The notes under the pieces: generated by a model | The model's input: the letters and a program-made list of their open reading frames with translations, nothing else | Told to the model about the DNA's origin: nothing | Databases searched by the model: none | In this document: one piece after another, positions 1-32,000 of the stretch | How positions within the stretch are numbered: the stretch's first letter is position 1 | How the letters are laid out: every line of letters begins with the position of its first letter | Made by a program: the position numbers and the translations under genes | Assembly: GCF_000146505.1 (NCBI RefSeq) | Contig: NC_017448.1 | Location: forward strand, 840,001 to 872,000 | Reading direction: 5' to 3' | Source: Fibrobacter succinogenes subsp. succinogenes S85 | GTDB lineage: Bacteria; Fibrobacterota; Fibrobacteria; Fibrobacterales; Fibrobacteraceae | Length of the DNA: 32,000 bases

Positions 1-1051
1 TTGCATCATACTTTTGTTTGTAGCGCTCCGTTATCACGGGCGTGCCATCTTCGCAAGTCTTGGTCTTGGCGATGTAGCCACGGAACCAATTTTTGGAATC
101 TATTTTATAATAATAATCATCCCACAAAAGATCCGGTGAATACGGCGCAATGGCAATGGCAACCTCTTCATCTGAATCATATAAATAAACATAGAGTTCA
201 TGTGGAGTCGAATTCTTCAATGTTTTCTGTTCTCGATCCAAAAGACTTTCCAAATATGTCCGCTCCGTTTCTGACAAAACATCGTCTTTGAGTTTTTGTT
301 CAATTATTTCATACAGCTCTTTTTGGACATCTGCTAGGATGCCCGTAAATGGAAGAAAATCCTCTTGAGGACAATTACGAATCATTTCTTCTGATGAACT
401 GGAGCTTTGAGCCCCAGAACTAGAACTTATCCCATGCGCTTCATCATATTCAGCAACATTTGTATAAACTAGATTATCTTCTAACCGATATTCTCTATAA
501 GTACTATCATTGGTACACTCATAAGCGGTTTCAAAAAGAATCGGATTTGGACAAGGATTAAAAGGAACTCCATAGAGCAAACCTGAAGCGTACTCCATAG
601 CCCTACATGATTCAAGTCCAAATTCGGCCCGCTCCAATTCATTTTTAGAAATAATTCCATTGGTTTCCAAATCGCGTTTAGCCGCATCACAACTTTCGTA
701 ACAATAGCGATACGCTGGGTAAAGCGTTTGCTTGCAGCCAACAGATGGATCTCTAGCTAATACATAACCAGCAGAACTCGAACTGCTGTTAGCGCCAGAC
801 GAACTTTCAACGCCCGACGAACTCGATGCGGATTCAGAAGAAGAACTTTGCGGTGGCGTATCGGAAGAGCTTGATTCAGGCGCTACTGCAGAACTTGATA
901 ATTCGCTAGAGCTACTTTCATTTGCATCAGACGATGAATCAGGATTTGCTGATGGCGACATCGGAAATTGCGGATTTGAATCCGAACAACTCGCCCAGAA
1001 AAGCGAAGCAACAGTCAAACTAAACAAGCGAATAAATTTATGGATAGTCAT
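1..1051 (-). CDS. Lipoprotein with Ser-rich linker, paralog A1 of 1980..3053; 3' end cut by window edge
   Basis: Not in the ORF track because there is no stop inside the window. Hand translation of the minus strand from the ATG at 1051..1049 stays open down to position 2. It reads MTIHKFIRLFSLTVASLFWASCSDSNPQFPMSPSANPDSSSDANESSSSELSS...RGYIAKTKTCEDGTPVITERYKQKYDA. Signal peptide plus Cys, Ser-rich linker and C-terminal motifs parallel ORF 1980..3086. Confidence 0.6.
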   Translation of the reverse strand, partial: MTIHKFIRLFSLTVASLFWASCSDSNPQFPMSPSANPDSSSDANESSSSELSSSAVAPESSSSDTPPQSSSSESASSSSGVESSSGANSSSSSAGYVLARDPSVGCKQTLYPAYRYCYESCDAAKRDLETNGIISKNELERAEFGLESCRAMEYASGLLYGVPFNPCPNPILFETAYECTNDSTYREYRLEDNLVYTNVAEYDEAHGISSSSGAQSSSSSEEMIRNCPQEDFLPFTGILADVQKELYEIIEQKLKDDVLSETERTYLESLLDREQKTLKNSTPHELYVYLYDSDEEVAIAIAPYSPDLLWDDYYYKIDSKNWFRGYIAKTKTCEDGTPVITERYKQKYDA

Positions 1052-1164
1052 AGCAAATTCTTCTTTAAATCCTCGCAAAATCAATGGCGATAAATTCGGT
1101 CACCCTCAACGCGAACGCCTTTTGCCGTAAGACCACTTGCAGATTGTCCGTTGACTAAATACGG
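873..1164 (-). repeat. High-identity junction block, copy 1 (B1 3' end + spacer + A1 5' end)
   Basis: Aligns colinearly with 2875..3166 at a constant offset of 2002 bp. Perfect runs of about 58, 49 and 55 bp seen by eye; flanking coding sequence is much more diverged. Confidence 0.85.
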
Positions 1165-1875
1165 TTTTGCAACTGGCTTAACTTTATTCCTATTACGAAC
1201 TGGTTTTACAATAGGTGAAGGCGGCAAAACACCTTTTCCAACAGGCAATTCGCCGCTATATGACGGAATTTTGCTAAACGTGGGCGTACCGTCATCTTGG
1301 AAAATACATTGGTGAACATAATAAGCCGGGAATCCTTGCTTTGTCACCCTATAATTCCAATCATACACCGTATCGTACACAGTTATATATTGGCACAACG
1401 CGTAATACGAAGAGTCCTTTTTATACACAAAATAATTCGTATCATTCGCCGTACTATTTTTTAATGAGTGCTTATATGATTCCGTCAAGGAATGCCAACT
1501 ACCGTCCCGTTCCTCATAAAAAGCCAAAGAATCATTCAAATCGAGAGTAGTCCCTTCTTTTAAAGCATCCTTTGAATTGACACTCCAAAAATTTTGGTCA
1601 TATTCAAAAAAGGCGACGTTTTTCATTGTAAAATTACAAGCCCCATATAAAATGCCACAAACGCAAGCAGCATCCCACAGCCAAACACTATAGCCTTTGC
1701 CATTTTCAAAAACAACGCTGTCTTTAGAAAATCCCCAAACAGGATTATCAATATAATCCGAGGAACTCAAATTCACTATAAAAGACTGTTCCCATTCTTT
1801 TGCTTGAGCCGTACCAAGTCCCATCACAAAAGCAACAGCCAGTCCAGACAAGAATAAACTTTTTATGTTTTTCAT
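1081..1875 (-). CDS. Secreted hypothetical protein, paralog B1 of 3083..3865
   Basis: ORF 1081..1899, trimmed to the third Met (MKNIKSLFLSGLAVAFVMGLGTAQA) with AGGAG about 9 nt upstream. N-terminal signal peptide. Shares NDTNYFVYKKDSSYYALCQY, QCIFQDDGTPTFSKIP and an identical 28-aa C-terminus with B2. No family recognised. Confidence 0.7.
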   Translation of the reverse strand: MKNIKSLFLSGLAVAFVMGLGTAQAKEWEQSFIVNLSSSDYIDNPVWGFSKDSVVFENGKGYSVWLWDAACVCGILYGACNFTMKNVAFFEYDQNFWSVNSKDALKEGTTLDLNDSLAFYEERDGSWHSLTESYKHSLKNSTANDTNYFVYKKDSSYYALCQYITVYDTVYDWNYRVTKQGFPAYYVHQCIFQDDGTPTFSKIPSYSGELPVGKGVLPPSPIVKPVRNRNKVKPVAKPYLVNGQSASGLTAKGVRVEGDRIYRH

Positions 1876-1979
1876 TCCCATTCTCTCCTTTTTTAACAAT
1901 ATACAATTTGCTCAAATAAATTCATACGCAAGATGTTTTTATTTTACAAATTGAATTTCCAGGAACATGAAACAAAATT

Positions 1980-3053
1980 TTATTCAGCCTTTTTTAATTC
2001 TTTCTCAATAAGTTCAAGGCATTCCGCAAGAATCGCATCGTATTTTTCCTGATAGATTTCAGTAGTTGCAGGAGCGCCGTCCGCACAAGTTTTTGTTTTG
2101 GCGATATAGCCATCAAACCAGTAACCAGAATACATTCTCAACCGAGAATCATTCCCTTCCCCACTATCTTCAGTATAGGGAGCTAAGCGTCCTTTCAACG
2201 TTTTGTTTTCACGATCCAAAAGACTCCCTAAATATTTTTGTTCGGCTTCGGGTCTTGCAATATCTTGTATGAACTTTTCAGAAACAATCTCATACAATTT
2301 TTTCTGCACATCAGCAAGGACATCCGTAAATAAGGCAAAATCTCCCTGCGGGCAATTTTTTACAATAACATCTGGCGCGACGCCATGAGCCTCATCATAT
2401 TCTTTTTGGCTCGTATAGAATTTTTTCCCATCTAATTTAACATCGCTATAAGAGCTGTCATTAGAACATTTCATGTCCACAAACATACGCATTGGGCAGC
2501 CCCCATAAGAGATGCCATAAAGCGGTTCTTCCCGAAACAAGTCCTTAACAGCACCGCAAGACTGGAGAGCACTTTCCCATCTTGAGATAATTTTTTCGGA
2601 CAACGTTGTATCCGAACCCAAATACTTTTTATAATCATCACAAGAAATATCTTTTGTACTACTGCAAGCCGTCATTCCCATATAAGAATTAGCATAACAA
2701 GTCACAGAGGGATCTCTAGCCAAAACATAGCTCGCAGCACTAGATGAGCTTCTAGCTATTGAAGAACTACTCAAAGAAGGCGTTTCGCTAGATGAGCTCA
2801 TCTCAGACACTGTAGACGAGGAACTAGGAGGTGGCGGAGCATCCGAACTTGATTCAGAAACAATCGCAGAACTCGATTCAGGCGCTACCGCAGAACTTGA
2901 TAATTCGCTAGAGCTACTTTCATTTGCATCAGACGATGAATCAGGATTCGTCAAGGACTGTGCCGGAAATTGAGGATTCGAATCCGAGCAACTTGCCCAA
3001 AAAAACGATGCGACAGTCAAGCTAAATAGGCGGAAAAACTTATGGATAGTCAT
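1980..3053 (-). CDS. Lipoprotein with Ser-rich linker, paralog A2
   Basis: ORF 1980..3086 begins at a TTG; the ATG at 3053 gives MTIHKFFRLFSLTVASFFWASC (signal peptide plus lipobox-like Cys). An ~90-aa Ser-rich low-complexity linker is followed by a Cys-containing globular region. No family recognised. Confidence 0.7.
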   Translation of the reverse strand: MTIHKFFRLFSLTVASFFWASCSDSNPQFPAQSLTNPDSSSDANESSSSELSSSAVAPESSSAIVSESSSDAPPPPSSSSTVSEMSSSSETPSLSSSSIARSSSSAASYVLARDPSVTCYANSYMGMTACSSTKDISCDDYKKYLGSDTTLSEKIISRWESALQSCGAVKDLFREEPLYGISYGGCPMRMFVDMKCSNDSSYSDVKLDGKKFYTSQKEYDEAHGVAPDVIVKNCPQGDFALFTDVLADVQKKLYEIVSEKFIQDIARPEAEQKYLGSLLDRENKTLKGRLAPYTEDSGEGNDSRLRMYSGYWFDGYIAKTKTCADGAPATTEIYQEKYDAILAECLELIEKELKKAE

Positions 3054-3166
3054 AGCAAATTCTTCTTTAAATCCTCGCAAAATCAATGACGATAGATTCG
3101 GTCGCCTTCAACGCGAACGCCTTTTGCCGTAAGACCACTTGCAGATTGTCCGTTGACTAAATAAGG
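2875..3166 (-). repeat. High-identity junction block, copy 2 (B2 3' end + spacer + A2 5' end)
   Basis: See 873..1164. Confidence 0.85.
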
Positions 3167-3865
3167 CTTGCGGGGTGCATTAACACGAGTCGGCTTACGA
3201 ACCGGATTTGCAAAACCCGTAGGACCTTCAATCTTACGCGCTTCAGGCAACACTCCGCTAAATGCAGGAATCTTGCTAAACGTAGGCGTTCCATCGTCCT
3301 GGAAAATACACTGATGCGCAAAAAATCCAGGAATATAATCTGTTTCACCCCACCTATAGACCACAGTATCGTAAACCGTTACATACTGGCACAAAGCATA
3401 GTACGAAGAATCTTTTTTATATACAAAATAATTTGTGTCGTTTTCAGCATCTAGCTTGTTGGAATAAACGTATGTTTCTAACAATATATTACGAGATTCA
3501 TCTTTAAAGGCTGATGAATCATTCAGATTAAGTGCATTTCCCGCTTTCAGCGCATCCTTTGAAACGACACTCCAAAAATTTTGTTCATAATCATAAAAAC
3601 CATAATGGTCAAGGTACGCGTAGCAATTTCCATGATCTAGATCTATTCCACAAACGCAAGTCATGTTTACATTCCAAGTAGAATAGCCCTTACCAGGCTT
3701 ATTTTCAATGCTATCTTTGGAAAATCCCCATTTGGAACTCTGCCAAGAATCACTGTTAAGGTCAGCTACGTAGGACTGTACCCATTCCTTAGCCTGAGAA
3801 ATACCAAGCCCAAACAAAAGAGCCAAAGCAAAGCTCGACTTTAAAATATTTTTTTGGTTATCCAT
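3083..3865 (-). CDS. Secreted hypothetical protein, paralog B2
   Basis: 260-aa ORF with signal peptide MDNQKNILKSSFALALLFGLGISQA. Clear paralogy to 1081..1875, including the identical tail KPYLVNGQSASGLTAKGVRVEGDRIYRH. Confidence 0.7.
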   Translation of the reverse strand: MDNQKNILKSSFALALLFGLGISQAKEWVQSYVADLNSDSWQSSKWGFSKDSIENKPGKGYSTWNVNMTCVCGIDLDHGNCYAYLDHYGFYDYEQNFWSVVSKDALKAGNALNLNDSSAFKDESRNILLETYVYSNKLDAENDTNYFVYKKDSSYYALCQYVTVYDTVVYRWGETDYIPGFFAHQCIFQDDGTPTFSKIPAFSGVLPEARKIEGPTGFANPVRKPTRVNAPRKPYLVNGQSASGLTAKGVRVEGDRIYRH

Positions 3866-3934
3866 ACCAACTCCTTCTTCTTAACAACAATATATAATTT
3901 GTACCTTAACAACGTACAAGTTATTGATGTAAAT

Positions 3935-3964
3935 AAAAAAGAACTGTCACTTTCGCAACAGTTC
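3935..3964 (-). terminator. Rho-independent terminator of 4013..4774
   Basis: Minus strand reads GAACUGU-N10-ACAGUUC followed by UUUUUU. Confidence 0.55.
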
Positions 3965-3979
3965 ACTCTAAAAAAAACT

Positions 3980-4008
3980 GGATCCTTCGCCTTCGCTCAG
4001 GATGACGT
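3980..4008 (-). repeat. Hairpin repeat ending ATGACGT (FAQDD/SLRMT type)
   Basis: GGATCCTTCGCCTTCGCTCAGGATGACGT: ATCCT/AGGAT stem followed by GACGT. Lies between the stop of 4013..4774 and its terminator. Confidence 0.6.
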
Positions 4009-4012
4009 AAGG

Positions 4013-4774
4013 CTACTTACGGATTTGCACGGAGTGCTTGTTTACTGCAGGGCGACCGAGCAAGTCAAAGTATTGATACTTTTTGATGTTCGCCGCCGCC
4101 GGTCGGATTTTGCGGATTCCAATCGTTTCTTCTTGAGGATACAGCGGGATAAAGAACATTTCTGTCAAAGTAGACGAATCTTCCTCAGTAAGATGAATTG
4201 TTTGGCCCAGAGCCTCGTAAGTAATCTTCACATATTTTTCATCATCAGGGTTGCCGATATGACAGACATTTGGATCTTTTTTATCCAAAAGTACTTTTAT
4301 AAATTCTCCATTTTTGTACTCAACAAGAGTCTCTTCGTCTTTAAGATTTACATATCCATTAAGCGTGTCAACCTTCCCCGAATTAGATCTATAAAAAGCA
4401 TAAGGATGCATATCATCAGCGACCTTCATATATTTGACCATTCCGAAAAGTTCGCCATCGTTATTGATTACAAGCGTAATCATGCCATTCAAGGTATCCG
4501 CTTCCTGAGTATAATGGAAAACAGTTTTAACAGTATCTTTCGAATCCATCAAAACAAGGCTATCCGGAAGAGAATTTCCAGGCGTGTAATAGTATTTCTT
4601 GGACCAAGGCTTTGAATCCGCACCCTCTGCAGGCGCCCTGTAAAGGCTGTCAAGAACATAGTCTTCCGGGACATAATAATCCACCGGCTTGGTTTTGAAA
4701 TAAGCCTCAAGACAGTTGATGGCATTCGCGTAAATGGAAAGTGCGGCAAGAGAAAAGAGAATTTTTTTGAACAT
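4013..4774 (-). CDS. Secreted hypothetical protein
   Basis: 253-aa ORF with N-terminal signal peptide MFKKILFSLAALSIYANA. A stem-loop plus T-run lies downstream on the minus strand (3935..3964). No family recognised. The C-terminus YQYFDLLGRPAVNKHSVQIRK resembles the start of a sorting-type tail. Confidence 0.65.
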   Translation of the reverse strand: MFKKILFSLAALSIYANAINCLEAYFKTKPVDYYVPEDYVLDSLYRAPAEGADSKPWSKKYYYTPGNSLPDSLVLMDSKDTVKTVFHYTQEADTLNGMITLVINNDGELFGMVKYMKVADDMHPYAFYRSNSGKVDTLNGYVNLKDEETLVEYKNGEFIKVLLDKKDPNVCHIGNPDDEKYVKITYEALGQTIHLTEEDSSTLTEMFFIPLYPQEETIGIRKIRPAAANIKKYQYFDLLGRPAVNKHSVQIRK

Positions 4775-4822
4775 AAATGCCTTTGTAGTTAAAATATTAA
4801 ATAAAATATAATTATTTTACAA

Positions 4823-4860
4823 TAAAAAAAGAGAACCGTTGCCAAAGCAACAGTTCTCTT
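4823..4860 (-). terminator. Rho-independent terminator of the phosphohexomutase-hyp-yebC operon
   Basis: Minus strand reads AGAGAACUGUUGC-UUUG-GCAACGGUUCUCU (13 bp with one mismatch) followed by a run of 7 U (UUUUUUUAUU). Confidence 0.8.
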
Positions 4861-4870
4861 TTGAAATGGA

Positions 4871-4898
4871 GATTCCCGCTCGGTGGCGGGAATGACGT
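4871..4898 (-). repeat. Hairpin repeat ending ATGACGT (AGMT/RGND type)
   Basis: GATTCCCGC-TCGGTG-GCGGGAATGACGT: perfect 8-bp stem ATTCCCGC/GCGGGAAT. Lies between the yebC stop and its terminator. Confidence 0.7.
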
Positions 4899-4961
4899 GC
4901 AAGACAAGCCGCTCTTTCGTCTCTCGTCTGTAGCGAGCGACGCGAGCGTTCTCTCGTCTAA

Positions 4962-5705
4962 TTACTCGGCGTCCATGTCAGCTTCGTCGATTTCGGCGTT
5001 ATGGTAGACTTCCTGAACGTCGTCGTGGTCTTCGAACTTGTCGATGAGCTTGAGGAGCTTGACAGCGTCGTCGTGACCGAGCTTGACCGGGTCATTCGGA
5101 ACGTAGCTGAGTTCAGCGCTCATCATTTCGATACCAGCATTTTCGAGAGCCTTGGAAACGGCGTCGAAAGCTTCCGGAGAAGTGGAGATTTCATGAACGC
5201 CATCTTCGGTGCTCATGTCTTCTGCGCCAGCTTCGAGGACGAGGTCCATGACCTGGTCTTCCGGATACTTTTCAGCATCGACGATAATGACACCCTTGTA
5301 GGTGAATGCCCAAGAAACGGAACCGGATTCGCCCATGGAGCCGTTGTTCTTGTTGAAGATGTTACGGATTTCAGCAACCGTACGGACCTTGTTGTCGGTC
5401 ATGCACTGCACCATGATAGCGATGCCTGCCGGGCCGCGTCCTTCGTACAGCGGTTCCGTCATTTCGGTACCGGAGTTAGCACCCGTACCCTTGGCAATAG
5501 CACTTTCGATGTTCTTGGTCGGCAAGCTCTGGCTCTTGGACTTGAGGATTGCAGCACGGAGACGCGGGTTAGCGTCAGGGTTGCCGCCGCCGAGCTTAGC
5601 AGCGATGGAGATTTCCTTGATCAGCTTGTTCCAAGCCTTGGCACGAGCGACGTCGGTTTTGGCTTTCTTGCGTTTGGTGGTGGCCCATTTGGAGTGACCG
5701 GACAT
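4962..5705 (-). CDS. yebC: YebC/PmpR-family probable transcriptional regulator
   Basis: 247 aa starting MSGHSKWATTKRKKAKTDVARAK, with ...EGRGPAGIAIMV...TDN..RT. This is the hallmark N-terminus and length of the YebC/TACO1 family. Confidence 0.9.
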   Translation of the reverse strand: MSGHSKWATTKRKKAKTDVARAKAWNKLIKEISIAAKLGGGNPDANPRLRAAILKSKSQSLPTKNIESAIAKGTGANSGTEMTEPLYEGRGPAGIAIMVQCMTDNKVRTVAEIRNIFNKNNGSMGESGSVSWAFTYKGVIIVDAEKYPEDQVMDLVLEAGAEDMSTEDGVHEISTSPEAFDAVSKALENAGIEMMSAELSYVPNDPVKLGHDDAVKLLKLIDKFEDHDDVQEVYHNAEIDEADMDAE

Positions 5706-5744
5706 AATTTACCTCTACTTGAGTTTTGTAATAAAATTTAATAA

Positions 5745-6461
5745 CTATTTGCCATTCATCTTGCAGCGGCGTTTCTGCTTGGCAGTGAGCTTGCGACCCG
5801 TGCAATCAAGATCAACCTTCTTGGACTTGAGCTTGGTCTTTTCCGCTTTTTCACGAGCCCTGCGGTCTGCCTCTTCCTGAGCCTTGCGCTCGGCTTCGGC
5901 AGCCTTAGCCGCTTGGCGCTTCTGCTGCATATCGACAAGCTTAGTCTTGTCTATAGGAACAGCAGATGCCTTTGTAATTTCACGTTCGTACTTACCGCTC
6001 CAGATTCTACCGAGAAGCGAGCCAGACTGGAGAGCATCATCCAAAATGCTCTGGGCCCAGCTGTCGTTTGCAGGCGGCAAAAGCTTGAACGACAAGTTGC
6101 GAATTCTAGTCGGTTCTTCGTCGTAATAAAGCATCATGTCGAAGAAGCCCACGTTGTATTCTTCGCCATCGGAACCGGCAGCAATCTTGTCCGGGATGTA
6201 GGCAAGCACAGCGTAAAGCGCTCTATCGAAAAGAGCCGTTATAAGGACATCAGAATCTCCACCGGGAGCCTGGACTTCACCTTCCGCAAGGAAAGACCAC
6301 GGAGCCACATCGACTCGGAGCCTGAACTTGTGGAAACCCTTCTCAGCCTTTTTGAGCTTGATCAAGGCGCCAGAGAAAGCCTGGAATTCCGGCTTAATGG
6401 AGCCTTCCTGCGCGAACACCATGGCACACGCAAGGAAGATGACCGTTAGAAGTTTTTTCAT
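5745..6461 (-). CDS. Secreted hypothetical protein with Lys/Arg/Glu-rich C-terminal tail
   Basis: 238-aa ORF with signal peptide MKKLLTVIFLACAMVFAQE. It sits between the phosphohexomutase and yebC genes with 29- and 39-bp gaps, so an operon is likely. No family recognised. Confidence 0.65.
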   Translation of the reverse strand: MKKLLTVIFLACAMVFAQEGSIKPEFQAFSGALIKLKKAEKGFHKFRLRVDVAPWSFLAEGEVQAPGGDSDVLITALFDRALYAVLAYIPDKIAAGSDGEEYNVGFFDMMLYYDEEPTRIRNLSFKLLPPANDSWAQSILDDALQSGSLLGRIWSGKYEREITKASAVPIDKTKLVDMQQKRQAAKAAEAERKAQEEADRRAREKAEKTKLKSKKVDLDCTGRKLTAKQKRRCKMNGK

Positions 6462-6490
6462 TTCCCTAATCCGATTTGCTTAATTTGTCC

Positions 6491-8104
6491 TTAGTTCTTG
6501 AAGAACAAAGCCTTGGCAGCTTCGAACATAGGATCCTTTTCATCCGGATTACGGCATTCCGTATAAATACGGACCTTCGGTTCCGTACCGGACGGACGGA
6601 CGAGCATCCAGGAATCGTCGTCGAAGATGACCTTCACGCCGTCGAGCGTGAGGAGCTGCTTCACGGTCTTTTCATTGCTACCGACCATGACCTTTGCACC
6701 CGGCTTAGCGATATCGGCGATAGCGTTGACCTTAGCCTTGAGCGGTTCGCCAACGAGGGACTTGTCGACTTCAAAACCAGAACGGGTCGGGTAGAAGCGG
6801 CCATATTCTTCGTACAAAGCGTCGAGGTATTCGCCGAGGTTCTTGCCAGTCGTAGCGAGAATTTCGAGAGCGATGAGGAGGCCGAACTGAGCGTCCTTTT
6901 CAAGCGTGTTGTTGAGGCCGGAGATACCGTCAGATTCTTCGAATGCGACGAGAGCCTTCTGCTTGGCGTTGCGGGAAAGCCAGGGGCGGAAGTTCTTGAA
7001 GCCCACCGGAGTTTCCATCACGGGTACGCCGAGCTTTTCGGCGATGATGTTCACAAAGTTAGATGTAGCGACGGACTTAGCGACACAGCCCTGTTCCTTG
7101 CGCCAGGTAGCCATGTAGTGGAAAGCGATAGCACCGAACTGGTTCATATCGATTTCGCGAGTACCGTCGTAGAAACGGATACGGTCACCATCCGGGTCGA
7201 AGATGGCGCCCAGGCGGAACCAGGACTTGCTTTCGTCGAGAACCTTGCGGACCTTTTCGAGGTTCTTGCTGGACGGTTCCGGAGCGATACCGCCGAACAA
7301 AGAATCGTCTTCGTTGCGGAGCGTGATGAGGCATTCCGGATTGTCGAGGAGAGCTGCCGGACGGCGGCGGGTAGAACCGTGAACGTGGTCGCACACGAGC
7401 GTGAGGCGGCCCTTCTTGATGAATTCCTTAATGCGGTCAAACTTGATCGTGCCCTGCTTGACGAGGAATTCCTTGTAAATCTTGAGGGAGTCGATAATTT
7501 CCCAGTCAACCTTGGAGACCGGTTCGAACTTCCAGGTAGCCATCATTTCGTTAGAAAGCTTGGTGATGACGTTCGTGATTTCCGGACCTGCAGGACCGCC
7601 GTCTGCCGGATTGAACTTGATGCCGTTGTAGTGGCTCGGGTTGTGGCTCGGAGTCATGTTGATGGAGCAGGCAGCGCCGAGCATTTCGATTGCAGCGGAG
7701 AATTCCGGAGTCGGCATTTCGCCACCGTAGTAGACCTTCACGCCAGCCTTTGCAAACTGGTCTGCGACAACTTCGCAGAATTCGTGACCGAGCAAGCGGT
7801 TGTCATGGCCAACGACCACACCACGCTTCTGGAGTTCAGCAAAATCCTTGACACCCAGAGCAGCGAAGAGTTCCGGAGTTGCTTCCTTGTACAAACGCAC
7901 AATAGCAGCACCGACAACCTGCAAGTTGCGGAGCGTGAATTCAGAACCGATTTCACCGCGCCAGCCGGAGGTACCAAAGCTGACCTTAGCCGGTTCCTGG
8001 GAGGTCAATGCGACCTGCTTCACGGTTTCAACCAGGTTCATATCGGTAGCCGGGTTGAATTCGGGGGACTGAATCTTTTTCCAAATCTGGGTAATATTTT
8101 CCAT
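6491..8104 (-). CDS. Alpha-D-phosphohexomutase family enzyme (phosphoglucomutase-like)
   Basis: 537 aa. Contains the active-site Ser loop MTPSHNPSHYNGIKF, metal-binding loop FDPDGDRIRF, sugar loop AFEESDGISG and phosphate loop RPSGTEPKVRIY. Confidence 0.88.
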   Translation of the reverse strand: MENITQIWKKIQSPEFNPATDMNLVETVKQVALTSQEPAKVSFGTSGWRGEIGSEFTLRNLQVVGAAIVRLYKEATPELFAALGVKDFAELQKRGVVVGHDNRLLGHEFCEVVADQFAKAGVKVYYGGEMPTPEFSAAIEMLGAACSINMTPSHNPSHYNGIKFNPADGGPAGPEITNVITKLSNEMMATWKFEPVSKVDWEIIDSLKIYKEFLVKQGTIKFDRIKEFIKKGRLTLVCDHVHGSTRRRPAALLDNPECLITLRNEDDSLFGGIAPEPSSKNLEKVRKVLDESKSWFRLGAIFDPDGDRIRFYDGTREIDMNQFGAIAFHYMATWRKEQGCVAKSVATSNFVNIIAEKLGVPVMETPVGFKNFRPWLSRNAKQKALVAFEESDGISGLNNTLEKDAQFGLLIALEILATTGKNLGEYLDALYEEYGRFYPTRSGFEVDKSLVGEPLKAKVNAIADIAKPGAKVMVGSNEKTVKQLLTLDGVKVIFDDDSWMLVRPSGTEPKVRIYTECRNPDEKDPMFEAAKALFFKN

Positions 8105-8210
8105 AGCGGTTCCTTTGTAGTTTTAACGCGCAAAATTTAGTAAAATAGAACCCAGTACCTAGAAATCAGTGCTTAGAAGATATGCAAAATTACGGGGTTA
8201 CAAATCCTAT

Positions 8211-8237
8211 AAAAAAGACTCACATTCATGTGAGCCT
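8211..8237 (-). terminator. Candidate terminator of the Rpn-family gene
   Basis: Minus strand reads CUCACA-UGAA-UGUGAG followed by UCUUUUUU. The stem is short. Confidence 0.5.
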
Positions 8238-8268
8238 TGACTTTTACCTATTTCTTAAATTGCAACGA

Positions 8269-9144
8269 CTACTTCGATTTCAAAGCTTCAAGCCGAGCCT
8301 TCGCCTCAGCAATTTTCTCTGGGGGCAAGCCCATTGCCTGCATAACGCTTATAGCATCGGCATAGCCTTCAGTTTTGCCTTCCGACTTGCCTTCAGTCTT
8401 ACCCTTGAGAAAATTCTCAGCAATAACGGCATCGTACGCATGCATTCCGTCGAACATGAATTGCTCCATTTTTTTCAAAAGTTCAGGATCAGCATTGCTT
8501 ACCCGCAAGCGGTCCAAAGCGTTCTTGAGAAGCGGGTCTTCCGATTCGGGGACTTCAAGCGGGCCCCTTGAAATAAGCCTAAGCCAGAAATCTTCACGGG
8601 AGTTCACGCCCTTGCGAAGCTTCAAGAACTTAACCAAATCGACTATAATATATTTATTTTTCGGCTCCAAAATCGGGAACCTGCAAAGCCAAATGGAAAC
8701 AGTTTCAGGAACCTCGTAATAATGAGCCATCTTTTCCTTTTCGGACATCGCAAGGAACTGTTCCGAACGATTGTAGTCATGCTTGCCACGTATCGTTAGA
8801 TACGCATTGTAAAGTTGCATACGGTCCAAAAAGAACGGATGTTCGCGGTTTTGTAACTCGATATTCATGAAGCGGTTGTCACGTGTCGACACCCACACGT
8901 CAAGCCGCATGGGCTCATCGCCTGGCATAAACACGTCGATATACTTTTCGAATGCGTAGCTGAGATCGACAATTTCGTGGTCACGGTCGAGTTCAAGAAT
9001 ACCATTCAGCAGGTCACGAATCGTGTCCTTGTCATCCAGCAAGGCGCGGAACGTCGCCGGATAATACGGGAGCAAGTATTCTACGCCATCAGCGTTTTTG
9101 ACGATGTACGGTTTTGTTGTATTATTTTCATTTGCCATTAGCAT
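8269..9144 (-). CDS. PD-(D/E)XK nuclease, Rpn / putative-transposase family (TIGR01784-like)
   Basis: 291 aa. Core RLDVWVSTRDNRFMNIELQNREHPFFLDRMQLYNAYL fits the D...E.Q nuclease motif of this family. C-terminal EGKSEGKTEG repeat and helical tail are typical of Rpn-like proteins as I recall them. Confidence 0.7.
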   Translation of the reverse strand: MLMANENNTTKPYIVKNADGVEYLLPYYPATFRALLDDKDTIRDLLNGILELDRDHEIVDLSYAFEKYIDVFMPGDEPMRLDVWVSTRDNRFMNIELQNREHPFFLDRMQLYNAYLTIRGKHDYNRSEQFLAMSEKEKMAHYYEVPETVSIWLCRFPILEPKNKYIIVDLVKFLKLRKGVNSREDFWLRLISRGPLEVPESEDPLLKNALDRLRVSNADPELLKKMEQFMFDGMHAYDAVIAENFLKGKTEGKSEGKTEGYADAISVMQAMGLPPEKIAEAKARLEALKSK

Positions 9145-9193
9145 GTCCTTATAACGGTAAGGAACATCCCCTACCCGTTATATTAACACGCTT

Positions 9194-9275
9194 TTGACGC
9201 CTACGGCGTCCGCGGCTGCACTCGGTCATAGAAAAATGCAAGCATTTTTCTGCGACTCTCGTTTTGCACGCTTTT
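9194..9275 (-). repeat. 82-bp double-hairpin intergenic element, copy R1
   Basis: The reverse complement aligns over 82 bp with 11381..11462 (about 68/82 identical by eye). Hairpins are AGAAAAATGC-TT-GCATTTTTCT and GACGCC-GTA-GGCGTC. Confidence 0.85.
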
Positions 9276-9471
9276 TTGCTCCGTTTGGCCCAAAACTTTT
9301 TTTGAATTCGAGTAAAATGATTTTAACACAGACAACAAAACAATTTCGGATAAAGTTAATTTTTCAGCATCAAGCCGGGGCGTTACGGGCCGGCGACTGA
9401 GGGCCCGTTCGAGAGGGTGGTGAGCAACGAAGTGCGAACCAGGGGGATCCCTCCCCCACCAACCTTAACTA

Positions 9472-9505
9472 GATTGCCGCGTCGCTACGCTCCTCGCAAT
9501 GACGT
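9472..9505 (+). repeat. Hairpin repeat ending ATGACGT (APRND/LAMT type)
   Basis: GATTGCCGCGTCGCTACGCTCCTCGCAATGACGT: ATTGC/GCAAT stem followed by GACG and T6. Confidence 0.6.
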
Positions 9506-9606
9506 TTTTTCAAGCTACAGTTCTTGATTTACAAGCCTTTAATTTCGCCATATTTTTCACTCGTCTTTCGTCTCTAGTCTCTCGTCTATACTATATTTAG
9601 GTTACT

Positions 9607-10563
9607 ATGCAAATTACAAACGCTTCTCAACTTACTGGTGTTTTCCCCGCGTTGTTCACCCCGCTCAAGAACGACGATCCTAAGAACCTTCGCAACTCCA
9701 TCGACTATAAGAAGATGGGGCAGATGATTGACGATGTTATTGCAGCTGGTGCTAGTGGTGTGCTCCCCGCCGTGACGACGGGCCAGAGTGCAACGGTCTC
9801 TCCGCAGCAGCACTTGGATATCATTAAGTTCACGCTCGACTACGTTGACGGTCGCGTTCCTGTGATTGCAGGCGCAGGCTCCAACTGCACGCGCGAATCT
9901 ATCGAGATGATCGAAAACGTTTTGAAGATTGCTCCAGTAGCAGTCCTCTGCGTCACTGGCTACTACAACAATCCGCCGCAGGAAGGACTCCTCAAGCACT
10001 ACCAGACGCTCAGTAGCGAAACGGGTGCAAAGATTGTTATTTACAACGTTCCGGGCCGTACCTCCAGCTATGTCCATCCGGACACCTTGATTGCTCTTGC
10101 CGAAGACAAGAACATCATCGGTCTCAAGCAGGCGGTTGAATTTGGTTTTGGCGAAAAGTTCCACGAAGACACGATGCGCGTCATCAAGGAAACAAAGGGC
10201 AAGGACTTCGCCGTGATGAGCGGTGAAGACGGTCTCTTTGCTGATCTCCTCGAAATGGGCGGCACGGGTATCGTGAGCGCAACGGGCAACATCCCGGAAG
10301 CTTGCAAGACTTTCGTTGACCTCTACAAGGCTTTCCAGGCTGGCGACAAGGACAAGGCGCACAACTTGCAGAAGGCTGCTCGTGACTATATCGACGCCAC
10401 GTTCTGCCGCAAGAACCCGATTCCTCTCGGAACGCTCTTCAACAGCCCGTTGTTCCAGCCGCTCGTAAGCGTGAAGGACACGGCTAACGGTGCTGACGCT
10501 GTTGCCCGCATCATGAAGCTCATCGACGAGAAGGCCCAGAGCTTGAAGAAGTATCATGAATAA
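9607..10563 (+). CDS. dapA: 4-hydroxy-tetrahydrodipicolinate synthase (DapA/DHDPS family)
   Basis: 318 aa. Contains GVFPALFTPL, TTGQSATVS, GRVPVIAGAGSN, YYNNPPQEGL, IYNVPGRT and the Schiff-base lysine context IIGLKQA. Assignment within the DHDPS/NAL superfamily is by motif only. Confidence 0.8.
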   Translation: MQITNASQLTGVFPALFTPLKNDDPKNLRNSIDYKKMGQMIDDVIAAGASGVLPAVTTGQSATVSPQQHLDIIKFTLDYVDGRVPVIAGAGSNCTRESIEMIENVLKIAPVAVLCVTGYYNNPPQEGLLKHYQTLSSETGAKIVIYNVPGRTSSYVHPDTLIALAEDKNIIGLKQAVEFGFGEKFHEDTMRVIKETKGKDFAVMSGEDGLFADLLEMGGTGIVSATGNIPEACKTFVDLYKAFQAGDKDKAHNLQKAARDYIDATFCRKNPIPLGTLFNSPLFQPLVSVKDTANGADAVARIMKLIDEKAQSLKKYHE

Positions 10564-10564
10564 G

Positions 10565-10639
10565 TTGGTAGAACTTAGTTGGCAGAACTTAGATATAATC
10601 GCTAGGTTCTAAGATCTAAGTTCTAAAATCTAAGTTCTA
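10565..10639 (+). repeat. Inverted array of a 9-bp word (2x AGAACTTAG, 3x CTAAGTTCT) between dapA and the next gene
   Basis: TTGGTAGAACTTAG TTGGCAGAACTTAG atataatcg CTAGGTTCTAAG ATCTAAGTTCTAA AATCTAAGTTCTA. The arms can pair as 9 bp + internal loop + 9 bp. Confidence 0.8.
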
Positions 10640-10657
10640 TAATTCAGGAGAATCACA

Positions 10658-11356
10658 ATGGCTAAGAATGAAAAATCCGTTACCGACTTGGTCTGCGAAC
10701 ACATCAAGAAGCAGAAGCTTCTCCCGATTCCGGTGCAGACTCTGAACGAAGAAGCCGAAGCTACTCGCTACTTCGGCGGCGACCTCAAGGAATTCTTGGC
10801 AGCAGCCAAGACTCTCGGCGCAAAGGGAATCTTCGTTGAAACACTTTATCTGGAAGACGACGAATTCTACTACGACAGCGGCATCGATGACGAAGAATAC
10901 CTCGCCATGAACGGCGCTGACGGAAGCTGCACTTGCGGCTGCGGTGACAACTGCGACTGCAAGAAGGGCGACAAGAAGAAGTCCAAGAAGGCTGACGACG
11001 ACAAGGTCGACGGCGTGTTCCTTGAACCGGAAGACCTCGACGGTCTTGACCTATCCCTCCTCCGTCCTGAAATTGCAAAGTTCCTCGACCGCGTTGGCGA
11101 ATGCTGTGGCGTGCGCTTGACGGTTCCGGGTGTGGACCACCTCGAAGTCGAAATCTTCGCTGACTGGTACGACGAATTCGCTGAACTCGTGGACGAAGCT
11201 TCTGAAATCATCGAAGAAGATCCGAACGGCGCTCTCGAACAGGTCGAAGCCATGTTCAAGGAAGCAGAAAAGGCTGCTAAGGAAGAAGACAAGAGCGTGA
11301 AGAAGATTTCGGCACATCCCCCGAAAAAGACCGCAAGCGCTAAAGCTAAGAAGTAA
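10658..11356 (+). CDS. Acidic hypothetical protein with internal Cys cluster and Lys-rich tail
   Basis: 232-aa ORF with GGAG about 8 nt upstream of the ATG. Very acidic, with the insert-like CTCGCGDNCDCKKGDKKKSKK and the tail PPKKTASAKAKK. No family recognised. Confidence 0.6.
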   Translation: MAKNEKSVTDLVCEHIKKQKLLPIPVQTLNEEAEATRYFGGDLKEFLAAAKTLGAKGIFVETLYLEDDEFYYDSGIDDEEYLAMNGADGSCTCGCGDNCDCKKGDKKKSKKADDDKVDGVFLEPEDLDGLDLSLLRPEIAKFLDRVGECCGVRLTVPGVDHLEVEIFADWYDEFAELVDEASEIIEEDPNGALEQVEAMFKEAEKAAKEEDKSVKKISAHPPKKTASAKAKK

Positions 11357-11380
11357 ATCATTCAGAGCGCTTGCTCTCGC

Positions 11381-11462
11381 AAAAGCGTGCAAAACGAGCG
11401 TCGCGAAATTATGCTTGCATAATTTCATGACCGAGTAAAGCCGCGGACGCTGAAAGCGTCAA
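11381..11462 (+). repeat. 82-bp double-hairpin intergenic element, copy R2
   Basis: AAAAGCGTGCAAAACGAGCGTCGC-GAAATTATGC-TT-GCATAATTTC-ATGACCGAGT...GACGC-TGAAA-GCGTC. Stem differences from R1 are compensatory. Confidence 0.85.
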
Positions 11463-11465
11463 TCA

Positions 11466-11491
11466 CGACCCGTTAATACGGGTCGCTTTTT
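11466..11491 (+). terminator. Candidate terminator downstream of 10658..11356
   Basis: CGACCCG-TTAATA-CGGGTCG followed by CTTTTT. Lies immediately 3' of repeat copy 11381..11462. Confidence 0.65.
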
Positions 11492-11539
11492 GCTCACGGA
11501 AATCTAAGAAGTAATCTTCGACTTTAGACAAAGTATTTA

Positions 11540-11573
11540 CGCGAGTTCCGTTGCGGGACTCGCGTTTTTTTTT
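11540..11573 (+). terminator. Second plus-strand stem-loop with T9 run
   Basis: CGCGAGTTCCG-TTG-CGGGACTCGCG (one mismatch) followed by TTTTTTTTT. Either a back-up terminator or the end of a short transcript. Confidence 0.65.
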
Positions 11574-11603
11574 GCGTAAGATGCGCAGCATTGCACAATA
11601 TGC

Positions 11604-11632
11604 AAAAACGCTCCCCGACGGGGAGCGTTTTT
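11604..11632 (-). terminator. Bidirectional-looking terminator, serves xynC
   Basis: AAAAACGCTCCCC-GAC-GGGGAGCGTTTTT, lying 25 nt 3' of the xynC stop on the minus strand. Confidence 0.85.
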
Positions 11633-11656
11633 ACAGTCTTTAGGAAGAGAGACTTA

Positions 11657-13483
11657 TTACTTCACGGCGACGCGCTGCATAAAGTTGCCCTGCTTCACCA
11701 TGTAGATGCCAGCGTTCTTGAAGTTAGCCTTCAGAACCTGGGCGACAGAGGCGCCAGCGTCGAGCTTCACAGTGCCGAGGAAACGGCCCTGCATGTCGAA
11801 CACCTGGAAGTTGCCGCTCTTGAGTTCCATCTTCGGAGCTGCATGGAGGGCAACCGTGGAGCTAGAAGATTCTACCTTTGCTTCGGAAGAGCTGGATTCC
11901 GGTTCCGGCTGAGCAAGCGGATGAGCCTTATCCGTCATCTTGAAGTAGGTGACATCGAAGGAACCCGAGCCACCACCGGCTTCCACGAGCACCTTGGCTT
12001 CGTACATCTTCCCCATCTTCATGCCGAGTTCTTCCCACTTCTTCATATGGGCAGTGATGTCGATATGGCCGCAAGAACGAGCACTCTTACGAACGCTGAA
12101 GTATTGCGGGAAGGTCTGCGTACCCTTAATGGAGGGCTGCTGGACACGGGTATTCTGCCAGATTTCGTAGGTGTCACCATCAACCGTAAATTCACCCTTT
12201 CTCTGGCCGAGGAGGTTTGCACCCGGCTTATTGAACCAGTCATCAACAATGTAGTATTCTACGAGCGGATCCACCGTCCAGCCATAGATACCGATGTAGT
12301 TGTAGCCACCAGCACTACCCTGCTTGCTCCACTTGTAGTAGGCATCGATAGGGCCAAGTTCTTCGTAAGTGTGCTTTTCATCATACTTGAAACCGACACG
12401 AGCAAGGAAGTCGTTGGTACCATTCCAGCTTGCCTTATAAGTACCGTTGTCGTAGAACGTCATGGAGTTGTTACCACCCTGATACCAAATTTCATAGTGG
12501 TACGGAGAGCTGCCGACGTTACCCGTCACGCTAGAGTTGTTCTGACCCTGAGTTCTCGTTTCTTTGCCTTCATGGCCCATAACGTCCTTGCAGGCGTCAA
12601 TTTTACCAGAAACGTTGCCGTTACCCTTAGAGGAACTGGATTTCGGTGCATCCGTAGAAGAGCTAGACTTCACAGAAGAGGAAGAAACCGGATCAGAGCC
12701 GTTTTTCACATAGACCTTGGCATGCGGGAAGTCCATATGACCGCCACGAACTTCGCCATTCACGTTACCAGCTTCGCCAAGCACCTTGGCTTCGTAAAGC
12801 TTACCCATGGTGAGGCCCATCTTTTCCCACTGTCTCATGTGTTCAGAAATATTGATGGTACCGCAATCGCGCGGAGAGGTACGCACGCTGAAATACTGAT
12901 AGAACGTGACGTTACCGCTGTTCTTAATAGCCGGACCGGTACGGGTATTGCGATAAACAGTATAGGTACCGCCGTCAACCGTAATGGTACCCTTTCTTTC
13001 GTTACCAATCCAGCTACCCGGCATGTCATTGGCGAGGGTGTTATCAATCACGTAGTATTCGACCAACTGGCTAGGCGTTCCAGAAACACCTTCCATCCAG
13101 CCATAGATACCGATATAAGAGTAACCCACATTCTGGGCACCGCTCTTCACAAGCTTGAACTCGGCAATCATATCACCACCAAGTTCCTTGTAGGTCTTGT
13201 TACTGCCAAGGGAAAGGCCCGCACGGCAGAGATAGTCCTTAGCACCAGTGATATTGCAGTCCATGGAACCGTCACTATAGAATGTAGCGCTACCACCATG
13301 GCCGTTTTCATCCCAAAGTTCGTAACCGATATCGCCGATTTTACCAGTTTGGTTCGAAGTAATCGTTACCTTTTGGCCGGAATGTTGCGCATTGCTGCAG
13401 AAATCCTGAGCAAAAGCTGTCGAAGCCATACCCAAAGCCATTGCGAAAACAACGCTAGACTTGGTCACACTAAATGTTTTCAT
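11657..13483 (-). CDS. xynC: Endo-1,4-beta-xylanase with two GH11 catalytic domains and C-terminal sorting domain (XynC)
   Basis: 608 aa. Two GH11 domains (YSYIGIYGW..LVEYYVID and YNYIGIYGW..LVEYYIVDD, each with YEAKVL.EAG) are joined by a Ser-rich linker. Signal peptide present. Matches my recollection of F. succinogenes S85 XynC (608 aa, two catalytic domains). Confidence 0.95.
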   Translation of the reverse strand: MKTFSVTKSSVVFAMALGMASTAFAQDFCSNAQHSGQKVTITSNQTGKIGDIGYELWDENGHGGSATFYSDGSMDCNITGAKDYLCRAGLSLGSNKTYKELGGDMIAEFKLVKSGAQNVGYSYIGIYGWMEGVSGTPSQLVEYYVIDNTLANDMPGSWIGNERKGTITVDGGTYTVYRNTRTGPAIKNSGNVTFYQYFSVRTSPRDCGTINISEHMRQWEKMGLTMGKLYEAKVLGEAGNVNGEVRGGHMDFPHAKVYVKNGSDPVSSSSVKSSSSTDAPKSSSSKGNGNVSGKIDACKDVMGHEGKETRTQGQNNSSVTGNVGSSPYHYEIWYQGGNNSMTFYDNGTYKASWNGTNDFLARVGFKYDEKHTYEELGPIDAYYKWSKQGSAGGYNYIGIYGWTVDPLVEYYIVDDWFNKPGANLLGQRKGEFTVDGDTYEIWQNTRVQQPSIKGTQTFPQYFSVRKSARSCGHIDITAHMKKWEELGMKMGKMYEAKVLVEAGGGSGSFDVTYFKMTDKAHPLAQPEPESSSSEAKVESSSSTVALHAAPKMELKSGNFQVFDMQGRFLGTVKLDAGASVAQVLKANFKNAGIYMVKQGNFMQRVAVK

Positions 13484-13658
13484 ATGATACTCCTCACATT
13501 TTAGTTATGCTGAACATAATATATGAGTGACAGATGAAAAAAGACCGACATTAAACAAATGTTTGTTGTTGTAAAAAACAACGACAATATTTTTACATTA
13601 TAAGACCGCTCGCCTCCTTTGAAGGCAACCGCTCGATTATCCGCCAACAGCAAAGCAT

Positions 13659-13693
13659 AAAAAAGCCTCTTCCCGGGAACTCCAGGAAGAGGC
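13659..13693 (-). terminator. Rho-independent terminator of surE-gyrA
   Basis: Minus strand reads GCCUCUUCC-N11-GGAAGAGGC followed by UUUUUU. Confidence 0.8.
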
Positions 13694-13739
13694 TAAAACG
13701 ACTTTTGGGAACTATCGTTCCACTTCGCAAGGTTCACGA

Positions 13740-16451
13740 TTATTCTTCGGTTTCCGTCGGGCCGATTTCCTGCTTTTCAGCATCGTCCTTGACAACGGAA
13801 TCGTCATCGACTTCAACGCCCTTAACCTTGTCGAAAGTTTCCTTGGCATCGGCGCTATCTTGTTCGATATCTTCGACGCTCGGGAGTGCAGTTGCATCCT
13901 TCACGACATCGCCATCGCGCAGCGTGATTGCCTTGACGCCCTGGGCATTGCGGCCCGTGAGGCGGATATCGGCAGCCTTGATGCGGATGACCTGACCGTC
14001 CTTACTTGTGATGATCAAATCGTAATCGTCAGCAACGCTTTCAACGAACACGGCGGCACCGATCTTGTCTGTAACGTTCAAGTTGCGGACACCCTTGCTA
14101 CCACGGCGGGTCACACGGTAAGAACCCGGTTCAGAACGCTTGCCATAACCCTTTTCGGTGATGGTCAAGATCTTGTTGCCGGCCTTGAGCCACAAGAGCG
14201 AAATGACTTCGTCGCCTTCGGCGAGCGTAATGCCCTTCACGCCGTGCGTGCCACGACCCATAGCGCGGAAGCAGCTAATCGGGAACGTGACGGCCTGACC
14301 GTTCTTGGTTGCAATCATCAAAAGATCCTTCGGAATCGGGCGGTTGGCGAAGTCTTCGGCATCGCCAGATTCAGATTCTTCGGCAATAGCGGCTTCGGCA
14401 GCCTGAGCTTCCGCGGCGTTTTCAACGGCTTCTGCGGAATCGTCATCAGAGGCGTTCTTGCTCGCTTCGTATTCTTCAGCAGACATGCCCACGAGCTGGA
14501 CCTTGACCAATTCATCGTCTTCATCGAGGCTAATGGCATTGACGCCAGCCTTGCGCGGACGGCTAAAGAGCGTGAGGTCCATCTTGTTGATGATCCCCTT
14601 CTTGGTTGCAAACACGAGGCAGAAGTATCCACCGAACTTGCGCACCGGCACAATCGCCTGCACCTTTTCGCCTTCCGTGAGAGCGACAAAGTTCACAATC
14701 GGGCGGCCCTTACCATTGCGGGCGCCTTCCGGCAAGCGGTAGACCTTCGTCCAGTAGACACGGCCCTTGTTCGTAAACACGAGCAAGTAGCTGTGCGTGC
14801 TAGCCGTGAAGATCTGCTCCACGTTATCTTCGTCCTTGAGGCCTGCACCGATGATGCCCTTGCCACCGCGGTTCTGAGCCTTGAACGTATCAATCGGGAG
14901 GCGACGGATGTAGCCTTCCTTACTGAGCGTGATGACCTGTTCTTCTTCGGCAATGAGGTCTTCGTCATCGCTATCATCAATAGCTTCGCCAATCGTCGTG
15001 CGGCGTTCATCGCCATACTTGTCAACGACAGCGTCGAGCTTCTGGAGCATGATGGCAACGCGGCGTTCGCGCTTTTCCAAGATGTCCTTCAAGTCAGCAA
15101 CAGTTGCAATGAGTTCGTTGTATTCGGCTTCCAACTTTTCGATATTCAAGCCGACCAACTGGGCAAGGCGCATGTCAACGATGGCCTGAGACTGGATTTC
15201 GTCGAGCGAGAAGCGATCCTGCAAGCTCTGCTTTGCTATTTCGGTCGTCTTGCTCTGGCGAATAATCTTCACGACTTCGTCGATGTTCTGCGTTGCAATA
15301 CGCAAACCTTCAATGATGTGGAGGCGAGCTGCAGCCTTCTTCAAGTCGAACTGCGTTGCACGCGTAATCACATCGAGGCGGTGGTCAATGTAGACCTGCA
15401 AAAGATCCTTGAGCGTAAGGAGCTTCGGGAGGTTATTGACGAGTGCCAAGTTGTAAATGCTAAACGTCGTCTGGAGCTGCGTGTACTTGAACAAGTTATT
15501 CAAGACAACTTCACCAACAGCATCACGGCGGAGTTCAATCACAATGCGGATGTCACGGCTCGATTCATCGCGGATGTCCGTAATGCCATCGATGCGTTTG
15601 TCGCGGACGAGGTCTGCAATCTTCTTGCAGAGTTCGGCCTTGTTCACCATGTATGGAATTTCGGTGACGATGATGCGCGGTTTGCCCTTTGCATCCGTTT
15701 CAATTTCGGTACGGGCGCGCACACGCACACGGCCATGACCCGTGAGGTAAGCTTCGCGAATGCCAGAACGGCCACAGACGATAGCACCAGTCGGGAAGTC
15801 CGGGCCCTTCACATATTCCATGAGGTCTTCGCCAGTCAAGTCTGGATTTTCAGCCAAAGCATGGATAGCGGCACCGACTTCGCGCAAGTTGTGCGGAGCC
15901 ATATTCGTCGCCATACCTACTGCAATACCCGATGTTCCGTTCACAATCATGTTCGGGAGCGCAGACGGGAGCACCAGCGGTTCTTCGAGCGATTCATCGT
16001 AGTTCGGGCCCATGTCGACCGTCTCTTTTTCGAGATCTTCGAGCATAAGGGCGCCAAGGTTGTTCATCTTCGCTTCGGTATAACGCATGGCAGCCGGGCT
16101 GTCACCATCAATAGAACCGAAGTTACCCTGACCAAACACCAGCGGATAGCGCAACGAGAAATCCTGCGCCATACGGGCAAGAGTATCGTAAACAGCAACG
16201 TCACCATGCGGGTGGTACTTACCGATAACATCACCCACGATACGGGCGGACTTGACCGTTCCCTTATTCGGAACCACGCCCAACTTGTGCATACTGTACA
16301 TCACGCGGCGGTGCACGGGCTTAAAGCCATCGCGCGCATCCGGCAATGCACGAGCGACAATAACGCTCATCGAGTAGCGAAGATAGCAGTCCTGCATGTC
16401 TTGTTCGACAAGACTCTTGAACTGCGATCCAGGTACCATTTCTTCAGACAT
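13740..16451 (-). CDS. gyrA: DNA gyrase subunit A
   Basis: 903 aa. Contains RALPDARDGFKPVHRRV, GKYHPHGD, the active-site region AAMRYTE, C-terminal beta-pinwheel repeats and an acidic tail. Confidence 0.98.
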   Translation of the reverse strand: MSEEMVPGSQFKSLVEQDMQDCYLRYSMSVIVARALPDARDGFKPVHRRVMYSMHKLGVVPNKGTVKSARIVGDVIGKYHPHGDVAVYDTLARMAQDFSLRYPLVFGQGNFGSIDGDSPAAMRYTEAKMNNLGALMLEDLEKETVDMGPNYDESLEEPLVLPSALPNMIVNGTSGIAVGMATNMAPHNLREVGAAIHALAENPDLTGEDLMEYVKGPDFPTGAIVCGRSGIREAYLTGHGRVRVRARTEIETDAKGKPRIIVTEIPYMVNKAELCKKIADLVRDKRIDGITDIRDESSRDIRIVIELRRDAVGEVVLNNLFKYTQLQTTFSIYNLALVNNLPKLLTLKDLLQVYIDHRLDVITRATQFDLKKAAARLHIIEGLRIATQNIDEVVKIIRQSKTTEIAKQSLQDRFSLDEIQSQAIVDMRLAQLVGLNIEKLEAEYNELIATVADLKDILEKRERRVAIMLQKLDAVVDKYGDERRTTIGEAIDDSDDEDLIAEEEQVITLSKEGYIRRLPIDTFKAQNRGGKGIIGAGLKDEDNVEQIFTASTHSYLLVFTNKGRVYWTKVYRLPEGARNGKGRPIVNFVALTEGEKVQAIVPVRKFGGYFCLVFATKKGIINKMDLTLFSRPRKAGVNAISLDEDDELVKVQLVGMSAEEYEASKNASDDDSAEAVENAAEAQAAEAAIAEESESGDAEDFANRPIPKDLLMIATKNGQAVTFPISCFRAMGRGTHGVKGITLAEGDEVISLLWLKAGNKILTITEKGYGKRSEPGSYRVTRRGSKGVRNLNVTDKIGAAVFVESVADDYDLIITSKDGQVIRIKAADIRLTGRNAQGVKAITLRDGDVVKDATALPSVEDIEQDSADAKETFDKVKGVEVDDDSVVKDDAEKQEIGPTETEE

Positions 16452-16465
16452 TAGTTAACCTCAAA

Positions 16466-17287
16466 TTAGTGGGAAGTAAAATCATCACTTCCCAGCATTT
16501 CACTTATCACTTCCAAACTTTCTTCATCGGTCTGGTCTATGCGGTGCGGTGTGATTGTCGCATAGCCCTTATCTAGCAAGTTGTCGTCCGAACCCTCAGG
16601 AGCCATCGACCACAGCTTTTCGCCATCCAAAAACCACAAGCCATCCTTGTGATCGTAGTGGTCGGTAAACATACCACGGTCCATCGTGCAAGCCTTAAAT
16701 CCAAGGAATTCATCTTCCTTGATTTTCGGGAAATTCACATTCCAGAAGACGCCCTTGGAAATTTTCTTGAACAGGTTCTCAGAAACAATCTTGCGTGCAA
16801 AATCAATCGCCACCTGCAACAGGTTGCCTTTCAATCCACGGAGAGAAAGCGCCACCGCAGGCACGCCCCAAAGGGCCGCTTCGCGAGCTCCGGCAACCGT
16901 CCCCGAATATAGCGACGACACACCGGAATTTTCGCCCACATTAACTCCCGAAAAACATACATCAAAGCCTTCGGGAACAATCGTGTTATCATTAAGGCCG
17001 TAATTGGCAAAATGCCCCACGGCAAACTTCACGCAGTCCGCAGGAGTGCCCGAGACCGAATAAACCTCGTACGGCAACTTCGCTTTCCCCGGGACAGATT
17101 CAACATGCTGGACGCGCAACCCGCGACGAATCGTAAAGGCGTGACCGACACCACTCTGTTCGTCTTCAGGTGCAAAAACATAGACATCGGAAACCTCACT
17201 CAAAGCAAGAGCGAGAGCATGCAGATTAACACTACCAACGCCATCGTCGTTAGTGATCAATACCCTAGTTTTCCGTAATTGTTCCAT
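16466..17287 (-). CDS. surE: 5'/3'-nucleotidase SurE
   Basis: 273 aa. Contains VLITNDDGVGS, GTPADCV, SGVNVGEN and YSGTVAGAREA. Lies 14 bp upstream of gyrA on the same strand. Confidence 0.9.
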   Translation of the reverse strand: MEQLRKTRVLITNDDGVGSVNLHALALALSEVSDVYVFAPEDEQSGVGHAFTIRRGLRVQHVESVPGKAKLPYEVYSVSGTPADCVKFAVGHFANYGLNDNTIVPEGFDVCFSGVNVGENSGVSSLYSGTVAGAREAALWGVPAVALSLRGLKGNLLQVAIDFARKIVSENLFKKISKGVFWNVNFPKIKEDEFLGFKACTMDRGMFTDHYDHKDGLWFLDGEKLWSMAPEGSDDNLLDKGYATITPHRIDQTDEESLEVISEMLGSDDFTSH

Positions 17288-17398
17288 TTATATGCAATTT
17301 AGAAAAAAGGGGGATAAAATTGTTTTAAAAACCTTAAAAACACACGTAAAAAAGCCATTTTTTAGCCGTTTAAAGGGTAATTTTCTATCATTGAAAAC

Positions 17399-18151
17399 AT
17401 GTACACAGAACCTAAATTTTTAGCCATGAAAGAGCCCTCAAAATTCAAGAGGCTCGCTGAACTTTTACGAGTGATCATCCTGCAATTAGGCGACGACGTT
17501 CCCCGCGCCCGCAGAGAATTCGAAACCTACACAGAATGGCTCCACCTGCCCGAATCCGAGAGATTGACAGGCAAAAACCAAGCGCAAATGATTGACTTGT
17601 ACAAGACGTTCCGCACGCGCGCAGGGCTTGGTTTTGAACGTGACGTGTACCTAGAACAGGAGCCGGGCGACCGAGAAGTCGCAAACGAAAAGCCCATCCA
17701 ATTCGCCGTGCTCGTGCATAATTTGCGCAGCGCATTCAACGTGGGTTCCATCATCCGCAGCACCGACTGCTTTGGACTCGAAGGCGTACACCTCAGCGGC
17801 TACAGCTGCAGCCCCGACCACGTGACCGTCAAAAGCGCCGCCCGCGGCTGCCAGGAATGGATTCCCATCAAGCGCTGGGACAGCCCCTTCGATTGCATCA
17901 AGTGGCACAAGGAAAACGGCTACGAAATCATCGCCCTTGAAACCGGCGAAGACATCCCGAGCATCAACAACGTAAAATGGCCCGAGAAAGGGCTCATCGT
18001 CCTCGGCAACGAAGAACTCGGCATCGCCCCAGAAATCATGGCCGAAGCGACCATGAAAGTCACCATTCCGATGGCAGGTCGCAAAGCGAGCATGAACGTT
18101 GCCGGCGCATTCGCCATCATGGCATTCTGCCTCCGCAGTAACGCAAAGTAA
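17399..18151 (+). CDS. TrmH/SpoU-family RNA 2'-O-methyltransferase
   Basis: 250 aa. SpoU motifs NLRSAFNVGSIIRSTDCFG, IVLGNEELGI and IPMAGRKASMNVAGAFAI follow a ~90-aa N-terminal extension. Confidence 0.8.
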   Translation: MYTEPKFLAMKEPSKFKRLAELLRVIILQLGDDVPRARREFETYTEWLHLPESERLTGKNQAQMIDLYKTFRTRAGLGFERDVYLEQEPGDREVANEKPIQFAVLVHNLRSAFNVGSIIRSTDCFGLEGVHLSGYSCSPDHVTVKSAARGCQEWIPIKRWDSPFDCIKWHKENGYEIIALETGEDIPSINNVKWPEKGLIVLGNEELGIAPEIMAEATMKVTIPMAGRKASMNVAGAFAIMAFCLRSNAK

Positions 18152-18172
18152 CAGACAAGGAAAAAAACTTAT

Positions 18173-18216
18173 GGGTGGTTAAGGTTGGTGAGTCGGCCGA
18201 ACCACCCCTTTGTTTT
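18173..18216 (+). terminator. Candidate terminator of the TrmH-like gene
   Basis: GGGTGGTT-N19-AACCACCC followed by CTTTGTTTT. The loop is long. Confidence 0.5.
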
Positions 18217-18312
18217 ATATGTTACGCTTTTTGTTTTATATAATTCAAATTTTTAAAAAGACAAAGTCCAAAAACTTACATTTTTATTTATTTTAAAGAT
18301 TTTTGTTTTATA
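18209..18312 (+). promoter_or_regulatory. Three exact TTTGTTTTATA direct repeats upstream of the TIGR02147-family gene
   Basis: Copies at 18209..18219, 18230..18240 and 18302..18312 (spacings 21 and 72 bp). The last lies 40 bp before the ATG at 18352. AT-rich context lowers significance. Confidence 0.3.
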
Positions 18313-18351
18313 CCCATTGTCTTTTTCATTCATTTACTTTATCTTTGGGGC

Positions 18352-19242
18352 ATGTTCAAATCCGTAATCGAATACCAGGACTATCACCAGTATATCCTGG
18401 ACTACTACACCGAACGGAAGCGTTGTTCCGCTTTCACGTGGAGAGAATTTGCAAAGATTGCCGGATTTGCATCGGGTTCTTATCTCAAACTCGTGAGCGA
18501 CCACAAAACACGCCTTGTCCAAGAAGGCGCCCGAAAAACAGCAATCGCCATGGGATTACTCGGCTATGAATACGACTACTTTATGCTGCTCGTGCAATAT
18601 GAAAACGCCAAAAACGACCAGCAGAAAAAGAAATGCTTCGAAGCCATGCAAGAAATCACATCGGCGCACAAAATCAAGTTGCTCGGCAGCGAATCGTACG
18701 CTTATTACGAATCTTGGCTCCATTCCGTAGTCCGCGAACTCGCTCCCAACATGCCTGGAGCAAAGCCGCTCGAAATTGCAAAAGCCATCCGCATCCCAGT
18801 CACTGCCGCCGAAATCAACGACAGCTTAAACTTTCTTTTAAAGAATAAATTTTTGACCGTTGACGAAAACGGCAACTACCATCAAAGTGACAAATTGCTC
18901 ACGACAGGCCGTCTCAACTTCGTCTCCATTCCAGTGCATTCGCTCATACGGCAGATGGGCGAATTCGCCTTGCAAGCATTCGACGACCTCCCCATCTCCG
19001 AAAGGTTCTTCAGCGGCCTCACGATGGGCGTCACCGAAAAGAGCTATAAAAAGGTTATCGAAGAGCTTAAAGAATGCCGCCGGAAAATTTTTACAGCAGT
19101 CTCCGCCGAAGACGAAACCGAAAAAGTTTGCAGGTTGAACATCCAACTGTTCCCATTAACAAAGAACATCAAGAAACGCGCCAGCGAAAATCCCAAGCAA
19201 GCCGACGAAAACGCCGAAACAACTAAGGGCACCGAGGTTTGA
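18352..19242 (+). CDS. TIGR02147-family protein (Fibrobacter paralog family; probable HTH DNA-binding N-terminus)
   Basis: 296 aa. The N-terminus YQDYHQYILDYYTERKR...FTWREFAKIAGFASGSYLKLV looks like a helix-turn-helix. Overall it resembles what I recall of TIGR02147/DUF4423. The stop lies 2 nt before the next ATG. Confidence 0.6.
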   Translation: MFKSVIEYQDYHQYILDYYTERKRCSAFTWREFAKIAGFASGSYLKLVSDHKTRLVQEGARKTAIAMGLLGYEYDYFMLLVQYENAKNDQQKKKCFEAMQEITSAHKIKLLGSESYAYYESWLHSVVRELAPNMPGAKPLEIAKAIRIPVTAAEINDSLNFLLKNKFLTVDENGNYHQSDKLLTTGRLNFVSIPVHSLIRQMGEFALQAFDDLPISERFFSGLTMGVTEKSYKKVIEELKECRRKIFTAVSAEDETEKVCRLNIQLFPLTKNIKKRASENPKQADENAETTKGTEV

Positions 19243-19244
19243 TC

Positions 19245-20909
19245 ATGAAGTATTTTTCCTTAAAATTTTTAAGCAGTTTGACTCTTATCGCAAGTATTTG
19301 TGCTTGCGTTGATCGCAATGTTGCAGGCGGCATCAGCGAAGAAACCGAAGGCGTTGTCGCCATCACAGACAAGACTATCGCTGGCGTTTCGCAGAAAGGG
19401 CCGTTCGCCAAAGGCTCCAATGTCTACCTCAAAGAAACGAAGGATGACGGAAGCCTGACCCCCACGGGCAAGGAATTCTACGCCACCATTCGAAACAACA
19501 AAGGCCAATTCAAGATTGAAAATATCAATCTCGAAAGCCAATACGCGCTATTGACCGTCGAAGGCTACTATACCAGAGAATCCACGAATATGTTCTCGAG
19601 TTGCGCCATTTCGCTGAACGCAGCCACCGACTTAAGCAAGCGCAATTCCACGAACATCAACCTGCTCACGCATTTTGAATACCAGCGCATTTTGAATCTC
19701 GTTGAATCCGGAGCAACATTCGCCAAAGCAAAAGCCCAAGCTGAAAAAGAAATTTTCGCCGCATTCGGCTACGAAAAACCAGATCGAACCGCCGAAGACT
19801 TGGACATTACAGGAGAAAGCGAAGAAGACCGAATTCTACATGAAATCAGCGTAATGGTCGATAATGGTTTGGATAACAGTTACACCCCCTCCTGCGAAAA
19901 AAGCAAAGCACTTATTGACACCATTGCTAACGATTTTGCCACAGACGGGATCTTTAGCGATAGCTTAACTGCCGCAATTCTAGAATTCTCTTATCAAAAA
20001 AATACTAGTAACACCCTCCGCATTTTAAAACAGTACGCAGGACTTGGAGCATGCTCCCCCGTAGAAGCCGGTAATACATATAAAATGCAAAGAACCGTTT
20101 TCGTAGGAGGATTCGGCTATGATTATGCAATTTGTACAGGAACAAGCTGGAGTCTTCTTGATAGCGATGAATACAACAATGCTACTGCAGCAATCCAACA
20201 CAAAACAGGAATCATGACCGATCCGCGAGACGGCAAAACCTATAAAACAACAAGTTTCACAACTAACGGAAAAAATTACGAATGGATGGCCGAAAACCTC
20301 CAGTACGCAGAAGGCAAATACACTTGGACCGAAGCGATGGCCATAGATGACAGTCTTGTCAACAAGCCTAACTCATCATCTATTTTAAAAGACGATTCCG
20401 TTCATCAGGGAATCTGTCCTGAAAATTGGCATATCCCCGGATTTTGGGAATGGAAGGATCTTCTTAAATATGTCGGCTCGCCAAATAAGCTTTACAGCAA
20501 AAATTGGAACAAAATCTATTTCACGGGATTTCAGCTTGAAGACAATATGGACTTTAATGCCGAACCCACATTTTTTGAACCCTATATTGATTGCGACGGT
20601 TGCAACAGCCCATACGCCAACTTCATCACATACACACTAGAGCCTATTACATTAGATCGAGCTACAACAATATATCAACATTACATTACCGATTACTACT
20701 ACACTTATATTCCTACGAAAGTTAATGATTACGCTGAATACGCAGATCAAATTGTTAAAGCAATATCTAAAGGAACATTAAATATCGTTTCTGCTTTATT
20801 TGCATCAGATTATGATGCTAGCGACCCATACATTCCATACCCCTATTTTACGATTATTGTATCTACAAAAACAAACTTTGAAGTCAACGTTCGATGCGTT
20901 AAAAATTAA
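19245..20909 (+). CDS. Lipoprotein with C-terminal FISUMP (Fibrobacter succinogenes major paralogous, TIGR02145) domain
   Basis: The ORF track starts at the TTG at 19239; the ATG at 19245 gives MKYFSLKFLSSLTLIASICAC. The C-terminal domain has DPRDGKTYKTT...WMAENL...CPENWHIP...EWKDL...VRCVKN, the FISUMP signature. Confidence 0.78.
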   Translation: MKYFSLKFLSSLTLIASICACVDRNVAGGISEETEGVVAITDKTIAGVSQKGPFAKGSNVYLKETKDDGSLTPTGKEFYATIRNNKGQFKIENINLESQYALLTVEGYYTRESTNMFSSCAISLNAATDLSKRNSTNINLLTHFEYQRILNLVESGATFAKAKAQAEKEIFAAFGYEKPDRTAEDLDITGESEEDRILHEISVMVDNGLDNSYTPSCEKSKALIDTIANDFATDGIFSDSLTAAILEFSYQKNTSNTLRILKQYAGLGACSPVEAGNTYKMQRTVFVGGFGYDYAICTGTSWSLLDSDEYNNATAAIQHKTGIMTDPRDGKTYKTTSFTTNGKNYEWMAENLQYAEGKYTWTEAMAIDDSLVNKPNSSSILKDDSVHQGICPENWHIPGFWEWKDLLKYVGSPNKLYSKNWNKIYFTGFQLEDNMDFNAEPTFFEPYIDCDGCNSPYANFITYTLEPITLDRATTIYQHYITDYYYTYIPTKVNDYAEYADQIVKAISKGTLNIVSALFASDYDASDPYIPYPYFTIIVSTKTNFEVNVRCVKN

Positions 20910-20918
20910 GGAGGATAT

Positions 20919-22979
20919 ATGTTTATCAAACCATTAAATAGATCCCTTTGGGCATGTTCATCACTCGCCGCAAGCCTGTTGATGTCAGCATGCTCTAGCG
21001 AAAATTCTGTTTCAATCGTACCCAGCTCGACAGGATCCAACCTAGAGACTCCACCGCAACCAGGCGATAATACAGAACCTGGCTATGACGAAGTTGTTTT
21101 ATCAGGAACAATTTCAGGCGTTTCACAAAAAGGGCCTTTCATCAATGGTTCAACAGTCAAGCTCTACGAACTTGACGAAAAGATGCATCAAACAGGAGTC
21201 CATTACTCGACAACCATAGACAACAACAAAGGCAAGTATCACATTGATAGCGTCGTCATCACCAAACCTTACGCTTGGATGGTCGCTAACGGTTTTTTCT
21301 TAAATGAATTCACAGGAAAAAAATCCTCCAAAGAAATCACGTTGAATGGGCTTGTCAAAGTCGAAAAAGGCAAGGACATCAACATAAACGTTTTGAGCCA
21401 TTTGGCATTCAATCGTATCAACTACTTGGTACAGCAAGGTTCGAGCATTGAAGATGCACAAAAGCAAGCCGAAGCCGAAGTTCTAAAAGCATTTGATTTC
21501 GATGCCGAAGAAACATCATTTAAAAACATGGACATCTTTGCAAATGGCGAAGGCGATGCCAAGCTACTTGCCGTTTCGCTCTTATTACTCAACAGAAAAC
21601 CAGAAAATGAATATGATGATGAAAATGATGTTGCACAAGCAATTGACTTGATGGCACAAATTTCATACGATCTCGAAACGGATGGTAAATGGGATGACAC
21701 CAATTTAAAGCAAGAAATAAAGGAAGATTTAGTTTATTTCACTTACAGATATGATAGCAACGGAGACAATATAATCTCCAAAGCACGAAGACAAATGCAA
21801 TCAATGACAACAAAGTCCATCCCAAATTTCGAAAAGTACATCAAAAAATTTCTTTCACCAGACACCATATGGGGTTCATGCACAAACGAAAACGAAATAC
21901 AGAGAAATCGCTACAGCGATCGTTACATCTGCCAAAATTCAAAATGGACTTCTTACAACCCTTTGATTGAAGAAGAATGCAATGCAGAAAACGAAGGAAA
22001 AGTAAAATCTGTATGGGTCAGTTCATCAGGCAATCCTAGATTCCGTTATATTGGACACACGGAATATTATAGGTGCGAAAAAGGCTCTTGGGAATCAAGA
22101 GGTATATGGGTGACTTGCGATACGGCAGGAGTTGCTATTGGTGACACATGCTCTAAGGATCAATGCCTTGCTGGAATAGGGTGTACAATAAGTTCATACG
22201 CATATGAAGGAAATGGAAATTGGAAATTATTGGGATCGACTCCAGCACTCTATAATGTTACTCCGGGATGCCAAAAGGAGAAAACCTTTGTCGGTGATAC
22301 ATGTTCCGTTATGCAATCTGAAGGCATGGAATACTATGTGCTCAATAAAGATAGTACTTGGGAAAAATGCAATATTGATCCGAATTTAGGAGCATGCCCG
22401 CTTGAAGCAAACCATTACTATTCTCAGTTATTCAATGATTATAATGGTAAATATTACTATTGTCATGGCGGTGAATGGACAGAAGTAAAGCTTGTTCCGC
22501 ATCAATATACAGATCCTCGCAAGAAAGGCTTGACAGACGAAGAGTATGATATCTTAGATTTGCCTAAGGATGCCTCCGTTGGAGACCGTGCAAGTGGTTT
22601 ATTGGAAATTTGTTATAATCATCCAGATATAGCAGAATACTTCTATGATAGCCTTTTCTGTATGCCTCGTTATTATTACCGTTATCGCGAGAATGGAACT
22701 TGGACTCTTGAAACGGAGGAAGACCGAAGCGCAGATAATCGGTTTAATCTTCCTGAATGCACTATTGACAAAGAGGGCATGGTTCAGAAAAAACTTCCAG
22801 AGCCTGCTGATGAAGCTGGCGTGTATGTAGAGCCTGGTGTAGTTGTCAAGTGTGTTATCGAAAAGATGTGTAATGGAGGATATCAGCTAACAAAAGATGA
22901 GCCTTGTCCTCAAGGAGACAAGGGTAGAATTTTCCCAGCATATAGGCACGTTGAATACATTTTTGGAAGAACAGAATAA
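20919..22979 (+). CDS. Large lipoprotein: N-terminal module shared with 19245..20909 plus Cys/aromatic repeat region
   Basis: 686 aa. A strong AAGGAGG lies 5 nt upstream of the ATG, and the lipobox is LLMSAC. The N-terminal ~230 aa are homologous to the preceding protein (GVSQKGPF..GS.V, NNKG, ININ.L.H, QAE.E). The C-terminal half has six YY.C..G.W-type repeats. Confidence 0.75.
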   Translation: MFIKPLNRSLWACSSLAASLLMSACSSENSVSIVPSSTGSNLETPPQPGDNTEPGYDEVVLSGTISGVSQKGPFINGSTVKLYELDEKMHQTGVHYSTTIDNNKGKYHIDSVVITKPYAWMVANGFFLNEFTGKKSSKEITLNGLVKVEKGKDININVLSHLAFNRINYLVQQGSSIEDAQKQAEAEVLKAFDFDAEETSFKNMDIFANGEGDAKLLAVSLLLLNRKPENEYDDENDVAQAIDLMAQISYDLETDGKWDDTNLKQEIKEDLVYFTYRYDSNGDNIISKARRQMQSMTTKSIPNFEKYIKKFLSPDTIWGSCTNENEIQRNRYSDRYICQNSKWTSYNPLIEEECNAENEGKVKSVWVSSSGNPRFRYIGHTEYYRCEKGSWESRGIWVTCDTAGVAIGDTCSKDQCLAGIGCTISSYAYEGNGNWKLLGSTPALYNVTPGCQKEKTFVGDTCSVMQSEGMEYYVLNKDSTWEKCNIDPNLGACPLEANHYYSQLFNDYNGKYYYCHGGEWTEVKLVPHQYTDPRKKGLTDEEYDILDLPKDASVGDRASGLLEICYNHPDIAEYFYDSLFCMPRYYYRYRENGTWTLETEEDRSADNRFNLPECTIDKEGMVQKKLPEPADEAGVYVEPGVVVKCVIEKMCNGGYQLTKDEPCPQGDKGRIFPAYRHVEYIFGRTE

Positions 22980-22998
22980 TTATTCTTGCCATAAAGCA

Positions 22999-23028
22999 AA
23001 AAACCGCAGCTTCAAGCTGCGGCTTTTA
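22999..23028. terminator. Bidirectional terminator between convergent genes 20919..22979 and 23073..24278
   Basis: AAAAAA-CCGCAGCTT-C-AAGCTGCGG-CTTTT, with A-run and T-run on either side. Confidence 0.85.
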
Positions 23029-23030
23029 TT

Positions 23031-23055
23031 CTAGAAACTCTAAACTAGTAACTAG
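23031..23055 (+). repeat. CTAGTAAC-type word repeat, intergenic copy
   Basis: CTAGAAACTCTAAACTAGTAACTAG matches 25248..25272 (CTAGTAACTCAAAACTAGTAACTAG) at 23 of 25 positions. Confidence 0.8.
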
Positions 23056-23072
23056 CCCGAAGGGCGAAGTAA

Positions 23073-24278
23073 CTATTTCTGCGGAGCAAGCGCCTTCACG
23101 GCTTCGGTCAATCGGTCAATCGCCTTGATGAGTTCATCCATCTTGGCATCGCTTACGCCACCGGCAATCGCGGCAGCAGTTGCATTTGCGGCAGTTTCAA
23201 CAGCCTTAGCCGTTGCTGCAGGAGTCGCGCTCACCGGGACTTTGCCAAACCAAATATCCGGCCAGCGGTCGTTGCCACTATTATACGTAATGCGAGTTGC
23301 AGTTTCAACCGGTTCGCCAATCTTCCAAATATAAAGCTCGTAGTCGAACAAATCGTGGTCGTGGCCCTTGTCTGTCGCACCCCACACAAGCCACTTGCCA
23401 TCCGGAGACAAACGCGGGAAGTATTCATGACTGCGGCGACCCGGCAAATCCATCAGCTTCACATTCTTCGGGATTCCAAAGAAGCCGACCTTTTCCACCT
23501 GCTTGCCATCCTTAGCAGTAAACCACAAAATTTCACTCGGAGCAGCCGTACCACCATTACCCGTGGGGTTCACGCGGTAGAGCTTAGTGCCGTCAAAATT
23601 CCAGTCAATCTGGCAACCGTCACCGGACTTTGTCCACACATTCTTCGTCAAGTCCCACACGCCCGTTTCGCGCATTGAACCGCGGAGTGTAATCGCGAGG
23701 TGCTTGCCATCCGGACTCATGTTCGGTTCCTGCAAAATCACGCCCGCCTTCTTGAAGACCTTTTCACCATCAAGCACGAGTGTTTCTTTTTTGCTCGCGA
23801 GGTCCATCGTAAAGACCTTGCCTGCACGGCTAAACACAATGGACTTGCCATCCGGGCGCCAAGTACCCCACGTGGCATTTTCAACAATCTTCGTCTCGTT
23901 CGTGCCATCAATGCCGACAGTCCACAAGTCCCACTTTTCCGGATAGTTGGCATCGTTTTCAGGAACCCAGCCGCCCTTGCTGCGGTTGAAGAGCACCTTG
24001 GATCCATCCGGGGCGATACGCGGGAACCAGTCCACATTATTGCTCTTGGTAAGCGCACGGGCATTCGTCCCGTCTGCGTTCATAATCCAAATGTCATGAT
24101 GCGGATTTGCACGGCTCGTCGCCCAGACAATAGCACCTTCGATTTTGCCCTTCAAGGCATCGAGAGCCTTCTGTTCTTCAGGAGTCGGGTCAACAGACGC
24201 GCCCATCGGAGCGCCCTGTGCAGCAAAAGCTGATGCGGCCAAAAAGCCAATTGCGGAAATCAATGCAAACTTTTTCAT
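23073..24278 (-). CDS. Secreted TolB-like beta-propeller protein (PD40/WD40-like repeats)
   Basis: ORF 23073..24329 trimmed to MKKFALISAIGFLAASAFAAQG. Repeated P.(I/L)SPDGK...F/W motifs (RIAPDGSKVLF, WRPDGKSIVF, MSPDGKHLA, LSPDGKWLVW) are typical of PD40 propeller blades. Ala-rich helical C-terminus. Confidence 0.7.
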   Translation of the reverse strand: MKKFALISAIGFLAASAFAAQGAPMGASVDPTPEEQKALDALKGKIEGAIVWATSRANPHHDIWIMNADGTNARALTKSNNVDWFPRIAPDGSKVLFNRSKGGWVPENDANYPEKWDLWTVGIDGTNETKIVENATWGTWRPDGKSIVFSRAGKVFTMDLASKKETLVLDGEKVFKKAGVILQEPNMSPDGKHLAITLRGSMRETGVWDLTKNVWTKSGDGCQIDWNFDGTKLYRVNPTGNGGTAAPSEILWFTAKDGKQVEKVGFFGIPKNVKLMDLPGRRSHEYFPRLSPDGKWLVWGATDKGHDHDLFDYELYIWKIGEPVETATRITYNSGNDRWPDIWFGKVPVSATPAATAKAVETAANATAAAIAGGVSDAKMDELIKAIDRLTEAVKALAPQK

Positions 24279-24488
24279 ATTCATATCAAAAAAGATAGTA
24301 ACACATAGAAAAAAAGTTAAAAAAAACATGTCTAACAGCGCTACAACGCACCATAAACCGCCCCATCCAGTTGTAAACGTCCTGTAAACGTACTAGAGAA
24401 CACAAAGGGAACATTTAAAACTTACGAAAATCTGTTTTTGGACACAAAAACGAAATGTCAATATAGATTTACAAACCGAGGAAAGATT

Positions 24489-24860
24489 ATGAAGTTACCC
24501 ATTTTTAGATGCTTACTGTTAGCAGGCATTCTTGCCGCCGCGTGGAACTGCTCCGAAAGTGCAGCGACTCAAGATTCCGCATCAAATAAAACTTCTAACC
24601 TTCAAATTCCGCAAAATCTAGTCGTTAGTGAACCCAGCTACTTCTACCAGCTCGGGACTACTTACTACATCATCGCCCCCAAGACGATGACCGTCAGCGA
24701 TGGTTCAGGCAACGTCATCGGGACGTTCAACACCTCTACTGGCGCCATCATGTCACTCTCCGGTGAAATCATCGCCATTAACTTGGACTTGAGCAAGCTC
24801 CCCATGGTTTCCCCGACGGTTCCTTCCAAGGACCTCATTGCCGTTGACCTGGACACCTAG
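24489..24860 (+). CDS. Small secreted protein or lipoprotein, hypothetical
   Basis: ORF 24438..24860 trimmed to MKLPIFRCLLLAGILAAAWNC with GAGGAAAG upstream. Signal peptide present. Lies 20 bp upstream of the methyltransferase gene. Confidence 0.55.
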   Translation: MKLPIFRCLLLAGILAAAWNCSESAATQDSASNKTSNLQIPQNLVVSEPSYFYQLGTTYYIIAPKTMTVSDGSGNVIGTFNTSTGAIMSLSGEIIAINLDLSKLPMVSPTVPSKDLIAVDLDT

Positions 24861-24880
24861 CAATTTTTATATTGCAGTCC

Positions 24881-26395
24881 ATGAGTGACGCTCTCGAAAA
24901 ACGCATCAAGAAACACATCATCGGAAAGCCACACCGCTTTTTAGCCGTGTCTCCGCTTGGTTTTGAACAAACTCTTTCGAGAGAATTAGAAATCATTTTA
25001 GGCGAAAGCGCAACGGAACAGCCACACGCCACTGGGGACGGCAAAGTCGAATTTACCACAAAACTCACTGAAGCGTGGAAAGTCGTCGCCGTAAGCCGCA
25101 CCGCCAACCGCGTGCTCATGGAAATCGCAAATTTCAAGGCCGAGAACTTCCGCGATCTCGAAAAGAAAGCCTCCGAAATCCCGTGGGAACTGTATTTTGA
25201 CAAGAAAACGGGCAACGCCCTACAGACGAGAGACGAGAGTATTATTCCTAGTAACTCAAAACTAGTAACTAGTAACTTACCACACATTCACGTTACTTGC
25301 AAGCATTCGCGACTGTACCATAGTGACGCCATCGCCGAAAGGTTATACAAAATAATAGAAGGGGTAAGCCTCCCCCTCGCTTCTGCCGACACGGCATCCG
25401 CTACCCCCTCTGCGGGGACACCCCGCAACGCCCCGGCGCAAAACGAGAATCGCAGCATTCAACAAAATCTCTACGTCAATTTCTTAGATGACCGTTGCAC
25501 CATTTGGCTAGACCTCGCCGGTGAAGAACTCTACAAACGCGGTTTTGAACGATTCGTGAACGACGCCCCGCTCAAAGAAACCATCGCCTCCGCGATGATC
25601 TTCGAAGCTTTCTATACAGCGTCCCTAACCACTAACCACCAACCACAAACCACTCTTATTGATCCCATGTCCGGCAGCGGCACATTCAGTCTTGAAGCCG
25701 CCTGCATTGCAAACAAAATCATTCCTGGCACCTGTCGCGATTTTGCACTCAAGCACCAGCCCGCTTTCAAAGAAGCCACGTGGAATTTTTTGATTAGACA
25801 AGAGACGAGAGACGACAAATGCGTAGGACGAGTGTCGCGACCATGCTTGCATGAGCATGACCGAGTCCAGCATTTGGGATTAGAGCGAAGCGATAATCCA
25901 AAGACGAACAGTGAAACAGCGGCAATCGCGAAAATCATCACAAGCGACATTTCCGAACGCGCGGTAAGCATCATCAAGCACAACATAGAATGTTGCCCGC
26001 TCGCAAGTATTTCTCCAGCCCCAATCGCACCGCAACAAAAAGATTTCTTCAGCTACACCGCAAAAGAAATTGTAGACGCCTGCGGTGACACCTCGCCCAT
26101 TCTCGTGCTAAACCCACCCTACGGCAAGCGCCTTGACTTTGACGCACCCAAGCTTTACACGCAAATAGGCAAAAAGCTAACGGAACTCGCCCGCGACTTA
26201 CACAATTTTGGCAAAACGCTCACAGTCGCCATCCTCGCCCCGAAAGACGACACCCGCAATGGAGCCAAGTACACCTGCACCGCAAACCTTTTGCGCGAAT
26301 GTGCCGCCTTGTCGCCAGAGCAATCCCCAACCGCGAAAGTCATCCAAACAAGCCACGGCGGCTTTAGCCTCAACGCCATCTTTGCAACAATCTAG
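24881..26395 (+). CDS. THUMP-domain class I SAM-dependent RNA methyltransferase (RlmL N-half / UPF0020-like) carrying in-frame repeat insertions
   Basis: The ORF track starts at the TTG at 24872; the ATG at 24881 gives MSDALEKR. Motif I is LIDPMSGSGTFSLEAA and motif IV is LVLNPPYGKRL. The upstream region resembles a THUMP module. About 500 aa, against roughly 380-400 aa that I recall for this family. Confidence 0.75.
   Translation: MSDALEKRIKKHIIGKPHRFLAVSPLGFEQTLSRELEIILGESATEQPHATGDGKVEFTTKLTEAWKVVAVSRTANRVLMEIANFKAENFRDLEKKASEIPWELYFDKKTGNALQTRDESIIPSNSKLVTSNLPHIHVTCKHSRLYHSDAIAERLYKIIEGVSLPLASADTASATPSAGTPRNAPAQNENRSIQQNLYVNFLDDRCTIWLDLAGEELYKRGFERFVNDAPLKETIASAMIFEAFYTASLTTNHQPQTTLIDPMSGSGTFSLEAACIANKIIPGTCRDFALKHQPAFKEATWNFLIRQETRDDKCVGRVSRPCLHEHDRVQHLGLERSDNPKTNSETAAIAKIITSDISERAVSIIKHNIECCPLASISPAPIAPQQKDFFSYTAKEIVDACGDTSPILVLNPPYGKRLDFDAPKLYTQIGKKLTELARDLHNFGKTLTVAILAPKDDTRNGAKYTCTANLLRECAALSPEQSPTAKVIQTSHGGFSLNAIFATI
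25224..25279 (+). repeat. Word-repeat block inside the methyltransferase ORF (GACGAGAG x2 + CTAGTAAC x3)
   Basis: AGACGAGAGACGAGAG resembles the reverse complement of the intergenic 4911..4931. CTAGTAACTCAAAACTAGTAACTAGTAACTTA matches the intergenic 23031..23055. Confidence 0.75.
25821..25871 (+). repeat. Degenerate copy R3 of the double-hairpin element, inside the methyltransferase ORF
   Basis: Colinear blocks are shared with R2: ACGAG(T/C)GTCGCGA, ATGCTTGCAT (hairpin core) and CATGACCGAGT. Translated in frame as ...GRVSRPCLHEHDRVQ... Confidence 0.65.
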
Positions 26396-26501
26396 GCGCA
26401 TTGCTTTTATCATCACAACAATTAATTTTCTAACTTATAACTGAAATTTATGGTGGCATATACAATGTCATCGGAATTATTAAAGACAAAAAAGGATCAT
26501 T

Positions 26502-28358
26502 ATGCCGAAACTTCGTTCGCTCAAGACTATGGAAGGCCGCGAAATGGCCGGAGCACGCGCCCTGTGGCACGCAACTGGAACTAAGGTGGAAGACTTTGGT
26601 AAGCCCGTCATTTGCGTGGTGAACAGCTACACCCAGTTTGTACCGGGTCATGTCCACCTCAAGGATGTCGGCCAGGTTGTCGCTCGTGCGATCGAAGCTG
26701 CCGGCGGTGTCGCTAAGGAAATGAACACCATCGCAGTCGATGACGGTATCGCCATGGGCCACGACGGCATGCTCTACAGCTTGCCGAGCCGCGACCTCAT
26801 TGCCGACTCCACCGAATACATGGCAAACGCTCACCGCGCAGACGCACTCGTCTGCATTTCTAACTGCGACAAGGTGACTCCGGGTATGCTCATGGCTGCC
26901 ATGCGCCTCAACATTCCGGCAATCTTCGTTTCTGGCGGCCCGATGGAAGCTGGCCACGTCACGACGAAGGACGGTAAGGACCGCGCTCTCGACTTGATCG
27001 ACGCCATGATCGATTCTGCAGACAACACCATCAGCGATGAAGAAGTTGCCGACATCGAAGCAAACGCTTGCCCGACTTGCGGTTCCTGCTCCGGCATGTT
27101 CACCGCAAACTCAATGAACTCCCTTACCGAAGCCCTCGGCCTTAGCTTGCCTGGCAACGGCACCATCGTTGCAACGCATGCCGAACGTAAGAAACTCTTC
27201 GAAGCTGCCGGTAAGCGCATCGTGGAACTCTGCCACCAGTATTACGATTTGAACGACGAAAGCATCCTCCCGCGCAGCATCGCCACGAAGGACGCCTTCG
27301 AAAACGCAATGCGCCTCGACATCGCCATGGGCGGTTCTTCTAACACAGTGCTTCACTTGCTCGCCGTCGCTCAGGAAGCTGGCGTGGACTTCACCATGAA
27401 GGACATTGACCGCCTCTCCCGCAACACGCCGTGCATCTGCAAGGTCGCTCCGACCGTCCACAACATCCACGTTGAAAACGTGAACCGCGCAGGCGGTATC
27501 ATGGGCATCATCGGTGAACTCGACCGCATGGGCCTCATCCACAAGAGCGCAAAGACTGTTCACGCCGCCACGATGGGCGACGCTCTCGAAGCAAACGACC
27601 TCAAGCGTAATCCGACTGCCGAAGCCAAGCAGCGCTACCTCGCAGGTCCGGGCCGCAAGTACAACATCGAAGCATTCTCTCAGAACTTCATGTACCCGGA
27701 TCACGACCTCGACCGTGCCAACGGTGCTATCCGCGATGGCGAACACGCTTACACCAAGGACGGCGGCCTCGCTGTTCTTTACGGTAACCTCGCTATCGAC
27801 GGCTGCATCGTGAAGACCGCAGGCGTTGACGAATCCATCTGGAAGTTCACCGGTCCGGCAATCGTATTCGAAAGCCAGGAAGAAGCCGTGAACGGCATTC
27901 TCGGCAACAAGGTGAAGGCTGGCGACGTCGTCGTCATCCGTTACGAAGGCCCGAAGGGTGGTCCTGGCATGCAGGAAATGCTCTACCCGACCTCTCACCT
28001 CAAGAGCCGTCACCTCGGCAAGTCCTGCGCCCTCCTCACCGACGGTCGCTTCTCCGGCGGTACGAGCGGTCTCTCCATTGGCCACGCTTCTCCGGAAGCC
28101 GCCAACAAGGGTAACATCGGCCTCGTGCACACAGGCGACGTCATCGAAATCGATATCCCAAACCGCACCATCAACGTGGAACTCACCGACGAAGAACTCG
28201 CCGCCCGCCGCAAGGAAATGGAATCCCGTGGCGCCAAGGCATGGAAGCCGGAAAACCGCGACCGCGTCGTGTCCAAGGCACTCCAGGCATACGCTGCCAT
28301 GGCTTCTTCTGCAGACAAGGGCGCTGTCAGAGACTTGTCTCTAATTGGAGTTAAATAA
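26502..28358 (+). CDS. ilvD: Dihydroxy-acid dehydratase
   Basis: 618 aa. Contains [67 protein letters not shown] and SADKGAVRD. Close to E. coli IlvD throughout. Confidence 0.98.
28320..28358 (+). repeat. ilvD terminal 12 codons + stop, copy 1 (the one in frame and used)
   Basis: GGC GCT GTC AGA GAC TTG TCT CTA ATT GGA GTT AAA TAA. Confidence 0.9.
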
Positions 28359-28463
28359 GCAAATCCCTGTGAGCCGTAGGCGACTCGTATTAACGAGTCG
28401 TCGGAGGCGAGAGGCGGCGAGGTATCGCAGTGTAAATAGCAATCGAACCGCCGGTCGTCACAG

Positions 28464-28502
28464 GGTGCTGTCAGAGACTTGTCTCTGATTGGTGTGAAGT
28501 AA
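28464..28502 (+). repeat. ilvD terminal 12 codons + stop, copy 2 (downstream, 144 bp away, same frame)
   Basis: GGT GCT GTC AGA GAC TTG TCT CTG ATT GGT GTG AAG TAA. 34 of 39 positions are identical to copy 1, and all 5 differences are synonymous third positions. Confidence 0.9.
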
Positions 28503-28523
28503 TTAAAGGAATTCCCCGCATAC

Positions 28524-28554
28524 AAAAAACGGCACCGCACAGGTGCCGTTTTTT
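28524..28554. terminator. Bidirectional terminator between ilvD and the STAS gene
   Basis: AAAAAA-CGGCACC-GCACA-GGTGCCG-TTTTTT. It follows the second copy of the ilvD 3' end, not the annotated stop. Confidence 0.85.
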
Positions 28555-28578
28555 CATCCATACAAATTCTAAACCAAA

Positions 28579-28875
28579 CTACACGACAGTCAGAATGTCC
28601 GAGAATCCCGTCACCTCAAAAATTTCCTTGATTTCATCGCAGACATTCTTGATGGTCATCTTGCCCTGCTTGTTCATAATCTTCTGGGCAGAAAGCAAAA
28701 CGCGCAAGCCCGCCGAAGAAATATAAGACAACTTGGCAAAATCAAATTCCAGATCAGTTACACCGTCCAATTTTCCCTGAATCTCGGATTCGAGCAGCGG
28801 AGCCGTCATCGTATCCAAGCGTCCTTCCAAGGCAAAAGACGTGCTGGAACCATCCACATTTTTTTCAATTTTCAT
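28579..28875 (-). CDS. STAS-domain anti-sigma-factor antagonist (SpoIIAA/RsbV-like)
   Basis: 98 aa. LEGRLDTMTAPLLE...LEFDFAKLSYISSAGLRVLL contains the conserved phosphorylatable Ser context (ISSAGL). Confidence 0.85.
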   Translation of the reverse strand: MKIEKNVDGSSTSFALEGRLDTMTAPLLESEIQGKLDGVTDLEFDFAKLSYISSAGLRVLLSAQKIMNKQGKMTIKNVCDEIKEIFEVTGFSDILTVV

Positions 28876-28912
28876 TATCAGCCTCTCTTTGTATTTTTAA
28901 ATCTATAATAAA

Positions 28913-29338
28913 TTAACCCAGTTTTTTTACAACGGTTAAAACATTCTTCTCGCCATCACGTTTGTACTCAACGCCATCCATGATTTTTTTTACGAGGAAT
29001 ATTCCAAGCCCGCCAATTTCGCGATCTTCCGCCGGAAGTGAAACATCCGGATCCGTCTTTTTCAGCGGATCATAAGCCACTCCCTCGTCAATAAAAGTCA
29101 GCTTTGCAGTCAGCACATCCTCGTTCACATTCAAAATCAGCTTCATATTAGAAGATCCCGAATAGCGAACAACATTGCTGAACAGTTCGTCAATCGCAAC
29201 GCCAATCTGCATAATGGCCTTAGGCGACGGATTCAGCGGCTCCAGAGAGCTTTCAACAAAGTCCGTCAAAGTCTTGACATTTTCAAATTTTGAATCTACG
29301 ACGATTTCTTTAACCCAATTCTGCATAGTACCAGCCAA
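28913..29338 (-). CDS. Anti-sigma regulatory factor, HATPase_c Ser/Thr kinase (SpoIIAB/RsbW-like)
   Basis: 141 aa. N-box ELFSNVVRY, G1 box IDEGVAYDP and G2 box GGLGIFLVKK. Lies directly upstream of the STAS gene on the same strand. Confidence 0.85.
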   Translation of the reverse strand: MAGTMQNWVKEIVVDSKFENVKTLTDFVESSLEPLNPSPKAIMQIGVAIDELFSNVVRYSGSSNMKLILNVNEDVLTAKLTFIDEGVAYDPLKKTDPDVSLPAEDREIGGLGIFLVKKIMDGVEYKRDGEKNVLTVVKKLG

Positions 29339-29450
29339 AAGTTTCGTAAATCATACAATAATTATACATTTATCTCGCACAATTTGTCAATATTTCTGCA
29401 AAAAGCCCTAAAAAATGTGTTTAAAAGCAAACAATTCTATATTTTCCCGC

Positions 29451-29936
29451 ATGATAAACACAACCCTTTGCTACATCGAACAAGACGGCAAGTACCTGCT
29501 GCTCCACCGCATCAAAAAGAAAAACGACATCAACAAGGACAAGTGGATCGGCATTGGCGGAAAGTTCGAAGAATGGGAATCGCCCGAAGACTGCATCCAC
29601 CGCGAAGCACTCGAAGAAACAGGTCTCACGCTCATCCGCCCCAAGTATCGCGGCATCGTCACGTTCATCAGCGACGGCATGGACCAGACCGAATTCATGC
29701 ATCTCTTTACGGCAACCGAATTCACAGGCTCAATCAAGGACTGCGACGAGGGCGTACTGGAATGGGTGGACAAGCAAAAAGTGAAGGAACTTCCCCACTG
29801 GGATGGTGACTTGATATTCCTAGCACTCCTGGAACGCGGCGAACCATTCTTTTCGCTCAAGCTCACCTACAAAGGCAGTACCCTCACCGAAGCTTTGCTC
29901 AATGAAACACCCGTAACACTACAGGATTTTCTGTAG
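29451..29936 (+). CDS. NUDIX hydrolase (MutT/8-oxo-dGTPase-like)
   Basis: ORF 29415..29936 trimmed to MINTTLCYIEQDGKYLLL. Nudix box GIGGKFEEWESPEDCIHREALEETGL (G.5E.7REUxEExGU). Confidence 0.85.
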   Translation: MINTTLCYIEQDGKYLLLHRIKKKNDINKDKWIGIGGKFEEWESPEDCIHREALEETGLTLIRPKYRGIVTFISDGMDQTEFMHLFTATEFTGSIKDCDEGVLEWVDKQKVKELPHWDGDLIFLALLERGEPFFSLKLTYKGSTLTEALLNETPVTLQDFL

Positions 29937-30033
29937 TCATGTGATTTTCCGCAATTTTTTGATAAAAATTATTGGCAGGGCTTAACAAAACGCTTTAAAT
30001 TAAGCATATTTGTGATACTCCAAACCAACCCCA

Positions 30034-30081
30034 GACTCGGCAAGATGCGTACTCCTACGATATTGCCGAGTCGCTTTTTTT
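30034..30081 (+). terminator. Candidate terminator of the NUDIX gene
   Basis: GACTCGGCAA-N19-TTGCCGAGTC followed by GCTTTTTTT. Confidence 0.6.
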
Positions 30082-30095
30082 ATTACCCTTTTCTA

Positions 30096-30611
30096 TTACC
30101 ACTTTGCAAGGGCGTTCGAAACAATCAAGTCCTGGAGCTTTTCAACGGCACGCGTCTGGCCATGGCGGTCTTCGGTCTCGTTCGCTTGGACGTCATAGAC
30201 ACCATCCGCCGAGAGCGACTTGCTTTCGTAGATGATTCTTTCTTTTACGTTATCGTAAAATTTCACTTCAACGCGAATCGTCACGCGGTACGTTTCCACA
30301 TCGCTATTGCTGTTATAGTTTTCGGGCTTGTTCGAATAGCTTAACAAAGTAATTTCAAAGTCGGCATTGGCATCGCTATTTACAAGACGCACACCACCCG
30401 CATTGCGCTTGAACATATCAACGACTGCTGTATGGATGTTATTTGCAAGCACCGGATCCAAAGTTTTGTCCTCGACTTCATGGATATTGACCGTCTTGAT
30501 GTGGCTCGGGAGCGTACTTGCAGTAAAGCTATAGCAACCCGAAAAAAAGCTTACCACCATGGCAAGCATCAAGGCGACAAACAGGCGAGAAATAAACTTA
30601 TGGTAAAGCAT
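30096..30611 (-). CDS. LptE-like LPS-assembly lipoprotein (probable)
   Basis: ORF 30096..30650 trimmed to MLYHKFISRLFVALMLAMVVSFFSGC (lipobox). The pattern GCYSF...IKTVNIHEVEDKT...ADFEITLLSYSNKP...YRVTIRVEVKFYDN fits my recollection of non-proteobacterial LptE proteins. Confidence 0.55.
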   Translation of the reverse strand: MLYHKFISRLFVALMLAMVVSFFSGCYSFTASTLPSHIKTVNIHEVEDKTLDPVLANNIHTAVVDMFKRNAGGVRLVNSDANADFEITLLSYSNKPENYNSNSDVETYRVTIRVEVKFYDNVKERIIYESKSLSADGVYDVQANETEDRHGQTRAVEKLQDLIVSNALAKW

Positions 30612-30680
30612 AATCACAATGTAGAAAAACACCCCGCAGCGCAAAGCCACAGGGTGTTCAAAATTCTACAGAACTAAACC

Positions 30681-32000
30681 TTATTTCTTCTGGGTTCTGC
30701 GATAACCGCGACGAATCGTTTCCGTAGTGCGCTGGAACGGCATCGTCATGATGGTCGGGTTGTTACCGTTACTTGCATAGCAGTAAGAGTAAGCTTCCTT
30801 CACGACCGTCATCTGGTAAACATACGGACCCGTAGCGAGCAAACGACCCTTGTCCGTAACCGGATACATCTTGATCGTAGCAAGCATAGCACCCGTAGAG
30901 CCATACATCGGAGTTTCACCGCAGCCCGGCACCTTCACGCCTGCAGACTTCGTAGAAGAACGCAAGCCGTTCAAGGCGTTTTCAAATTCTTCCTGTGTCA
31001 CGCGCTTGCTGTACTGGTTCACAAAGTGGCCGAGGTGGTCAAACACGCGAATATTCACATGGAACGGCTGTGTGGTCGGGAAAGACCAGCTCGTGCAAGA
31101 TTCGTTACTCTTCTTGCCCGGAACGTTTGCAGAACCGTCGTTATAGCAGAGAGTTTTGTTTGCATCCTGGCCTGCACCATAGACAACGCCTGTACCAACC
31201 GGGACAGTCGTAGCCCCCTGAGCACCAGAAGTCATAAGCACCTTGGCGCTATCCTTAGCCCACTTGAGCGGATCAACGTTATTGACAGCCGGAATCGGAG
31301 TCAAAACAAGGTCAGCAGTCATGTCGGTCGGAATCGTACCGCTACCAGCCAAGTCCGTAAGTGCCTGGGATTCATTCGTAAAGTCCGGACGGTCATAAGC
31401 AGGGTCGTCAGGCACCACAGGAGTCGTAGCCACTGCAGTATAAGAAATCTTACCCCACTTTTCACGTTCATCGAAGCCTTCCACATGCTTGCCAGAGCTC
31501 GATGCCACATAGAAAGTCACCTTCTGAGACCAGGCCATCAACTGAGCCCATTCCTGTGCAGTATAGTTACCACCATTGCCATCATCGTTAAGTCCCTGGC
31601 TATACGGAACGTTGAATGCCAAGCGGTCATCGCCCAGGAGGCCACCTTCAACAACGTTACCATTAAGGTCCTTCACGACACCTTCAAACTGGTACATCTG
31701 GCCATCGGCACCCTTGTCAATCGGGCCAGTCATCGAAGTCACATAGAAGCCATAAACCATCGTCACCTTCTGGCCGTTAGCATCGGTCACTTCGCGCAAC
31801 ACAACCATGGACGGCACATTCGGATTGTTGATAGCAATAAGGCTAGAGTCTGCCAGCGGGACGTTCATGTACATGCTGTTGTGAGAAATACCGTTTTCGT
31901 CCACCTTCACGACGACATCGCTAACAGTCGGCTGACCATAACGGGACGGAGCAAGTTCGGCAAGAGACGTACGGATGTAAATGTTGGAACCATCGGACTG
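30681..32000 (-). CDS. Large secreted/surface hypothetical protein, 5' end outside window
   Basis: The ORF track starts at the GTG at 31910, but my hand translation of 31911..32000 in the same frame (QSDGSNIYIRTSLAELAPSRYGQPTVSDVVV) has no stop. The gene therefore continues upstream of the window. Basic C-terminus IRRGYRRTQKK. No family recognised. Confidence 0.6.
   Translation of the reverse strand, partial: QSDGSNIYIRTSLAELAPSRYGQPTVSDVVVKVDENGISHNSMYMNVPLADSSLIAINNPNVPSMVVLREVTDANGQKVTMVYGFYVTSMTGPIDKGADGQMYQFEGVVKDLNGNVVEGGLLGDDRLAFNVPYSQGLNDDGNGGNYTAQEWAQLMAWSQKVTFYVASSSGKHVEGFDEREKWGKISYTAVATTPVVPDDPAYDRPDFTNESQALTDLAGSGTIPTDMTADLVLTPIPAVNNVDPLKWAKDSAKVLMTSGAQGATTVPVGTGVVYGAGQDANKTLCYNDGSANVPGKKSNESCTSWSFPTTQPFHVNIRVFDHLGHFVNQYSKRVTQEEFENALNGLRSSTKSAGVKVPGCGETPMYGSTGAMLATIKMYPVTDKGRLLATGPYVYQMTVVKEAYSYCYASNGNNPTIMTMPFQRTTETIRRGYRRTQKK

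Follow-up and report, generated by a model that had tools for sequence, protein, structure and literature searches.

Repeat modules shared with intergenic DNA lie in frame in a THUMP-domain RNA methyltransferase gene of Fibrobacter

Main

A THUMP-domain RNA methyltransferase gene of Fibrobacter succinogenes S85 carries in-frame segments that recur as non-coding repeats between genes, and its frame stays open through all of them, as an earlier note made from the sequence alone had proposed. The reading we favour, at a probability of roughly 0.8, is that of a functional RlmL/YpsC-type enzyme whose loops have repeatedly taken up intergenic repeat modules, with only the in-frame, stop-free versions kept. 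It builds on the identity of the segments with the repeats, their patchy spread, the occurrence of one element at two sites, copies in other genes, the kept frame and the modelled position of the inserts between core elements. The window, that is, the whole stretch of DNA analysed, comprises 32,000 nt of the S85 genome, and holds the following features.

24881..26395, + strand: host gene, NFLD-THUMP-class I SAM RNA methyltransferase (RlmL/YpsC-like), 504 aa, intact
25208..25285, + strand: segment a (hot spot 2, aa 110-135), built as a mosaic from three modules
25361..25439, + strand: segment b1 (hot spot 3), GC-rich, encodes GVSLPLASADTASATPSAGTPRNAP
25440..25463, + strand: segment b2, 24-nt indel CAAAACGAGAATCGCAGCATTCAA (QNENRSIQ) with a CAAAA direct repeat at its borders
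25620..25654, + strand: segment c (hot spot 4), CTAACCAC/AACCAC word repeat, encodes SLTTNHQPQTT, in the loop directly before motif I
25796..25808, + strand: GACGAGA heptamer tract on the 5' side of segment d
25809..25904, + strand: segment d (hot spot 5), 96-nt double-hairpin element, translates to DDKCVGRVSRPCLHEHDRVQHLGLERSDNPKT
4913..4949, - strand: intergenic module TAGACGAGAGA-ACGCTCGCGTCGCTCGCTAC-AGACGAGAGACGAAAG, matching the left part of segment a
9194..9275, - strand: second intergenic copy of the 82-nt element
11381..11462, + strand: intergenic copy of the double-hairpin family (the '82-nt element'), between a stop codon and an intrinsic terminator
23026..23055, + strand: intergenic CTAGTAAC-word module, matching the right part of segment a

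Results

The product of the host ORF is 100% identical to the S85 'putative RNA methylase' and is a member of the THUMP-domain class I SAM RNA methyltransferases (UPF0020/RlmL-YpsC-Trm14 group). Pfam recognizes PF01170 (UPF0020/RMKL-like methyltransferase; 70.2 bits against a cut-off of 22.3) and RlmL_1st (32.2 against 27) in the protein, and the Pfam THUMP model gives no match. The score of 141 bits lies below the RlmL equivalog threshold of 466 (NCBIfam PRK11783); we therefore place the protein within the methylase family and leave RlmL orthology and substrate unassigned. Motifs I (DPMSGSGT) and IV (NPPYG) are intact, as had been stated, and invariant across 89 orthologues. An AF2 model built from 89 diverse Fibrobacter sequences (pTM 0.77, overall pLDDT 74.9; an input of 23 close orthologues gave a pLDDT of only 41) has the three-domain NFLD-THUMP-Rossmann fold and matches 3LDG, 3LDU, 3K0B and 3V97 (Foldseek E=1e-20 to 1e-23). 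The inserts make the host protein 110-125 aa longer than the solved relatives 3LDG, 3LDU and 3K0B (377-393 aa). Relative to the Fibrobacter core the excess is ~95 aa, so that the earlier estimate of roughly 100 aa was sound.

Fibrobacter orthologues range from 394 to 660 aa, with a set of 62 spanning 411-608 aa over ~407 core columns, and nearly all of the length variation sits in five hot spots, four of which are segments a-d. Occurrence among the orthologues of Fibrobacter species (n=62) is patchy (a-type 11/64, b1 31/64, c 12/64, d 4/64), and the same segments are found at other hot spots in other lineages. Two orthologues, P0033 and P0045, have the hot spot 2 cassette of S85 with different cassettes at hot spots 4 and 5. 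The conserved-core profile aligns colinearly with Firmicutes and E. coli structures, from which segments a-d are missing. With this patchiness and their absence from the structure alignment, the segments are not ancestral. The gene is also an outlier in its surroundings, with 10-15 gapped aa per 100 aa; most of its neighbours in the same genomes have 0-1.5.

In 62 of 65 species the reading frame runs uninterrupted through every insert. The remaining three loci (L057 and L061 at hot spot 5, L064 at hot spot 3) have frame changes exactly at hot spots, which would suit a pseudogene in decay, or an artefact of annotation or assembly, whose frame is open by accident. However, all three are metagenome-assembled genomes (MAGs), in which repeats provoke assembly errors, the core columns are well conserved, many of their residues being invariant and the catalytic motifs among these, and the identical protein is present on 21 contigs, including the 3.84-Mb S85 chromosome. 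Judged by this sequence conservation, the pseudogene reading is refuted for S85, and we give it next to no weight.

Segment a joins a small hairpin (GGGC-AAC-GCCC followed by CTAC), a GACGAGA heptamer tract (25224-25240, with GACGAGAG at 25225 and 25232) and a run of CTAGTAAC words (25248-25276; at 25248, 25262 and 25269). The repeat words and the 23/25 match of 25248-25272 to intergenic 23031-23055, both described before, are present, and 25220-25239 matches intergenic 4914-4933 on the minus strand at 19/20; neither match was reached in 100 shuffles (0 matches each). Non-coding matches to the segment occur in the window at 23026-23055, 4913-4949 and 9552-9587, and ACGGGCTTCGCCCTACAGACGAGAGACGA is present in L116 and L097 as further non-coding matches. 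The order of modules is the same in coding inserts and intergenic arrays. In most orthologues segment a is missing or replaced by other sequence. Segment c bears out the description of CTAACCAC/AACCAC words placed directly before motif I; the words make up 25625-25654. It has 23 non-coding matches (for example, L010 904-928, 100% over 25 nt, E=5e-8; L038 6748-6782, 91% over 35 nt), and its words are located at hot spot 2 in L068, P0010 and P0106. No hairpin structure is predicted for a or c, which are unstructured word repeats.

Segment b falls into two parts. In b1, hairpins GGGG-TAAGCCT-CCCC and GCGGGG-ACA-CCCCGC are present; the hairpin reported earlier, TGCGGGG-ACA-CCCCGCA, is found and is followed by GCGCAAAACGAGAATCGCAG, which matches the 5' part of the 82-nt element at 18/20, again as reported. 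Its fold signal is weak (z=-1.3). The closest non-coding copy lies in L053 (6610-6645, 97% over 36 nt, E=3e-12), others are found in L103 (3756-3778) and in L052/L042/L034 (88% over 41 nt), and b1 is missing in L067/P0118, P0117 and L054. The repeat origin claimed for segment b did not extend to its last 24 nt (b2), which have no non-coding copy in the DNA searched and no covariance-model match. Segment b2 is carried by S85, L001 and L068 and missing in L069, UWB11 and L067; it agrees with the 5' arm of the 82-nt element at 18/20 and may represent a piece of that arm.

Segment d provides the strongest single result. Its 96-nt block at hot spot 5 of S85 is 99% identical over 95 nt, in the same frame, to L066 (UWB11) 10336-10430 at hot spot 2, despite the two methyltransferases being only ~71% identical overall. 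Non-coding copies L077, L144, L187, L129 and L131 are 79-87% identical to it, with blastn values down to E=9e-23. A long irregular hairpin (25816-25876), made up of an outer stem, an internal loop of CGAG/CGAG, a stem of GTCG/TGAC and a CUUG loop, precedes a second hairpin with a GCGAAGC loop (25877-25899). The whole is predicted to fold at -33 kcal/mol (z=-4.7), and the intergenic copies share the predicted fold. The GACGAGA tract described earlier is present at 25799-25812. The assignment to the double-hairpin family stands, and the copy is more than a degenerate one: by blastn and fold score it is a full member. Covariance model R1 finds segment d at E=1e-18, with the segment d copy itself in the seed alignment of the model. 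GACGAGA tracts adjoin many copies of the element, coding and non-coding alike.

Non-coding copies were thus found for all of a-d, with the exception of b2. Of the two conditions that the earlier note had set for its refutation, ancestral segments and a lack of non-coding copies, neither was borne out. A search with 220 insert DNAs gave 163 non-coding matches outside the gene compared with 108 in ORFs, in DNA of which only ~9% is non-coding; these counts cover the window and other Fibrobacter DNA, and S85 genome-wide numbers are extrapolated. They bear on the idea that the segments are fast-evolving low-complexity linkers grown in place by replication slippage, and resemble intergenic DNA by chance or compositional bias. 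Word repeats such as a and c lack predicted structure and can grow locally, and hot-spot lengths do vary almost continuously among orthologues. However, slippage would have to account for the failure of all 100 shuffles, blastn values against non-coding copies that reach 9e-23 for d and 5e-8 to 3e-12 for c and b, near-identity of the 96-nt element at two different sites, and a module order kept between coding inserts and intergenic arrays. For b and d it is largely refuted, and as a general account we find it very unlikely.

The double-hairpin family has the core GCGAG-N-GTCGC...ATGACCGAG with covarying stems, or in fuller form R-GCGAG-N-GTCGC / stem-loop / ATGAC-CGAG-Y, and combines a tandem G-A CGAG/CGAG motif, a GUCG/UGAC stem with a fixed C-A mismatch, the CUUG loop and the GCGAAGC mini-hairpin. 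At least 128 exact-pattern copies occur in a metagenome scan, and 85 of the 128 listed are non-coding. RNAalifold on a MAFFT alignment returned core pairs only, because stem lengths vary between subfamilies, and covariation was therefore tested by comparing native with permuted arm pairs: native pairs reach -7.6 kcal/mol and permuted pairs -4.5 (p=4e-16; 41 distinct outer arms). In the methyltransferase gene the covariance model places the family at hot spot 1 (L013), hot spot 2 (L006, L009, L015 and L066), hot spot 3 in antisense (L023 and L025) and hot spot 5 (S85, L001, L068 and L069). This gene makes up ~8% of 1.2 Mb searched and contains 11-12 of the 22 matches.

In-frame copies, all in one reading frame, are also present in genes for a GT4 glycosyltransferase, MnmE, TruB and an EF-G-family GTPase. 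The insert peptide ..R(E/V)S(Q/R)PCLH..DR.QHLGLE.., or the equivalent of a related subfamily, is shared by methyltransferase hot spots 1, 2 and 5 and these four hosts; the antisense in-frame case at hot spot 3 (L023 and L025) is the exception to the sense reading. A search of 1.84 billion protein representatives with a 40-aa insert peptide gave four matches, of which one is apparently a real host protein, a yield to be read with the shortness of the query and with clustering, which hides insert-bearing alleles. The end of surE, which the earlier note had offered as a further example, holds up in about the last four codons (FTSH*), which derive from an intergenic word repeat; the preceding EESLEVISEML is conserved ancestral sequence.

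The family could instead be a functional cis-acting RNA (an mRNA stabilizer, processing or pause site) selected in the mRNAs of RNA-modification genes. Its strong conserved fold with the CUUG loop and tandem G-A motif is in favour of this, the copy at 11381 is transcribed, given its position between stop codon and terminator, and three of the four additional hosts act in translation (two tRNA-modification enzymes and the EF-G-family GTPase). Yet the 85 non-coding copies listed are not biased in their orientation to flanking genes, with 32 sharing the strand of the 5' gene and 31 opposing it. Within the methyltransferase gene the element points in either direction and occupies four separate sites, and its presence among close relatives is patchy. 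Against Rfam 15, the window gave no match at the gathering threshold, and relaxing the limit to E<=10 for the host ORF and the intergenic copies brought up nothing relevant. We regard selection for a cis-acting role as improbable.

The flanks of 26 distinct d-type copies recurrently read (A/G)ACGA on the left and end in CAA(A) on the right; among these copies there is no consistent target-site duplication and no terminal inverted repeat separate from the hairpin stem. A tblastn search of ~2 Mb of DNA for a cognate transposase, with IS608 TnpA and E. coli RAYT queries, gave 0 matches, a weak test given these two queries and this amount of DNA. Alternatively, cassettes may move between copies and strains by homologous or microhomology recombination or gene conversion, with GACGAGA tracts as anchors and with no transposition. 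Cassette combinations are indeed reshuffled among lineages, as in P0033 and P0045, many inserts have a GACGAGA tract on one or both flanks, a CAAAA direct repeat borders the 24-nt b2 indel, and the absence of target-site duplications fits as well. Recombination leaves unexplained, however, the origin of a family with covarying stems and a conserved core and its spread to more than 100 distinct genomic contexts, a pattern typical of elements recognized by a dedicated enzyme. Recombination and transposition are not exclusive, and recombination or gene conversion between dispersed copies could give the same pattern; as the sole mechanism we consider it a serious possibility, albeit clearly the less likely one.

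At the protein level, judging by the open frame and intact motifs, the inserts are probably translated. The structure prediction places a, b and d (residues 110-130, 163-191 and 307-346) in coil between core elements at a pLDDT below 50, and in the model such values are compatible with surface loops.

Discussion

We favour the uptake of repeat modules into the loops of a working methyltransferase, and the modules would be of two kinds. Unstructured arrays of 7-8-nt words (GACGAGA, CTAGTAAC and CTAACCAC) would grow or be copied by slippage or recombination, and hairpin elements, the best defined being the 80-100-nt double hairpin, would behave as non-autonomous mobile elements of the MITE/REP type. 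About five positions between secondary-structure elements would receive the insertions, or would be the only ones where they survive; there the insertions would be translated as disordered loop peptides and later be replaced, lost or swapped between lineages. We infer active transposition of the elements, beyond recombination alone, and an enzyme that moves them; the extra peptides are presumably neutral passengers. More speculatively, and with low odds, the double-hairpin core could be the recognition site of a dedicated enzyme or RNA-binding protein, and the Fibrobacterota would then have a structured mobile element of a new class. If so, the translation-related hosts (the THUMP methyltransferase, MnmE, TruB and EF-G-like) would reflect targeting or mRNA-level regulation and would be no accident.

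In-frame selfish repeats in coding genes have so far been treated as almost a peculiarity of Rickettsia, and no description of such repeats in Fibrobacter was found in the searchable literature. An independent second case, richly sampled and in a rumen bacterium that is free-living and can be cultured, would show the phenomenon to be more general. Hundreds of natural alleles of one enzyme with different loop cassettes would make this a tractable system, in which tolerance of peptide insertion, the seeding of new loops or functions and the movement of small hairpin repeats could be studied. In practical terms, gene predictions and alignments from Fibrobacter genomes and MAGs come out inflated and broken up where these repeats occur.

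Among known systems, the enzyme itself compares with RlmL (the N-terminal half of E. coli RlmKL, 3V97) and the YpsC-like 3LDG, 3LDU and 3K0B, which share with it the fold (target-normalized TM-score 0.74-0.79) as well as motifs I and IV; the inserts that lengthen the host protein are missing from these structures.

The modules resemble REP/BIME and REP-RAYT systems in forming mosaic intergenic arrays of hairpin modules and linkers, with conserved bases and variable, covarying stems. REPs are essentially extragenic, whereas the Fibrobacter modules are tolerated inside coding sequence, and neither a RAYT gene (~2 Mb searched) nor a GTAG-headed REP consensus was found for them. Like MITEs and PATEs (non-autonomous insertion sequence derivatives, including those with IS200/IS605-type hairpin ends), the double-hairpin element is small, present in many copies and devoid of its own coding capacity, with two subterminal hairpins and recurrent left (A/G)ACGA and right CAA ends. 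It differs from MITEs in lacking terminal inverted repeats and target-site duplications (26 flanks), and the hallmarks of PATEs, a Y1 transposase of their own and a constant target tetranucleotide, were not found in the DNA searched (~2 Mb for the transposase). Intragenic insertions of ERIC, BOX, Correia and cyanobacterial MITE elements are sporadic single in-frame fusions with host ORFs (PMC10969869); in Fibrobacter, in contrast, multiple families occupy multiple hot spots of one conserved gene across the whole genus.

The closest known parallel, by analogy of features, is the Rickettsia palindromic elements (RPEs), and the earlier note was apt in drawing it. RPEs are dispersed palindromes of ~100-150 bp, found between genes and in frame in unrelated housekeeping genes (Ogata et al. 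2000 Science 290:347; 2002 Genome Res 12:808; PMC10969869), with one reading frame per family in all hosts and a predicted lack of disruption of the fold (PMC10969869). The Fibrobacter family is likewise dispersed, palindromic (d), and both intergenic and in frame in unrelated conserved genes, in one frame. As Fibrobacter and Rickettsia belong to different phyla, we assume an independent origin. The hosts differ, a free-living rumen bacterium as opposed to an obligate intracellular alphaproteobacterium, and outside the methyltransferase gene only ~5% of the Fibrobacter hairpin family is coding, compared with close to half of RPEs. The Fibrobacter inserts are mosaics that include unstructured word repeats, with a and c not being palindromes, and here a single gene has been struck at five or more sites, with turnover of the cassettes.

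Results

The ORF singled out in the earlier note lies in the following setting (positions in the window):

24881..26395, + strand: host ORF, 504 aa, product 100% identical to the Fibrobacter succinogenes S85 'putative RNA methylase'
25225 and 25232: copies of GACGAGAG in segment a
25248, 25262 and 25269: copies of CTAGTAAC in segment a
9194-9275, - strand: intergenic copy of the 82-nt element, a double-hairpin repeat
11381-11462, + strand: intergenic copy of the 82-nt element

The product carries PF01170 (RMKL-like methyltransferase domain, 70 bits in Pfam) and PF22020 (RlmL N-terminal ferredoxin-like domain), with catalytic motifs I (DPMSGSGT) and IV (NPPYG) intact, as had been noted. Among solved structures, those closest to it in sequence are 3K0B, 3LDU and 3LDG (384-393 aa), together with the N-terminal half of E. 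coli RlmKL. Because the protein scores below the NCBIfam RlmKL equivalog cut-off (141 vs 466 bits), we class it as an RlmL/YpsC-type THUMP methyltransferase and do not assign it to the RlmKL equivalog.

Four segments of this ORF (a-d) had been proposed as in-frame insertions built from intergenic repeats, and all listed sequence features were found where they had been placed. In segment a, 25248-25272 is identical to intergenic 23031-23055 at 23/25 positions, and 25220-25239 to the opposite strand of intergenic 4914-4933 at 19/20; neither match arose when the window was shuffled 100 times with dinucleotides preserved. Segment b holds the hairpin TGCGGGG-ACA-CCCCGCA followed by GCGCAAAACGAGAATCGCAG, segment c (25625-25654) consists of AACCAC/CTAACCAC words directly before motif I, and in segment d the 82-nt element's core is found within 25809-25904.

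The orthologue with 10-kb flanks was taken from 65 Fibrobacter species genomes and four more strains. Orthologues range from 411 to 608 aa (62 usable; 394-660 aa with a second protein search) around ~407 well-conserved columns common to the 62, and five main hot spots (S85 residues 47, 110-131, 166-193, 249-253 and 311-344) account for nearly all differences in length. The last four of these are segments a, b, c and d. The S85-type cassettes are patchy among 64 orthologues (a, 11/64; b1, the 25361..25439 part of b, 31/64; c, 12/64; d, 4/64), and the conserved-column profile is colinear with 3LDU, 3K0B, 3LDG and RlmL without segments a-d. The site of segment d is indeed shorter in RlmL, where the conserved W is separated from the strand-2 SD by ~26 residues, compared with 54 in S85. 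In the same genomes the methyltransferase has 10-15 gapped residues per 100 aa versus 0-1.5 for most neighbouring genes, including genes of similar substitution divergence such as surE. Judged from the patchy cassettes and the colinear core, segments a-d are insertions and not ancestral sequence.

Segment d is the decisive case for the segments as copies of dispersed repeats. In a nucleotide alignment of close relatives, hot spot 2 of strain UWB11 holds a block (L066 10336-10430) that matches S85 25809-25904 in hot spot 5 with 99% identity across 95 nt, in the identical frame (DDKCVGR[A/V]SRPCLHEHDRVQHLGLERSDNPKT), and the whole proteins are only ~71% identical. The words of segment c (TNHQP) likewise occupy hot spot 4 in S85 and hot spot 2 in L068, P0010 and P0106. 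When 220 insert DNAs from the orthologues were run by blastn against 1.14 Mb of Fibrobacter DNA, 163 matches outside the gene were non-coding and 108 in ORFs, with non-coding DNA making up ~9% of the total. Non-coding copies were found for a, b1, c and d, the exception being b2 (25440-25463).

Non-coding counterparts of the segments (L numbers are Fibrobacter DNA loci)
a-left: window 4913-4949; L116/L097 'ACGGGCTTCGCCCTACAGACGAGAGACGA'
a-right: window 23026-23055
b1: L053 6610-6645 (97% over 36 nt, E=3e-12); L103; L052/L042/L034
c: 23 matches, e.g. L010 904-928 (100% over 25 nt)
d: L077, L187, L131, L144 and L129 (79-87% over 80-95 nt, E down to 9e-23)

Coding inserts and intergenic arrays have a common module order, a GACGAGA tract followed by a hairpin or word module, which marks the methyltransferase inserts as pieces of a mosaic repeat system. 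The remaining part, b2 (QNENRSIQ, the last 24 nt of b), is a clean indel between CAAAA direct repeats and agrees at 18/20 positions with the 82-nt element's 5' arm; it had no non-coding copy and no covariance-model match in the Fibrobacter DNA searched, and is possibly a fragment of that element.

The last ~15 codons of surE had been suggested as a further insertion. This holds for the last codons only, DQTDEESLEVISEML being conserved in all orthologues. In S85 a deletion joined the ORF to an intergenic ACTTCCTAC word repeat, giving FTSH*, and the tail is a minimal example of repeat-derived coding sequence. The surE-gyrA spacer (window 16430-16480) carries different 8-nt words by species (CTAACCAC, ACTTCCTAC or GGTATTAGG; compared with L001, L003, L007, L009, L013, L015, L066 and L068), so word repeats turn over at fixed intergenic sites too; CTAACCAC and ACTTCCTAC words are also hot spot 4 or 2 cassettes in S85 and L068. 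Another intergenic word repeat, an inverted array of TAGAACTTAG words (10569-10639), lies directly upstream of a gene starting at 10658.

A public metagenome scan for ATGCTTGCATN{2,9}ATGACCGAG gave at least 120 loci. The common core of the family is R-GCGAG-N-GTCGC, a variable stem, an ATG-CUUG-CAT loop, the complementary stem and ATGAC-CGAG-Y, followed 3' by a second simple hairpin whose loop is often GCGAAGC or GNA-type. The sequence of the outer stem around this core differs wholly between subfamilies with complementarity kept (CAAATGC/GCATTTG, AAACCC/GGGTTT, ACATGC/GCATGT): across 41 distinct outer arms, native 5'/3' pairs reach -7.6 versus -4.5 kcal/mol when permuted (p=4e-16), with the same result for the inner variable stem. 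Relatives in other Fibrobacter species have a different inner hairpin and an unchanged core, and no Rfam family matches the element. The same double hairpin is predicted for segment d and for both intergenic copies in the window (-33, -29.5 and -31.4 kcal/mol; z=-4.7, -3.3 and -3.4). Among the 128 exact-pattern matches listed, 85 are non-coding, the remainder mostly overlap nothing but short ORFs that are probably spurious, and orientation shows no bias relative to flanking genes; the non-coding majority and the lack of bias argue for a repeat at the DNA level and against a cis-acting mRNA element.

Head-to-tail tandem arrays of the 82-nt element (period ~82 nt) occur in intergenic L047 14154-14314, starting directly after the ilvD stop, and L171 2080-2240. 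At the ilvD 3' end, the last ~40 nt including the stop (28318-28363) are repeated 144 nt downstream (28462-28507, 85% identity), with ~100 nt containing the hairpin GACTCGT-ATTA-ACGAGTC between the copies and a terminator 3' of the second; this looks like an insertion that regenerated the C-terminus. Separately, window 1-4000 holds two tandem paralogous genes ~2 kb apart with 70-96% identical blocks (direct repeats D1-D10).

Genuine in-frame element copies were found in four other hosts confirmed by Pfam, a GT4 glycosyltransferase (L086), MnmE (L093), TruB (L105) and an EF-G-family GTPase (L154), all in the frame used by the methyltransferase copies. A covariance model built on 56 diverse copies gave 22 significant matches across Fibrobacter genome loci totalling 1.2 Mb, 11-12 of them within the methyltransferase orthologue and none inside other long ORFs of these loci.

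Elements within the methyltransferase
Hot spot 1: L013
Hot spot 2: L066, L006, L009, L015
Hot spot 3, antisense: L023, L025
Hot spot 5: S85, L001, L068, L069

By this count a single gene has made five or more independent acquisitions. Two candidate reasons for the preference are that its loops tolerate inserts and that GACGAGA tracts might serve as sites of recombination or targeting.

Besides the hairpin element, the four other host proteins contain additional repeat-derived peptides, among them ETKDER/RRETRDER (from GACGAGA tracts), SRHPE..EGSS, CHPGAEGDRIQ and VIARNDSDEAIQ, which suggest that Fibrobacter has several further families of in-frame repeats. A further hairpin family in the methyltransferase, GTCAT(C/T)C(T/C)GAGCGAAGCGA..GGAT (peptides VILSKAKDPV, VTLNEVKGPV or CHSEERSDEES), shows compensatory stem variation around a GCGAAGC loop and fills hot spots 1, 2 and 5 in strains without S85 cassettes (L040, L046, L051, L058, L063, P0032-P0119); of the 12 exact copies of GAGCGAAGCGA in 1.1 Mb, 10 are within this gene.

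An AlphaFold2 model from 89 diverse orthologues (mean pLDDT 74.9, pTM 0.77) best matches 3LDG, 3LDU, RlmKL 3V97 and 3K0B (Foldseek E=1e-20 to 1e-23; target-normalised TM-score 0.74-0.79 for the 377-380-residue matches). Segments a (residues 110-130), b (163-191) and d (307-346) are predicted coil with pLDDT <50 between well-predicted core elements, and c is modelled as a longer loop between helix 232-248 and strand 257-261, directly before motif I, a prediction that fits tolerated surface loops. The frame stays open through all inserts, as first described for S85, in 62/65 species in all. In the exceptions, MAGs L057, L061 and L064, it changes exactly at hot spots 5, 5 and 3, through either real disruptive events or repeat-linked assembly errors.

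Discussion

Here, we establish that the repeat families are dispersed and patchily distributed, that an identical element stands at different sites, that the reading frame is the same in all five host genes and that the structure is conserved. We suggest that the hairpin element is mobile but non-autonomous and that word arrays may spread by slippage or recombination, after which selection would purge every event that breaks the frame or brings in a stop; of the two other sense frames of the d-type consensus, one meets a stop within ~45 nt (ATA TGA). Element flanks are usually (A/G)ACGA on the left and CAA(A) at the right end, with no definable target-site duplication, and tblastn with approximate IS608 TnpA and E. 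coli RAYT queries found no transposase in ~2 Mb of Fibrobacter DNA. Recombination, both among copies and from strain to strain, has to be taken seriously as an alternative or an addition, and is favoured by cassette combinations that are visibly reshuffled among lineages.

A full-text literature search returned no description of these repeats in Fibrobacter. MITEs require terminal inverted repeats and target-site duplication, neither of which, apart from the hairpin stems, could be defined for the Fibrobacter element. Set against REP/RAYT and IS200/IS605-derived elements, the family shows the recurrent flanks given above and no transposase match in the ~2 Mb. Enterobacterial BIMEs have an organisation comparable to the mosaic repeats. 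The closest parallel is the one drawn in the earlier note, the Rickettsia palindromic elements (RPEs), short palindromic repeats inserted in frame in many housekeeping genes and singled out by a 2024 review for an unusually high frequency of in-frame insertions (PMC10969869). Their defining behaviour is common to the Fibrobacter case, and the predicted segment loops agree with the tolerated surface location proposed for RPEs. In contrast to RPEs, the Fibrobacter repeats occur in another phylum and lifestyle, have a lower coding fraction and a mosaic composition, and concentrate their events in one gene with cassette turnover.
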